Source of the DNA: Escherichia coli
Lineage (GTDB): Bacteria; Pseudomonadota; Gammaproteobacteria; Enterobacterales; Enterobacteriaceae
DNA length: 64,000 nt
Assembly (NCBI RefSeq): GCF_013122565.1
Contig: NZ_CP053258.1
Reading direction: 5' to 3' (one strand)
The position numbers were made by a program, and so were the translations under genes. Below the pieces are notes generated by a model. That model was not told the origin of the DNA and did not search any database. It worked only from the letters and a program-made list of their open reading frames with translations. This document shows, piece after piece, positions 1-64,000 of this stretch. How positions within the stretch are numbered: position 1 is the first letter of the stretch; each line of letters begins with the position of its first letter.

Positions 1-11495: not shown

Positions 11496-11764
11496 GGCGA
11501 TTTACGATTCATCAACGCGTTAATTTTGGCCTGACGCTCAGCAGTGATGGGGGCGTCCAGGGCAGCCAGAAATGCATCGTATTGCTCGTCATCAACGATG
11601 AATAGTCGTTGATCTAATAAGATGTCTTGCGCTTCACGGCATGCGGCATCCAGCATAAAATCAGTGCGCGATTTTGCGACCAGATTCGCTGCCATATCAA
11701 TCAGGTCACGCTGTGAGGCTTTCGCCCTGATATTGATTGGCGCTTCTTTGCTTTCCGGTTTCAT
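11486..11764 (-). CDS. DUF1778/RHH-type antitoxin partner (TacA/AtaR-like)
   Basis: 92 aa; directly upstream of and overlapping the GNAT toxin gene. Confidence 0.75.
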   Translation of the reverse strand: MKPESKEAPINIRAKASQRDLIDMAANLVAKSRTDFMLDAACREAQDILLDQRLFIVDDEQYDAFLAALDAPITAERQAKINALMNRKSPWE

Positions 11765-11830
11765 ATTGATGAGCCTGTAGTGCGATTTTATATACAGTAT
11801 AAAGAGTGTACATAAAAACGCTATACAAAC

Positions 11831-14542
<2,712 letters not shown>

Positions 14543-15035
14543 TCACTTCACTGTGGAAAATGAGGAAATATTATTTTTTTTGCGCTTCGTAATTAATGGT
14601 TATAAGGTCGGCCAGAAACCTTTCTAATGCAAGCGATGACGTTTTTTTATGTGTCTGAATTTGCACTGTGTCACAATTCCAAATCTTTATTAATAATTCA
14701 CCTAAAACGACGCTGATCCAGCGTGAATACTGGGTTGTACGGTATTTTCCTTATATTCATCAGTTTCATTTAAGCAAGGGTTTCTGCTTCATTCCTGATG
14801 AAAGTACCATCTAAAAAGATAATCTTAATAAATCTATTAAGGGAGCACACTGGATATTTCACTTGTGAAACTGTTTCACTCCCTTACTTAATTGATAGAG
14901 TTACCTTCCGCTTTTTGAAAACACGCAACGACCATTTTTGCACTTAGATACAGATTTTCTGCGCTGTATGGCATTGATTTGCTGCTAATCCTGTGGTTTG
15001 CACTAGCTTTAAGTGGTTGAGATCACATTTCCTTG

Positions 15036-15085
15036 CTCATCCCCGCAACTCCTCCCTGCCTAATCCCCCGCAGGATGAGGAAGGT
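15036..15085. promoter_or_regulatory. MalT-box-like hexamers (GGATGA/GGAGGA, both orientations) upstream of malP
   Basis: ggggatgag (reverse) at 15036-15044 and ggatgaggaagg at 15073-15085, 65-115 bp upstream of the malP ATG. Confidence 0.55.
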
Positions 15086-15125
15086 CAACATCGAGCCTGG
15101 CAAACTAGCGATAACGTTGTGTTGA

Positions 15126-17543
<2,418 letters not shown>

Positions 17544-17552
17544 GGAAGCTCG

Positions 17553-19637
17553 ATGGAAAGCAAACGTCTGGATAATGCCGCGCTGGCGGCGGGGATTAGC
17601 CCCAATTACATCAATGCCCACGGTAAACCGCAGTCGATTAGCGCCGAAACCAAACGGCGTTTGCTTGACGCGATGCATCAACGTACCGCCACGAAAGTGG
17701 CGGTAACGCCAGTCCCGAATGTCATGGTTTATACCAGCGGCAAAAAAATGCCGATGGTGGTGGAGGGCAGCGGCGAATATAGCTGGCTGCTGACCACCGA
17801 AGAAGGAACGCAGTACAAAGGCCATGTAACTGGGGGCAAAGCGTTCAATCTACCGACGAAGCTGCCGGAAGGTTATCACACGCTGACGCTTACCCAGGAA
17901 GACCAGCGCGCGCATTGCAGGGTGATTGTCGCCCCGAAACGCTGTTACGAACCGCAGGCGTTGCTGAATAAACAAAAGCTGTGGGGTGCCTGCGTCCAGC
18001 TTTATACGCTGCGATCGGAAAAAAACTGGGGTATTGGGGATTTTGGCGATCTCAAAGCGATGCTGGTGGATGTGGCAAAACGTGGCGGGTCGTTCATCGG
18101 CCTGAACCCGATTCATGCGCTCTATCCGGCAAATCCGGAGAGCGCCAGCCCATACAGCCCGTCTTCTCGCCGCTGGCTGAATGTGATTTATATCGACGTT
18201 AACGCCGTTGAAGATTTCCATCTTAGCGAAGAGGCTCAGGCCTGGTGGCAGTTGCCGACCACGCAACAGACGCTGCAACAGGCGCGGGATGCCGACTGGG
18301 TCGATTACTCCACGGTTACCGCCCTAAAAATGACAGCATTACGAATGGCGTGGAAAGGTTTCGCGCAACGTGATGATGAGCAGATGGCCGCGTTTCGCCA
18401 GTTTGTTGCAGATCAAGGCGACAGCCTGTTCTGGCAGGCAGCCTTTGATGCGCTACATGCCCAGCAAGTGAAAGAGGACGAAATGCGCTGGGGCTGGCCT
18501 GCATGGCCAGAGATGTATCAGAACGTGGATTCACCAGAAGTGCGTCAGTTCTGCGCAGAACATCGCGATGACGTTGATTTTTATCTCTGGTTGCAGTGGC
18601 TGGCTTACAGCCAGTTTGCCGCCTGCTGGGAGATAAGCCAGGGCTATGAAATGCCGATTGGCTTGTATCGTGATCTGGCGGTTGGCGTAGCGGAAGGTGG
18701 GGCGGAAACCTGGTGCGACCGTGAACTGTATTGCCTGAAAGCGTCGGTTGGCGCGCCGCCGGATATCCTCGGCCCGTTGGGGCAGAACTGGGGATTGCCG
18801 CCGATGGATCCGCATATCATCACCGCGCGTGCCTATGAACCGTTTATCGAGCTGTTGCGTGCCAATATGCAAAACTGCGGCGCATTACGAATTGACCATG
18901 TGATGTCGATGCTGCGTTTGTGGTGGATACCGTATGGCGAGACGGCAGATCAGGGCGCGTATGTACACTATCCGGTGGATGATCTGCTTTCGATTCTGGC
19001 ACTCGAAAGTAAACGTCATCGCTGTATGGTGATTGGTGAAGATCTCGGTACCGTACCCGTAGAGATTGTTGGTAAGCTGCGCAGCAGCGGTGTGTACTCC
19101 TACAAAGTGCTCTATTTCGAAAACGACCACGAGAAGACGTTCCGTGCACCGAAAGCGTATCCGGAGCAGTCGATGGCGGTTGCGGCGACACATGACCTGC
19201 CTACGCTACGCGGTTACTGGGAGAGCGGGGATCTAACGCTGGGCAAAACCCTGGGGCTGTATCCGGATGAAGTGGTACTGCGCGGTCTGTATCAGGATCG
19301 CGAACTGGCGAAGCAAGGACTGCTGGATGCTCTGCATAAATATGGTTGTCTGCCAAAACGTGCCGGGCATAAGGCATCGTTGATGTCGATGACGCCGACG
19401 CTTAATCGTGGTTTGCAGCGCTACATTGCCGACAGTAACAGTGCTCTGTTAGGACTACAGCCGGAAGACTGGCTGGATATGGCCGAACCGGTGAATATTC
19501 CTGGCACCAGTTACCAGTATAAAAACTGGCGACGCAAGCTTTCCGCAACGCTTGAGTCGATGTTTGCCGATGATGGCGTGAACAAGTTGCTGAAGGATTT
19601 GGACAGACGGCGCAGAGCTGCAGCGAAGAAGAAGTAG
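17553..19637 (+). CDS. malQ: 4-alpha-glucanotransferase (amylomaltase)
   Basis: 694 aa. Confidence 0.97.
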   Translation: MESKRLDNAALAAGISPNYINAHGKPQSISAETKRRLLDAMHQRTATKVAVTPVPNVMVYTSGKKMPMVVEGSGEYSWLLTTEEGTQYKGHVTGGKAFNLPTKLPEGYHTLTLTQEDQRAHCRVIVAPKRCYEPQALLNKQKLWGACVQLYTLRSEKNWGIGDFGDLKAMLVDVAKRGGSFIGLNPIHALYPANPESASPYSPSSRRWLNVIYIDVNAVEDFHLSEEAQAWWQLPTTQQTLQQARDADWVDYSTVTALKMTALRMAWKGFAQRDDEQMAAFRQFVADQGDSLFWQAAFDALHAQQVKEDEMRWGWPAWPEMYQNVDSPEVRQFCAEHRDDVDFYLWLQWLAYSQFAACWEISQGYEMPIGLYRDLAVGVAEGGAETWCDRELYCLKASVGAPPDILGPLGQNWGLPPMDPHIITARAYEPFIELLRANMQNCGALRIDHVMSMLRLWWIPYGETADQGAYVHYPVDDLLSILALESKRHRCMVIGEDLGTVPVEIVGKLRSSGVYSYKVLYFENDHEKTFRAPKAYPEQSMAVAATHDLPTLRGYWESGDLTLGKTLGLYPDEVVLRGLYQDRELAKQGLLDALHKYGCLPKRAGHKASLMSMTPTLNRGLQRYIADSNSALLGLQPEDWLDMAEPVNIPGTSYQYKNWRRKLSATLESMFADDGVNKLLKDLDRRRRAAAKKK

Positions 19638-19649
19638 AGTGCGGTTGAT

Positions 19650-19670
19650 GCCGGATGCGATGCATCCGGC
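19650..19670. terminator. perfect 9-bp-stem hairpin (gccggatgc gat gcatccggc) between convergent malQ and gntT
   Basis: Inverted repeat read directly from the sequence. Confidence 0.6.
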
Positions 19671-19681
19671 AGTCAGTGTTA

Positions 19682-20998
19682 TCAAATCACCATATTCAGC
19701 AGCAGACAGCCTACCAGACCGCACACCGAGATAATGGTTTCCAGCATCGACCAGGATTTGATGGTCTCGCCGATAGTCAGGTTAAAGTACTCTTTGAACA
19801 GCCAGAAGCCCGGATCGTTCACATGAGAGAAAATCACACTACCGGAACCAACCGCAATAACCATCAGCTCCGGGCTAACACCCGTCGTTGCAATCAGCGG
19901 TGCCGCGATACCACCCGCAGTGATTGCCGCAACGGTTGCGGAACCCAGCGCGATACGCAGTACGGCAGCAATCGACCAGGCCATAAGCAGCGGAGAAATG
20001 TTGGTTTCGTGCATCATGGAAGCAATGTATTTGTCCACGCCGCTGTCTACCAGCACCTGCTTGAACGCACCGCCACCACCGATAATCAACAGCATCATCG
20101 CAATGATTTTGATGGAAGAAACCAGCGTGTCGTTAATCTGATCCATTGAACGACCACGGTTCAGACCAAAGGTGAACATCGCAATCAGCACGGCAATCAG
20201 CGTAGCCATTACCGGGTCACCGAGGAACTCCGCTACCGGCAGGAACGCGTGACCTTTCGGCAGGATCATTTCGGCAATCGCACGCATCGCCATCAGCACA
20301 ACCGGCACCAGAGAGGTCCAGACGCTGACGCCAAAGCTCGGCATCTCTTCTTCGCTGAAGGTTTTCGCGCTGTAGAGACCTTCCGGGATTGGCTTATCGA
20401 TACCTTTCAACACGCGAGCGTAAACCGGACCGGCGAGAATCACGGTCGGGATTGCCAGAATAGTACCGTACAGCAGGGTTTTACCCATATCGGCATTGAA
20501 AATGGTGGCAATCGCAGTCGGGCCCGGATGCGGTGGCAGGAAGCCGTGGGTCACAGACAGTGCAGCCGCCATTGGTACACCAACATACAGCAGTGGAATA
20601 TTCGCGGAAGCCGCGATGGTAAACACCAGCGGCAGCATCAGCACAAAGCCCACTTCATAGAACAGGGCAAAACCAACGGTAAAACCGGTCAGTACCACCG
20701 CCCACTGGATGTGTTTTTTACCAAATTTGGCAATCAGCGTGGTGGCGATACGTTGTGCGCCACCGCAGTCTGCCAGCATTTTGCCCAGCATCGCGCCAAA
20801 ACCCATGATCAGGGCAAGGCTACCGAGCGTCCCGCCGACACCGGCTTTGATGGAGCCAATAACTTTATCCAACGGCATCCCTTGCATTAATCCAACAGCA
20901 AGCGCCACGAGGACGAGAGCGATGAAGCCGTTCATTTTGAAGCGGATCATCATGAGCAACAACAAGATTACACCGATAGCAACAATGACTAATGGCAT
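19682..20998 (-). CDS. gntT: high-affinity gluconate:H+ symporter
   Basis: 438 aa, polytopic. Confidence 0.96.
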   Translation of the reverse strand: MPLVIVAIGVILLLLMMIRFKMNGFIALVLVALAVGLMQGMPLDKVIGSIKAGVGGTLGSLALIMGFGAMLGKMLADCGGAQRIATTLIAKFGKKHIQWAVVLTGFTVGFALFYEVGFVLMLPLVFTIAASANIPLLYVGVPMAAALSVTHGFLPPHPGPTAIATIFNADMGKTLLYGTILAIPTVILAGPVYARVLKGIDKPIPEGLYSAKTFSEEEMPSFGVSVWTSLVPVVLMAMRAIAEMILPKGHAFLPVAEFLGDPVMATLIAVLIAMFTFGLNRGRSMDQINDTLVSSIKIIAMMLLIIGGGGAFKQVLVDSGVDKYIASMMHETNISPLLMAWSIAAVLRIALGSATVAAITAGGIAAPLIATTGVSPELMVIAVGSGSVIFSHVNDPGFWLFKEYFNLTIGETIKSWSMLETIISVCGLVGCLLLNMVI

Positions 20999-21156
20999 GA
21001 TTTACCTGGCCTTTCATTTGTTATGGGTAACGTCAATTTTCTGACGACAAACTCTAATTATCCCAATCGGGAACAGAGATATTGCGGCACCACGACTGAT
21101 ACCCACTAAAACTAATTATTGTAGTCAGATGTCAGGAGTATGTTTGGTACCCATGT

Positions 21157-21173
21157 GAATGATACGGGTAACA
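21157..21173. promoter_or_regulatory. GntR-operator-like palindrome (aatgatacgggtaacat) upstream of gntT
   Basis: Near-perfect inverted repeat; a second weaker copy ttatgggtaacg lies at 21019-21032. Confidence 0.5.
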
Positions 21174-21294
21174 TCTGGCGTTTGAGAATCACCAGAGCGG
21201 GGTAAATTTAAATTATGAGAGGTTGGTCATATTATCGCGGAGAAACGAAGGGAGGGATTTGCCAAAGCAATGCTGCGCCAACGTCTGGCACATG

Positions 21295-21358
<64 letters not shown>

Positions 21359-21934
21359 TTAGTAGTAGGAGTGTTCGCCGCGCTGGTGTTCGGTGAGATC
21401 GCGCACACCTTTCAGCTCCGGGAATTCGTTCAGCAGCTGCTTCTCGATCCCTTCTTTCAGCGTCACATCGACCATGGAACAACCGTTACAGCCGCCGCCA
21501 AATTGCAGAATGGCGTAACCGTCTTCGGTGATTTCCATCAGCGACACGCGACCACCGTGACCAGCCAGTTGCGGGTTGATCTGCGACTGCAACATATACT
21601 CAACGCGCTCCATCAGCGGCGCATCGTCTGCCACTTTACGCATTTTGGCGTTCGGGGCTTTCAACGTTAACTGGGAACCCAACTGGTCGGTAACAAAATC
21701 GATCTCTGCATCTTCCAGGTAAGGAGCGCTTAACTCATCAACATACGCGGTCAGCAGGTCAAATTTCAGGGCGGTGTCGGTGGCTTCCACAGCGTCCGGC
21801 GGACAATAAGAAACGCCACATTCAGCGTTAGGCGTGCCAGGGTTAATCACAAATACGCGGATTTGTGTCCCTTCTTCCTGATTTGCCAGCAGTTTGGCAA
21901 AGTGCGCTTGTGCAGCATCTGAAATACGGATCAT
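21359..21934 (-). CDS. nfuA: Fe-S cluster carrier protein NfuA
   Basis: 191 aa; C-terminal CxxC Nfu domain. Confidence 0.96.
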
Positions 21935-21992
21935 AGTAATGGCCTAATAGTTGACTATTTTAGTTGGTTATAATACGCCCATCATCGAGGCT

Positions 21993-23484
<1,492 letters not shown>

Positions 23485-23510
23485 GCACTTTTGAATGGCG
23501 AGACAGAACT

Positions 23511-24387
23511 TTACTGGCTCGCCGCAGCCAATTCTTCCTCTGACAGCCCGGTAAATCGCAGAACGTCCTCAAGAGGGACTCCGGCATCCAGCATGGTTTT
23601 GGCAATAGCACGTATACCTTTCTGAAACCCCTCCTGCCGCAATCTTTCCGCAATAGTCATTAAACTCTCCTTGTGTTTCGGTGATCGTTCGGCCACACCG
23701 TCGATAAAATCGTTAAAACGTACCGCATCGCCAGTCTGTAGTATGTAATTAAACAGCCCTTTGATTTGTCTGTCATTAGCGTATCCACTACTTAATAAGC
23801 AGGCCATTTGCTCTACCAGCCCCAGCAGGTCGCGTTGACGAATATATTTTTGAATTAACTCCAGCAGCGCCATGCGTCGGTGCTGCATGATTTCATCATC
23901 AGGCATGACGGTGACATCAATCAGCGGAAATGCAGAGGCATAAAGCTGCCTTGCCAGTTTGGGATCGGCAAAACAATCCAGCCAACACAGCGAATAGGGA
24001 TAGGGGCTTTCAATACCGTGATAAAACAACAATGGCACTACCATCGGCAACGTTTTGTGTCCGGCATCCAGGTGGTTTTGCATTGCGGCAATGGCGTAGC
24101 GCATCATGCGAAATGCGATCAATTTGTTTGAGGTGCTTTGATGTTCAATCAGGCAATAGATATATCCTGGCCCTTGTTCCGTTTTCACCGACCACAGCAC
24201 GTCGGAATAACTTTCACGCAGATCGTCATCGATAAAGCTGCTCGACTCCAGCTTGAGGGTTTTCATATCACAGCGCGCGAATGGGTGCCGGTAAATGAAA
24301 CGCAAGAAAATCGCGAGCCGTCTCCGGTTGGCGTAAAAAGAGTTTGAACAGCGCATCGTGTGGGGTGGAACTCTGCTTTTTGCTCAT
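23511..24387 (-). pseudogene. rpnA: Rpn-family recombination-promoting nuclease RpnA (YhgA), apparently frameshifted near codon 39
   Basis: N-terminal [17 protein letters not shown]...HLPAPIRAL (24387..24268) runs into TGA; the rest of the protein ([13 protein letters not shown]...) continues in the +1 frame. Confidence 0.6.
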
Positions 24388-24535
24388 GGCGTTCCTTCAC
24401 CTGTTGTTTGAATGCCGCGACTTTACGCGCCACTCTGCGCCTGTGCATTAGCGAGTTTTCATCCCTGCGAGACGCTTTCAGAGGAACTTACGTCGCGCTG
24501 CAAGAATTGCATTTTTATGGAAAGCCGCACGCAAA

Positions 24536-24572
24536 AAAGCCCGGATGCAAACGCATACCGGGCTTTTCAAAA
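24536..24572 (-). terminator. hairpin downstream of feoC (agcccgg ... ccgggct followed by T-rich run)
   Basis: Inverted repeat read from the sequence. Confidence 0.45.
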
Positions 24573-24589
24573 CAGGCGATGGAGTATGG

Positions 24590-24826
24590 TTAACGCAGCG
24601 CCCACCACTCGCGCAGACAGGCTTTGCCTTCCGGGCAGCTTTTACAACTGCCAGAGAGGCAGCCGTCAGGTTCTTCCTGAATCCGCACGGCTTTGCCCAT
24701 GCTTTCCAGCTGTTGCAGCATGGCGTTAATCATTGGCTGCGGCGTGTTCAATGTCTGGCTTATCTGGGCCGCTTCCATACGGCCCCGTAACGCCAGCAAA
24801 TCACGTACCTGAATAAGTGAAGCCAT
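24590..24826 (-). CDS. feoC: FeoC, ferrous-iron transport accessory/regulatory protein
   Basis: 78 aa; four-Cys C-terminus. Confidence 0.93.
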
Positions 24827-27147
24827 TAATGGCAATCACCGGTGGTGCTGGCTGCGCAGCAACTACTTACCGACTTGCGGGTTGCCAGCAGTTCGATATC
24901 CACCCGGCTACGCGCGCGGCGCAGCAGACCGATAACCACGATGTTAAACAGGATAACCGTCAGAATGCACACCAGGCTGTAAGTTGGGTGCTGACTGTAG
25001 CTGGCGACTTGATAGAACAATGTTGCCAGCGAGTAAGCGATATTCAGCCCCCACAGGATGGAGAAGCCCATCCAGCCACGGCTTGATTCACGGGCGATGG
25101 CTCCCATCACCGAGATACACGGTACATACAGCAGGACGAAAATCAGGTAGCTGTATGCGGCAGCTGCGCTACCGAATTTCTGATCCATCACGCCCATCGC
25201 CCCGGTACCCATTTCGCCGTCGCCTTTGCTGGCTTCAATCGGGTTCATCAGTACGCTAAGGCTGAAGGTGTCTTTCAGGCTCTGCCAGGTTTCATCTACC
25301 GCACTGAACAGCTCTTCACCGAGGTTAAACTCTGCCGGATTGAACTCTTCGTCCTGAATATTTTCTGCGGTGTAGAGGGTGTTGAGCGTACCCACCACCA
25401 CTTCTTTCGCCATTGCGCCCGTAAACAGGCCAACCGTTGCCTGCCAGTTATCTTCATGCACGCCAATCGGCTTGAAGACTGGGGTGATCACCCGGCTGAC
25501 GGAAGCCAGCGCCGAGTCGTTGATGTTATCGACGATTTTCCCGCTCAACGAGAAGCTGTTGAAAGCGCTCAGGAAAATGCTGACGATGATAATCACTTTA
25601 CCAGCACGCAGAACGAAGCCTTTCAGACGCTGCCAGGTCTGGATAATCAGGCTTTTAACGTGTGGTACATGGTAGACCGGCAGCTCCATGACAAACGGCG
25701 TCGCTTCACCGCGCATGATGGTGTACTTGAGCATCAGGCCAGTCAGCACCGCCATCACAATACCGAGCATATACAGCGAGAAGACCGCCAGCGCGCCGTT
25801 CTGCCCGAAGAAGGCAGCCGCAAAGACCGCGAAGATAGCCAGACGCGCGCCGCAGGACATAAACGGTGCCATCATAATGGTCATCAGACGTTCACGCGGT
25901 GCATCAAGCGTACGTGCGCCCATTACCGACGGTACGTTACAACCGAAACCAACGATCAGCGGCACAAAGGATTTCCCCGGCAAGCCCAGCGCCTGCATCA
26001 GGCGGTCCATCACAAACGCTGCACGCGCCATATAGCCGGAGTCCTCAAGGAAGGAGAGGAACAGGTACATCATGCCGATCTGCGGCACCAGTGGCAGCAC
26101 GGTGTTAATACCGCCACCCAGGCCCTGGGCGAGGAAGATAGTCAGCCAGTCCGGGAAGTGGAGCGTGTAGCCAATCCATTGAATACCATGCACAAATAGC
26201 GCCACGGAGCCGACGTCAAACAGCGGCTGTAACGCCCCGCCGATGTTGATAGCCAGCAGGAACATCAGGTACATCACAAAGAGGAAAATCGGCAGACCGA
26301 GGAAACGGTTGAGCACGATTTTATCTACCGCAGTGGTGAAACGGCTGGGTTCTGCCGTCAGGGTGTTGCTTACCACATCACAGATGGCCGCAATGCACTG
26401 GTAACGCGCATCGGCAATGTGCAGCGCCGGATCATCCATTTCATTACGCAGACGGGCGAGGGCGGCATCCAGATGCTGCGACGCTTCACCGGCGTATGCG
26501 CGGCTGTAGATATCGCCTTCCAGCATTTGCAGGCCCAGCCAGCGACGTTGTTTCAGCGGGATGTCGGAAGGCATCACTTTTGCCAGTGAATCTGCTTCGT
26601 TGAGCAGCGGCTGTGCGTAATGCACCAGTTCCACATTCTCGTTAGCTTTATAGCGATCAATCGCCAGCTTGAGCGCTTCAATACCGCGACCACGGGTTGA
26701 AACCAGCGGGATCACTGGGCAGCCAAGACGCGCCGACAGAGCATCAATTTCAATACGAATATTTTGCTTCTCGGCAATGTCGAGCATGTTCAGCGCCACG
26801 ATGCAGGGAATGCCGAGTTCCAGCAGTTGTAGCGTCAGGTACAGGTTACGCTCAAGGTTAGACGCATCCACCACGTTAATCAGCAGGTCGGCGTCGCCAC
26901 TCAAAATGTAGTGACAGGCGATTTGCTCATCGAGCGAGGTCTGCGATGAGATGGTGGTCAGAGAATAGGTGCCGGGCAGGTCCACCAGCGTGACCTGATG
27001 ATCGGTGGTGGAGAATTGCCCTTCTTTACGTTCGACGGTAACGCCAGCCCAGTTACCTACACGCTGACGTGCGCCAGTGAGCTGGTTAAATAAGGTTGTC
27101 TTGCCAGAATTTGGATTACCAATTAAGCCTATGGTTAATTTTTTCAT
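24826..27147 (-). CDS. feoB: ferrous iron transporter FeoB (GTPase-permease)
   Basis: [21 protein letters not shown]...; 773 aa. Confidence 0.97.
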
Positions 27148-27163
27148 TGTTGTTATCACCGTA

Positions 27164-27391
27164 TTAACAGGAAACCGCTTCCACTTCTAATAAGGCCAGA
27201 TCTTTTTTGCGTAATACCAGGCTCACACGACGGGTTTCGATATGAATGGGGTCGCCGAGTGGAGCGACGCGCACCACATTAAAAGAGGAGCCAGGTAACA
27301 TGCCAAGAGAAAGCAGTTTTTGGCGATATGCCGGGCTGATTTCACGGGAAAAGCCAGTGATTTTCCACGCAGTATCTGGAGTGTATTGCAT
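27164..27391 (-). CDS. feoA: FeoA
   Basis: 75 aa. Confidence 0.95.
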
Positions 27392-27502
27392 AGGTGCCTA
27401 CTTGTTTCTCATTAACTGGATAACTACCTCATGGGGCGTTTGACAGCGACATGAGACCAGATGATTTGCCAACGAAGGAGAGATTAAATAATCAACAGTA
27501 CA

Positions 27503-27521
27503 ATGATAATGAGAATGGTTT
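27503..27521 (-). promoter_or_regulatory. Fur-box-like element upstream of feoA (aatgataatgagaatggtt)
   Basis: Resembles GATAATGATAATCATTATC. Confidence 0.5.
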
Positions 27522-27580
27522 CTATCAGCAATACTTAAAATGTGTGCGAATGTTGGTTTGAATAATAATCTGACTCAATG

Positions 27581-27594
27581 TTGATGTGGCTCAA
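27581..27594 (-). promoter_or_regulatory. FNR-site-like TTGAT-N4-CTCAA upstream of feoA
   Basis: 9/10 match to TTGAT-N4-ATCAA. Confidence 0.45.
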
Positions 27595-27728
27595 GGTTAT
27601 ATCGCAGCGAAAATATAATTCGAATAGCGAATTACCAGGACTGGTTAATGTTTAATTAAGGTTTCATTTGTTAATGAAGTGATAAGTATTAACGGAATAT
27701 ATTATGAGTTTGGTTGTGGAATAAAAAT

Positions 27729-27747
27729 GCCGGAGATATTCTCCGGC
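27729..27747 (-). terminator. hairpin gccggagatattctccggc with flanking T-run, downstream of yhgF
   Basis: Inverted repeat plus T-tract on the minus strand. Confidence 0.55.
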
Positions 27748-27770
27748 ACTTTTATGTCAGACAAGGCGTT

Positions 27771-27850
27771 CGTTGCCAGATGCGGCGTGAACGCCTTATC
27801 TGCCCTACGATTTCGTGCAAATTCGAACCGTAGGCCAGTACGGGCGTTTA
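27771..27850. repeat. REP-like palindromic units
   Basis: ttgccagatgcggcgtgaacgccttatctgccctac ... gtaggccagtacgggcg. Confidence 0.6.
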
Positions 27851-30169
27851 ACGTTTTTTGCCCATTGCCGCCGCCAGCGCATCCATCATCGCGCTATTAC
27901 CGGCAGGCTGTGCTTCACGACCGCGTGGTTTGGCTGCCGGGCGGTTGTTCTGCGGACGTTCATTACCGCCGCCGCGACGAGCGTTGGTTTCGCCAGGCTG
28001 CTCGTCCAGACGCATGGTCAGGGCGATACGTTTACGCTGAAGATCCACTTCCAGCACTTTCACCTTCACAATGTCGCCCGCTTTCACCACGGTATGCGGA
28101 TCTTCCACAAACTTGTTCGACAATGAAGAGATGTGAACGAGGCCGTCCTGATGCACGCCGATATCGACAAACGCGCCAAAGTTGGTGACGTTGGTCACCG
28201 CACCTTCGAGGATCATACCCGGTTGCAGGTCGTTCATTGTCTCGACGCCATCGGCAAACTGAGCGGTTTTAAATTCCGGACGCGGATCGCGACCCGGTTT
28301 TTCCAGCTCTTTGATGATGTCAGTTACCGTCGGTACACCGAATTTTTCATCAGTAAAGTCAGACGCTTTCAGGTTACGCAGCTCGCTGCTGTTACCCATC
28401 AGATCTTTCAATGCCTGCTGCGTCGCCGCCAGAATGCGTTCCACCACCGGATAGGCTTCCGGGTGGACGGTAGAAGCATCCAGCGGGTTATCGCCGTGGT
28501 TAATCCGCAGGAAGCCCGCGCACTGCTCGAAGGCTTTCGGCCCCAGACGGCTCACTTTCAGCAGTTGCTGACGGTTCTGGAACTGACCGTTCTCATCGCG
28601 CCAGGCCACGATGTTTTGCGCCATCATGCGCGTCAGGCCCGCCACGCGGGTTAACAGCGGAACAGAAGCGGTGTTGAGATCGACGCCAACGGCGTTTACG
28701 CAGTCTTCTACTACTGCGTCCAGTTTGCGGGCCAGTTGCGTCTGGCTGACGTCATGCTGATACTGACCTACGCCGATAGATTTCGGATCGATTTTCACCA
28801 GCTCCGCCAGAGGATCCTGCAAACGGCGGGCGATAGACACCGCGCCTCGCAGCGAAACGTCGAGATCCGGGAACTCCTGTGCTGCCAGCTCGGAAGCCGA
28901 GTAAACCGACGCGCCAGCTTCGCTGACGATCACTTTCTGTGCGGTCACTTTCGGGAACTGCTTCTGAACGTCGAGATAGAAACGCTCAGTTTCGCGGGAA
29001 GCTGTACCGTTGCCGATTGCCACCAGTTCAACGTTATGTTTTTCACACAGCGCAGCAACGGTCATCGCTGCTTTTGCGGCTTGTCCGGTGTGCGGGTAAA
29101 TGGTATCGGTCGCCACCAGTTTGCCAGTTGCATCGACCACCGCCACTTTTACCCCGGTACGCAGACCCGGATCTAGGCCCATCGTTGCACGCAGTCCGGC
29201 TGGGGCCGCCATCAGCAGATCGTGCAGGTTACGGGCAAAGACGTTGATTGCTTCATCTTCCGCGCGTTCGCGCACGGTGCCCATCAGTTCGGTTTCCAGA
29301 TGCATCAGCACCTTGATGCGCCACGTCCAGCTCACCACGCCTTTGCGCCAGCTATCCGCCGGGGCATTGTTCAGGCGCAGGCCGAGATGATCCATGATGA
29401 TTTGCTCGCAATAGCTCTCTTTTGGCGGCTCGTCGAACTGCGGATCGGCATTCAGCGAAAGCTGGAGTACGCCTTCGTTACGACCACGGAACATCGCCAG
29501 CGCGCGGTGAGAAGGCACCGTTGACAGCGGTTCGTGATGATCGAAATAGTCACGGAATTTCGCCCCTTCCTCTTCTTTACCGCTCACCACCGTCGAAACC
29601 AGATGCGCGTTCTTCCACAGATAATCACGCACTTTTGCCAGCAGCGCGGCATCTTCGGCAAACCGTTCCATCAGGATATAGCGCGCGCCGTCCAGCGCGG
29701 CTTTGGTATCTGCCACGCCTTTATCGGCTTCAATATATTGCGCAGCGGCGACTTCTGGCGTGTGTGACGGATCGCTCCACAGCAGGTCAGCCAACGGCTC
29801 AAGCCCTGCTTCAATGGCGATTTGCCCGCGGGTGCGGCGTTTAGGTTTGTAGGGCAGGTAGAGGTCTTCGAGTTCGGTTTTGCTTAGGGTGGCGTTGATG
29901 GCCTTCGCCAGATCATCGGTGAGTTTGCCTTGCTCGGAAATGGATTTGAGGATCGCCTGACGTCTCTCTTCCAGCTCGCGCAGATAGCTCAGACGCGTTT
30001 CCAGATTACGCAGCTGCGTGTCATCCAGACCGCCGGTGATTTCCTTACGATAACGTGCGATAAACGGCACGGTATTCCCTTCGTCAAGCAGGCGAACGGC
30101 AGCGTCAACCTGTTCCGGGCGCGCCTGAATTTCACCCGCAATAATGCGGCAGAACGAATCATTCATCAT
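27848..30169 (-). CDS. yhgF: Tex-like transcription accessory protein
   Basis: 773 aa; C-terminal S1 domain. Confidence 0.95.
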
Positions 30170-30265
30170 GGTTTGAGTTCATCTTTTCGGATCAAAAATC
30201 AGGGGATAGTTATACGGACTGGCTGGCAAAAATGCCAGCCATCGGCAGGAGGTTAAGACTCTTCC

Positions 30266-30742
30266 TTACGGTTTCACGTACTCGATAGCATTCACATACC
30301 AGCTCGCTTCCCCGGCAGGGGTATTCACCACCGCCAAATCGCCCACCTCTTTTTTCAACAATGCGCGAGCCATCGGGGAATCGATAGAGATGTAATCTTT
30401 ACGGCCAAAAATTTCATCGTAGCCGACAATACGGAAACGGTGAGTCACGCCGTCGTCGTTTTCAATCTCCACCCACGCACCAAAAAAGACTTTGCCTTCC
30501 TGCTGCGGGGAGTAATCGACGATTTTGAGATTTTCCATGCATTTAGTGAGATAGCGCACGCGACGGTCGATTTCACGCAGACGCTTTTTATTATACTGAT
30601 AGTCAGCATTTTCGCTGCGGTCGCCCAGACTTGCGGCCCAGGTCACCTTTTTTGTGACCTCCGGGCGTTCTTCACGCCAGAGATAATTAAGCTCTTGTTT
30701 GAGTTTTTCATACCCTTCCCGGGTAACCAGGGGCGTTTTCAT
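30266..30742 (-). CDS. greB: transcript cleavage factor GreB
   Basis: MKTPLVTREGYEKL...; 158 aa. Confidence 0.95.
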   Translation of the reverse strand: MKTPLVTREGYEKLKQELNYLWREERPEVTKKVTWAASLGDRSENADYQYNKKRLREIDRRVRYLTKCMENLKIVDYSPQQEGKVFFGAWVEIENDDGVTHRFRIVGYDEIFGRKDYISIDSPMARALLKKEVGDLAVVNTPAGEASWYVNAIEYVKP

Positions 30743-30969
30743 CTCGTTGATTCCCTTTGTCTGTTTGATAATGCGCACATTGGGTATAACGTGATCATAT
30801 CAACAGAATCAATAATGTTTCGCCGAATAAATTGTATACTTAAGCTGCTGTTTAATATGCTTTGTAACAATTTAGGCTGAAATTCATACCAGATTTAGCT
30901 GGTGACGAACGTGAGCTTTTTTAAGAATACACGCTTACAAATTGTTGCGAACCTTTGGGAGTACAAACA

Positions 30970-33038
<2,069 letters not shown>

Positions 33039-33040
33039 AT

Positions 33041-33070
33041 AAAACGGGAGGCGAAGGTGCCTCCCGTTTT
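33041..33070. terminator. bidirectional intrinsic terminator (aaaacgggaggc gaaggtg cctcccgtttt)
   Basis: Perfect stem with A-run and T-run flanks; abuts envZ stop and the stop of the minus-strand antitoxin gene. Confidence 0.75.
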
Positions 33071-33366
33071 TAGATTGTTTTCAATTGATTGATAATGAAA
33101 GGATTCGCTTGCAAAAGCAGGAGCAATTTTCGAGGTGCTCCGGTAGGTTGACGGCGTTTGGTTTCCCAGCTTTTCACCAGGTCATAACTTACCCCTACGG
33201 CGACAGCAAAATCTTGCTGACGTAAACCCGTTGCTTCACGGATCGCTTTTACATCGATCTCGCTAAAAGTATGGACGTGCTCTGGTTCAGGCGTTTCTTC
33301 ACCCTTTTCGATGCGTACCATTTCTTCTGTGCTGGCAAGAAGATCAGCAAATAATTCATCTTTCAT
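33070..33366 (-). CDS. HTH (XRE-type) antitoxin, HigA-2-like
   Basis: 98 aa; immediately downstream of the toxin gene. Confidence 0.75.
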   Translation of the reverse strand: MKDELFADLLASTEEMVRIEKGEETPEPEHVHTFSEIDVKAIREATGLRQQDFAVAVGVSYDLVKSWETKRRQPTGAPRKLLLLLQANPFIINQLKTI

Positions 33367-33424
33367 CTGTTTTCAATGTCTCCGTTGGCATTTCGACCAT
33401 GGTGAAATTTGTGGAGCTTCAACA

Positions 33425-33742
33425 TTAAAGCAGCTTCTCGGACAATAGTTTCAATGCCTTTCTTTGTTCTTCTGTTAAATCATCCTGTTCATTTTTAGGA
33501 TAAATCAACGCCAGATAAATTCGGCCATTGCGTGTTACGTTGTAATAAATTATCCGAATGCCACCCCTTTTCCCCATTCCAGAACGGTTCCAGCGAATTT
33601 TTCTAAAACTGCCTGTGCCTGCGATAATGTCACCGGCAGTGGGATCTTGAATGAGTAGTTCCTGAAAAGCCCGGAACTCATCATCAGGTAGTAATAACTG
33701 GCGGCGTTTGCTAAATCCTTGTAGTTCAATAAAGGTGAACAT
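33425..33742 (-). CDS. HigB-2-like (Gp49/RelE-superfamily) toxin
   Basis: 105 aa; FRKIRW..GKRGGIRIIYY..YLALIYPKNEQDDLTEEQRK resembles Vibrio HigB-2; toxin-first gene order. Confidence 0.75.
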   Translation of the reverse strand: MFTFIELQGFSKRRQLLLPDDEFRAFQELLIQDPTAGDIIAGTGSFRKIRWNRSGMGKRGGIRIIYYNVTRNGRIYLALIYPKNEQDDLTEEQRKALKLLSEKLL

Positions 33743-33817
33743 AATGCATCCTGCGGTCTATTGATAATTATAAGTGTACCGTGTACATATTGGTAGCTAA
33801 TTAGATATAAAAAAACC

Positions 33818-33841
33818 CCTTATCCGTTTGGATAAGGGGTC
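33818..33841 (-). terminator. pckA intrinsic terminator (ccccttatcc gttt ggataagggg + T-tract on minus strand)
   Basis: Inverted repeat and T-run. Confidence 0.7.
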
Positions 33842-33858
33842 AATGAGATATCAGCTGA

Positions 33859-35481
33859 TTACAGCTTCGGACCAGCCGCTACCAACGCGGCACCCGCTGG
33901 GGTGTCGGTGTATTTATCGAAGTTGTCGATAAACAGTTTCGCCAGCGTTTCAGCTTTTTCCTGCCACTGTTCCGGGGAAGCGTATGTGTTACGCGGATCG
34001 AGAATCTTCGTGTCTACGCCCGGCAGTTCTGTTGGGATCGCCAGGTTAAACATCGGCAGAGTGAAGGTTTCTGCGTTATCCAGCGAACCGTTGAGGATGG
34101 CGTCGATAATAGCACGGGTATCTTTGATGGAGATACGTTTGCCAGTACCGTTCCAGCCGGTGTTAACCAGATACGCCTGCGCACCTGCCGCTTGCATACG
34201 TTTTACCAGCACTTCTGCGTACTGAGTCGGGTGCAGCGACAGGAACGCCGCGCCGAAGCAAGCGGAGAAGGTTGGCGTCGGTTCGGTAATGCCACGCTCA
34301 GTACCGGCCAGTTTGGCGGTGAAGCCAGAGAGGAAGTGGTACTGGGTTTGATCGGCAGTCAGACGAGAAACCGGTGGCAGCACACCAAAGGCGTCTGCGG
34401 TCAGGAAGATAACTTTAGTTGCGTGGCCCGCTTTGGAAACCGGCTTAACGATGTTATCGATGTGATAGATCGGATAAGAAACGCGGGTGTTCTCGGTTTT
34501 TGAACCATCATCAAAGTCGATAGTGCCATCTTCACGCACGGTGACGTTTTCCAGCAGCGCATCGCGACGGATAGCGTTGTAGATTTCAGGTTCCGCTTCT
34601 TTCGACAGCTTGATAGTTTTTGCGTAGCAGCCGCCTTCGAAGTTAAACACGCCGTCATCGTCCCAGCCGTGCTCGTCATCACCAATCAGGCGACGTTTCG
34701 GGTCGGTGGAAAGGGTGGTTTTACCGGTGCCGGAAAGGCCGAAGAACACCGCAACATCGCCTTTCTCGCCAACGTTGGCGGAGCAGTGCATAGAAGCGAT
34801 ACCTTTCAGCGGTAGCAGGTAGTTCATCATTGAGAACATCCCTTTCTTCATTTCGCCGCCGTACCAGGTGCCGCCAATCAGCTGCATGCGCTCGGTCAGG
34901 TTAAACGCCACGAAGTTTTCGGAGTTCAGACCCTGTTCTTTCCACTGCGGGTTAGTGCACTTCGCGCCGTTCATAACGATAAAGTCTGGTTTGAAACCTT
35001 CCAGCTCTTCATCGCTCGGGCGAATAAACATGTTTTTGACAAAATGCGCCTGCCAGGCCACTTCGGTGATGAAACGAACGGAAAGACGCGTGTCCGGGTT
35101 CGCACCACAGAAAGCGTCGACAACGAACAGACGTTTGCCGGAAAGCTGTTTGGTCACCAGGCCTTTCAGATGCTGCCAGGTTTCCGGAGAGAGAGGTTTG
35201 TTGTCGTTCTTACCTTTGCCTTTGTCTGCCCACCAGAAAGTATCGCGAGTGGTATCGTCACGGACGATATACTTATCTTTTGGTGAACGACCGGTGAAGA
35301 TCCCGGTATCGACGGCAACGGCACCCAGATTAGTTAACACCCCGCGCTCATAACCTGTCAGGCTCGGATCGAGCTCTTCCTGATACAGCAGGTCGTAGCT
35401 TGGGTTGTAAACGATATCATGTACGTCACTGATACCATAAGCCTCGAGTTCTTGCGGGGTCAAACCATTGTTAACGCGCAT
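33859..35481 (-). CDS. pckA: phosphoenolpyruvate carboxykinase (ATP)
   Basis: [17 protein letters not shown]...; 540 aa. Confidence 0.96.
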
Positions 35482-35701
35482 TTCACTGCTCCTTAGCCAA
35501 TATGTATTGCCTGAATAGTAAAGTCTTTTTGGGGGTGTTAACCGCGACAAGGCTCATAGATTTACGTATCTGGAGAAATTCATATTTGACAAAAAACTCC
35601 GTGATTCCTGTCACGAAACGGTTGCTATTATCGCAGAAATAGCATTTTAGGTGTGGAAAATGTTCTTAAAAGGTTAAATCTTGGTTTATATGGCGGGAAT
35701 A

Positions 35702-35717
35702 TTGTGAGTGAAATCGC
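35702..35717 (-). promoter_or_regulatory. CRP-like site (tgtgagtgaaatcgca) in the pckA upstream region
   Basis: TGTGA-N6-TCGCA, about 220 bp upstream of the pckA start. Confidence 0.3.
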
Positions 35718-35860
35718 ATTCCGGAATGAAATTAATGCAAATTCAATCAGTAAAGTATCGATTCACCACGCTAACTTTTTTTTGATTATTTTTTGGAAAA
35801 AGCAAAATACTACTGCCCGGATGCGATAATTAACCCACCTTTTGATTCTGGATAACCAAC

Positions 35861-37585
35861 ATGGATAACGTTGAACTTTCACCGGCAACACGCTGGGGGA
35901 TGATTGCTACCGGATTACTTCAGGGGCTGGTTTGCTACCTGCTGATCGCCTGGCTTGCCGGAAAAAATCACAGTTGGATTGTTTATGGCGTGCCTGCGAC
36001 CGTCGCGTTTTCATCCGTTTTACTCTTCTCCGTGATCTCTTTTAAACAGAAGCGCCTTTGGGGATGGCTGGCGCTGGTGTTTATTGCCACGCTGGGGATG
36101 AGCGGCTGGCTGAAGTGGCAAACTGATGGCATGAACCACTGGAGAGCTGAAAAGGCGCTTTGGGATTTTGGCTGCTATCTGCTGCTGATGGCAATGTTGT
36201 TGCTACCGTGGATACAACAAAGCCTTCGCATCCGCAATGACAGTAGCCGCTATAGCTACTTTTACCAGTCAGTATGGCATAACGTACTTATATTACTGGT
36301 GATTTTTCTCGCCAATGGCCTGACGTGGCTGGTGCTTTTACTGTGGGGTGAGTTGTTTAAACTTGTTGGCATCACGTTTTTCAATACGCTCTTTTTTGCA
36401 ACCGACTGGTTTATGTATCTTACCTTAGGTCTGGTTACCGCGCTGGCGGTGATCCTCGCGCGAACACAGTCACGTTTAATCGACTCTATTCAAAAGTTGT
36501 TCACGCTAATCGCCACGGGGTTGCTGCCGTTAGTATCATTGCTAACCCTGATGTTTATCATCACCCTGCCGTTTACGGGCCTGAGCGCGATTTCTCGCCA
36601 CATCTCCGCCGCCGGGTTGCTGTTAACGCTGGCCTTTTTGCAATTGATCTTAATGGCTATTGTCCGCGATCCGCAAAAAGCGTCACTTCCCTGGACGGGG
36701 CCGTTGCGTTGCCTGATTAAAACCGCTCTGCTGGTTGCTCCGCTGTATGTGTTCATCGCCGCCTGGGCGTTATGGCTGCGGGTCGCTCAGTACGGCTGGA
36801 CTGTCGACCGCTTGCAGGGCGCGCTGGCGGTGCTGGTGTTACTGGTATGGTCGCTGGGGTATTTTGTCAGTACCGTCTGGCGGAAAGGGCAAAATCCCCT
36901 TGTTCTTCAGGGAAAAGTGAACCTTGCGGTTTCGTTATTCGTGTTGGTAATACTGGTGCTTCTTAATTCGCCGGTGCTGGACAGTATGCGCATTAGCGTG
37001 AACAGTCATATGGCGCGTTATCAGAGCGGCAAAAACACGCCAGACCAGGTAACTATCTACATGCTCGAACACAACGGTCGCTATGGACGTGCGGCGCTTG
37101 AGTCGCTGAAAAGCGATGCCGAGTATATGAAAGACCCGAAACGCGCGCGGGATCTGCTGATGGCGTTAGATGGGGAGCAACAACTTCATGAACAGGTATC
37201 GGAAAAAGTATTAGCCGATAATGTGTTAATTGCCCCTGGTTCTGGTAAACCGGATGCGACATTCTGGTCGGCTTTAATCCAGGATCGCTATAACGTGATG
37301 ACCTGCATTGAAAAAGACGCCTGCGTACTGGTCGAGCAAGATCTGAATAGTGATGGTCAGGCGGAGCGGATCCTGTTTGCTTTTAATGATGACAGAGTCA
37401 TTGTCTATGGCTTTGACTCAGACAGAAAAGAATGGGACGCGCTTGATATGAGTTTACTTCCGAACGAAATAACGAAAGAAAAATTACTCACAGCTGCGAA
37501 GGATGGAAAACTGGGGACGAAGCCGAAAGCGTGGCGCGATCTGAGGGTAGATGGTGAAACGCTGGAAATAAACTTAAGTAAGTGA
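35861..37585 (+). CDS. yhgE: inner-membrane protein YhgE
   Basis: 574 aa polytopic. Confidence 0.9.
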
Positions 37586-37646
37586 CAACGCTTTTAACGG
37601 ATACGACGCTGTATCTGACCAATAATAACTTGCGATTTATTTCATA

Positions 37647-37672
37647 GCCCTGGTAAGCGCAGCGCATCAGGC
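37647..37672. repeat. REP-like unit
   Basis: gccctggtaagcgcagcgcatcaggcc. Confidence 0.5.
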
Positions 37673-37688
37673 CATTACGTCGTAAAAT

Positions 37689-37710
37689 CCGGCAGAGCCC
37701 TCTCTGCCGG
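37689..37710 (-). terminator. hairpin ccggcagag ccct ctctgccgg downstream of hslO
   Basis: Perfect 9-bp stem. Confidence 0.5.
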
Positions 37711-37719
37711 ACATACTCA

Positions 37720-38604
37720 TTAATGAACTTGCGGATCTGCCGGAGACGCGTTGTTGCGGATTTCAGCAATATCCATCGCATTGAACAGATAGTGGTTACC
37801 GCAGTAATCACAATGCATGTCAATTTCGCCATCTTCCGCCAGGATGCTATCGACTTCTTCATCAGGCAGTGTTTTCAGCGCATCGGCGCAACGTTCACGC
37901 GAGCAGGTGCATTTGAACTCCACATCCTGCGGATCGTAAACCGTCACCTCTTCTTCGTGATACAAACGCCACAACACTTCGTTTGCCGGTAAGGTCAGCA
38001 GTTCTTCGGTTTTGATGGTTTCGGTTAGCGTCGCCAGGTGGTCAAAGTCGTCCTGCTGGGCATTTTGCGCAGGCATTACCTGCAACAACATACCGCCCGC
38101 AGCCGGTTTGCCGTCTACGTCGCCGGTGCGAATAAACAGGCGCGTCGGCAGCTGTTCAGAACGCATAAAGTAATCTTCCAGGCAGGCTGCCAGGGTATCA
38201 CCTTCCAGACCAACCACGCCCTGATAGCGTTCGCCTTCGCTAGGGGTGATGGTGATCACCACGTAACCATTGCCGACCAGCGTTTTCAGGTCGGCATTTT
38301 CTGGAATTTCGCCCTGCACGCGCGCCACACCGCGCATCTGCTGGTTGTTGTTACCGTTAATAACCGCCAGATTCATCGGACCGTCGCCTTGCAGCTGTAC
38401 GGTGATATCACCATTAAACTTCAGCGTAGCGGTTAACAGGCTGGTCGCAACCAGCAGTTCTGCCAGCACGTTTTTAACGGGCTGCGGATAATCGTGATTC
38501 TCAAGGATCTGTTGCAGGGTTTCCGAAACGGTTACCAGTTCGCCGCGCACGGCAAAGTTTTCAAACAGATAGCGATGTAATTGGTCATGTTGCGGCATAA
38601 TCAT
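37720..38604 (-). CDS. hslO: redox-regulated chaperone Hsp33
   Basis: C-terminal CxC...CxxC zinc centre; true start may be 2 codons downstream (MPQHDQ). Confidence 0.95.
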
Positions 38605-38622
38605 CTCTCTTGCAGGTGACAG

Positions 38623-39024
38623 TTATTCACTGTCGCCGTGTTTAAATCGTAACAGGTCGCGGCGCTCTTTTTTGTCTGGGCGTCGGTCCGGGTGCGGCAT
38701 GGTTAAGGCATTAAGTTTACGTGCCAGCGCCATTTTTTCGCGTTTCTCTACACTTTCCGCAGTCTCTTCATACAGCAAGGCTGCCTCGCTGGCGGGGCGA
38801 CGCTGTTCAGTAATCGCCTTTACAATCACCGTGCGTTCGTCATTTCCCTGGCGCAGAGTGAGCGTGGCATTCAGCTCGACGATTTTGCTCGGCTTGCTGC
38901 GCTGCCCGTTGTAATGCACCTTACCGCCTTCAATCATTTCACGGGCCAGCGCGCGGGTTTTATAAAAACGGGCAGCCCATAGCCATTTATCCAGTCGAAC
39001 CTCAACAGCAGGTTTTTCTTTCAT
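38623..39024 (-). CDS. hslR: ribosome-associated heat shock protein Hsp15
   Basis: 133 aa; S4-like. Confidence 0.95.
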   Translation of the reverse strand: MKEKPAVEVRLDKWLWAARFYKTRALAREMIEGGKVHYNGQRSKPSKIVELNATLTLRQGNDERTVIVKAITEQRRPASEAALLYEETAESVEKREKMALARKLNALTMPHPDRRPDKKERRDLLRFKHGDSE

Positions 39025-39034
39025 GGCGTCTCCT

Positions 39035-39703
39035 TCACATTAGCGAGGGGATCAGGCGGCGGTAGTCATTCAGTGACGGATGGCGTTGATACTGTTTCTC
39101 GGCAATCCCTGAGTCAGGATTAGTCACGCCGAGGCAGTAACGAATACCAAATTGCGCGGCAGCATCGAGAATCGCTTCGCTGTCATCAATAAACAGCGTT
39201 CTTTCAGCTTTCAGACCCGTAGCTTCGGCCACCGCATGCCATAACCGCTGATCCTCTTTCGGATAACCAAATGTGTGGGTGGAAAGTAATAAATCAAGGT
39301 GTGCGTCCAGACCGGTATGCTCAAGTTTTACCGCCAGGTTGTGCGGATGCGCATTGGTGAGCAAAATTCGCTGCTTACCGCTGGCTTTCAGTGCCTCAAG
39401 AAACGGAATGGTATCTTCACGCAGTACGGCGCGCGGTCCCATCTCGGTGGTCATCGCACAGATATCCAGACCCAGTTGCTCACTCCAGTAATCAAGACAG
39501 TACCAGTTTAGCGTATGCTGTACGTCGTGATATTGCTGGCGCATATATTCCATCGCTTCCTGTGGCGTAACCCCGTTTTTCGCGCCCCATGTTTCAGGCA
39601 CCAGCTTTTGCCAGAAATAGTTATCGAAGGCGAGGTCGAGCAACGTGCCGTCCATATCCAGCAGAACGGTATCTACGTCCTGCCAGGCAATGTTGATATG
39701 CAT
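39035..39703 (-). CDS. yrfG: HAD-superfamily nucleotidase YrfG
   Basis: DMDGTL HAD motif; 222 aa. Confidence 0.92.
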   Translation of the reverse strand: MHINIAWQDVDTVLLDMDGTLLDLAFDNYFWQKLVPETWGAKNGVTPQEAMEYMRQQYHDVQHTLNWYCLDYWSEQLGLDICAMTTEMGPRAVLREDTIPFLEALKASGKQRILLTNAHPHNLAVKLEHTGLDAHLDLLLSTHTFGYPKEDQRLWHAVAEATGLKAERTLFIDDSEAILDAAAQFGIRYCLGVTNPDSGIAEKQYQRHPSLNDYRRLIPSLM

Positions 39704-39767
39704 GAGGGAAATCTCCAGAGTGAAGCAATTTGCGCGACAGGGTAGCATAACCTGCCGCGCAAACGTG

Positions 39768-41903
39768 TTATTCGATAAGGCTTTCTGAAGGGGTGATCAG
39801 TTGCGGGTTCAGGCAGCTTTCATAATAGGCCTGAATCTCCATCATGCGAGTGCGATGACGCTGGTAACGACGCCAGGCCTGTACGCCATTGTAAATGGCG
39901 CTACCCAGCATCGTCAGTAGCAGCAATGTGGTGCTGAGATAGCGCCACAGGCCGGAACGATCCGGGATCGGATGAAGGCCTATATGCTGCGTACCATTGG
40001 CGTCAGTGAAGATTTTTGTGACGATACCCTCGGCGTTAAACGGCGTATGCATCAGCATTTGTGCCAGTTTCTGGAAAGCGTTCCACTGTTCTTGCGGCGG
40101 GTAGTCGTAAAGTGATGCCGAAGGCCAGGGCTGATCAACAAAATCGCTGCCTTCGTCGCTGACAATCAGGAATCCGCCGGGGGCCGGACTGTTTAGTGAT
40201 TGCGCCGCTCGCGCCGTTTCATGCGTGATAAACGGCGCGGTGGAGGTTGCCACCAGGTTATCCAGCGATTCTGCACTCACCGGGCGTAATAACACATTCA
40301 CGCCATCGAGTTTCCCGGCGTTGGCGCGTTTTACCAGCGCGTCCCAGTCTTTACTATTGCCGAGATTGACCAGCGCATTTTTCAGTCGCACACAGTCATC
40401 TTTGGCAGAACACAGATCCGCTGTCTTCAGTACAATGTCGCCAAAATCATCAAGCAATACCATGCCGGATTTTTGAATTGCTGAACGTAATGAGGCGCTG
40501 ACGCGAGATTCATCTTCCGGTTTAGGGTGCAGCTGGCGATTAACTGCTTCGGTCAATGCCGTCGCTTTATTGACCAGTTCAGATTCTGGTAATGGCAATG
40601 AGCGGGCGTCGTTCCAGATGATCTGCGAGCAGTCAAACGGTAAAAAAGGTGAATTGGTTTTCGCGCTCCAGGTTCCGGAAGTGCGAATATTACACATTCC
40701 CGTACCGCTAATACGCAATGTATCGCCTACCCGCACGCCAGCGTCAGCCAGTTGTTTTACGCTGGTGGCTTCAATGGTCTGCGCGCCTTTCATCCATGAG
40801 AGAGTGAATTTCAGCGGCATATCCAGCGGGATCCAGAATAACAGCATAAACAGCACCAGCAGCGAGCCCGCAGCGATAATCGTACTGCGCAGCCAGTGCT
40901 GTAACGGAAAGTTTTTTACTTCATCATGCAGCGAAAGATATCGTCCCTGACGCACTACGTGGCGGTCGAGATAGATATCAATATCGGTTTGTTGACCGAG
41001 ATCCTGAGCAATGTATGGCTGCCAGTGTGCGGGATAGACCAGGTCGATAATACCGAGTGAAATATTGTTGATCTGTTCCTGATCGTTTTCGCCAAACAAT
41101 CCCCAACGACGGGGTGTACCGCGCAGACAATGAATTTCCCGCAGGGAGGATTTTGCCGGGGGGGCGAATAGCCCCCACAGACCTGCGCCCAGCAGCAGTA
41201 ATGCGCCGCCTGCCAGCCACGGAACAAATACATCCGGAGTAATCAGGCAGAAAAAGAACATCAGGAAAGAGGCGACGATCAGCAACGCTTCACGCAGCCC
41301 GCGCGGACGACTCAGCGCATATTCTTCATGCGTTTCTTTGCGAATATTGAGTAGCTCGATTTGCTCACTCTCTTCTCCGCGAATCGACGCCTGCGTTGAC
41401 GGAACAGGTTGCAAGGCATAGCCGCGCGTTTCCTGCATGTACTCCTGCAGCGTATGACCGTTGAGTGAAATAACCAGCGGCAGCGAATCGGTATGAATCA
41501 GTTCAACGGTATTCTCATCGTTGATGTACTGTTCCCAGAAAGGGGGCAAGTGGACTTCTACCGAATCGAGGTAGTAACGCCATTTATTCGGATCGTCGGT
41601 AGAGATGCCGTAACGCGTGATAGCGTGTGTCAGCATCATGACGTTGTTGCTTTCGGCATTCAGCGCCAGAGAGATCGGTGCCGCGCTGGCTCCCGTTGGG
41701 CCAGGCACCTGTAATACCTGCGTCAGGCTCTCAAGATAATTTTCAACGGCGCTACGTTCTTCAGGTGTGAGTTTACGCGTTTGCGCATCCGCGAAGGCGT
41801 TGGTCCAGGGCAGCTGACGCCGTCTGGATCGCACTTTTATCAGCCATCCCGCAAGTAGTGAGCAGGCCAGCAAAGCAGCTAAAAAAATCACAATGGTGCT
41901 CAT
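39768..41903 (-). CDS. igaA: Rcs-system negative regulator IgaA (YrfF)
   Basis: 711 aa membrane protein. Confidence 0.94.
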   Translation of the reverse strand: MSTIVIFLAALLACSLLAGWLIKVRSRRRQLPWTNAFADAQTRKLTPEERSAVENYLESLTQVLQVPGPTGASAAPISLALNAESNNVMMLTHAITRYGISTDDPNKWRYYLDSVEVHLPPFWEQYINDENTVELIHTDSLPLVISLNGHTLQEYMQETRGYALQPVPSTQASIRGEESEQIELLNIRKETHEEYALSRPRGLREALLIVASFLMFFFCLITPDVFVPWLAGGALLLLGAGLWGLFAPPAKSSLREIHCLRGTPRRWGLFGENDQEQINNISLGIIDLVYPAHWQPYIAQDLGQQTDIDIYLDRHVVRQGRYLSLHDEVKNFPLQHWLRSTIIAAGSLLVLFMLLFWIPLDMPLKFTLSWMKGAQTIEATSVKQLADAGVRVGDTLRISGTGMCNIRTSGTWSAKTNSPFLPFDCSQIIWNDARSLPLPESELVNKATALTEAVNRQLHPKPEDESRVSASLRSAIQKSGMVLLDDFGDIVLKTADLCSAKDDCVRLKNALVNLGNSKDWDALVKRANAGKLDGVNVLLRPVSAESLDNLVATSTAPFITHETARAAQSLNSPAPGGFLIVSDEGSDFVDQPWPSASLYDYPPQEQWNAFQKLAQMLMHTPFNAEGIVTKIFTDANGTQHIGLHPIPDRSGLWRYLSTTLLLLTMLGSAIYNGVQAWRRYQRHRTRMMEIQAYYESCLNPQLITPSESLIE

Positions 41904-42222
41904 GCTTTCCCCATCTTACTTAGTCTGTCAGGCGTGGTCAGTCGCACCGGACACAATACATGATTCTGCGGTTGGCTATCGGCAAGCGTGGAGTTTAACT
42001 TGAGCATCATTAAGCACATCACAGTAACCGCTGATCATAGCAAACCCTCTGAAGGCGGAATATCAGCAAATTCCTGGAGTTATTTCAACCTATTGACTTT
42101 TAATTTGATTTGAGGACGATTATTTATTAAGTTACATAAATGTAAATAACATGCAATTCACATTGCCGAAAGCGTGTCCGATATCGCACAATAACCGCTG
42201 ATTTCACAGCATAGATCCCACG

Positions 42223-42783
42223 ATGAGCAAATCATTACAAAAACCCACCATTCTGAATGTTGAAACTGTAGCCCGTTCCCGACTGTTTACCGTCGAAAGC
42301 GTGGATCTGGAGTTCAGCAATGGCGTGCGGCGTGTTTATGAACGAATGCGTCCAACCAACCGGGAAGCAGTGATGATTGTGCCGATTGTGGACGATCACC
42401 TGATCCTGATCCGCGAATACGCAGTGGGAACTGAATCCTACGAATTAGGTTTTTCGAAAGGATTAATTGATCCGGGTGAAAGCGTCTTCGAAGCCGCGAA
42501 CCGCGAGCTAAAAGAAGAGGTTGGATTTGGTGCGAACGATCTGACTTTTTTGAAGAAGCTCAGCATGGCACCGTCTTACTTTTCCAGCAAAATGAATATC
42601 GTGGTAGCGCAAGATCTCTACCCGGAATCACTGGAAGGCGATGAGCCAGAGCCGCTACCACAGGTGCGCTGGCCGCTGGCGCATATGATGGATTTGCTGG
42701 AAGACCCTGACTTCAACGAAGCGCGTAATGTCAGCGCGCTGTTCCTCGTGCGCGAATGGTTGAAAGGGCAGGGGCGAGTGTAA
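42223..42783 (+). CDS. nudE: ADP-sugar diphosphatase NudE
   Basis: 186 aa; Nudix box ...NRELKEEVG... Confidence 0.95.
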   Translation: MSKSLQKPTILNVETVARSRLFTVESVDLEFSNGVRRVYERMRPTNREAVMIVPIVDDHLILIREYAVGTESYELGFSKGLIDPGESVFEAANRELKEEVGFGANDLTFLKKLSMAPSYFSSKMNIVVAQDLYPESLEGDEPEPLPQVRWPLAHMMDLLEDPDFNEARNVSALFLVREWLKGQGRV

Positions 42784-42796
42784 ATGCGTGAAGTTT

Positions 42797-42892
42797 GCCT
42801 GATGCACAATGTTTATCAGGCTTATGGGGTTTCTGCAATTTATTGAGTTTTCACGATTTTGTTAGCCGGATAACGCGTTCACCCGTATCCGG
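42797..42892. repeat. two REP-like palindromes (gcctgatgcacaatgtttatcaggc; gccggataacgcgttcacccgtatccggc)
   Basis: Inverted repeats read from the sequence. Confidence 0.6.
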
Positions 42893-42921
42893 CATAAACA
42901 AGTGCACTTTGTCAGCAAACT

Positions 42922-42946
42922 GAAAAGGCGTCGAAGCGCCTTTTTA
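42922..42946. terminator. hairpin aaaaggcgtcgaagcgccttttt downstream of mrcA
   Basis: Stem-loop with flanking A/T runs. Confidence 0.6.
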
Positions 42947-42947
42947 A

Positions 42948-45500
42948 TCAGAACAATTCCTGTGCCTCGCCATTATCGATAATGGTCGTTCCCACCTCGT
43001 GCACCGCCTGTTGTGTCGGCTGCGTACCTTCGATGAAATACTCTTCGCGGCTGTTGCCACCATTAGCTAACTGCCCGGTGCTGCGATCGATATTCACCGT
43101 CACAATACCCGGTGGCGGCGTCAGCGGTTGTTCCGGCACACCTTCAAGAACGACTTTCATATAAGCGTCCCATGCAGGCTGGGCACTCTTGGCACCGCCT
43201 TCGTAACCTGAGATCTGATCTTTAATCGCTCCGGAAGCCGTTGTATGACCGAGATTACGACGGTGATCATCAAAGCCAATCCAGACCGAGGTCACAACGC
43301 CCGGACCGTAACCCGAGAACCACGCATCTTTCGAACTGTTAGTGGTCCCGGTTTTCCCGCCGATATCGCGACGCTGCAAATCACGACCTGCACGCCAGCC
43401 GGTACCCTGCCAGCCTGGTTCACCAAAAATATTGGTGTTCAAAGCACTCTTAATCAGGAATGCCAGCGGAGTGTTGATGACGTGCGGTGCGTACTCCTGC
43501 GCGCCAGTCTTCGCCACTAACGCCTGATTTGCCTGCTCCAGCTGCGGCATTGGTACAGAAACATTCTGCTGCTCGCGGGAGATAGCGACATCTTCAACAT
43601 CGTTATTTTCCAGCACGTTCGATTTCTGCGTATCACCGTAAATCACTGGAATATCGCATTCCGGGCAGGCTACTTTCGGTTTCGCTTCGAAAATCACGCC
43701 ACCCTGATCGTTTTCAATTTTGCTGATAAACCACGGGTCCACCAGGAAGCCGCCGTTCGCCATGACCGCGTAGCCGCGCGCCACCTGCATTGGGGTGAAG
43801 GACGCTGAACCCAGCGCCAGCGATTCGGTGTGGACAATGTTTTGTGCCGGGAAGCCGAAGCGTTGCAGATATTCTGCAGCGTAGTCGACGCCCATCGCCC
43901 GCATTGCGCGTACCATCACCACGTTTTTCGACTGACCCAGCCCCTGACGTAAGCGAATTGGACCGGCATATTGTGGCGGCGAGTTCTTCGGCTGCCAGTC
44001 AGAACCGGCACCTGCATCCCAGCGGGAAATTGGCACATCGTTCAACATACTTGCCAGCGTCAGACCTTTATCCATCGCCGCGGTGTAGAGGAACGGTTTG
44101 ATGTTGGAACCCACCTGACGCAGTGCCTGGGTGGCGCGGTTAAACTTGCTCTGATTGAAATCAAAGCCACCGACCAGCGCCATAACGGCACCATTTTGCG
44201 GATTGATCGACACCAGCGCCGAGTTCACTTCCGGCACTTGTGCCAGCCACCATGCATCGCCGACCTGACGAACCCAGATTTGCTGTCCCGTTTGCAGAAC
44301 ATCGGTCACTTTACGCGGCGTCGGTCCCTGCTGAGTATCCGAACGGTAAGGACGCGCCCAGCGAACGCCGTCCATACTCAATGCGACAGTCGACCCGTCC
44401 GCCAGCATTGCCGTCGCTTCCTGAGGATTGGCGCTGGTGACTGCGGCAGGCAGCAGCGGACCATAGGTCGGCAGCGCCTTCAGCGTATCGGTAATCTTGT
44501 TGTTATCCCACGCCGACTCGCCCACTTTCCACAGCACATTTGCCGGGCCGCGATAGCCGTGGCGCATGTCGTAGTCCAGCACGTTATTACGTACCGCCTG
44601 CTGCGCGGCCTGCTGCACTTTGCGGGTGATGGTGGTGTAAATGCGATAACCGTCTTCATAGGCGCTTTCGCCATAACGGTTATACATCTCCTGGCGCACC
44701 ATTTCGCTCAGGTACGGCGCAGAGAAAGCAATCTCCGGCGCGTGATAGTTAGCGTTAATCGCCTCAGTGCGTGTCTGATCGAACTGTTGTTGGGTGATAT
44801 ACCCTTCATCCAGCATCCGCGACAGCACGACGTTACGCCGCGCGACGGCACGATCCATCGAGTAGAGCGGGTTGAAGGTGGAAGGCGCTTTCGGCAGCCC
44901 GGCTATCACCGCCATTTCGTTCAGCGTCAGTTGGTCGACCGTTTTTCCGAAATAGACTTGTGCCGCAGCACCGACACCATAGGCGCGGTAACCAAGGTAA
45001 ATCTTGTTCAGATAAAGCTCGAGGATCTCGTCTTTCGTCAGCAGCTGTTCAATGCGAATCGCGAGGAAGACTTCCTTAATCTTACGCATCAGCGTGCGTT
45101 CTGGACTGAGGAAGAAGTTTCTCGCCAGCTGCTGGGTAATGGTACTTGCCCCTTGTGACGCGTGACCGGAGAACAGCGCCACGCTTGCTGCACGGAAGAT
45201 CCCCACCGGGTCAACGCCGTGATGCTCGTAGAAGCGGCTGTCTTCTGTCGCGATAAAGGCTTTCACCATCTCCGGTGGGATTTGATCCAACGTAACCGGA
45301 ATACGACGTTTCTCACCGTATTGAGCAATCAGCTCGCCATCGGCGCTGTAAATCTGCATCGGAATTTGCAGGCGAACATCTTTTAATGTCGCCACATCCG
45401 GCAGTTGTGGCTCGATGTAGCGGTATAGGCCATAAATCGAGCCTGCTCCCAGCAGAATGCAACAGACTGCAAGGATCAAAAAATACTTTACGAACTTCAC
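42948..45500 (-). CDS. mrcA: penicillin-binding protein 1A
   Basis: 850 aa if the GTG start (VKFVKYFL...) is used; an upstream in-frame ATG would give 858 aa. Confidence 0.95.
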   Translation of the reverse strand: MKFVKYFLILAVCCILLGAGSIYGLYRYIEPQLPDVATLKDVRLQIPMQIYSADGELIAQYGEKRRIPVTLDQIPPEMVKAFIATEDSRFYEHHGVDPVGIFRAASVALFSGHASQGASTITQQLARNFFLSPERTLMRKIKEVFLAIRIEQLLTKDEILELYLNKIYLGYRAYGVGAAAQVYFGKTVDQLTLNEMAVIAGLPKAPSTFNPLYSMDRAVARRNVVLSRMLDEGYITQQQFDQTRTEAINANYHAPEIAFSAPYLSEMVRQEMYNRYGESAYEDGYRIYTTITRKVQQAAQQAVRNNVLDYDMRHGYRGPANVLWKVGESAWDNNKITDTLKALPTYGPLLPAAVTSANPQEATAMLADGSTVALSMDGVRWARPYRSDTQQGPTPRKVTDVLQTGQQIWVRQVGDAWWLAQVPEVNSALVSINPQNGAVMALVGGFDFNQSKFNRATQALRQVGSNIKPFLYTAAMDKGLTLASMLNDVPISRWDAGAGSDWQPKNSPPQYAGPIRLRQGLGQSKNVVMVRAMRAMGVDYAAEYLQRFGFPAQNIVHTESLALGSASFTPMQVARGYAVMANGGFLVDPWFISKIENDQGGVIFEAKPKVACPECDIPVIYGDTQKSNVLENNDVEDVAISREQQNVSVPMPQLEQANQALVAKTGAQEYAPHVINTPLAFLIKSALNTNIFGEPGWQGTGWRAGRDLQRRDIGGKTGTTNSSKDAWFSGYGPGVVTSVWIGFDDHRRNLGHTTASGAIKDQISGYEGGAKSAQPAWDAYMKVVLEGVPEQPLTPPPGIVTVNIDRSTGQLANGGNSREEYFIEGTQPTQQAVHEVGTTIIDNGEAQELF

Positions 45501-45619
45501 TGGAAATTTCCCATTTAGTTTCATTTGGGCAGTTTATAAACAAACGCGCGGTAGTATAAAGGCAAGCCAGACGCATTGATATACCCGTCAGAGTGACGGG
45601 TGATAAGGAGATCATCACA

Positions 45620-46399
45620 ATGGCATTTAAGATCTGGCAAATTGGTTTGCATTTACAACAGCAAGAAGCGGTAGCGGTTGCGATCGTGCGGGACGCAAAA
45701 GAATGCTTTTTGCAACGCTGGTGGCGGTTGCCGTTGGCGCACGACATTATCAAAGATGGGCGGATTGTTGATGCGCAGCGGCTGGCTAAAACGTTGTTAC
45801 CGTGGAGTCGCGAACTGCCGCAGCGCCATCACATCATGTTGGCGTTTCCCGCCAGTCGCACATTACAGCGGTCATTTCCGCGCCCGTCGATGTCCCTCGG
45901 TGAGCGGGAGCAAACGGCCTGGCTTTCCGGGACGATGGCCCGCGAGCTGGATATGGATCCGGACTCCCTGCGCTTCGATTACAGCGAAGACTCACTCAGT
46001 CCCGCCTATAACGTGACTGCCGCGCAAAGCAAAGAGCTGGCAACGCTGCTTACTCTGGCAGAAAGGTTGCGTGTTCATGTTAGTGCGATCACCCCGGATG
46101 CCAGTGCATTACAGCGATTCCTGCCTTTTTTACCTTCTCATCAGCAATGTCTGGCCTGGCGTGATAACGAACAGTGGCTGTGGGCGACGCGCTATCGCTG
46201 GGGGCGCAAACTGGCGGTGGGGATGACTAGCGCGAAGGAGCTGGCGGCAGCGTTATCCGTTGATCCCGAAAGCGTCGCGATATGTGGCGAAGGCGGATTT
46301 GATCCCTGGGAGGCCGTTTCTGTTCGTCAGCCGCCGTTACCGCCGCCAGGTGGAGACTTTGCCATCGCGCTGGGGCTGGCGCTTGGGAAGGCGTACTGA
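45620..46399 (+). CDS. hofM: PilM-like pilus assembly ATPase-fold protein HofM
   Basis: MAFKIWQIGL...; 259 aa. Confidence 0.9.
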   Translation: MAFKIWQIGLHLQQQEAVAVAIVRDAKECFLQRWWRLPLAHDIIKDGRIVDAQRLAKTLLPWSRELPQRHHIMLAFPASRTLQRSFPRPSMSLGEREQTAWLSGTMARELDMDPDSLRFDYSEDSLSPAYNVTAAQSKELATLLTLAERLRVHVSAITPDASALQRFLPFLPSHQQCLAWRDNEQWLWATRYRWGRKLAVGMTSAKELAAALSVDPESVAICGEGGFDPWEAVSVRQPPLPPPGGDFAIALGLALGKAY

Positions 46400-46938
46400 T
46401 GAACCCGCCAATTAATTTTTTGCCCTGGCGACAGCAACGCCGGACCGCTTTTCTTCGTTTCTGGTTGCTGATGTTCGTTGCGCCTCTGCTGCTGGCCGTC
46501 GGGATAACGCTAATACTGCGTCTGACAAGCAGCGCCGAAGCGCGCATAGACGCCGTTTTGCTTCAGGCGGAACAACAACTCGCCCGCAGCTTACAGATAA
46601 CGAAACCACGTTTGCTGGAGCAACAGCAGTTACGCGAACAGCGTTTGCAACGGCAGCGCCAGCGACAATTTACCCGCGACTGGCAATCTGAGCTGGAAGC
46701 ACTGGCGGCGCTTTTACCCGAGCACGCCTGGCTGACAACGATAAGCTGGCAGCAGGGAACGCTGGAGATCAAGGGGCTGACAACAAGCATTACCGCGTTA
46801 AACGCACTAGAAACGTCACTCCGCCAGGATGCTTCTTTTCATCTCAATCAGCGGGGGGCCACGCAGCAGGATGCGCAGGGACGCTGGCAATTTGAGTATC
46901 AGTTAACAAGGAAGGTTAGCGATGAACATGTTCTTTGA
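46399..46938 (+). CDS. hofN: PilN-like protein HofN
   Basis: 179 aa; N-terminal TM; start overlaps hofM stop. Confidence 0.9.
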   Translation: MNPPINFLPWRQQRRTAFLRFWLLMFVAPLLLAVGITLILRLTSSAEARIDAVLLQAEQQLARSLQITKPRLLEQQQLREQRLQRQRQRQFTRDWQSELEALAALLPEHAWLTTISWQQGTLEIKGLTTSITALNALETSLRQDASFHLNQRGATQQDAQGRWQFEYQLTRKVSDEHVL

Positions 46939-47362
46939 CTGGTGGTTCGCCACATCACCCCGCCTCCGCCAGTTTTGCTGGGCATTCTGGTTGCTGATGT
47001 TAGTTACGCTCATTTTTCTGTCATCGACACACCATGAAGAGCGCGACGCATTAATTCGACTACGGGCAAGTCATCACCAGCAGTGGGCCGCACTGTATCG
47101 CCTGGTAGACACCACTCCCTTCAGCGAGGAAAAAACGCTGCCCTTTTCGCCTCTGGATTTTCAGTTATCCGGCGCGCAACTGGTTTCCTGGCATCCATCC
47201 GCGCAGGGAGGTGAGTTGGCGTTGAAAACGCTGTGGGAAGCAGTGCCGTCGGCATTTACACGGCTGGCAGAGCGCAACGTCAGCGTGAGCCGTTTTTCGT
47301 TAAGCGTGGAAGGTGATGATCTTTTGTTCACGCTACAACTGGAGACGCCGCATGAGGGTTAA
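46922..47362 (+). CDS. hofO: PilO-like protein HofO
   Basis: 146 aa. Confidence 0.88.
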   Translation: MNMFFDWWFATSPRLRQFCWAFWLLMLVTLIFLSSTHHEERDALIRLRASHHQQWAALYRLVDTTPFSEEKTLPFSPLDFQLSGAQLVSWHPSAQGGELALKTLWEAVPSAFTRLAERNVSVSRFSLSVEGDDLLFTLQLETPHEG

Positions 47363-47756
47363 ACGCTGGTTGTTGGCAGGTATTGCATTGTGCCTTTTAA
47401 CCGGTATGCGTGACCCTTTTAAACCGCCGGAAGATCTATGCCGGATTAGCGAACTTAGCCAGTGGCGCTATCAGGGGATGGTAGGGCGAGGCGAGCGCAT
47501 CATCGGTGTAATAAAAGACGGGCAAAAGAAATGGCGACGGGTGCAGCAAAACGATGTGCTGGAAAACGGCTGGACAATTTTACAGCTGACGCCAGACGTA
47601 CTAACGCTGGGTACCGGGACAAACTGCGAACCGCCACAATGGTTGTGGCAACGGCAAGGAGATACAAATGAAGCAATGGATAGCCGCACTACTGTTGATG
47701 CTGATACCCGGCGTACAGGCGGCAAAGCCGCAAAAAGTGACGCTGATGGTGGATGA
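47352..47756 (+). CDS. hofP: PilP-like lipoprotein HofP
   Basis: MRVKRWLLAGIALCLLTGMRD lipobox-like; 134 aa. Confidence 0.85.
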   Translation: MRVKRWLLAGIALCLLTGMRDPFKPPEDLCRISELSQWRYQGMVGRGERIIGVIKDGQKKWRRVQQNDVLENGWTILQLTPDVLTLGTGTNCEPPQWLWQRQGDTNEAMDSRTTVDADTRRTGGKAAKSDADGG

Positions 47757-48906
47757 CGTTCCGGTAGCTCAGGTGTTGCAGGCGCTGGCTGAACAGGAGA
47801 AGTTGAACCTGGTCGTGTCGCCAGACGTCAGCGGTACGGTGTCGTTACATCTAACAGATGTTCCCTGGAAGCAGGCACTACAAACTGTAGTGAAAAGCGC
47901 CGGACTGATAACGCGGCAGGAAGGCAACATTCTCTCAGTGCATTCCATTGCCTGGCAGAATAACAATATCGCCCGCCAGGAGGCGGAGCAGGCGCGGGCG
48001 CAGGCAAATCTGCCGCTGGAAAATCGCAGTATAACCCTGCAATACGCCGACGCGGGAGAACTGGCGAAAGCGGGGGAGAAGCTACTGAGTGCCAAAGGGA
48101 GTATGACCGTCGATAAACGCACCAATCGCCTTTTGCTACGAGATAACAAAACGGCGTTAAGCGCGCTTGAACAGTGGGTAGCGCAAATGGATCTGCCGGT
48201 CGGGCAGGTTGAGCTGTCGGCGCATATTGTCACCATTAATGAAAAAAGTTTGCGTGAGTTAGGCGTGAAATGGACGCTGGCCGATGCGCAACACGCTGGT
48301 GGCGTTGGGCAAGTCACCACGCTTGGTAGCGACCTCTCCGTAGCGACGGCGACAACGCATGTCGGTTTTAACATTGGGCGCATCAACGGACGTTTGCTGG
48401 ATCTTGAGCTTTCCGCGCTCGAACAAAAACAGCAGCTGGATATTATCGCCAGTCCGCGTCTGCTGGCCTCACATCTTCAGCCTGCCAGCATTAAACAGGG
48501 GAGCGAAATTCCATATCAGGTTTCCAGCGGGGAAAGTGGCGCGACGTCGGTGGAATTTAAAGAGGCCGTCCTGGGGATGGAGGTCACGCCCACGGTGTTA
48601 CAAAAAGGTCGCATCCGGCTGAAATTACACATCAGCCAGAACGTTCCGGGGCAGGTGCTACAGCAGGCCGATGGCGAAGTGCTGGCGATTGATAAGCAGG
48701 AGATCGAAACGCAGGTCGAGGTCAAAAGCGGAGAAACGTTGGCGCTGGGCGGCATTTTTACCCGTAAAAATAAATCGGGTCAGGATAGCGTACCGTTGCT
48801 TGGCGACATTCCCTGGTTCGGGCAATTATTTCGTCATGACGGAAAAGAAGATGAACGACGCGAGTTAGTGGTGTTTATCACGCCACGACTGGTTTCCAGT
48901 GAGTAA
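47668..48906 (+). CDS. hofQ: secretin HofQ
   Basis: 412 aa; signal peptide; secretin C-domain. Confidence 0.93.
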   Translation: MKQWIAALLLMLIPGVQAAKPQKVTLMVDDVPVAQVLQALAEQEKLNLVVSPDVSGTVSLHLTDVPWKQALQTVVKSAGLITRQEGNILSVHSIAWQNNNIARQEAEQARAQANLPLENRSITLQYADAGELAKAGEKLLSAKGSMTVDKRTNRLLLRDNKTALSALEQWVAQMDLPVGQVELSAHIVTINEKSLRELGVKWTLADAQHAGGVGQVTTLGSDLSVATATTHVGFNIGRINGRLLDLELSALEQKQQLDIIASPRLLASHLQPASIKQGSEIPYQVSSGESGATSVEFKEAVLGMEVTPTVLQKGRIRLKLHISQNVPGQVLQQADGEVLAIDKQEIETQVEVKSGETLALGGIFTRKNKSGQDSVPLLGDIPWFGQLFRHDGKEDERRELVVFITPRLVSSE

Positions 48907-49306
48907 ACAGCCGTAAAAGCGGTAATGTTTTTATGCTGAACGTGTTTCATCTATTTGACGCGCGCAGGTATTTAGCATACAAGGAGTACCGATTTGAGAG
49001 TTGGTGCTCTTCGCTGCCTGCGTTCCATGATGATGATTTATCATTCAGGCGGCATTTTGCTGTCTTTTTTACGCTAATCTTACCCGGTGATTTATCGCCA
49101 GAGCGGTGGTAGCAAGGCAGCGCGCTTGCAGCGACCAGATATGCAGAGGGATGGGTGATTTATTCAGTTGCCAAACCCGCTGGAGTATTGAGATAATTTT
49201 CAGTCTGACTCTCGCAATATCTTATGAGGTTTCAGTTCATGTCCTGCGGCGCTCTCTGAGCGAAGCGGGTTTATCATTAACGAATAGTCTTAGTAGTACC
49301 GAAAAA

Positions 49307-49828
49307 ATGGCAGAGAAACGCAATATCTTTCTGGTTGGGCCTATGGGTGCCGGAAAAAGCACTATTGGGCGCCAGTTAGCTCAACAACTCAATATGGAAT
49401 TTTACGATTCCGATCAAGAGATTGAGAAACGAACCGGAGCTGATGTGGGCTGGGTTTTCGATTTAGAAGGCGAAGAAGGCTTCCGCGATCGCGAAGAAAA
49501 GGTCATCAATGAGTTGACCGAGAAACAGGGTATTGTGCTGGCTACTGGCGGCGGCTCTGTGAAATCCCGTGAAACGCGTAACCGTCTTTCCGCTCGTGGC
49601 GTTGTCGTTTATCTTGAAACGACGATCGAAAAGCAACTTGCACGCACGCAGCGTGATAAAAAACGCCCGTTGCTGCATGTTGAAACACCGCCGCGTGAAG
49701 TTCTGGAAGCGTTGGCCAATGAACGCAATCCGCTGTATGAAGAGATTGCCGACGTGACCATTCGTACTGATGATCAAAGCGCTAAAGTGGTCGCTAACCA
49801 GATTATTCACATGCTGGAAAGCAACTAA
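49307..49828 (+). CDS. aroK: shikimate kinase I
   Basis: [19 protein letters not shown]; 173 aa (longest ORF overshoots upstream). Confidence 0.96.
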
Positions 49829-49884
49829 TTCTGGCTTTATATACACTCGTCTGCGGGTACAGTAATTAAGGTGGATGTCGCGTT

Positions 49885-50973
49885 ATGGAGAGGATTGTCG
49901 TTACTCTCGGGGAACGTAGTTACCCAATTACCATCGCATCTGGTTTGTTTAATGAACCAGCTTCATTCTTACCGCTGAAATCGGGCGAGCAGGTCATGTT
50001 GGTCACCAACGAAACCCTGGCTCCTCTGTATCTCGATAAGGTCCGCGGCGTACTTGAACAGGCGGGTGTTAACGTCGATAGCGTTATCCTCCCTGACGGC
50101 GAGCAGTATAAAAGCCTGGCTGTACTCGATACCGTCTTTACGGCGTTGTTACAAAAGCCGCATGGTCGCGATACTACGCTGGTGGCGCTTGGCGGCGGCG
50201 TAGTGGGCGATCTGACCGGCTTCGCGGCGGCGAGTTATCAGCGCGGTGTCCGTTTCATTCAAGTCCCGACGACATTACTGTCGCAGGTCGATTCCTCCGT
50301 TGGCGGCAAAACTGCGGTCAACCATCCCCTCGGTAAAAACATGATTGGCGCGTTCTACCAGCCTGCTTCAGTGGTGGTAGATCTCGACTGTCTGAAAACG
50401 CTTCCCCCGCGTGAGTTAGCGTCGGGGCTGGCAGAAGTCATCAAATACGGCATTATTCTTGACGGTGCGTTTTTTAACTGGCTGGAAGAGAATCTGGATG
50501 CGTTGTTGCGTCTGGACGGTCCGGCAATGGCGTACTGTATTCGCCGTTGTTGTGAACTGAAGGCAGAAGTTGTCGCCGCCGACGAGCGCGAAACCGGGTT
50601 ACGTGCTTTACTGAATCTGGGACACACCTTTGGTCATGCCATTGAAGCTGAAATGGGGTATGGCAATTGGTTACATGGTGAAGCGGTCGCTGCGGGTATG
50701 GTGATGGCGGCGCGGACGTCGGAACGTCTCGGGCAGTTTAGTTCTGCCGAAACGCAGCGTATTATAACCCTGCTCACGCGGGCTGGGTTACCGGTCAATG
50801 GACCGCGCGAAATGTCCGCGCAGGCGTATTTACCGCATATGCTGCGTGACAAGAAAGTCCTTGCGGGAGAGATGCGCTTAATTCTTCCGTTGGCAATTGG
50901 TAAGAGTGAAGTTCGCAGCGGCGTTTCGCACGAGCTTGTTCTTAACGCCATTGCCGATTGTCAATCAGCGTAA
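49885..50973 (+). CDS. aroB: 3-dehydroquinate synthase
   Basis: 362 aa. Confidence 0.97.
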
Positions 50974-51064
50974 CAACAAGAAAGGTCAGGCCGCTTATCA
51001 AGCGGTCTATTAGCTTCAGGTTAATTGCAACGTGGTAAGCATTAACCTTTTAGTGGGGTGTTAA

Positions 51065-52363
51065 ATGGATGAATTCAAACCAGAAGACGAGCTGAAACCC
51101 GATCCCAGCGATCGTCGTACTGGTCGTTCTCGTCAATCTTCTGAACGTTCTGAGCGTACTGAACGTGGCGAACCGCAGATAAATTTTGATGATATTGAAC
51201 TTGATGACACTGACGATCGCCGTCCGACTCGTGCGCAAAAAGAGCGTAATGAGGAACCGGAAATCGAAGAAGAAATTGACGAATCCGAAGATGAAACCGT
51301 GGATGAAGAGCGTGTAGAGCGTCGTCCGCGTAAGCGCAAAAAAGCAGCCAGTAAACCCGCTTCTCGTCAGTATATGATGATGGGCGTCGGCATTCTGGTT
51401 CTATTGCTGTTGATCATCGGTATCGGTTCTGCGCTAAAAGCCCCCTCGACCTCTTCCAGCGATCAAACCGCGTCTGGCGAGAAGAGTATTGATCTTGCAG
51501 GCAATGCGACCGATCAGGCGAATGGCGTGCAGCCAGCGCCGGGAACCACGTCTGCGGAAAATACTCAGCAGGATGTTTCTCTGCCGCCGATCTCTTCTAC
51601 GCCGACTCAAGGGCAAACTCCGGCAGCAACAGATGGTCAACAACGTGTTGAAGTGCAGGGTGACCTGAACAATGCGCTGACCCAGCCACAAAATCAGCAA
51701 CAGCTGAACAATGTAGCGGTCAATTCGACATTGCCGACCGAACCCGCAACGGTTGCGCCTGTTCGCAATGGCAATGCATCGCGTGACACGGCGAAAACGC
51801 AAAACGCTGAACGTCCGACCACCACGCGTCCGGAGCGTCAGCAGGCAGTGATTGAACCGAAAAAACCGCAAGCAACCGTGAAAACGGAGCCGAAGCCGGT
51901 AGCACAGACGCCGAAGCGTACTGAACCAGCTGCTCCTGTGGCGAGCACGAAGGCACCGGCTGCGACTTCTACGCCAGCCGCAACGCCAGCACCAAAAGAG
52001 ACGGCGACTACGGCCCCAGTACAGGCGGCGTCTCCGGCGCAAACCACGGCAACACCAGCCGCTGGAGGGAAGACCGCAGGTAATGTTGGTTCGTTGAAAT
52101 CGGCACCGTCCAGCCATTACACTCTGCAGCTGAGCAGTTCCTCTAACTACGACAACCTGAACGGTTGGGCGAAGAAAGAGAATCTGAAAAACTACGTTGT
52201 CTATGAAACGACGCGTAATGGTCAGCCGTGGTATGTCCTGGTTTCTGGCGTGTACGCTTCGAAAGAAGAGGCGAAAAAAGCGGTATCTACATTGCCAGCA
52301 GATGTCCAGGCCAAAAACCCGTGGGCGAAACCGCTGCGTCAGGTACAGGCCGATCTGAAGTAA
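51065..52363 (+). CDS. damX: cell-division protein DamX (SPOR domain)
   Basis: Acidic N-terminus, TM, Pro/Thr/Ala-rich linker, C-terminal SPOR. Confidence 0.93.
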
Positions 52364-52469
52364 TCAAGGTTATCTCCCGCAATGGTTTATCGTTGCGGGA
52401 GTTGCCTGAAGCGCTGGATGCTGTCGGAGCTTTCTCCACAGCCGGAGAAGGTGTAATTAGTTAGTCAGC

Positions 52470-53306
52470 ATGAAGAAAAATCGCGCTTTTTTGAAGTGGG
52501 CAGGGGGCAAGTATCCCCTGCTTGATGATATTAAACGGCATTTGCCCAAGGGCGAATGTCTGGTTGAGCCTTTTGTAGGTGCCGGGTCGGTGTTTCTCAA
52601 CACCGACTTTTCTCGTTATATCCTTGCCGATATCAATAGCGACCTGATCAGTCTCTATAACATTGTGAAGATGCGTACTGATGAGTACGTACAGGCCGCA
52701 CGCGAGCTGTTTGTTCCCGAAACAAATTGCGCCGAGGTTTACTATCAGTTCCGCGAAGAGTTCAACAAAAGCCAGGATCCGTTCCGTCGGGCGGTACTGT
52801 TTTTATATTTGAACCGCTACGGTTACAACGGCCTGTGTCGTTACAATCTGCGCGGTGAGTTTAATGTGCCGTTTGGCCGCTACAAAAAACCCTATTTCCC
52901 GGAAGCAGAGTTGTATCACTTCGCTGAAAAAGCGCAGAATGCCTTTTTCTATTGTGAGTCTTACGCCGATAGCATGGCGCGCGCAGATGATGCATCTGTC
53001 GTCTATTGCGATCCGCCTTATGCACCGCTGACTGCGACCGCCAACTTTACGGCGTATCACACAAACAGTTTTACGCTTGAACAACAAGCGCATCTGGCGG
53101 AGATCGCCGAAGGTCTGGTTGATCGCCATATTCCAGTGCTGATCTCCAATCACGATACGATGTTAACGCGTGAGTGGTATCAGCGCGCAAAATTGCATGT
53201 CGTCAAAGTTCGACGCAGTATAAGCAGCAACGGCGGCACACGTAAAAAGGTGGACGAACTGCTGGCTTTGTACAAACCAGGAGTCGTTTCACCCGCGAAA
53301 AAATAA
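52470..53306 (+). CDS. dam: DNA adenine (GATC) methyltransferase
   Basis: 278 aa; DPPY motif. Confidence 0.97.
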
Positions 53307-53323
53307 TTCTCAAGGAGAAGCGG

Positions 53324-64000: not shown

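Follow-up and report, generated by a model that had tools for sequence, protein, structure and literature searches.

The rpnA (yhgA) gene in the stretch of Escherichia coli DNA analysed here (64 kb, hereafter the window) lacks two base pairs close to codon 39, which leaves the conserved N-terminus in one reading frame and the remainder of the protein in another, and this is very probably a real, recent and strain-specific loss-of-function mutation. Of the three alternatives offered in an earlier note on this DNA, i.e., a pseudogene, a sequencing error or expression from an internal start without the N-terminal motif, the pseudogene is the one favoured. As a strain-private pseudogene of recent origin in a well-characterised gene, the split rpnA is ordinary and has little importance on its own.

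RpnA is a PD-(D/E)XK DNA endonuclease, and its long form, RpnA_L, is the toxin of the gene-within-gene RpnLS toxin-antitoxin / antiphage system (PMC5350276, PMC10400941). The rpn genes are genes-within-genes: an internal transcript and an internal start (M244 in RpnA) give rise to a small protein, RpnS, which binds RpnL and blocks this toxin, so that the pair behaves as a toxin and its antitoxin (PMC10400941). The same work found that RpnP2, a homolog on a plasmid, gives protection against T-even phages, and did not show such protection for the chromosomal RpnA (PMC10400941).

Layout of the rpnA Locus

The frameshift claimed in the earlier note was confirmed on the minus strand, where two base pairs are lost (Table 1). 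The ATG at 24387-24385, 3′ of a GAAGGA site, opens an ORF of 39 codons that closes with the TGA at 24270-24268; 1 nt past this stop and in the +1 frame, the ATG at 24266-24264 opens an ORF of 251 codons that closes with the stop at 23513-23511 and whose product ends in AAASQ. The earlier observation that the N-terminal TPHDAxFK motif is in another frame (+1) than the rest of the protein also held: the 39-aa piece matched positions 1-39 of NF007361, the curated RpnA model (E = 3.5e-21, 75.9 bits), and the 251-aa piece matched positions 42-292 (E = 3.9e-171, 568.2 bits), so the split is a matter of homology and not of chance.

Table 1. Coordinates of the split rpnA gene and its signals in the window.
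Feature	Position	Strand	Remark
rpnA (yhgA) pseudogene, whole	23511..24387	-	877 nt vs 879 nt in intact alleles
5′ fragment ORF, RpnA residues 1-39 and premature TGA	24268..24387	-	D11 codon and 15 family-invariant residues
Deletion junction, 2 bp short of intact GCG CTC TGT GAT	24271..24273	-	placement ambiguous within codons 37-40
3′ fragment ORF, RpnA residues 42-292 (251 aa), +1 frame	23511..24266	-	carries D63, E82, Q84
RpnA_S intragenic antitoxin ORF, intact, 49 aa	23511..23660	-	match to PDB 7TH0
AAGGAG ribosome-binding site of RpnA_S	23667..23672	-	same as K-12
GAAGGA Shine-Dalgarno-like site of long form	24393..24398	-	kept in all alleles

With the two base pairs put back, a protein of 292 aa results that matches NF007361 over its whole length (1-292/292) with 668.1 bits, and residues 8-209 of this repaired protein match PF04754 (Transposase_31 / YhgA-like). 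The equivalog cutoff of NF007361 is 583 bits, and both fragments as encoded fall below it, leaving no full-length match above 583 bits. The gene lies between feoC and bioH, the orthologous position of rpnA, with feoB and feoC upstream and bioH, gntX and nfuA downstream, as at the E. coli rpnA locus. Judged by its matches and its position, it is an rpnA gene by descent that would encode no RpnA protein. Annotators should mark rpnA as a frameshifted gene and should not enter its 39-aa and 251-aa ORFs as separate “transposase” genes. An ORF of 281 aa that is obtained mechanically from the ATG at 24356 was rejected as a gene product, being an upstream extension of the 251-aa frame, with its first 29 residues out of frame and no Shine-Dalgarno sequence; its exact product had no match in the protein collection.

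Origin and Authenticity of the Deletion

The junction was aligned to four intact alleles (those of E. coli A30, A16 and K-12 included), to further alleles and to E. whittamii. Relative to the four intact alleles and E. whittamii, a single gap of two columns was found at the junction and no further indel inside rpnA, and the alignment to K-12 rpnA, which had been proposed as a check, agreed that the window is 2 bp short at this point. The intact alleles read CAC GCG CTC TGT GAT ATG (A30, A16 and E. whittamii), with CTT in place of CTC in K-12, and the window reads CGC GCG CTG TGA TAT G; the deletion-bearing form of the junction near 24240-24300 is GCGCGCTGTGAT, and GCGCTCTGTGAT is an in-frame form for 24268-24279. 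As read from the alignment, the simplest history would be the loss of CT or TC from CTCT together with a separate A->G substitution (H37R), and the loss of AC or CA together with T->G would be equally parsimonious. The loss of one TG unit from CTGTGTGAT, which the earlier note had put forward, was found wanting, since CTG TGT GAT occurs in none of the intact alleles observed: such slippage presupposes that codon 39 of the ancestor was CTG, which costs one extra and unseen C->G change, and is less parsimonious. The intact parent allele was sought in a collection of 15 billion proteins, in which neither the R37 nor the H37 version of the repaired protein was present.

No complete E. coli genome with this part of rpnA (~4,658 in number) carried the deletion; with a 91-nt junction query the best identity in complete E. 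coli genomes was 95.6%, and every alignment paired 89 nt with 91 nt. The exact junction had no match in the GTDB species representatives, neither its H37 nor its R37 version had one in the JGI metagenome contigs, and a degenerate pattern for the intact junction matched only E. whittamii. The exact 39-aa and 251-aa products were found in one other contig only, from the Logan assembly of SRR11451224, which matches the window along 20,756 nt at 100.000% identity (0 mismatches, 0 gaps); at this identity the source of SRR11451224 is, to judge by the two sequences, the same strain as the window or a clone of it. A literature search returned nothing on rpnA pseudogenes or on SRR11451224.

The most serious rival explanation holds that rpnA is intact in the organism and that the 2-bp gap is an artefact of sequencing or assembly. 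It is consistent with the facts that the deletion is known from one sample only, that the context is GC-rich (GCGCGCTCTGTG) with short dinucleotide repeats, and that no relative confirms either state of the gene, as neither version of the repaired protein occurs elsewhere. Against it stands the k-mer based, independent assembly of SRR11451224, which repeats the junction without mismatches or gaps over 20.7 kb; this contig excludes an assembler artefact, and a systematic read error would be compatible with it insofar as the two assemblies may share reads. A 2-bp loss outside a homopolymer, which is what the window has, is not typical of consensus errors. As a quality control, 53 proteins annotated in the nearest complete genome were mapped onto the 64-kb window, and 52 of the 53 syntenic genes run end to end in one frame, rpnA alone being split, which rules out a noisy assembly. 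Because the same junction recurs at the read level in SRR11451224 and the 52 neighbours are intact, the sequencing error that the earlier note had allowed for is unlikely, an artefact altogether is given a low probability, and the deletion is taken as a real mutation, private to the strain.

The substitutions in rpnA that are private to the window comprise 10 synonymous and 3 non-synonymous changes (H37R, H182Y and M189L), and the private substitutions of feoB, feoC, bioH and gntX taken together comprise 14 and 2, respectively. The rpnA ratio is like that of the flanking genes and looks like purifying selection, so rpnA was apparently constrained until recently: it would have been functional through most of the history of the lineage, and the frameshift would be recent. 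A long-standing pseudogene is unsupported by these counts, which resemble those of the neighbours. The residue replaced in H182Y (codon 182, 23842-23844, minus strand) is conserved in 90% or more of 36 Rpn homologs; the change could be specific to the lineage or could have drifted in once the gene was inactive.

Among 5,426 complete E. coli genomes, the best identity to the window was 98.9% for feoB and 98.3% for a 20-kb stretch, which suggests that the strain belongs within the E. coli complex, in a deep-branching or poorly sampled lineage. E. whittamii is ~92.6% identical to the window in this region.

Consequences for the Long Form

The substitutions D11A, D63A, E82A and Q84K in the K-12 protein each abolish the stimulation of recombination, the toxicity and the SOS induction (PMC5350276). 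All four codons are present in the window, as in the K-12 gene at the same feoC-rpnA-bioH locus; unlike in K-12, the long form is split past residue 39 by the 2-bp deletion, and the four catalytic residues are not in one polypeptide. The D11 codon (24357-24355) lies on the 39-aa fragment, and those of D63 (24203-24201), E82 (24146-24144) and Q84 (24140-24138) all lie in the other frame. Since D11 is parted from three residues that, like itself, are each essential in the mutant tests, the long form is expected to be inactive as nuclease and toxin, and the locus does not hold an intact RpnL toxin beside its RpnS, owing to the frameshift past codon 39.

The course of events would be as follows. 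The 2-bp deletion within codons 37-40 would shift the frame, and the ribosome would halt at the TGA past residue 39. D11 and the N-terminal helices would then belong to a peptide of 39 aa, with the beta-sheet core encoded in another frame, so that RpnA_L would not be made; a 251-aa product that arose by termination and reinitiation would be without D11 and presumably catalytically dead. Among 36 aligned homologs (64-95% identity), the first 39 positions include 15 that do not vary (P9, H10, D11, A12, F14, K15, F17, P21, T23, A24, D26, F27, H31, L32 and P33). An AlphaFold model of only moderate confidence, with a mean pLDDT of 61 (63-89 over residues ~12-120, poor over 125-205), and therefore read for the layout of the N-terminal core, has helices at residues 10-18, 21-31, 34-39 and 91-108 and strands at 40-47, 61-70, 73-82 and 116-122. 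In this model the break falls between the helix 34-39 and the strand 40-47 of an alpha-beta-beta-beta-alpha-beta core, and the N-terminal helices are predicted to be severed from it. The sequence upstream of M42, read directly, contains no Shine-Dalgarno sequence.

A second rival explanation is that function is kept in a split or truncated form, either because a reinitiated RpnA(42-292) is active or because the 39-aa and 251-aa pieces reassemble non-covalently. In its favour, only 1 nt separates the stop from the next start (TGAtATG), close enough for reinitiation; D63, E82, Q84 and D165 are all retained in the 251-aa piece, together with the dimerisation domain at the C-terminus; and the modelled break falls at a boundary of secondary-structure elements. 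Yet the single substitution D11A is enough to remove every phenotype of RpnA (PMC5350276), the larger piece is without D11 and the 15 invariant N-terminal residues, M42 has no Shine-Dalgarno sequence before it, and the arrangement is kept in no relative, so that nothing indicates selection for it; retained function is accordingly held to be very improbable, still more so than an artefact.

A programmed +1 (or -2) frameshift or other recoding that yields full-length RpnA_L and regulates the toxin dose, for which the stop codon at the shift site (CUG UGA U) recalls the outline of CUU UGA C in prfB, can be dismissed almost with certainty, as there is no conservation, no slippery site and no RNA structure: this part of rpnA is in a single frame in ~4,658 E. 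coli genomes and in E. whittamii, the lesions of other broken alleles are at other sites, a shift into the +1 frame would place tRNA-Leu from CUG on UGU, with which it cannot pair, a Shine-Dalgarno-like stimulator is absent upstream (CCCAUUCGCGCG), and the RNA downstream is predicted to fold no more stably than shuffled controls (z = +0.56). Orthologs split over the same two frames, which the earlier note had named as the finding that would point to such a frameshift, were sought and none was found, the GTDB representatives and metagenomes being without the junction, and the window offers neither a conserved two-frame layout nor a slippery sequence with a stimulator. The likeness to the +1 frameshift of prfB (RF2) lies in the zero-frame stop where the frames change, and in view of the missing slippery codon, Shine-Dalgarno stimulator, conservation and structure this resemblance is superficial.

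On the preferred reading, that of a genuine loss-of-function mutation, the strain is predicted to be without RpnA_L nuclease activity, and the RpnA_S antitoxin may still be made.

The Intragenic Antitoxin

The signals of the small form are untouched by the deletion: its ribosome-binding site AAGGAG (23672-23667), its ATG at 23660 and its 49-aa ORF, which runs to 23511 and matches residues 1-49 of RpnA_S in PDB 7TH0 (E = 4e-15), are all in place, and the internal ribosome-binding site and start for the small C-terminal RpnS, M244 included, are those of K-12. Mutation of K240, E241 and M244 abolishes RpnA_S, for which the ribosome-binding site and the internal start are needed (PMC10400941); K240 and M244 are invariant in the 36 homologs. 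RpnA_S is normally expressed from its own internal promoter, ribosome-binding site and M244 start, none of which the deletion touches, and is probably still produced here, as an orphan antitoxin. From its sequence, the locus most likely makes the antitoxin without the toxin. A simple scan, uninformative in this respect, returned no consensus sigma-70 promoter upstream of or inside rpnA. No PADLOC model matched, and PADLOC-DB v2 is without any Rpn model.

The middle of RpnA_S (23558-23627, minus strand) is mosaic: the window has the variant of A30, whereas K-12, A16, DFS.1 and E138 have EQSKALHIAKIMLESGVPLADIMRF. The window gene differs from that of K-12 in this variant, shared with A30, and also in the private changes H37R, H182Y and M189L. 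The sequence on either side of the mosaic segment is nearly identical among the alleles, and these near-identical flanks suggest a recombination patch in the antitoxin/dimerisation helix. The mosaic fits the reported hypervariability of RpnS.

Loss of rpnA in Other Strains

About 14% of the complete E. coli genomes have only a remnant of rpnA (763/5,424 with <80% coverage; 768 without a match to the junction query). In DFS.1 and E138 an internal deletion of 437 bp extends from about codon 26 to codon 171 (about 1600-2035 of loci L008 and L009), and in AB_24_S34 a deletion of ~254 bp was found (about 1560-2218 of locus L010). Both deletions remove the catalytic core, spare ~25 codons at the start and leave the RpnA_S ORF open, and all three genes are annotated by PGAP as pseudogenes with a “missing N-terminus”. 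The window resembles these remnants in that the nuclease part is destroyed and the 3′ end with the 49-aa RpnA_S is open; it differs in that its lesion is private, only 2 bp in size and leaves every codon present, whereas theirs are large and common to many genomes.

Smaller lesions occur as well. The T5 run in codons 16-18 of rpnA is T4 in three assemblies and T6 in the complete genome LR890661.1 (about 1120-1130 of loci L012, L014, L020 and L015), and further early lesions are a change of TT to TTT at codon 7 and a 25-bp deletion (L013, L018); some of the length changes in the T run and at TT may be homopolymer sequencing errors. In these early-lesion alleles the gene callers begin the ORF at M42, and the intact CACGCGCTCTGTGAT junction and the RpnA_S region are kept in all of them. 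The window is like them in having an early break of the frame, a remaining ORF called from M42 and an intact RpnA_S region, and unlike them in the position and mechanism of its lesion. As the lesions of the other strains are at different sites, the two-frame layout is not conserved, which itself refutes a programmed frameshift. A truncated product of 89 aa is found in S. flexneri (69 contigs), and an in-frame rpnA deletion that lacks D63 also exists. The gntX gene of E. coli A16 (L003 3307-3991) is annotated as frameshifted, an unrelated pseudogene in a comparison genome.

Taken at the level of sequence, inactivation of the nuclease part of rpnA is recurrent and independent, and the RpnA_S ORF was open in every case examined. 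One reading is that loss is selected and not neutral decay, the costly RpnA_L being shed and RpnA_S kept as an orphan antitoxin, with the window allele as the youngest example; this is an unlikely reading. If it were true, RpnA_S may have a role of its own, for example in buffering other Rpn_L paralogues or incoming Rpn toxins of plasmids or phages. The loss of the toxin with the antitoxin ORF left open may come from selection or merely from the small size of the 150-nt target. The recurrent loss of the toxin half with the antitoxin kept is a modest lead, usable for a population-genomic test on intragenic toxin-antitoxin pairs.

Other Features of the Window

The first part of the window (1-3200), upstream of glpD, contains plus-strand ORFs at 162-869, 872-1660 and 1672-2448 for which NCBIfam gave no match; in the nearest reference, glgP/yzgL stand here. 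The segment is covered to at least 80% in only one of the 5,426 complete E. coli genomes, at 93% identity, where the annotation gives an ankyrin-repeat protein, hypothetical proteins and a membrane protein, and part of it belongs to a multi-copy repeat, found at a median of 11 places in each genome. Between envZ and pckA lies a pair of the NadS-family / RelE-ParE-like toxin-antitoxin type (33073-33742, minus strand), which the nearest reference has too.

Follow-up and report, generated by a model that had tools for sequence, protein, structure and literature searches.

Genomic Setting of the feoABC Control Region

The window, that is, the whole stretch of 64,000 nucleotides analyzed here, is a segment of an Escherichia chromosome, and the six-frame list of its open reading frames places four minus-strand genes around the region of interest, namely feoC (24590-24835), feoB (24826-27159), feoA (27164-27391), and yhgF (27848-30169). 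According to the same list, the product of yhgF is a 773-aa protein of the Tex family (tex), and greB, ompR, and envZ lie beyond this gene. Transcription of feoA runs leftwards on the minus strand, with its ATG at 27391 (minus) and the yhgF stop at 27848, and the yhgF-feoA intergenic region is exactly 27392-27847, the interval that an initial annotation of the bare sequence had assigned to the region upstream of feoABC. This interval is the well-studied feoABC control region; Fur and FNR were recognized as regulators of feoABC as early as 1993, ChIP-seq and ChIP-exo have later backed this, and its recovery here carries little weight as a discovery.

The locus is almost universal in the species. 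A 901-bp stretch around the feature was found by megablast in 5,425 of the 5,426 complete E. coli genomes, annotated there as yhgF / feoA / feoB, and the 111-bp core at 27490-27600 was present in 5,424 of the 5,426, with 5,384 records at 95% identity or more. The intergenic region is 97.8% identical to that of K-12 MG1655, and the best value for any complete genome is 98.6%. Differences between the window and MG1655 include several at 27600-27720 and a GT-to-AC change immediately 5′ of the start site; in the alignment, the Fur-like and FNR-like motifs and all of the sequence between them are identical to those of MG1655 and of the closest genome. The positions of the sites, the in vivo occupancy by Fur, FNR, and ArcA, and the transcription start site (TSS) discussed below were mapped from published K-12 data. 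The offset between U00096.2 and NC_000913.3 is 1978 in this part of the chromosome, a value obtained twice, once with the FNR 14-mer and, independently, with the 21-nt ArcA site.

At the upstream end of the region, a REP-like pair of imperfect palindromes, consisting of two inverted repeats, occupies 27753-27848 directly after the yhgF (tex) stop, and GCCAGATGCGGCGTGAACGCCTTATCTGCCCTAC presumably resembles the REP consensus. In an Rfam search of 27100-28000, nothing reached the gathering score and only sub-threshold matches, REP-related or spurious, were returned; among these was the REP-derived naRNA4, which matched 27768-27805 with 32 bits (E=0.0011). The GC-rich hairpin GCCGGAGA / TCTCCGGC lies at 27721-27755 (minus strand) with A- and T-runs on either side. 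It is an inverted repeat with 16-nt arms, 94% complementary, that form an 8-9 bp GC-rich stem, and it was also returned by a terminator scan. The hairpin is followed by TTTTTATT on the minus strand and by CTTTTAT on the plus strand, which is the arrangement required of an intrinsic terminator. Judged from these features, the hairpin resembles an intrinsic terminator for both directions of transcription, which would end yhgF and insulate the feo promoter.

Core Promoter and Start Sites of feoA

The TSS of feoABC used by Park 2013 (PMC3798270), U00096.2 3538079, corresponds through the offset to 27497 in the window, and the G at 27496 gives the best fit to the spacing from the -10 element. The TSS is accordingly given as 27496-27497 on the minus strand, about 105-106 nt upstream of the ATG, and all site positions are numbered with 27496 as +1. 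On the same strand, the -10 hexamer TATCAT (27503-27508), 6-7 nt before the TSS, matches TATAAT at five of six positions, and the -35 hexamer TTGCTG (27526-27531) matches TTGACA at three of six. With a spacer of 17 nt, the promoter agrees with the consensus at 8 of 12 positions, which fits an activator-dependent promoter. A generic promoter scan of 27300-27900 called no promoter, because 8/12 falls below its threshold, and the TSS tables of Kim 2012 hold no entry for feoA.

For the analysis of conservation, one genome was taken per species with FeoA, which gave 80 Enterobacteriaceae loci; only one locus lacked the -10 block that served as the anchor. Across genera, TATCAT is invariant and the -35 hexamer is highly conserved, reading TTGATG in most of the other genera. 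The start of feoA itself consists of an SD-like AGUAGG (27397-27402) and the start codon at 27389-27391 on the minus strand, and the alignments showed that the AAGTAGG directly 5′ of the ATG is nearly invariant across genera.

Fur Operators

There is a single copy of the Fur-like 19-mer AATGATAATGAGAATGGTT in the window, located on the plus strand at 27502-27520. The initial annotation had recognized this Fur-box-like motif, which coincides with a site of Chen 2007 (PMC2189734) and with ChIP-exo peaks, and had placed it one base off, at 27503-27521. On the basis of our scans, the sites of Chen 2007, and the ChIP-exo peaks, the 19-mer is part of a proximal Fur operator at 27496-27529 (+1 to -33) that covers the -35 element, the spacer, the -10 element, and +1. 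In the 9-1-9 register, the operator consists of two overlapping 19-mers 6 bp apart (27502-27520 and 27508-27526), and in the classical register it consists of 19-mers that begin at 27499, 27505, and 27511, each 6 bp further on; AATGATAAT is a Fur half-site.

The two registers differ in what they say about significance. Against the 9-1-9 palindrome AATGATAATnATTATCATT, 27502-27520 matches at 14 of 18 positions, a score that no other site of the window equals; chance would give 0.3 such matches per 64 kb, and P is 0.014 when only the AT-rich intergenic region is shuffled. With the classical consensus GATAATGATAATCATTATC, agreement is 13/19 at 27499-27517, 13/19 at 27505-27523, and 12/19 at 27511-27529, and as 21 positions of the window reach at least 13/19, compared with 6.8 expected in shuffles, a classical match of 13/19 is unremarkable. 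We therefore dropped the classical consensus as a test of significance and used the 9-1-9 model and published data, and the Fur 19-mer is best understood in this register. Two other Fur-like matches, at 1876-1894 and 57739-57757, lie within long open reading frames and were treated as chance. The sequence by itself thus backs a Fur box moderately, and the decisive support comes from conservation and published occupancy.

It has been argued that the unit recognized by Fur is a 9-1-9 inverted repeat, and the same study listed Fur sites of 13.4, 10.9, and 10.5 bits centered at 3538065, 3538059, and 3538006, respectively, with two major overlapping sites 6 bases apart at feoA; it also reported that Kammler 1993 had annotated two feoA Fur boxes (Chen 2007). 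By offset mapping, these centers correspond to 27502-27520 (13.4 bits, exactly the 19-mer), 27508-27526 (10.9 bits), and 27561-27579 (10.5 bits). Fur ChIP-exo peaks have been reported at 3538047-3538080 in MG1655 and at 4100359-4100371 in W3110 (Gao 2023, PMC10164565); the former corresponds to 27496-27529, and the latter, which is AACACAATGATAA, to 27497-27509. In addition, an alignment of 19 genera and the comparison of 78 species revealed that the block TATTGaTGATAgAAACCATTCTCATTATCATTG is nearly invariant, including the 17-nt promoter spacer. A sigma-70 promoter does not need its spacer to be conserved, and this pattern points to a protein-binding constraint, which fits Fur.

As the Fur-like block overlaps both the -35 and the -10 elements, it could in principle be conserved only as core promoter, with the control of feoABC by Fur being indirect. 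The classical match of just 13/19 would accord with this reading, as would the finding that a feoA-lacZ fusion was repressed by Fur only under anaerobic conditions (Beauchene 2015). However, the ChIP-exo peaks of MG1655 and W3110 fall exactly on the block, the 17-nt spacer is conserved as much as the hexamers, the 9-1-9 match is the best in the window and scored 13.4 bits in Chen 2007, and Beauchene 2015 attributed the aerobic non-repression to a lack of activation, the promoter requiring activation in the authors' account. We consider indirect control very improbable and take direct binding of Fur to the proximal operator as the working interpretation.

The second Fur box is distal to the promoter and reads ATTGAGTCAGATTATTATT in the direction of feoA; it is located at 27561-27579 (-65 to -83), 1 bp from the FNR site. 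Its center is 27570, it agrees with the 9-1-9 consensus at 12 of 18 positions, and it covers one of the two boxes of Kammler as given in Chen 2007. It is only partly conserved across genera and lies outside the ChIP-exo peaks.

FNR Site and Its Distance from the Promoter

The FNR site TTGATGTGGCTCAA, TTGAT-N4-CTCAA, has its single occurrence in the window at 27581-27594, exactly where the initial annotation had noted a near-consensus FNR site. On the feoA strand it reads TTGAG-N4-ATCAA, and it agrees with the consensus TTGAT-N4-ATCAA at 9 of 10 positions. We constructed a symmetric FNR position weight matrix from the 62 ChIP-bound sites in Table S6 of Myers 2013 (PMC3688515), with the feoA site excluded, and 27581-27594 was the top match of the whole 64 kb, with a score of 15.6 bits that equals the median of the training sites. 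Another high FNR-like match, at 18403-18416, lies inside a long open reading frame and was treated as chance.

Occupancy data are available for this site as well. Table S6 lists the 14-mer TTGAGCCACATCAA on the feoA strand at U00096.2 3537982, with a PatSer score of 14.6, and marks it as coinciding with an FNR ChIP-seq peak in front of feoA, and Table S5 gives an approximate peak center of 3537996 (Myers 2013), which corresponds to about 27580 in the window, about 8 bp from the center of the motif. Of three ChIP-seq callers, MOSAiCS alone detected the peak, which ChIP-chip also showed, and no FNR-dependent change in expression was found in iron-replete medium, for which the authors hold masking by Fur responsible (Myers 2013).

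In the 19-genus alignment, the half-sites TTGAG and ATCAA are kept across genera, and the 4-bp spacer and both flanks are variable. That the palindrome is a CRP site or a product of chance rather than an FNR site is extremely improbable: CRP and FNR sites are related, and about 0.24 matches of equal quality are expected per 64-kb dinucleotide shuffle, but the TTGA/TCAA cores are typical of FNR as opposed to the GTGA/TCAC known for CRP, the palindrome is positioned under an FNR ChIP peak, its half-sites are fixed in place while the bases within and around them vary, and the chance expectation in 456 bp is only about 0.002. We therefore retain the assignment to FNR. The Fur 19-mer as the best 9-1-9 match and the FNR site as the top matrix match are both identical to K-12, coincide with the published sites of the mapped feoA promoter, and are conserved in position in most Enterobacteriaceae genera, so nothing in these comparisons speaks against the initial reading of the two motifs, and real operator sites had been correctly picked out without any tools.

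In 77 of the 80 Enterobacteriaceae species whose loci carry the -10 block, 84-85 nt separate the best FNR-like site from the end of the -10 element (the site scores at least 12 bits in 65 of the 80), which argues for a spacing constraint with the downstream promoter. The FNR-Fur-promoter module as a whole is thus found at fixed spacing across the Enterobacteriaceae, and its internal spacing is kept even in the Enterobacter/Leclercia/Lelliottia group, where the leader is shorter by about 70 nt.

Counted from the start site, the center of the FNR site in the window falls at -91.5. Class II promoters, with the site at -41.5, make up most of the natural promoters that FNR activates. Synthetic FNR promoters reportedly worked with the site at -92.5 (Wing, Williams, and Busby 1995). 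The position of -91.5 is far upstream for FNR and would be compatible with such reported class I positions. By analogy, the feoA promoter resembles class I FNR promoters in having one binding site for an FNR dimer, placed upstream of a core promoter whose -35 element is weak, and its site center is close to the -92.5 of the synthetic promoters; it differs in that two other motifs, the distal Fur box and the one for a response regulator, lie between the FNR site and the -35 element.

The unusual distance also raises the possibility that FNR drives a separate upstream promoter as a class II activator, from about -41.5, and that feoABC has two promoters. For the feoABC operon of Yersinia pestis, an upstream P1 over an Fnr-like site and a downstream Fur-regulated P2 have been proposed, and in the window the A/T-rich stretch GATTATTATTC follows the FNR site. 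However, this stretch is poorly conserved beyond Escherichia and Citrobacter, and the FNR center is at -41.5 of no recognizable promoter: that distance would make the -10 element AACCAA, and the nearby TATTAT would place FNR at -32.5. A class II FNR promoter was rejected for want of an acceptable -10 element at the proper distance. Furthermore, the curated sources consulted use only one TSS, and the distance from the FNR site to the downstream -10 element is fixed at 84-85 nt in nearly all species. An arrangement with two promoters is improbable in our view, and we proceed with the reading in which FNR acts on the single downstream promoter.

ArcA and Response-Regulator Motifs

Further upstream, an ArcA-P direct-repeat site, TTGTTAATGAAGTGATAAGTA, was located at 27668-27688 on the plus strand, between -172 and -192 from the start site. 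Here TGTTAatgaagTGATA contains TGTTA-like repeats 11 bp apart, the arrangement expected of an ArcA-P site. In K-12, the ArcA site TTGTTAATGAAATGATAAATA, which has a score of 17.6, has been assigned to U00096.2 3537888-3537908, under an ArcA ChIP peak; it spans -191 to -171 relative to a TSS that was determined by experiment and taken from EcoCyc or from reference 50 of that paper (Park 2013). Compared with K-12, the site in the window carries two substitutions, both outside the TGTTA/TGATA cores, and it falls in a block (27645-27685) that is conserved across several genera. The same positions are also those of the OmpR-shifted motif TTATCAnnnnnTTAACA; read on the opposite strand, the ArcA site gives the TTATCAtttcaTTAACA motif.

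Between the FNR site and the -35 element, a response-regulator-like motif, CCAACAttcgCACACA, lies at 27541-27556 on the minus strand (-45 to -60). It corresponds to the RstA box of Salmonella (TACA-N6-TACA) and is moderately conserved across genera as ACATTCCGTCACATTTTA. This motif has been placed at -165 to -150 from the ATG, and electrophoretic mobility shift assays showed that OmpR shifted only the fragment that carried the upstream motif, at the ArcA site; a short fragment with the CCAACAttcgCACACA motif alone was not shifted by unphosphorylated OmpR (Gerken 2020, PMC7315122).

Comparison with Related feo Promoters

The closest known system is feoAp of E. coli K-12 (Kammler 1993), for which EcoCyc and RegulonDB list Fur, FNR, ArcA, and OmpR. 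Locus and gene order are the same, the FNR 14-mer, the Fur 19-mers, and the -35 and -10 elements are identical to those of the window, and the ArcA cores are intact. The two promoters differ by a few substitutions outside the motif cores, and no functional difference is predicted from these. In the feoA promoter of Salmonella enterica with its RstA box (Jeon 2008, cited via Gerken 2020), the FNR half-sites and the Fur/promoter block are spaced as in the window, and a TACA-type response-regulator motif also lies between the FNR site and the -35 element, being TACA-N6-TACA in Salmonella where the window has CCAACAttcgCACACA.

The feoABC region of Y. pestis resembles that of E. coli in having a Fur site at the downstream one of its two proposed promoters and Fnr- and ArcA-like motifs upstream. 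It shares no detectable sequence similarity with the E. coli region. In Y. pestis, fnr and arcA mutations had no effect on feoABC, and iron repression was absent under aerobic conditions, whereas the E. coli feo promoter stays iron-repressed even inside Y. pestis.

A Model for the Integration of Iron and Oxygen Signals

In the literature, Fur represses feoABC, and FNR and ArcA activate it anaerobically. The promoter regulated by iron and anaerobiosis that the initial annotation had proposed agrees with this published scheme, and the picture that it drew is incomplete, not wrong. It lacked the core promoter, the distal Fur box, the response-regulator motif, the site shared by ArcA and OmpR, and the yhgF terminator with the REP pair, and the map of the region is here completed with these elements.

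We consider it highly probable that the region leads from the end of yhgF into a weak sigma-70 promoter under the control of Fur, FNR, and ArcA, according to the following model. Transcription of yhgF would stop at the REP pair and the hairpin terminator, and about 225 nt past the hairpin, the weak sigma-70 promoter TTGCTG-17-TATCAT would start the feoABC mRNA at around 27496/27497, with a leader of 105 nt. When iron is sufficient, Fe2+-Fur dimers would bind the overlapping 19-bp sites, 6 bp apart, at 27496-27529 and exclude RNA polymerase, and the weaker distal Fur box at 27561-27579 adjoins the FNR site. Without oxygen, [4Fe-4S]-FNR would bind TTGAG-N4-ATCAA at -91.5 and ArcA-P the direct repeats at -172 to -192, and the two activators would jointly raise the output of the weak promoter. 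The same upstream motifs might also be used by response regulators of the OmpR/RstA type.

Several elements of this model concern the mode of action of the regulators. Fur probably acts by promoter occlusion, and FNR, bound at -91.5, is probably a class I-like upstream activator of the same promoter that Fur covers. In addition, the distal Fur box, 1 bp from the FNR site, may let Fur interfere with FNR, and we infer that the strain represented by the window behaves like K-12. The conserved spacing and the position of the distal Fur box beside the FNR site provide a concrete picture of how iron and oxygen signals may be integrated at one promoter. It is a smaller possibility that the strict spacing of -91.5 and the Fur box set against the FNR site reflect direct competition between Fur and FNR.

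A Candidate Stem-Loop Module in the 5′ Leader

The 5′ untranslated region contains a predicted stem-loop module at 27408-27477 (minus strand). RNAalifold on sequences from Escherichia, Salmonella, and Citrobacter suggested an outer helix, in which 27468-27477 would pair with 27408-27416, and an inner hairpin, in which 27446-27456 would pair with 27427-27437. This alignment yielded a covariance model with matches in 52 of the 81 sources that were searched. In the resulting alignment, which was fitted to the model and in which the inner helix is gapped in a third of the rows, 92.6% of the cells can pair, compared with 86.9% in shuffles and at most 48% with slid partners, and 10 pairs changed on both sides. 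The MFE z-scores of the leader from single sequences were about 0, no better than shuffles, and RNAalifold on a MAFFT alignment of leaders from 25 genera gave no consensus structure. Our literature search found no description of a feoA leader element. A seven-codon upstream open reading frame in the leader, AUGUCGCUGUCAAACGCCCCAUGA, was considered separately and rejected, as it is not conserved in Salmonella or Klebsiella.

The structure is possibly real and constitutes an unproven lead. It is a doubtful but conceivable extension of this lead that 27408-27477 is a conserved two-helix RNA module controlling the translation of feoA or the stability of its mRNA, for example through recognition by an RNA-binding protein or an sRNA, and that it was lost as a unit in Enterobacter, Leclercia, and Lelliottia. 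The module is absent from this group, and in other genera its place is taken by a GC-rich hairpin that differs in sequence.

Regulatory sites upstream of feoA

Next to the FNR site in the yhgF–feoA intergenic region lies a second, distal Fur box (27561-27579), which matches the 9-1-9 consensus at 12 of 18 positions and was assigned 10.5 bits in an earlier study (Chen 2007, PMC2189734). The two sites are separated by only 1 bp, and this position suggests that competition between Fur and FNR is possible at feoA. The distal box falls outside the published ChIP-exo peaks.

Further upstream, a conserved 41-nt block (27645-27685; TTATCACTTCATTAACAAATGAAACCTTAATTAAACATTAA on the feoA strand) is kept from Escherichia through Klebsiella and Raoultella, and its conservation extends well past the 21-nt ArcA site. 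As the OmpR-shifted motif also lies within this block together with the ArcA site, the block may be common to at least two response regulators.

Conservation and variation of the promoter region

Within E. coli, no complete genome exceeded 98.6% identity to the 901-bp stretch 27100-28000, and 1,755 records matched it at just 90-95%; the source strain is absent from these complete genomes. Most of the variation falls in the REP region and on the far side of the FNR site from feoA; the 111-bp core promoter (27490-27600) is 100% identical to that of an O157:H7 strain.

Among the feoA loci scanned across Enterobacteriaceae (one genome per species), the two from Cedecea (L071 and L081) have no FNR-like site at the conserved position. 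Both carry a perfect-consensus TTGAT-N4-ATCAA approximately 230 nt farther upstream of the conserved Fur/-10 block, at approximately 370-380 nt upstream of feoA.

The group comprising Enterobacter, Leclercia, Lelliottia, and Silvania (loci L041, L043, L049, L057, L061, L064, L070, L073, L074, L077-L080, and L082) retains the FNR-Fur-promoter module with the same internal spacing. Its feoA leader is shorter by approximately 65-70 nt, the missing segment running from just past CCTTCG to just ahead of AAGTAGG. The remaining leader is approximately 34 nt long, with 38-41 nt from the -10 hexamer to the ATG. In Klebsiella indica (L072), approximately 130 additional nt with GC-rich palindromes were observed inside the leader, which reaches approximately 234 nt compared with approximately 105 nt in most genera; the corresponding distance from the -10 hexamer to the ATG is 240 nt versus approximately 106-111 nt.

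A candidate two-helix RNA module lies in the feoA 5' UTR (27408-27477) and shows some covariation between genera in a model-fitted alignment; the folding energies of this module were not better than those of shuffled sequences. In other genera, a GC-rich hairpin of different sequence occupies the same place in the leader.

Other motif matches in the window

Another Fur ChIP-exo peak (3534739-3534772) has been reported in the upstream region of ompR (Gao 2023, PMC10164565), and it falls at approximately 30804-30837 in the greB–ompR intergenic region, where Fur motif scans of the window gave no strong consensus match. Elsewhere, an FNR-like sequence, TTGTTGCAGATCAA (18403-18416; 14.4 bits), within a malQ-sized ORF of 694 aa, and Fur-like sequences at 1876-1894 and 57739-57757 (13/18 and 15/19), within long ORFs, are probably chance matches.

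What the first reader, a model, noticed from the sequence alone, without database searches (positions are those of the whole stretch)
33039..33858. HigB-2/HigA-2-like TA cassette inserted between the envZ and pckA terminators
A toxin-first pair on the minus strand: a 105-aa protein with the GKRGG(I/S)RIIYY...IY.KNE..DL..EQRK signature of Gp49/HigB-2 toxins, then a 98-aa XRE-HTH antitoxin. From memory, envZ and pck are adjacent in K-12. The cassette sits between two strong intrinsic terminators (33041-33070 and 33818-33841), and its leader contains a GTGTAC-C-GTGTAC repeat (about 33775-33790) that may be the operator.
Basis: partly seen in the sequence, partly recalled or inferred. Interest (0 to 1): 0.55.

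Follow-up and report, generated by a model that had tools for sequence, protein, structure and literature searches.

The report
Known HigBA-2 toxin-antitoxin cassette
This is an intact copy of a known, already annotated two-gene toxin-antitoxin module (HigB-2/HigA-2 type) that about a quarter of E. coli strains, but not K-12, carry between envZ and pckA; it is ordinary.

Summary
On the minus strand there is a 105-aa ORF (33425-33742) followed by a 98-aa ORF (33070-33366), between two strong hairpin terminators, with a GTGTAC-C-GTGTAC motif in the leader.

The toxin is a clear homologue of Vibrio cholerae HigB-2: E=1.3e-23, 49% identity without gaps, and all four catalytic residues kept. The antitoxin matches V. 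cholerae HigA-2 over its full length and passes the NCBIfam NadS cut-off.

The leader motif is better read as a 13-bp palindrome, TGTAC-N3-GTACA, lying just upstream of a perfect TATAAT. The same xGTAC-N3-GTACx palindrome recurs upstream of relatives in four other genera, so it is very probably the HigA-2 operator.

The 788-bp segment replaces 44 bp of the K-12 intergenic region. It is present in 1330 of 5426 complete E. coli genomes, in all but about two at this locus. It includes the pckA-side terminator. About 8% of carriers (Nissle 1917 type) have a dead toxin plus a half-deleted operator.

RefSeq and UniRef already annotate the pair ("Toxin HigB-2"), so it is already known. I found no experimental work on the E. 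coli copy.

The parts
33041..33070 (.). Bidirectional intrinsic terminator, shared with K-12. It ends envZ on the + strand and higA-2 on the - strand. The higA-2 stop codon (33070-33072) abuts the stem.
   Evidence: -21.2 and -21.7 kcal/mol on the two strands, with a U-tract on both; the same hairpin is present in K-12.
33070..33366 (-). higA-2 (PGAP name nadS): a 98-aa antitoxin. Its N-terminal ~35 residues are the predicted toxin-neutralising segment. The XRE-type HTH lies at residues ~39-76.
   Evidence: NCBIfam NF041265 NadS, 75.2 bits against a cut-off of 60. HTH_31 and HTH_3. V. cholerae HigA-2, E=5e-5 over residues 4-94; pN 0.08 against pS 0.82 versus the Pseudescherichia copy.
33367..33424 (-). 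58-nt intercistronic spacer. It holds a GGAG (33383-33380) 13 nt upstream of the higA-2 ATG.
   Evidence: Read directly from the sequence. Function not tested.
33425..33742 (-). higB-2: a 105-aa toxin of the RelE/ParE superfamily, predicted to be a ribosome-dependent mRNA endonuclease.
   Evidence: PF06296, E=1e-5. V. cholerae HigB-2, E=1.3e-23, 49% identity, ungapped. R50/R63/Y81/K83 correspond to the catalytic R51/R64/Y82/K84 (PMC5416850); omega 0.11.
33749..33752 (-). Shine-Dalgarno AGGA, 6 nt upstream of the higB-2 ATG.
   Evidence: Read directly from the sequence.
33767..33772 (-). Predicted -10 hexamer TATAAT of the higBA-2 promoter. The -35 at 33790-33795 (TACCAA, 17-bp spacer) is weak.
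   Evidence: Read from the sequence. It aligns with TTGTTA-17-TAAAAT in Pseudescherichia. The consensus scan did not call it.
33775..33787 (.). Predicted HigA-2 operator: the 13-bp palindrome TGTAC-N3-GTACA, lying in the promoter spacer.
   Evidence: unique in the window, 0.02 expected; the same xGTAC-N3-GTACx motif lies upstream of relatives in K. aerogenes, Pseudescherichia, Y. ruckeri and K. pneumoniae. PMC11006873: the V. cholerae HigA2 operator is TGTACGC-N5-GCGTACA, between -35 and -10; one half-site is deleted in the dead-toxin Nissle allele.
33804..33841 (-). Intrinsic terminator for pckA (hairpin 33841-33814 plus U-tract). It is carried by the cassette segment and insulates the higBA-2 promoter from pckA read-through.
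   Evidence: -20.4 kcal/mol; found only in the 1330 cassette-bearing genomes, once in each.
33071..33858 (.). Whole variable segment (788 bp). It replaces 44 bp of the K-12 envZ-pckA intergenic region.

Best explanation
This is an intact chromosomal type II toxin-antitoxin operon of the HigBA-2 kind (Pfam PF06296 toxin, NadS/HigA-2 antitoxin).

By homology, HigB-2 enters the ribosomal A site and cleaves translating mRNA, RelE-like, using R50, R63, Y81 and K83. HigA-2 neutralises it through its N-terminal disordered segment, which folds on the toxin. HigA-2 dimerises through its C-terminal XRE helix-turn-helix domain. The dimer then binds the TGTAC-N3-GTACA palindrome, which sits between a weak -35 and a perfect -10, and represses the operon.

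Transcription starts downstream of a cassette-borne terminator that stops pckA transcripts. It ends at the bidirectional envZ hairpin.

The 788-bp segment is accessory DNA that moves between strains by recombination in the flanking core genes. Its identity and anatomy are shown here. Toxicity, cleavage, neutralisation and operator binding are inferred.
For: Toxin family: PF06296 is the only Pfam hit. The toxin aligns to V. cholerae HigB-2 structures 5JA9/5JA8 at E=1.3e-23, 49% identity over 98 ungapped residues. All four residues whose alanine substitution cripples VcHigB2 are conserved, as is the IIYY strand-sliding repeat (PMC5416850).

Antitoxin: NadS model above its curated cut-off. It aligns over its full length to VcHigA-2 with the same layout, an N-terminal segment followed by the HTH.

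Selection: both genes are under purifying selection versus the Pseudescherichia copy. The toxin gives omega 0.11; the antitoxin gives pN 0.08 against pS 0.82.

Operator: the palindrome is unique in the window and lies 2 bp upstream of TATAAT. The same xGTAC-N3-GTACx motif lies upstream of homologous pairs in four other genera, although the surrounding sequence differs. The footprinted VcHigA2 operator has TGTAC/GTACA half-sites in the same promoter position (PMC11006873).

Terminators.

Population: 1330 of 5426 complete E. coli genomes carry the cassette, 1328 of them at envZ-pckA. One toxin protein, WP_000493756.1, is shared by five sampled alleles.

Databases: RefSeq calls the pair 'type II toxin-antitoxin system RelE/ParE family toxin' plus 'NadS family protein'. 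UniRef calls the exact toxin 'Toxin HigB-2'.
Against: I found no experiment on the E. coli copy.

The Pfam E-value is modest (1e-5), no NCBIfam model hits the toxin, and antitoxin identity to VcHigA-2 is only 29%.

Three of the four base-contacting residues of VcHigA2 differ here (R68D, E71K, N72S). The half-site spacing also differs (N3 here against 9 bp between the TGTAC cores in V. cholerae). The operator assignment therefore rests on comparative conservation, not on transfer from the crystal structure.

The promoter scan called nothing on the minus strand, because the -35 is weak. The antitoxin Shine-Dalgarno is 13 nt from its ATG.

Relatives carry two operators, whereas E. coli carries one. 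About 8% of carriers have a nonsense mutation in the toxin, so the toxin is dispensable.
Confidence: 0.85

Rival explanations
1. The toxin is a Gp49/PF05973-type HigB, related to phage Gp49 and to HigB-1 and HigB-3.
For: It shares the RelE/ParE superfamily and the toxin-first gene order. The naming in the literature is inconsistent (PMC11980606).
Against:: PF05973 gives no hit even at E<=10; only PF06296 hits. PMC11980606 (Table 1 and text) places V. cholerae HigB-2 in PF06296 and treats gp49/PF05973 as a separate family.
Confidence: 0.02
2. The pair is mainly an anti-phage abortive-infection module. Phage infection would free HigB-2, for example through loss of the labile HigA-2 or transcription shut-off, and stop translation before phage release.
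For: Other RelE/ParE-superfamily TA modules act in abortive infection (PMC11980606). The cassette is accessory and patchily distributed (24.5% of genomes). It has been exchanged between species. Both proteins match full-length PHROG families (phrog_5869 at 1e-33, phrog_2104 at 9e-28). Relatives occur in nine records of the phage collection.
Against: No PADLOC model hits the toxin. The locus is not in a defence island, since its neighbours are the core genes envZ and pckA. No member of PF06296 is reported as a defence toxin in the papers I read.
Confidence: 0.12
3. The cassette is ancestral to Escherichia and was deleted in three quarters of E. coli, rather than being an insertion.
For: It occupies the same locus in E. 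albertii. It occurs in distant E. coli backgrounds (Nissle 1917, IAI39, LY180). Alleles differ by up to ~2.6%, so it is not a recent arrival in the species.
Against: The E. albertii cassette is 97-99% identical to the window, while the flanking envZ and pckA are 88-95% identical. That pattern indicates recent exchange, not vertical descent. Empty sites hold 44 bp of unrelated sequence and no cassette remnant. Close relatives (toxin 71-82% identical) sit at different chromosomal loci in Pseudescherichia and K. aerogenes. The same intergenic region holds a different cargo in 20 genomes.
Confidence: 0.2
4. The toxin is no longer active in this strain, and HigA-2 (NadS) survives as a stand-alone transcription factor.
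For: 106 of 1329 carriers have a nonsense toxin but an intact antitoxin. K-12 carries a solitary nadS gene that is expressed (PMC12350097). The window's antitoxin has a rare A13T change in the neutralising segment.
Against: In this window the toxin ORF is full length. It is identical in protein sequence to the dominant allele, it keeps every catalytic residue, and its operator is intact. The toxin is under purifying selection.
Confidence: 0.08

Closest known systems
Vibrio cholerae HigB-2/HigA-2 (VCA0468/VCA0469; PDB 5JA8, 5JA9, 5JAA, 5J9I, 8A0W/8A0X)
   Same: Toxin-first operon. The toxin is 49% identical without gaps and keeps R/R/Y/K and IIYY. The antitoxin has an N-terminal neutralising segment plus a C-terminal XRE HTH. 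A palindromic operator with TGTAC/GTACA half-sites lies between -35 and -10 (PMC5416850, PMC11006873).
   Different: The antitoxin is only 29% identical. Three of the four base-contacting residues differ. The operator is 5-N3-5 here, against 7-N5-7 in V. cholerae. The location is a core-gene intergenic region rather than the superintegron.
Acinetobacter baumannii plasmid pAB120 HigBA2 and other plasmid-borne PF06296/NadS pairs (Yersinia ruckeri pYR4, K. pneumoniae pKpN01-CTX, Salmonella plasmids)
   Same: Same two-gene architecture and the same PGAP names. The toxin is 38-57% identical. In the Yersinia and Klebsiella copies, GTAC-N3-GTAC palindromes lie upstream. The A. baumannii pair is toxic, autoregulated and stabilises plasmids (PMC5906591).
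   Different: Those copies are plasmid-borne and mostly carry two operators. The E. coli copy is chromosomal, has one operator and carries its own upstream terminator.
Chromosomal copies in Klebsiella aerogenes (yfhL-murR) and Pseudescherichia
   Same: The toxin is 82% (K. aerogenes) and 71% (Pseudescherichia) identical. The Pseudescherichia antitoxin is ~90% identical. The same TGTAC-N3-GTACA motif is present.
   Different: They sit at different loci and have two operators 30 bp apart. The K. aerogenes copy is flanked by perfect 44-bp direct repeats; E. coli has none.
E. coli K-12 HigB/HigA (YgjN/YgjM, PF09907) and Rts1 HigB (PF05015)
   Same: Toxin-first order, ribosome-dependent mRNases of the RelE/ParE superfamily, and HTH antitoxins.
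   Different: They belong to different Pfam families, which gave no hit here. Their antitoxin architecture and neutralisation mode also differ (PMC5416850).

Membership tests
HigB-2 toxins (Pfam PF06296 'RelE', InterPro 'Toxin HigB-2') | Match to the PF06296 profile | tested here: met
   i-E 1e-5, 26.2 bits, residues 44-104. It is the only Pfam family reported.
HigB-2 toxins (Pfam PF06296 'RelE', InterPro 'Toxin HigB-2') | Sequence homology to the structurally defined V. cholerae HigB-2 | tested here: met
   E=1.3e-23, 48 of 98 residues identical, no gaps.
HigB-2 toxins (Pfam PF06296 'RelE', InterPro 'Toxin HigB-2') | RelE-like active site (VcHigB2 R51, R64, Y82, K84) and the IIYY beta3 repeat | tested here: met
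   R50, R63, Y81, K83 and I64-I65-Y66-Y67. The roles of these residues are taken from PMC5416850.
HigB-2 toxins (Pfam PF06296 'RelE', InterPro 'Toxin HigB-2') | Toxin gene upstream of an HTH-XRE antitoxin gene | tested here: met
HigB-2 toxins (Pfam PF06296 'RelE', InterPro 'Toxin HigB-2') | Ribosome-dependent mRNA cleavage and growth arrest | not testable with these tools
   Needs toxicity and cleavage assays.
HigA-2 / NadS antitoxins (NCBIfam NF041265) | Score above the curated cut-off of the NadS model | tested here: met
   75.2 bits against 60, covering residues 5-96 of 98.
HigA-2 / NadS antitoxins (NCBIfam NF041265) | N-terminal neutralising segment followed by a C-terminal XRE HTH, homologous to VcHigA-2 | tested here: met
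   E=5e-5 over residues 4-94, with the DLFAxL start conserved. HTH at residues 39-76.
HigA-2 / NadS antitoxins (NCBIfam NF041265) | Same DNA-contacting residues as VcHigA2 (R68, E71, N72, R77) | tested here: not met
   D62, K65, S66, R71, so only the last is kept. This predicts a different operator specificity; it does not argue against homology.
HigA-2 / NadS antitoxins (NCBIfam NF041265) | Palindromic operator overlapping the promoter of its own operon | tested here: inconclusive
   A conserved palindrome lies in the expected place. Binding itself was not tested.
   no hit at E<=10.
Known anti-phage defence systems (PADLOC-DB 2.0) | Match of the toxin to a defence-system model | tested here: not met
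   0 families for the toxin; only generic HTH models for the antitoxin.

The most novel reading that the evidence does not exclude
The most novel reading the evidence does not exclude has two parts. First, the E. coli/E. albertii version may be a trimmed derivative of the enterobacterial HigBA-2 cassette. It has lost the distal of two operators and gained its own upstream terminator, which could give it a regulatory set-point different from its two-operator relatives. Second, the envZ-pckA intergenic region may be a small cargo hotspot. Alternative cassettes (HigBA-2, or SMI1/KNR4 plus two unknown genes) would be swapped there by flanking homologous recombination, even across species, with the TA pair possibly serving phage defence.
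Probability: 0.2. Interest if true: 0.3.

Novelty: already known. Interest (0 to 1): 0.12.

Why it matters
It matters little beyond bookkeeping. The pair is one of the strain-variable TA loci of E. coli: absent from K-12 and inactivated in the probiotic Nissle 1917 lineage. Its family is mechanistically well understood from V. cholerae.

Three minor points are useful. The Pfam assignment is corrected from PF05973 to PF06296. There is a concrete, testable operator prediction (xGTAC-N3-GTACx), supported by comparison across five genera and by a natural half-site deletion in the dead-toxin allele. The cassette supplies pckA with a new terminator.

Tried and rejected
PF05973/Gp49 assignment: rejected, no hit.

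PADLOC defence models: nothing for the toxin. NCBIfam: no model for the toxin.

Literature on the E. coli copy or on the name 'NadS': nothing relevant. PMC12350097 only notes that a K-12 nadS gene is expressed.

An apparent degraded remnant in strain BS-04 (H30) is a homopolymer-ridden assembly artefact.

Flanking direct repeats or a target-site duplication in E. coli: none convincing. There are only short AGATAT-like similarities between the cassette ends and the K-12 spacer, which I could not distinguish from chance.

Apparent plasmid-borne close copies (100% and 82% identity) turned out to be chromosomal DNA filed as plasmids. True plasmid and phage relatives are all below 60% identical.

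The direct-repeat reading of GTGTAC-C-GTGTAC: rejected in favour of the palindrome, because relatives conserve GTAC-N3-GTAC with varying spacers and no direct 6-mer repeat.

The consensus promoter scan found no minus-strand promoter. The promoter given in this report is my own reading of the sequence.

Rfam found nothing in the region.

Full report
**What is there**

The window is E. coli chromosome, in the order tex/yhgF, greB, ompR, envZ, then pckA and yhgE on the other strand. The 820-bp envZ-pckA interval holds two minus-strand ORFs. One is 105 aa (33425..33742) and the other 98 aa (33070..33366), and they are 58 nt apart.

Two hairpin terminators bracket them. The first, at 33041-33070, folds equally well on both strands (-21.2 and -21.7 kcal/mol) and has a U-tract on each side. 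The second, at 33841-33814 on the minus strand, folds at -20.4 kcal/mol and is followed by U7. The motif GTGTAC-C-GTGTAC lies at 33774-33786.

**Identity of the toxin**

The toxin's only Pfam hit is PF06296 'RelE' (E=1e-5).

Against solved structures the toxin matches V. cholerae HigB-2 (5JA9, 5JA8, 8A0X) at E=1.3e-23, with 48 of 98 residues identical and no gap. PMC5416850 shows that R51, R64, Y82 and K84 are the active-site residues of VcHigB2, and that the 65-IIYY-68 repeat underlies the strand-sliding inhibition mechanism. Here these correspond to R50, R63, Y81, K83 and I64-Y67, all conserved. PMC11980606 confirms that V. cholerae HigB-2 belongs to PF06296 and that gp49/PF05973 is a separate family.

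**Identity of the antitoxin**

The antitoxin scores 75.2 bits on NCBIfam NF041265 'NadS', whose cut-off is 60. It has an XRE HTH at residues 39-76. It aligns over its full length to V. cholerae HigA-2 at E=5e-5 and 29% identity, including the N-terminal DLFAxL segment that neutralises the toxin in V. cholerae.

**Selection**

Compared with a diverged copy from Pseudescherichia, both genes are under purifying selection. The toxin gives omega 0.11. The antitoxin gives pN 0.08 against a saturated pS of 0.82.

**Regulatory anatomy**

Read on the minus strand, the leader is: terminator hairpin, U-tract, TACCAA (weak -35), 17 bp, TATAAT (33772-33767), AGGA (33752-33749), then ATG.

The 17-bp spacer contains A-TGTAC-ACG-GTACA-C (33787-33775). 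This pattern is unique in the 64-kb window, where 0.02 copies are expected by chance.

The same xGTAC-N3-GTACx palindrome lies upstream of homologous pairs in four other genera, usually twice and 28-30 bp apart:
- K. aerogenes: TGTAC-CTG-GTACA and TGTAC-CCC-GTACA.
- Pseudescherichia: TGTAC-TGG-GTACA and TGTAC-TTA-GTACA.
- Y. ruckeri pYR4: TTCGTAC-TCA-GTACGAA, twice (second spacer TGA).
- K. pneumoniae pKpN01: AGTAC-CAC-GTACT and AGTAC-GTG-GTACT.

The spacers and flanking bases vary between these sites. What is conserved is therefore the palindrome, not a direct repeat. E. coli and E. albertii keep only the promoter-proximal site.

The footprinted V. cholerae HigA2 operator is TGTACGC-N5-GCGTACA, lying between -35 and -10 (PMC11006873). 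The half-site core and the position match; the spacing does not. Three of the four base-contacting residues also differ here. I therefore treat operator binding as a well-supported inference, not a shown fact.

The consensus promoter scan called no minus-strand promoter. The promoter described above is my own reading of the sequence.

**Population and origin**

The cassette is present in 1330 of 5426 complete E. coli genomes. It is always chromosomal, and 1328 of the carriers have it in one piece between envZ and pckA.

K-12 and most other genomes have a 75-bp intergenic region with only the shared bidirectional hairpin. In the window, 44 bp of that region are replaced by 788 bp, at 33071-33858.

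The 63 bp that contain the pckA-side terminator occur only in cassette-bearing genomes, once in each. The cassette therefore supplies pckA with a new terminator, which also insulates the TA promoter from pckA read-through.

Twenty genomes carry a different 2.7-kb cargo (SMI1/KNR4 plus two hypothetical proteins) in the same interval. It has the same limits, namely the envZ hairpin and the pckA stop codon.

E. albertii has the cassette at the same locus. There it is 97-99% identical to the window, while envZ and pckA are only 88-95% identical. This points to recent exchange by flanking recombination.

Close relatives sit at other chromosomal loci in Pseudescherichia and K. aerogenes. The K. aerogenes copy lies between perfect 44-bp direct repeats. 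More distant relatives, below 60% identity, are common on plasmids: 900 records, mostly from Acinetobacter, Ralstonia, Klebsiella and Salmonella.

**Decay**

In Nissle 1917 the toxin has a nonsense codon (E22*). The same allele has a 7-bp deletion of 33774-33780 that removes one operator half-site, while the antitoxin is intact. This allele is found in 106 of 1329 carrier genomes. That is probably a single lineage event, so it is only weak support for a link between the operator and the toxin.

The window allele is intact. Its toxin protein is identical to the dominant WP_000493756.1. Its antitoxin carries a rare A13T change that is seen on 10 other contigs.

**Prior knowledge**

RefSeq/PGAP annotates the pair as 'type II toxin-antitoxin system RelE/ParE family toxin' plus 'NadS family protein'. 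UniRef names the exact toxin sequence 'Toxin HigB-2', and it occurs on at least 1000 contigs. A related E. coli HigB2 is used as a structural example in PMC11980606. I found no paper that characterises the E. coli envZ-pckA copy.

**Verdict**

This is a real, intact and already annotated member of a mechanistically well-studied TA family. Interest is low.

Noticed in passing
L016 (E. coli Nissle 1917), corresponding to window 33679-33682 and 33774-33780: The toxin has an internal stop (E22*). The same allele has a 7-bp deletion (GTGTACC) that removes one half of the predicted operator. The antitoxin is intact. 106 of 1329 carrier genomes share this allele.
   Followed up: yes
L003 3430-6089 (E. 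coli WL297); same envZ-pckA interval as window 33071-33858: Twenty E. coli genomes carry a different 2.7-kb cargo here: an SMI1/KNR4 family protein plus two hypothetical proteins. It is bounded by the same envZ hairpin and the pckA stop codon, so the interval is a small variable hotspot.
   Followed up: partly
L018 2342-2385 and 3203-3246 (Klebsiella aerogenes NCTC10006): The K. aerogenes copy of the cassette (toxin 82% identical) lies between yfhL and murR. It is flanked by perfect 44-bp direct repeats that include the 3' end of murR. Such a long duplication suggests integration by a single crossover or by template switching rather than by a transposase. No equivalent exists in E. coli.
   Followed up: partly
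L004 (E. albertii) against window 30700-35600: The cassette is 97-99% identical between E. albertii and this E. coli, while the flanking envZ and pckA are 88-95% identical. This implies recent interspecies transfer of the intergenic segment.
   Followed up: yes
L006 2520-2560, L018 2415-2460, L019 500-545, L009 505-550: Relatives carry two GTAC-N3-GTAC palindromes 28-30 bp apart upstream of the toxin. E. coli and E. albertii have only the promoter-proximal one, and the terminator hairpin occupies the distal position.
   Followed up: yes
window 33175, 33330, 33405, 33568, 33692, 33885: At six positions the window differs from all seven other sampled alleles, including E. albertii. One of them (33330) gives A13T in the neutralising segment of the antitoxin. 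That exact antitoxin protein exists on 10 public contigs, so this is a real but rare lineage.
   Followed up: partly
L002 1590-2100 (E. coli BS-04, NZ_CP172819.1): In this assembly the envZ-pckA interval is filled with long homopolymer runs and annotated as 'hypothetical protein'. It looks like an assembly or consensus artefact of the same cassette, not a biological remnant.
   Followed up: yes
PLSDB records NZ_OL790696.1 (4.8 Mb) and LR134122.1 (568 kb; L018): Both are filed as plasmids but carry chromosomal core genes (for example era-recO-pdxJ-acpS). Their 'plasmid-borne' close copies of the cassette are therefore chromosomal.
   Followed up: partly
window 3137-3179 (+): Rfam ES036 (CssrF) sRNA match at 39.4 bits, just above the gathering score of 37.6. 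It is the only Rfam hit in the window.
   Followed up: no
window 33799-33808 and 33842-33851: Imperfect 10-bp direct repeats (AATTAGATAT and AATGAGATAT) flank the pckA-side terminator hairpin and resemble GATAGATAT in the K-12 spacer. This may be a trace of how the segment was assembled, or it may be chance.
   Followed up: no

Follow-up and report, generated by a model that had tools for sequence, protein, structure and literature searches.

A high-scoring cAMP-CRP site upstream of Escherichia coli pckA and a possible second, proximal CRP promoter in the pckA-yhgE spacer

The stretch of DNA analyzed here (the window, 64,000 nucleotides of the Escherichia coli contig NZ_CP053258.1) carries pckA, encoding ATP-dependent phosphoenolpyruvate carboxykinase, and, in divergent orientation, yhgE. 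The start codon of pckA is the complement of positions 35479-35481 and the ATG of yhgE lies at 35861. Both the limits of the open reading frames and annotated E. coli genomes agree that the region 35482-35860, which an earlier note had singled out as divergent, is exactly the 379-bp spacer between pckA on the minus strand and yhgE on the plus strand. The elements discussed below are as follows, listed from left to right along the window.

33859-35481, minus strand: coding sequence of pckA (ATP-dependent phosphoenolpyruvate carboxykinase), from the list of open reading frames and named as annotated in E. coli genomes; the regulated gene
35515-35520, minus strand: hexamer TACTAT, -10 element of a predicted proximal class II promoter (P2), 19 nt after Box 3
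35543-35558 (22-mer 35540-35561), minus strand: CRP-like Box 3, core TATGAGCCTTGTCGCG, 9.1 bits, conserved in 14 Enterobacteriaceae
35600-35615, minus strand: CRP Box 2, a perfect palindrome CGTGA-N6-TCACG, at +6 to +21 of the predicted P1 start
35627-35635, minus strand: extended -10 element TGCGATAAT (conserved TGnNATAAT) of the distal promoter (P1)
35655-35677, minus strand: A/T-rich block TTAACCTTTTAAGAACATTTTCC, a conserved island in the Enterobacteriaceae alignment, at -57 to -35 of P1, between Box 1 and the -10 element
35703-35718 (22-mer 35700-35721), minus strand: CRP Box 1, core TGCGATTTCACTCACA in the pckA sense, a high-affinity activating site by matrix score, conservation and K-12 SELEX
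35754-35767, minus strand: Cra (FruR) box GGTGAATCGATACT, centre at about -140.5 from P1, about 50 bp upstream of Box 1
35861-37585, plus strand: coding sequence of yhgE (DUF4153, putative transport protein), from the list of open reading frames and E. coli annotation; the divergent neighbour

The spacer is 99% identical to that of E. coli K-12. Taken as a whole, the segment from pckA to yhgE (33859-37585) shares no more than 98.0% identity with any member of a set of 5,426 complete E. coli genomes, and 96.8% with K-12, whereas elsewhere in the window, for example around 4864 and 18179, identity to K-12 is 99-100%. This lower identity suggests that the segment may be locally divergent or recombined.

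The spacer had been reported to contain a CRP-like motif. This motif, TGTGAGTGAAATCGCA on the plus strand, is indeed present, its true position being 35703-35718; the coordinates given earlier (35702-35717) lie one base too far to the left. Read in the pckA sense, nine of the ten core bases of Box 1 fit TGTGA-N6-TCACA, one half-site being TGCGA instead of TGTGA and the other a perfect TCACA. Judged by the bare pattern alone, the match lacks significance and is no rarer than chance: 0.23 exact occurrences are expected per shuffled window, at least one match was found in 20 of 100 shuffles, and TGTGA-N6-TCACA with up to one mismatch occurs once in the 64-kb window where 1.96 occurrences are expected. 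The scan with a CRP position weight matrix, which the earlier note had proposed as a check, returned a high score and not the low one that the note had named as speaking against the site. For this purpose a symmetric 22-bp matrix was derived from 126 distinct RegulonDB sites (Shimada 2011, Table S4), realigned by expectation-maximisation; pck is absent from these training sites. Box 1 scored 14.31 bits, which places it third among the approximately 64,000 positions of the window and at the 85th percentile of the training sites. In shuffled windows 0.37 matches are expected at this score, and when the AT-rich intergenic region alone was shuffled the score was reached with P = 0.017. Box 1 is thus a two-fold symmetric 22-bp site scoring in the range of known sites, as is characteristic of canonical cAMP-CRP sites. 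Given this high full-matrix score, the call cannot be regarded as weak, and the low grade first assigned to it was not borne out.

The other top matches of the matrix, at 14657-14678, 15009-15030, 4864-4885 and 21213-21234, fall in the malP-malT, glpE-glpD and nfuA-gntT spacers and served as positive controls. Those at malT and gntT coincide with CRP boxes in Table S3 of Shimada 2011, and the glpD site is a member of the training set. The recovery of these known sites indicates that the matrix behaves properly. A further match of 11.8 bits (GAATGTGATTTATATCGACGTT, 18179-18200) lies within the coding sequence of malQ and is probably either a chance match or a silent intragenic site.

A CRP activator site at pckA is already known from E. 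coli K-12. Genomic SELEX identified a CRP peak in the yhgE-pck spacer with two boxes, TGCGATTCCACTCACA and, about 100 bp downstream, CGTGATTCCTGTCACG (Shimada 2011, Table S3). The former is the K-12 orthologue of Box 1. It occupies the same position between yhgE and pck, with the same half-sites (TGCGA ... TCACA), the same flanks and the same distance to the extended -10 element and to the ATG. Compared in the pckA sense, TGCGATTCCACTCACA of K-12 and TGCGATTTCACTCACA of the window differ in a single spacer base, the spacer reading TTCCAC in K-12 and TTTCAC in the window, which corresponds to 13.66 and 14.31 bits, respectively. In a crp mutant the activity of the pck promoter is lower (Shimada 2011), and added cAMP raises it only when Crp is present (Kochanowski 2017); the latter authors argue that the net physiological effect of CRP on pck is activation. 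According to papers citing Nakano 2014 (FEMS Microbiol Lett 355:93), a high-affinity CRP site upstream of the pck start activates transcription, and low-affinity sites downstream of the promoter repress it at high levels of cAMP-CRP. Box 1 and the weaker boxes at or after the predicted start share this arrangement of tandem sites of unequal affinity, for which the citing papers describe activation at low and repression at high cAMP-CRP. The matrix score, the K-12 SELEX box and the crp- and cAMP-dependent K-12 promoter together support the reading of the motif as a CRP site for catabolite-activated expression of pckA, as had been suggested. The text of the supplement to a Crp ChIP-exo study holds no pck entry. 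In the supplements of Cappable-seq, in vitro run-off transcription (ROSE) and Shigella transcription start site studies, neither pck nor yhgE nor the expected coordinates were found, and a literal-sequence search of the literature with the letters of the K-12 box gave no match.

For comparison, pckA loci were fetched from 80 species, and 14 sequences of Enterobacteriaceae (Escherichia, Citrobacter, Enterobacter, Kluyvera, Pseudocitrobacter, Superficieibacter and relatives) were aligned. Within Box 1, no variation is seen in the GCG of TGCGA or anywhere in TCACA, and two columns of the spacer vary, giving the pattern GCG...T....TCACA; in this alignment the half-sites behave as expected under purifying selection. 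In 11 of 13 related loci the centre of Box 1 lies at -228.5 to -230.5 from the pckA ATG; the two remaining loci have it at -224.5 and -225.5. Two divergent sequences show Box 1 and the extended -10 element shifted by 4-5 bp. Twelve of the 14 Enterobacteriaceae carry the extended -10 motif TGnNATAAT itself, at -153 to -155 relative to the ATG, and in two it is degenerate.

From the extended -10 element the start of P1 can be predicted at about 35620, 7 nt after the hexamer, which would give a leader of 139 nt. Relative to this start, which is taken from the conserved extended -10 element alone, the centre of Box 1 would lie at -90.5, a populated class I position. With this predicted geometry, the mismatch with the start that the earlier note had named as its second ground for refutation would not arise. 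Class I CRP sites have their centres near -61.5, -71.5, -82.5 or -92.5 upstream of the start, on the same face of the helix. Among the activator sites of RegulonDB, comparable positions are those of cstA (-89.5), araJ (-90.5), ansB (-91.5) and araBAD and rhaT (both -93.5) (Shimada 2011, Table S4). Like these promoters, P1 would combine one far-upstream CRP dimer with a weak or absent -35 element. Unlike the ara and rha promoters, pckA has no known pathway-specific co-activator; its CRP site is instead accompanied by an upstream Cra box and by weaker CRP boxes that follow the predicted start. A scan for promoters and terminators found no consensus sigma-70 promoter with both hexamers on the pckA strand of the spacer, which fits an activator-dependent promoter of the extended -10 type. 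The conserved A/T-rich block between Box 1 and the -10 element is a candidate for an UP-like region at which the alpha C-terminal domain could dock, or possibly for the site of another factor.

The Cra box, Box 2 and Box 3 are additional elements that the earlier note did not contain. The Cra box (35754-35767) is a candidate operator that fits the asymmetric Cra consensus with the left half TGAAWCG. The sequence GTGAATCGAT is kept in 8 of the 14 Enterobacteriaceae. Work in vitro has recorded a Cra site at pck, which ChIP-exo missed (Kim 2018). Box 2 scores 9.52 bits with the CRP matrix and is the second CRP box of the SELEX peak (Shimada 2011, Table S3). Wherever Boxes 1 and 2 occur together, in several genera, they are spaced by 103 bp. 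Box 2 would be expected to be a low-affinity site of the kind that, according to the papers citing Nakano 2014, represses at high cAMP-CRP. Its location fits the reported repression, since it covers +6 to +21, downstream of the predicted P1 start.

Read as RNA, Box 2 forms a terminator-like hairpin followed by a U-run (35596-35619) at the start of the predicted leader, as noted in the promoter and terminator scan; a GGA in its loop is reminiscent of a CsrA site. Fold energies of the leader are unremarkable (z-scores of -1.06 over its full 139 nt and -0.75 over the first 45 nt), and the minimum-energy fold of these 45 nt omits the hairpin. A search of the leader against Rfam gave no match. An RNA element in the pckA leader was consequently dropped as an explanation, the fold energies being ordinary and an Rfam match lacking. 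Among the 14 Enterobacteriaceae, species with an altered Box 2 loop retain the GTGA and TCAC arms, which a protein binding site explains as well as an RNA stem.

The best-conserved part of the spacer is not Box 1. It is Box 3 together with the hexamer TACTAT, whose conservation reaches deeper than that of Box 1. In a second alignment, of 13 Enterobacterales including Yersinia, Serratia, Pectobacterium, Rahnella and Budvicia, the sole invariant islands are TGA-N6-TC.C.G within Box 3, TAnnAT, and the Shine-Dalgarno sequence AGGA. TAnnAT is invariant in both alignments, and the positions at which Box 3 does not vary are those that carry the most information in the CRP matrix. Of 56 gamma-proteobacterial pckA loci, 28 have a -10-like hexamer 17-19 nt after the best CRP match of their proximal 200 nt, against a background of 10% (binomial P ~6e-14, uncorrected for shared ancestry). 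This spacing is found in Enterobacterales, Pasteurellaceae, Vibrionaceae and Aeromonas. Outside the Enterobacteriaceae, Box 1 and the distal -10 element are absent, Box 1 being missing in Yersinia, Serratia, Pectobacterium and similar genera. A class II CRP site is centred near -41.5, where it replaces the -35 element, with a recognisable -10 element downstream. Box 3 and TACTAT look like such a promoter of ancestral origin. Judged from the hexamer, P2 would start at about 35508 and have a leader of 27 nt, with the centre of Box 3 at -42.5 from that predicted start.

The pckA class II promoters of Pasteurellaceae and Vibrionaceae involve the same gene and the same regulator; Box 3 aligns with their sites, and the -10 hexamer follows at 17-19 nt. 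They differ in strength, the proximal sites of Pasteurellaceae scoring 15-20 bits compared to 9.1 bits for Box 3, and Box 1 has no counterpart outside the Enterobacteriaceae. In Escherichia, Box 3 is weak and its spacing to the hexamer 2 bp longer. Box 3 is missing from the CRP boxes of the yhgE-pck SELEX peak (Shimada 2011, Table S3). Cameron and Redfield (2006) included pckA among the Vibrio promoters that they studied. The likeliest history, judged by this distribution, would be an ancestral proximal class II promoter to which a distal class I promoter was added in the Enterobacteriaceae.

In Escherichia albertii (locus L002, 1100-1300), the spacer has a distal half that bears no relation to the E. 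coli type and that contains a GC-rich inverted repeat (AAGGTGGAGA...TCTCCACCT). All three CRP boxes are retained in E. albertii, as are the Cra box and both -10 elements.

How far the proximal elements account for CRP control of pckA bears on the role of Box 1. The main, ancestral control could be exerted through Box 3 and a class II promoter at TACTAT, with Box 1 and the distal promoter as a modulating addition specific to the Enterobacteriaceae, an arrangement that is compatible with an activating Box 1 and that we regard as a tentative possibility. The three invariant islands in the 13 Enterobacterales, the 17-19 nt spacing that recurs from Enterobacterales to Pasteurellaceae, Vibrionaceae and Aeromonas, the pairing in half of the 56 loci against a background of 10%, and the genera such as Yersinia, Serratia and Pectobacterium that do without Box 1 all speak for it. 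However, Box 3 reaches just 9.1 bits in Escherichia and lies outside the CRP boxes of the SELEX peak, and the 19-nt spacing in Enterobacteriaceae puts its centre at -42.5 or beyond, a less favourable position than -41.5. In addition, the papers citing Nakano 2014 call the weak pck sites repressing. With similar reserve, we consider that Escherichia pckA might retain P2 as an unrecognised ancestral class II promoter, held in common with Yersinia, Serratia, Pasteurellaceae and Vibrionaceae, in which case Box 1 and the distal promoter would be a later overlay of the Enterobacteriaceae and Box 3 would act both as the activator site of P2 and as a brake on transcripts from the distal promoter.

The remaining alternatives concern Box 1 itself. 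Control of the divergent yhgE, instead of or besides pckA, is conceivable since the spacer is shared, Box 1 lies about 150 bp upstream of the yhgE ATG, and bidirectional action of CRP at divergent pairs has been considered possible (Shimada 2011). We consider it unlikely, no sign having emerged that yhgE shares the site. The SELEX table gives no known target for the spacer, and the novel targets of that study include pck but not yhgE. Moreover, the distance of Box 1 is fixed relative to the -10 element and ATG of pckA, while the end of the spacer next to yhgE shows little conservation of either sequence or length, and no conserved -10 element was seen on the plus strand at class I or class II distance. 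That Box 1 is a functionless chance match in AT-rich intergenic DNA would agree with the counts of the bare pattern, which stay within chance expectation. This reading is nonetheless highly improbable in view of the full-matrix score, the SELEX peak over the K-12 orthologue (Shimada 2011), the CRP- and cAMP-dependence of pck promoter activity (Shimada 2011; Kochanowski 2017) and half-sites that are invariant across genera. The TGCGA half-site also raised the idea of a CRP-S site, at which CRP binding needs Sxy/TfoX; TGCGA is the defining core of CRP-S sites according to Cameron and Redfield (2006). Such sites carry TGCGA in both halves and lie upstream of competence genes, whereas Box 1 has the C in one half alone, the other half being a perfect TCACA, and pckA is not a competence gene. 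A single TGCGA half is common in ordinary RegulonDB sites, including those of bglG, xylA, srlA, aer and nagE, and cAMP-CRP alone selected the fragment in SELEX (Shimada 2011). CRP-S identity of Box 1 was therefore rejected and is scarcely credible.

Taken together, 35703-35718 is very probably a functional high-affinity cAMP-CRP activator site of pckA. The match and the conservation of Box 1 were established here, and CRP binding and CRP/cAMP-dependent promoter activity come from the K-12 literature; what we infer is where transcription starts, that Box 1 acts by a class I mechanism, and what Box 3 and P2 do. The control region could then operate as follows. In the absence of glucose, when cAMP is up, a CRP dimer would bind the 22-bp Box 1, which precedes by about 90.5 bp a distal sigma-70 promoter with the extended -10 element TGCGATAAT and no usable -35 element. 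CRP at Box 1 would recruit RNA polymerase via the alpha C-terminal domain, in the class I manner, and so switch on PEP carboxykinase. Box 1 would form part of a composite control region, with the Cra box about 50 bp further upstream. At very high cAMP-CRP, Box 2 (+6 to +21) and Box 3, further into the leader, could fill and damp transcription. Box 3, with its deeply conserved -10 hexamer, would probably double as the class II site of the proximal promoter.

The CRP site of pckA belongs to the textbook switch between glycolysis and gluconeogenesis. For the biology of E. coli, the confirmation of Box 1 adds nothing new; it validates a call that had been under-rated. There is modest comparative value in the finding that the distal CRP site is limited to the Enterobacteriaceae and that the proximal box and -10 element are conserved across several gamma-proteobacterial orders, and this conserved proximal box with its hexamer is the only new angle. 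If P2 is a true promoter, the activation and subsequent repression of pck by CRP would need to be read again, since a box at present counted among the repressing sites would have an activating role as well, and pckA would illustrate cleanly how promoters can be layered at a gene of central metabolism.

What the first reader, a model, noticed from the sequence alone, without database searches (positions are those of the whole stretch)
45593..48906. hofMNOPQ (PilMNOPQ-like) operon with successive overlapping reading frames
Five genes with start/stop overlaps (hofM/N share a base, hofN/O overlap by 17 bp, hofO/P by 11 bp, hofP/Q by 89 bp) encode a type IV pilus / DNA-uptake-like secretin system that is cryptic in laboratory E. 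coli. The extensive overlaps imply translational coupling; the long hofP/hofQ overlap makes the hofP stop or the hofQ start assignment worth re-examining.
Basis: partly seen in the sequence, partly recalled or inferred. Interest (0 to 1): 0.3.

Follow-up and report, generated by a model that had tools for sequence, protein, structure and literature searches.

The report
E. coli hofMNOPQ operon, overlapping genes
This is the already annotated E. coli hofMNOPQ DNA-uptake/pilus operon; its unusual 89-base hofP/hofQ overlap is real and conserved, and appears to be mostly a harmless by-product of hofP reading on through the signal-peptide codons of hofQ.

Summary
The window is E. coli chromosome. 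One correction: hofM starts at ATG 45620, not at GTG 45593.

I re-examined the hofP/hofQ overlap, and both ends hold. The hofQ ATG at 47668 is the first possible start in its frame. It has an AAGGAG Shine-Dalgarno (SD) sequence 6 nt upstream and opens a typical signal peptide that is conserved in 76 Enterobacteriaceae species. hofP has no stop before that ATG in any species.

- Overlap length ranges from 4 to 140 nt; 89 nt is the most common value.
- Reshuffling synonymous hofQ codons reproduces the observed length. The hofP frame is almost stop-free across signal-peptide codons.
- hofP ends at the first conserved acidic pair (V-D-D) of mature HofQ.
- The overlap-encoded HofP tail (residues 106-134) is predicted disordered and is variable. 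It imposes no detectable constraint on hofQ synonymous sites.
- One hint of selection: the Asp codon that supplies the stop is GAT in 93% of species.

Coupling by termination-reinitiation is plausible at the three short junctions but unlikely at -89. hofQ probably initiates independently.

Verdict: a known system of low interest, though it is a genuine exception to the rule that co-directional overlaps over 60 bp are annotation errors.

The parts
45344..45469 (+). Upstream regulatory region of hofM, lying inside the 5' coding part of the divergent mrcA gene. It is the fragment used for CRP band-shifts and is said to carry two predicted CRP-S sites.
   Evidence: The primers yrfDF and yrfDR of PMC1635313 map exactly to 45344-45363 and 45448-45469 in the sequence read. 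The paper reports weak CRP binding and 16-fold induction by Sxy. I did not locate the sites myself: there is no match to TGCGA-N6-TCGCA within 2 mismatches in this region.
45605..45610 (+). Shine-Dalgarno AAGGAG for hofM, 9 nt before ATG 45620.
   Evidence: Sequence read.
45620..46399 (+). hofM (259 aa), a divergent PilM-like first gene.
   Evidence: RefSeq CDS. tblastn alignments start at residue 1 with ATG in the other species. Family hits are weak only: TIGR01175 pilM at 16 bits and T2SSL at 17 bits. The syntenic gene in L086 hits PilM_2.
46399..46938 (+). hofN (179 aa), PilN family. Its start shares one base with the hofM stop (TGATG).
   Evidence: PF05137 PilN at 39.3 bits against a cut-off of 22.8.
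46922..47362 (+). hofO (146 aa). It overlaps hofN by 17 nt, with the SD sequence AAGGAAGG at 46908-46915.
   Evidence: PF25319 HofO at 89.7 bits.
47352..47756 (+). hofP (134 aa), overlapping hofO by 11 nt, with GGAG at 47341-47344. The protein has a signal peptide, a PilP-like beta-sandwich core (about residues 30-104, with invariant C30 and C92) and a disordered tail (106-134).
   Evidence: PF10748 HofP at 266.7 bits over the full length. Alignment A2 gives the invariant residues. AlphaFold2 gives pLDDT 85-91 for residues 31-100 and below 50 for 108-134. The top Foldseek PDB hits are PilP and the GspC HR domain.
47656..47661 (+). Shine-Dalgarno AAGGAG for hofQ, 6 nt before the ATG. It is encoded by the conserved HofP motif W-x-R-[QE]-G.
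   Evidence: Sequence. Conserved as AAGGAG or GAAGGA in the 76 species. Unpaired in the predicted mRNA fold.
47668..47756 (+). The 89-nt hofP/hofQ overlap. In the hofQ frame it encodes HofQ residues 1-30 (signal peptide 1-18 and the start of the mature protein). In the frame one base earlier it encodes HofP residues 106-134 and the TGA stop (gaT GAc of HofQ D29-D30).
47668..48906 (+). hofQ (412 aa), an outer-membrane secretin. The signal peptide is MKQWIAALLLMLIPGVQA (47668-47721).
   Evidence: NCBIfam HofQ NF007851 at 855 bits, aligned 1-412 to 1-412; TIGR02515 PilQ at 449 bits; Pfam STN, Secretin_N and Secretin. The best solved relatives are PilQ secretins.
49047..49065 (+). Terminator-like hairpin followed by a T run, 141 nt after the hofQ stop. 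This is a possible operon end, supported by a weak consensus match only.
   Evidence: The number of such sites is no higher than in shuffled sequence.

Best explanation
hofMNOPQ encodes the inner-membrane/periplasmic alignment proteins (HofM, N, O, P) and the outer-membrane secretin (HofQ) of the E. coli type IV pilus / DNA-uptake machine. It is transcribed from a Sxy- and CRP-cAMP-dependent promoter region that lies inside the divergent mrcA gene. Each gene has its own SD sequence inside the preceding gene.

The 89-nt hofP/hofQ overlap is real. The last conserved residues of the folded HofP core (W-x-R-[QE]-G) are encoded by the very bases that form the hofQ SD sequence, and no stop follows them. 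Ribosomes translating hofP therefore read on across the hofQ start. The hofP frame begins one base before the hofQ frame, so a stop can arise only where a T-ending hofQ codon precedes a codon starting AA, AG or GA. Such places are almost absent in the hydrophobic signal-peptide codons. hofP therefore runs until the first charged residues of mature HofQ (V-D-D, gaT GAc).

The resulting 29-residue HofP tail is disordered, and its sequence is dictated by hofQ. hofQ most likely initiates on its own at its strong SD sequence rather than by reinitiation of hofP ribosomes.

Shown here: the coordinates, the conservation, the stop-codon logic, the disorder prediction and the absence of extra synonymous constraint. 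Inferred: independent initiation of hofQ and lack of function of the tail.
For: Identity and function:
- Domain and family hits, secretin relatives in the PDB and the PilP-like fold of HofP.
- Sxy/CRP dependence (PMC1635313).
- hofQ is required for sxy-dependent DNA uptake (PMC3330819).
- The native hofM-hofQ fragment was included in the 12-gene pilus-assembly plasmid built to produce PpdD pili when expressed from Ptac (bioRxiv 10.1101/856302).

Overlap:
- ATG 47668 is the first start codon after a stop in its frame, with AAGGAG 6 nt upstream.
- Signal-peptide-like N-termini and the SD sequence are conserved in all species examined.
- hofP has no stop before the hofQ start in any of 76-77 loci. 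Overlap lengths (number of loci): 4 (2), 38 (3), 59-62 (5), 77-98 (64), 122 (2), 140 (1).
- Three more distant HofP-family loci overlap by 62, 74 and 98 nt, ending at D-K or V-S just after the signal peptide.
- Synonymous reshuffling of hofQ gives a median overlap equal to the observed one in most species. For E. coli, P(simulated >= 89) = 0.63.
- The tail has higher column entropy than the core (2.27 against 1.73 bits). Its few conserved positions coincide with the conserved HofQ residues M1, A18, V24-D29.
- Third-position entropy of conserved four-fold hofQ codons in the overlap (1.26-1.69) lies within the rest of the gene (1.57 +/- 0.34).
- The tail has pLDDT below 50.
- Tail-less forms (103-107 aa, ATGA junction) and short-tailed forms (117 aa) exist.
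- The SD sequence is not sequestered: fold z-score -1.57.
- Reinitiation collapses within tens of nucleotides (PMC10666635).
Against: - The Asp codon that supplies the hofP stop is GAT in 93% of species, against 41-83% (mean 65%) at ten other conserved Asp columns of hofQ. 23 of 27 genus-level groups are all GAT. This hints that ending hofP at this spot is selected. However, T is also kept in 16 of 19 loci where hofP already stops earlier, and the species are not independent.
- Observed overlaps lean slightly longer than simulated ones: mean P(sim >= obs) is 0.54, against the 0.645 expected.
- Only 2 of 77 loci have acquired a conventional ATGA junction, although there is room for one. This is compatible with a benefit of the overlap.
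- No expression data were available, so independent initiation of hofQ is an inference.
Confidence: 0.72

Rival explanations
1. The long overlap is a selected device. Either the HofP tail has a role (for instance contacting HofQ or the peptidoglycan), or making hofP ribosomes cross the hofQ start and terminate at a fixed point just inside mature HofQ sets the HofP:HofQ ratio, by occluding or opening the hofQ start site.
For: - GAT at HofQ D29 in 93% of species, the highest of 11 conserved Asp columns.
- The overlap persists across Enterobacteriaceae and in more distant HofP-family loci.
- Only 2 of 77 loci have a 4-nt junction.
- Canonical PilP-PilQ pairs are not overlapped (median +13 nt, quartiles -1 and +29, n = 281; PMC10666635 Table S4), so the HofP arrangement is a derived, stable state.
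Against: - The tail sequence is highly variable and predicted disordered.
- Tail length varies from 0 to about 46 residues among species.
- hofQ synonymous sites in the overlap are not more conserved than elsewhere.
- The overlap length is reproduced by codon reshuffling.
- No stable structure hides the hofQ SD sequence.
Confidence: 0.2
2. The overlap is an annotation or sequence artefact: hofQ really starts downstream of the hofP stop, or hofP really ends before hofQ.
For: A survey of 715 co-directional overlaps over 60 bp found none to be real (PMC2478687). Most of those were mispredicted starts of the downstream gene.
Against: - hofP/hofQ was not in that survey's tables.
- The lengths of both proteins agree with their orthologues, which is that survey's own criterion.
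- A start after 47756 would remove the signal peptide that a secretin needs for export.
- The N-terminal 30 residues, the SD sequence and the ATG or GTG are conserved.
- The NCBIfam HofQ model aligns from residue 1.
- The hofP frame contains no stop before 47754 in this window, in two RefSeq genomes, or in a 134-aa protein cluster with 2466 member sequences.
Confidence: 0.03

Closest known systems
PilMNOPQ of type IVa pilus systems (Pseudomonas aeruginosa, Neisseria, Myxococcus)
   Same: Five co-directional genes in the same order. The secretin has STN/N0, Secretin_N and secretin domains (TIGR02515 at 449 bits). There is a PilN domain. The HofP core has the PilP/GspC HR-domain fold as its best structural match. 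The operon is also divergent from the PBP1a gene (mrcA/ponA).
   Different: - HofM, HofO and HofP do not reach the PilM/PilO/PilP sequence-model thresholds.
- HofP is short and has no conserved lipobox cysteine.
- HofQ lacks the long N-terminal AMIN region of PilQ: 412 aa against 571-901 aa for the solved PilQ chains.
- Canonical PilP-PilQ pairs are typically separated by about +13 nt, not overlapped by about 89 nt.
Haemophilus influenzae comABCDE competence operon
   Same: The literature treats it as orthologous. Both are part of the Sxy/CRP-S regulon and both are needed for DNA uptake (PMC1635313, PMC3330819).
   Different: E. coli shows only very low Sxy-dependent uptake, and no natural inducing condition is known. 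Enterobacteriaceae promoters are predicted to have two CRP-S sites rather than one. The comD/comE junction was not examined here.
holD/rimI, reported as the longest real co-directional gene overlap (32-56 nt) in Enterobacteria (PMC2478687)
   Same: A co-directional overlap conserved across enterobacterial genera, with both protein lengths consistent among orthologues.
   Different: hofP/hofQ is longer (mode 89 nt, up to 140 nt). The overlapped part is a signal peptide in one frame and a disordered tail in the other. Its length varies between genera.

Membership tests
Type IVa pilus / competence PilMNOPQ-type operon | Five co-directional genes in the order M-N-O-P-secretin | tested here: met
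   The same order is found in 76 Enterobacteriaceae loci and in L083, L085 and L086.
Type IVa pilus / competence PilMNOPQ-type operon | Secretin with an N0/STN domain, an N1 (Secretin_N) domain and a C-terminal secretin domain, plus a Sec signal peptide | tested here: met
   PF07660 at 36.7 bits, PF03958 at 46 bits, PF00263 at 160 bits; TIGR02515 at 449 bits against a cut-off of 284; NF007851 HofQ at 855 bits against 598. The signal peptide was read from the sequence and is conserved.
Type IVa pilus / competence PilMNOPQ-type operon | PilN-family protein | tested here: met
   PF05137 at 39.3 bits against a cut-off of 22.8.
Type IVa pilus / competence PilMNOPQ-type operon | PilM (actin-like) protein recognisable by the family models | tested here: inconclusive
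   TIGR01175 at 16.3 bits against a cut-off of 133; PF05134 T2SSL at 17.2 bits against 25.5. The syntenic first gene of L086 carries a precomputed PilM_2 hit.
PilP | Sequence match to the PilP family model | tested here: not met
   No PilP Pfam hit at E <= 0.01; only PF10748 HofP matches. No PDB sequence hit at E <= 1.
PilP | C-terminal beta-sandwich HR domain | tested here: met
   The AlphaFold2 core has pLDDT 85-91. Nine of the first 11 Foldseek PDB hits are PilP or GspC/LspC HR domains; the best E-value is 5.4e-4 and the TM-score on the target is up to 0.71. The match is weak but consistent.
PilP | Lipoprotein signal (lipobox with an invariant Cys) | tested here: not met
   No conserved Cys precedes the RDPF motif. 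C13 of E. coli HofP is not conserved, and the invariant cysteines are C30 and C92. Distant family members have A-x-A type cleavage sites.
HofP / DUF2531 (PF10748) | Full-length match above the gathering score | tested here: met
   266.7 bits against a cut-off of 24; residues 3-134 match profile positions 1-132 of 132.
Sxy/CRP-S competence regulon | CRP-S site(s) upstream, with Sxy- and CRP-cAMP-dependent induction | not testable with these tools
   Reported in PMC1635313. I mapped only the band-shift primers to 45344-45469. An idealised TGCGA-N6-TCGCA search with up to 2 mismatches found nothing in that region, which fits the sites being weak.
Gene pairs coupled by termination-reinitiation | Stop and start within a few nucleotides (-4, -1, or a very short distance) | tested here: not met
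   This feature is met for hofM/N (-1, TGATG). hofN/O (-17) and hofO/P (-11) are borderline. It is not met for hofP/Q (-89). The distance dependence comes from PMC10666635.
Genuine long (>60 nt) co-directional overlaps (criterion of PMC2478687) | Both genes have the same length as their orthologues, and the overlap is conserved | tested here: met
   HofP is 131-138 aa and HofQ 409-415 aa in most species. The overlap is 77-98 nt in 64 of 77 loci.

The most novel reading that the evidence does not exclude
The hofP/hofQ overlap is maintained by selection as a translational device. hofP ribosomes must run over the hofQ initiation site and stop at a codon held in place (GAT at HofQ D29 in 93% of species) at the first residues of mature HofQ. 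This would tune how much secretin is made per HofP, or provide a flexible HofP tail that acts on the secretin.
Probability: 0.15. Interest if true: 0.4.

Novelty: already known. Interest (0 to 1): 0.14.

Why it matters
The operon, its function and the overlap coordinates are already in the databases and in published tables, so this is not a discovery.

The small added value is a documented exception. hofP/hofQ is a co-directional overlap of about 89 nt that passes the orthologue-length test, contrary to the rule of thumb that such overlaps over 60 bp are annotation errors.

There is also a simple explanation that may apply elsewhere. The reading frame that starts one base before the frame of a signal peptide is nearly stop-free. 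An upstream gene that lacks its own stop will therefore read through the signal-peptide codons and end at the first charged residues of the mature protein. This could help annotation pipelines avoid 'correcting' such cases.

Tried and rejected
- CRP-S site search. The pattern TGCGA-N6-TCGCA with up to 2 mismatches gave 30 hits in the window, fewer than in shuffles (48), and none at 45300-45620. I did not locate the published sites independently.
- mRNA structure hiding the hofQ SD sequence. The fold of 47610-47730 has z = -1.57 and the SD sequence is unpaired, so there is no support for coupling through structure.
- Rfam scan of 45000-50000. The only hit is a 26-nt, 14.7-bit match (E = 0.39) to asponA, far below its gathering score of 113. 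I treat it as chance.
- Promoter and terminator scans. Counts are no higher than in shuffled sequence.
- Word-indexed protein searches with HofP and with the HofP alignment reached only Enterobacteriaceae. The exhaustive profile search was needed to reach distant members.
- The PMC2478687 supplement has no entry for b3391/b3392 or hofQ/yrfA, so that paper's verdict on this pair is unknown.
- Contrasting GAT use at D29 between loci where hofP reaches D29 (58 of 61) and loci where it stops earlier (16 of 19) showed no clear difference. The stop-retention signal therefore stays only suggestive.
- Programmed frameshifting or a HofP-HofQ fusion. The only 'fusion' proteins in the databases (P0043, P0060, P0086) look like frameshifted or deleted sequences. 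I did not pursue this.
Full report
**What the window is.** The region 45000-49500 matches 5425 of 5426 complete E. coli genomes at >=95% identity, always on the chromosome apart from one extra place. Two near-identical RefSeq chromosomes annotate it as mrcA (opposite strand), hofM, hofN, hofO, hofP, hofQ, aroK and aroB. Converting coordinates (window = locus + 43499) gives:

| gene | window coordinates |
|---|---|
| hofM | 45620-46399 |
| hofN | 46399-46938 |
| hofO | 46922-47362 |
| hofP | 47352-47756 |
| hofQ | 47668-48906 |

**Check of the observation.** The ORF list and direct reading of the junctions confirm the overlaps:

- hofM/N share one base (tacTGATGaac).
- hofN/O overlap by 17 nt.
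- hofO/P overlap by 11 nt.
- hofP/Q overlap by 89 nt.

There is one correction. 45593 is the GTG of the longest ORF. The annotated start is ATG 45620, which has AAGGAG at 45605-45610 and is where the alignments to all other species begin.

Each downstream gene has an SD sequence inside the preceding gene:

| gene | SD sequence | position |
|---|---|---|
| hofN | GGGAAGG | 46385-46391 |
| hofO | AAGGAAGG | 46908-46915 |
| hofP | GGAG | 47341-47344 |
| hofQ | AAGGAG | 47656-47661 |

**What the genes are.**

- HofQ matches the NCBIfam HofQ model end to end (855 bits) and the PilQ model (449 bits). It has STN, Secretin_N and Secretin domains. Its closest solved relatives are PilQ secretins.
- HofN has a PilN domain.
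- HofO and HofP match their own Pfam families.
- HofM gives only sub-threshold PilM/GspL-like hits.
- HofP has no sequence relative in the PDB. An AlphaFold2 model built on 65 orthologues has a confident beta-sandwich core (pLDDT 85-91 for residues 31-100). Nine of its first 11 Foldseek PDB matches are PilP or GspC/LspC HR domains.
- Unlike canonical PilP, HofP has no conserved lipobox cysteine. The invariant residues are R20, P22, F23, C30, G42, W61, R63, C92 and P94.

**Function and regulation, from the literature.**

- CRP binds weakly to a fragment whose primers map to window 45344-45469, inside mrcA. Sxy induces yrfD (hofM) 16-fold, in a CRP- and cAMP-dependent way. The operon is otherwise poorly transcribed or undetectable (PMC1635313).
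- hofQ is needed for sxy-dependent DNA uptake (PMC3330819).
- hofQ mRNA rises when DNA is supplied (PMC9273947).
- The native hofM-hofQ fragment was one of the components of the 12-gene pilus-assembly plasmid built to produce PpdD pili from a tac promoter (bioRxiv 10.1101/856302).

**Re-examination of the 89-nt overlap.**

*The hofQ start.* ATG 47668 is the first start codon after a stop in its frame. It has a consensus SD sequence 6 nt upstream. It opens MKQWIAALLLMLIPGVQA|AKPQ, a typical Sec signal peptide. In 76 other Enterobacteriaceae species fetched by a genome scan, the homologous start codon (ATG, or GTG in some Enterobacter), the SD sequence and a signal-peptide-like N-terminus are all present. 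A start downstream of the hofP stop would remove the signal peptide that a secretin needs.

*The hofP stop.* No species has a stop in the hofP frame before the hofQ start. The last conserved residues of the HofP core (W97, W99, R101, G103) are encoded by the bases that form the hofQ SD sequence (cAA GGA Ga = Q G D/E).

*Overlap lengths across 77 loci.*

| overlap (nt) | 4 | 38 | 59 | 62 | 77 | 80 | 83 | 86 | 89 | 92 | 98 | 122 | 140 |
|---|---|---|---|---|---|---|---|---|---|---|---|---|---|
| loci | 2 | 3 | 1 | 4 | 1 | 5 | 3 | 7 | 36 | 10 | 2 | 2 | 1 |

*More distant family members.* These were found by an exhaustive profile search and located on contigs. They overlap their secretin genes by 62, 74 and 98 nt. 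One of them (HofQ 52% identical to E. coli) keeps the mrcA-hofMNOPQ-aroKB synteny.

*Contrast with canonical systems.* Canonical PilP/PilQ COG pairs in 1,695 genomes have a median spacing of +13 nt (quartiles -1 and +29, n = 281; PMC10666635 Table S4). The long overlap is therefore a derived trait of the HofP family.

**Why the overlap is this long.** The hofP frame starts one base before the hofQ frame. A hofP stop therefore needs a T-ending hofQ codon followed by a codon beginning AA, AG or GA (Lys, Asn, Ser, Arg, Asp or Glu).

- In the E. coli signal peptide region only three places qualify: A19-K20, V28-D29 and D29-D30. The actual stop is gaT GAc at D29-D30.
- Reshuffling synonymous hofQ codons with local codon usage gives a median simulated overlap equal to the observed one in most species. 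For E. coli the median is 89 and P(sim >= 89) = 0.63.
- In 58 loci the stop sits exactly at the conserved V-D-[DE] motif that begins the mature N0 domain.
- In the distant loci it sits at D-K or V-S just after the signal peptide.

**Is the tail constrained?**

- HofP residues 106-134 have pLDDT below 50.
- Their mean column entropy is 2.27 bits, against 1.73 bits for the core.
- Their few conserved positions coincide with the conserved HofQ residues M1, A18, V24-D29 in the other frame.
- Third positions of conserved four-fold hofQ codons inside the overlap are as variable (1.26-1.69 bits) as in the rest of the gene (1.57 +/- 0.34).
- Tail-less HofP (103-107 aa, ATGA junction) and short-tailed HofP (117 aa in Phytobacter and Kosakonia) occur naturally.

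All of this fits a tail that is a passive read-through product.

There are two observations against this. First, D29 is GAT in 93% of species, against 41-83% at ten other conserved Asp columns, and 23 of 27 genus-level groups are all GAT. Second, observed overlaps lean slightly longer than simulated ones. Both are weakened by shared ancestry. The first is also weakened because T is kept in 16 of 19 loci where hofP already stops earlier.

**Translation.**

- The predicted mRNA fold around the hofQ start is not unusually stable (z = -1.57) and leaves the SD sequence unpaired.
- Experiments on three E. coli gene pairs show that reinitiation falls by 80-100% at 38 nt distance (PMC10666635).
- I therefore infer that termination-reinitiation coupling is plausible for hofM/N (-1) and possibly for hofO/P and hofN/O.
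- I also infer that hofQ is initiated independently at its strong SD sequence, while hofP ribosomes pass over it. This is an inference, and no expression data were available.

**Context and verdict.** Pallejà et al. 2008 (PMC2478687) examined 715 co-directional overlaps over 60 bp and judged none real. They named holD/rimI (32-56 nt) as the longest genuine case. hofP/hofQ is not in their tables. By their own criterion (gene lengths consistent with orthologues), hofP/hofQ is genuine.

The overlap is best explained as a tolerated by-product of gene packing next to a signal peptide. A small residual possibility remains that the stop position or the overlap is selected.

Noticed in passing
L005:3255-4000 (Escherichia albertii NBRC 107761): hofO and hofP carry premature stops (69 aa and 33 aa instead of 146 and 134), while hofM, hofN and hofQ are intact. 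The operon seems to be decaying in this strain.
   Followed up: partly
window 45344-45500 (+ strand, antisense to the mrcA 5' end): The published CRP-S/Sxy promoter region of hofM lies inside the first ~50 codons of the divergent mrcA gene, so a hofM transcript would be antisense to the mrcA 5' end. Rfam gave a 26-nt sub-threshold hit (14.7 bits, E = 0.39) here to asponA ('anti ponA RNA'). It is probably chance, but ponA is an alternative name for mrcA, so the family's name points to the same gene pairing.
   Followed up: no
L025, L027, L028, L030, L031, L041, L042, L046, L047, L051, L060, L069 (Enterobacter) and L038 (Lelliottia), hofN/hofO junction: In the Enterobacter group HofN is 160-166 aa instead of 179, and hofN/hofO are separated by 3 nt instead of overlapping by 17 nt. 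That junction is therefore less fixed than hofO/hofP, which overlaps by 11 nt in 63 of 76 loci.
   Followed up: partly
window 47352-47420 (HofP N-terminus) and alignment A2: HofP-family proteins have an ordinary signal peptide followed by a conserved R-[DN]-P-F motif and two invariant cysteines (C30, C92), but no conserved lipobox. Unlike canonical PilP, they are probably not lipoproteins.
   Followed up: partly
window 48907-49306: The 400-nt hofQ-aroK spacer has a terminator-like hairpin plus T run at 49047-49065. It also has a good sigma-70-like promoter match at 49168-49197 (10 of 12, with an extended -10 TG), presumably an aroK promoter.
   Followed up: no
L050:1211-1214 and L052:3552-3555: Two metagenome-assembled genomes have a one-base frame difference, so that hofP ends in a conventional ATGA junction with hofQ (HofP 103-105 aa). 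Independent short forms (P0134, P0135) exist in the protein library, so these are probably real tail-less variants.
   Followed up: partly
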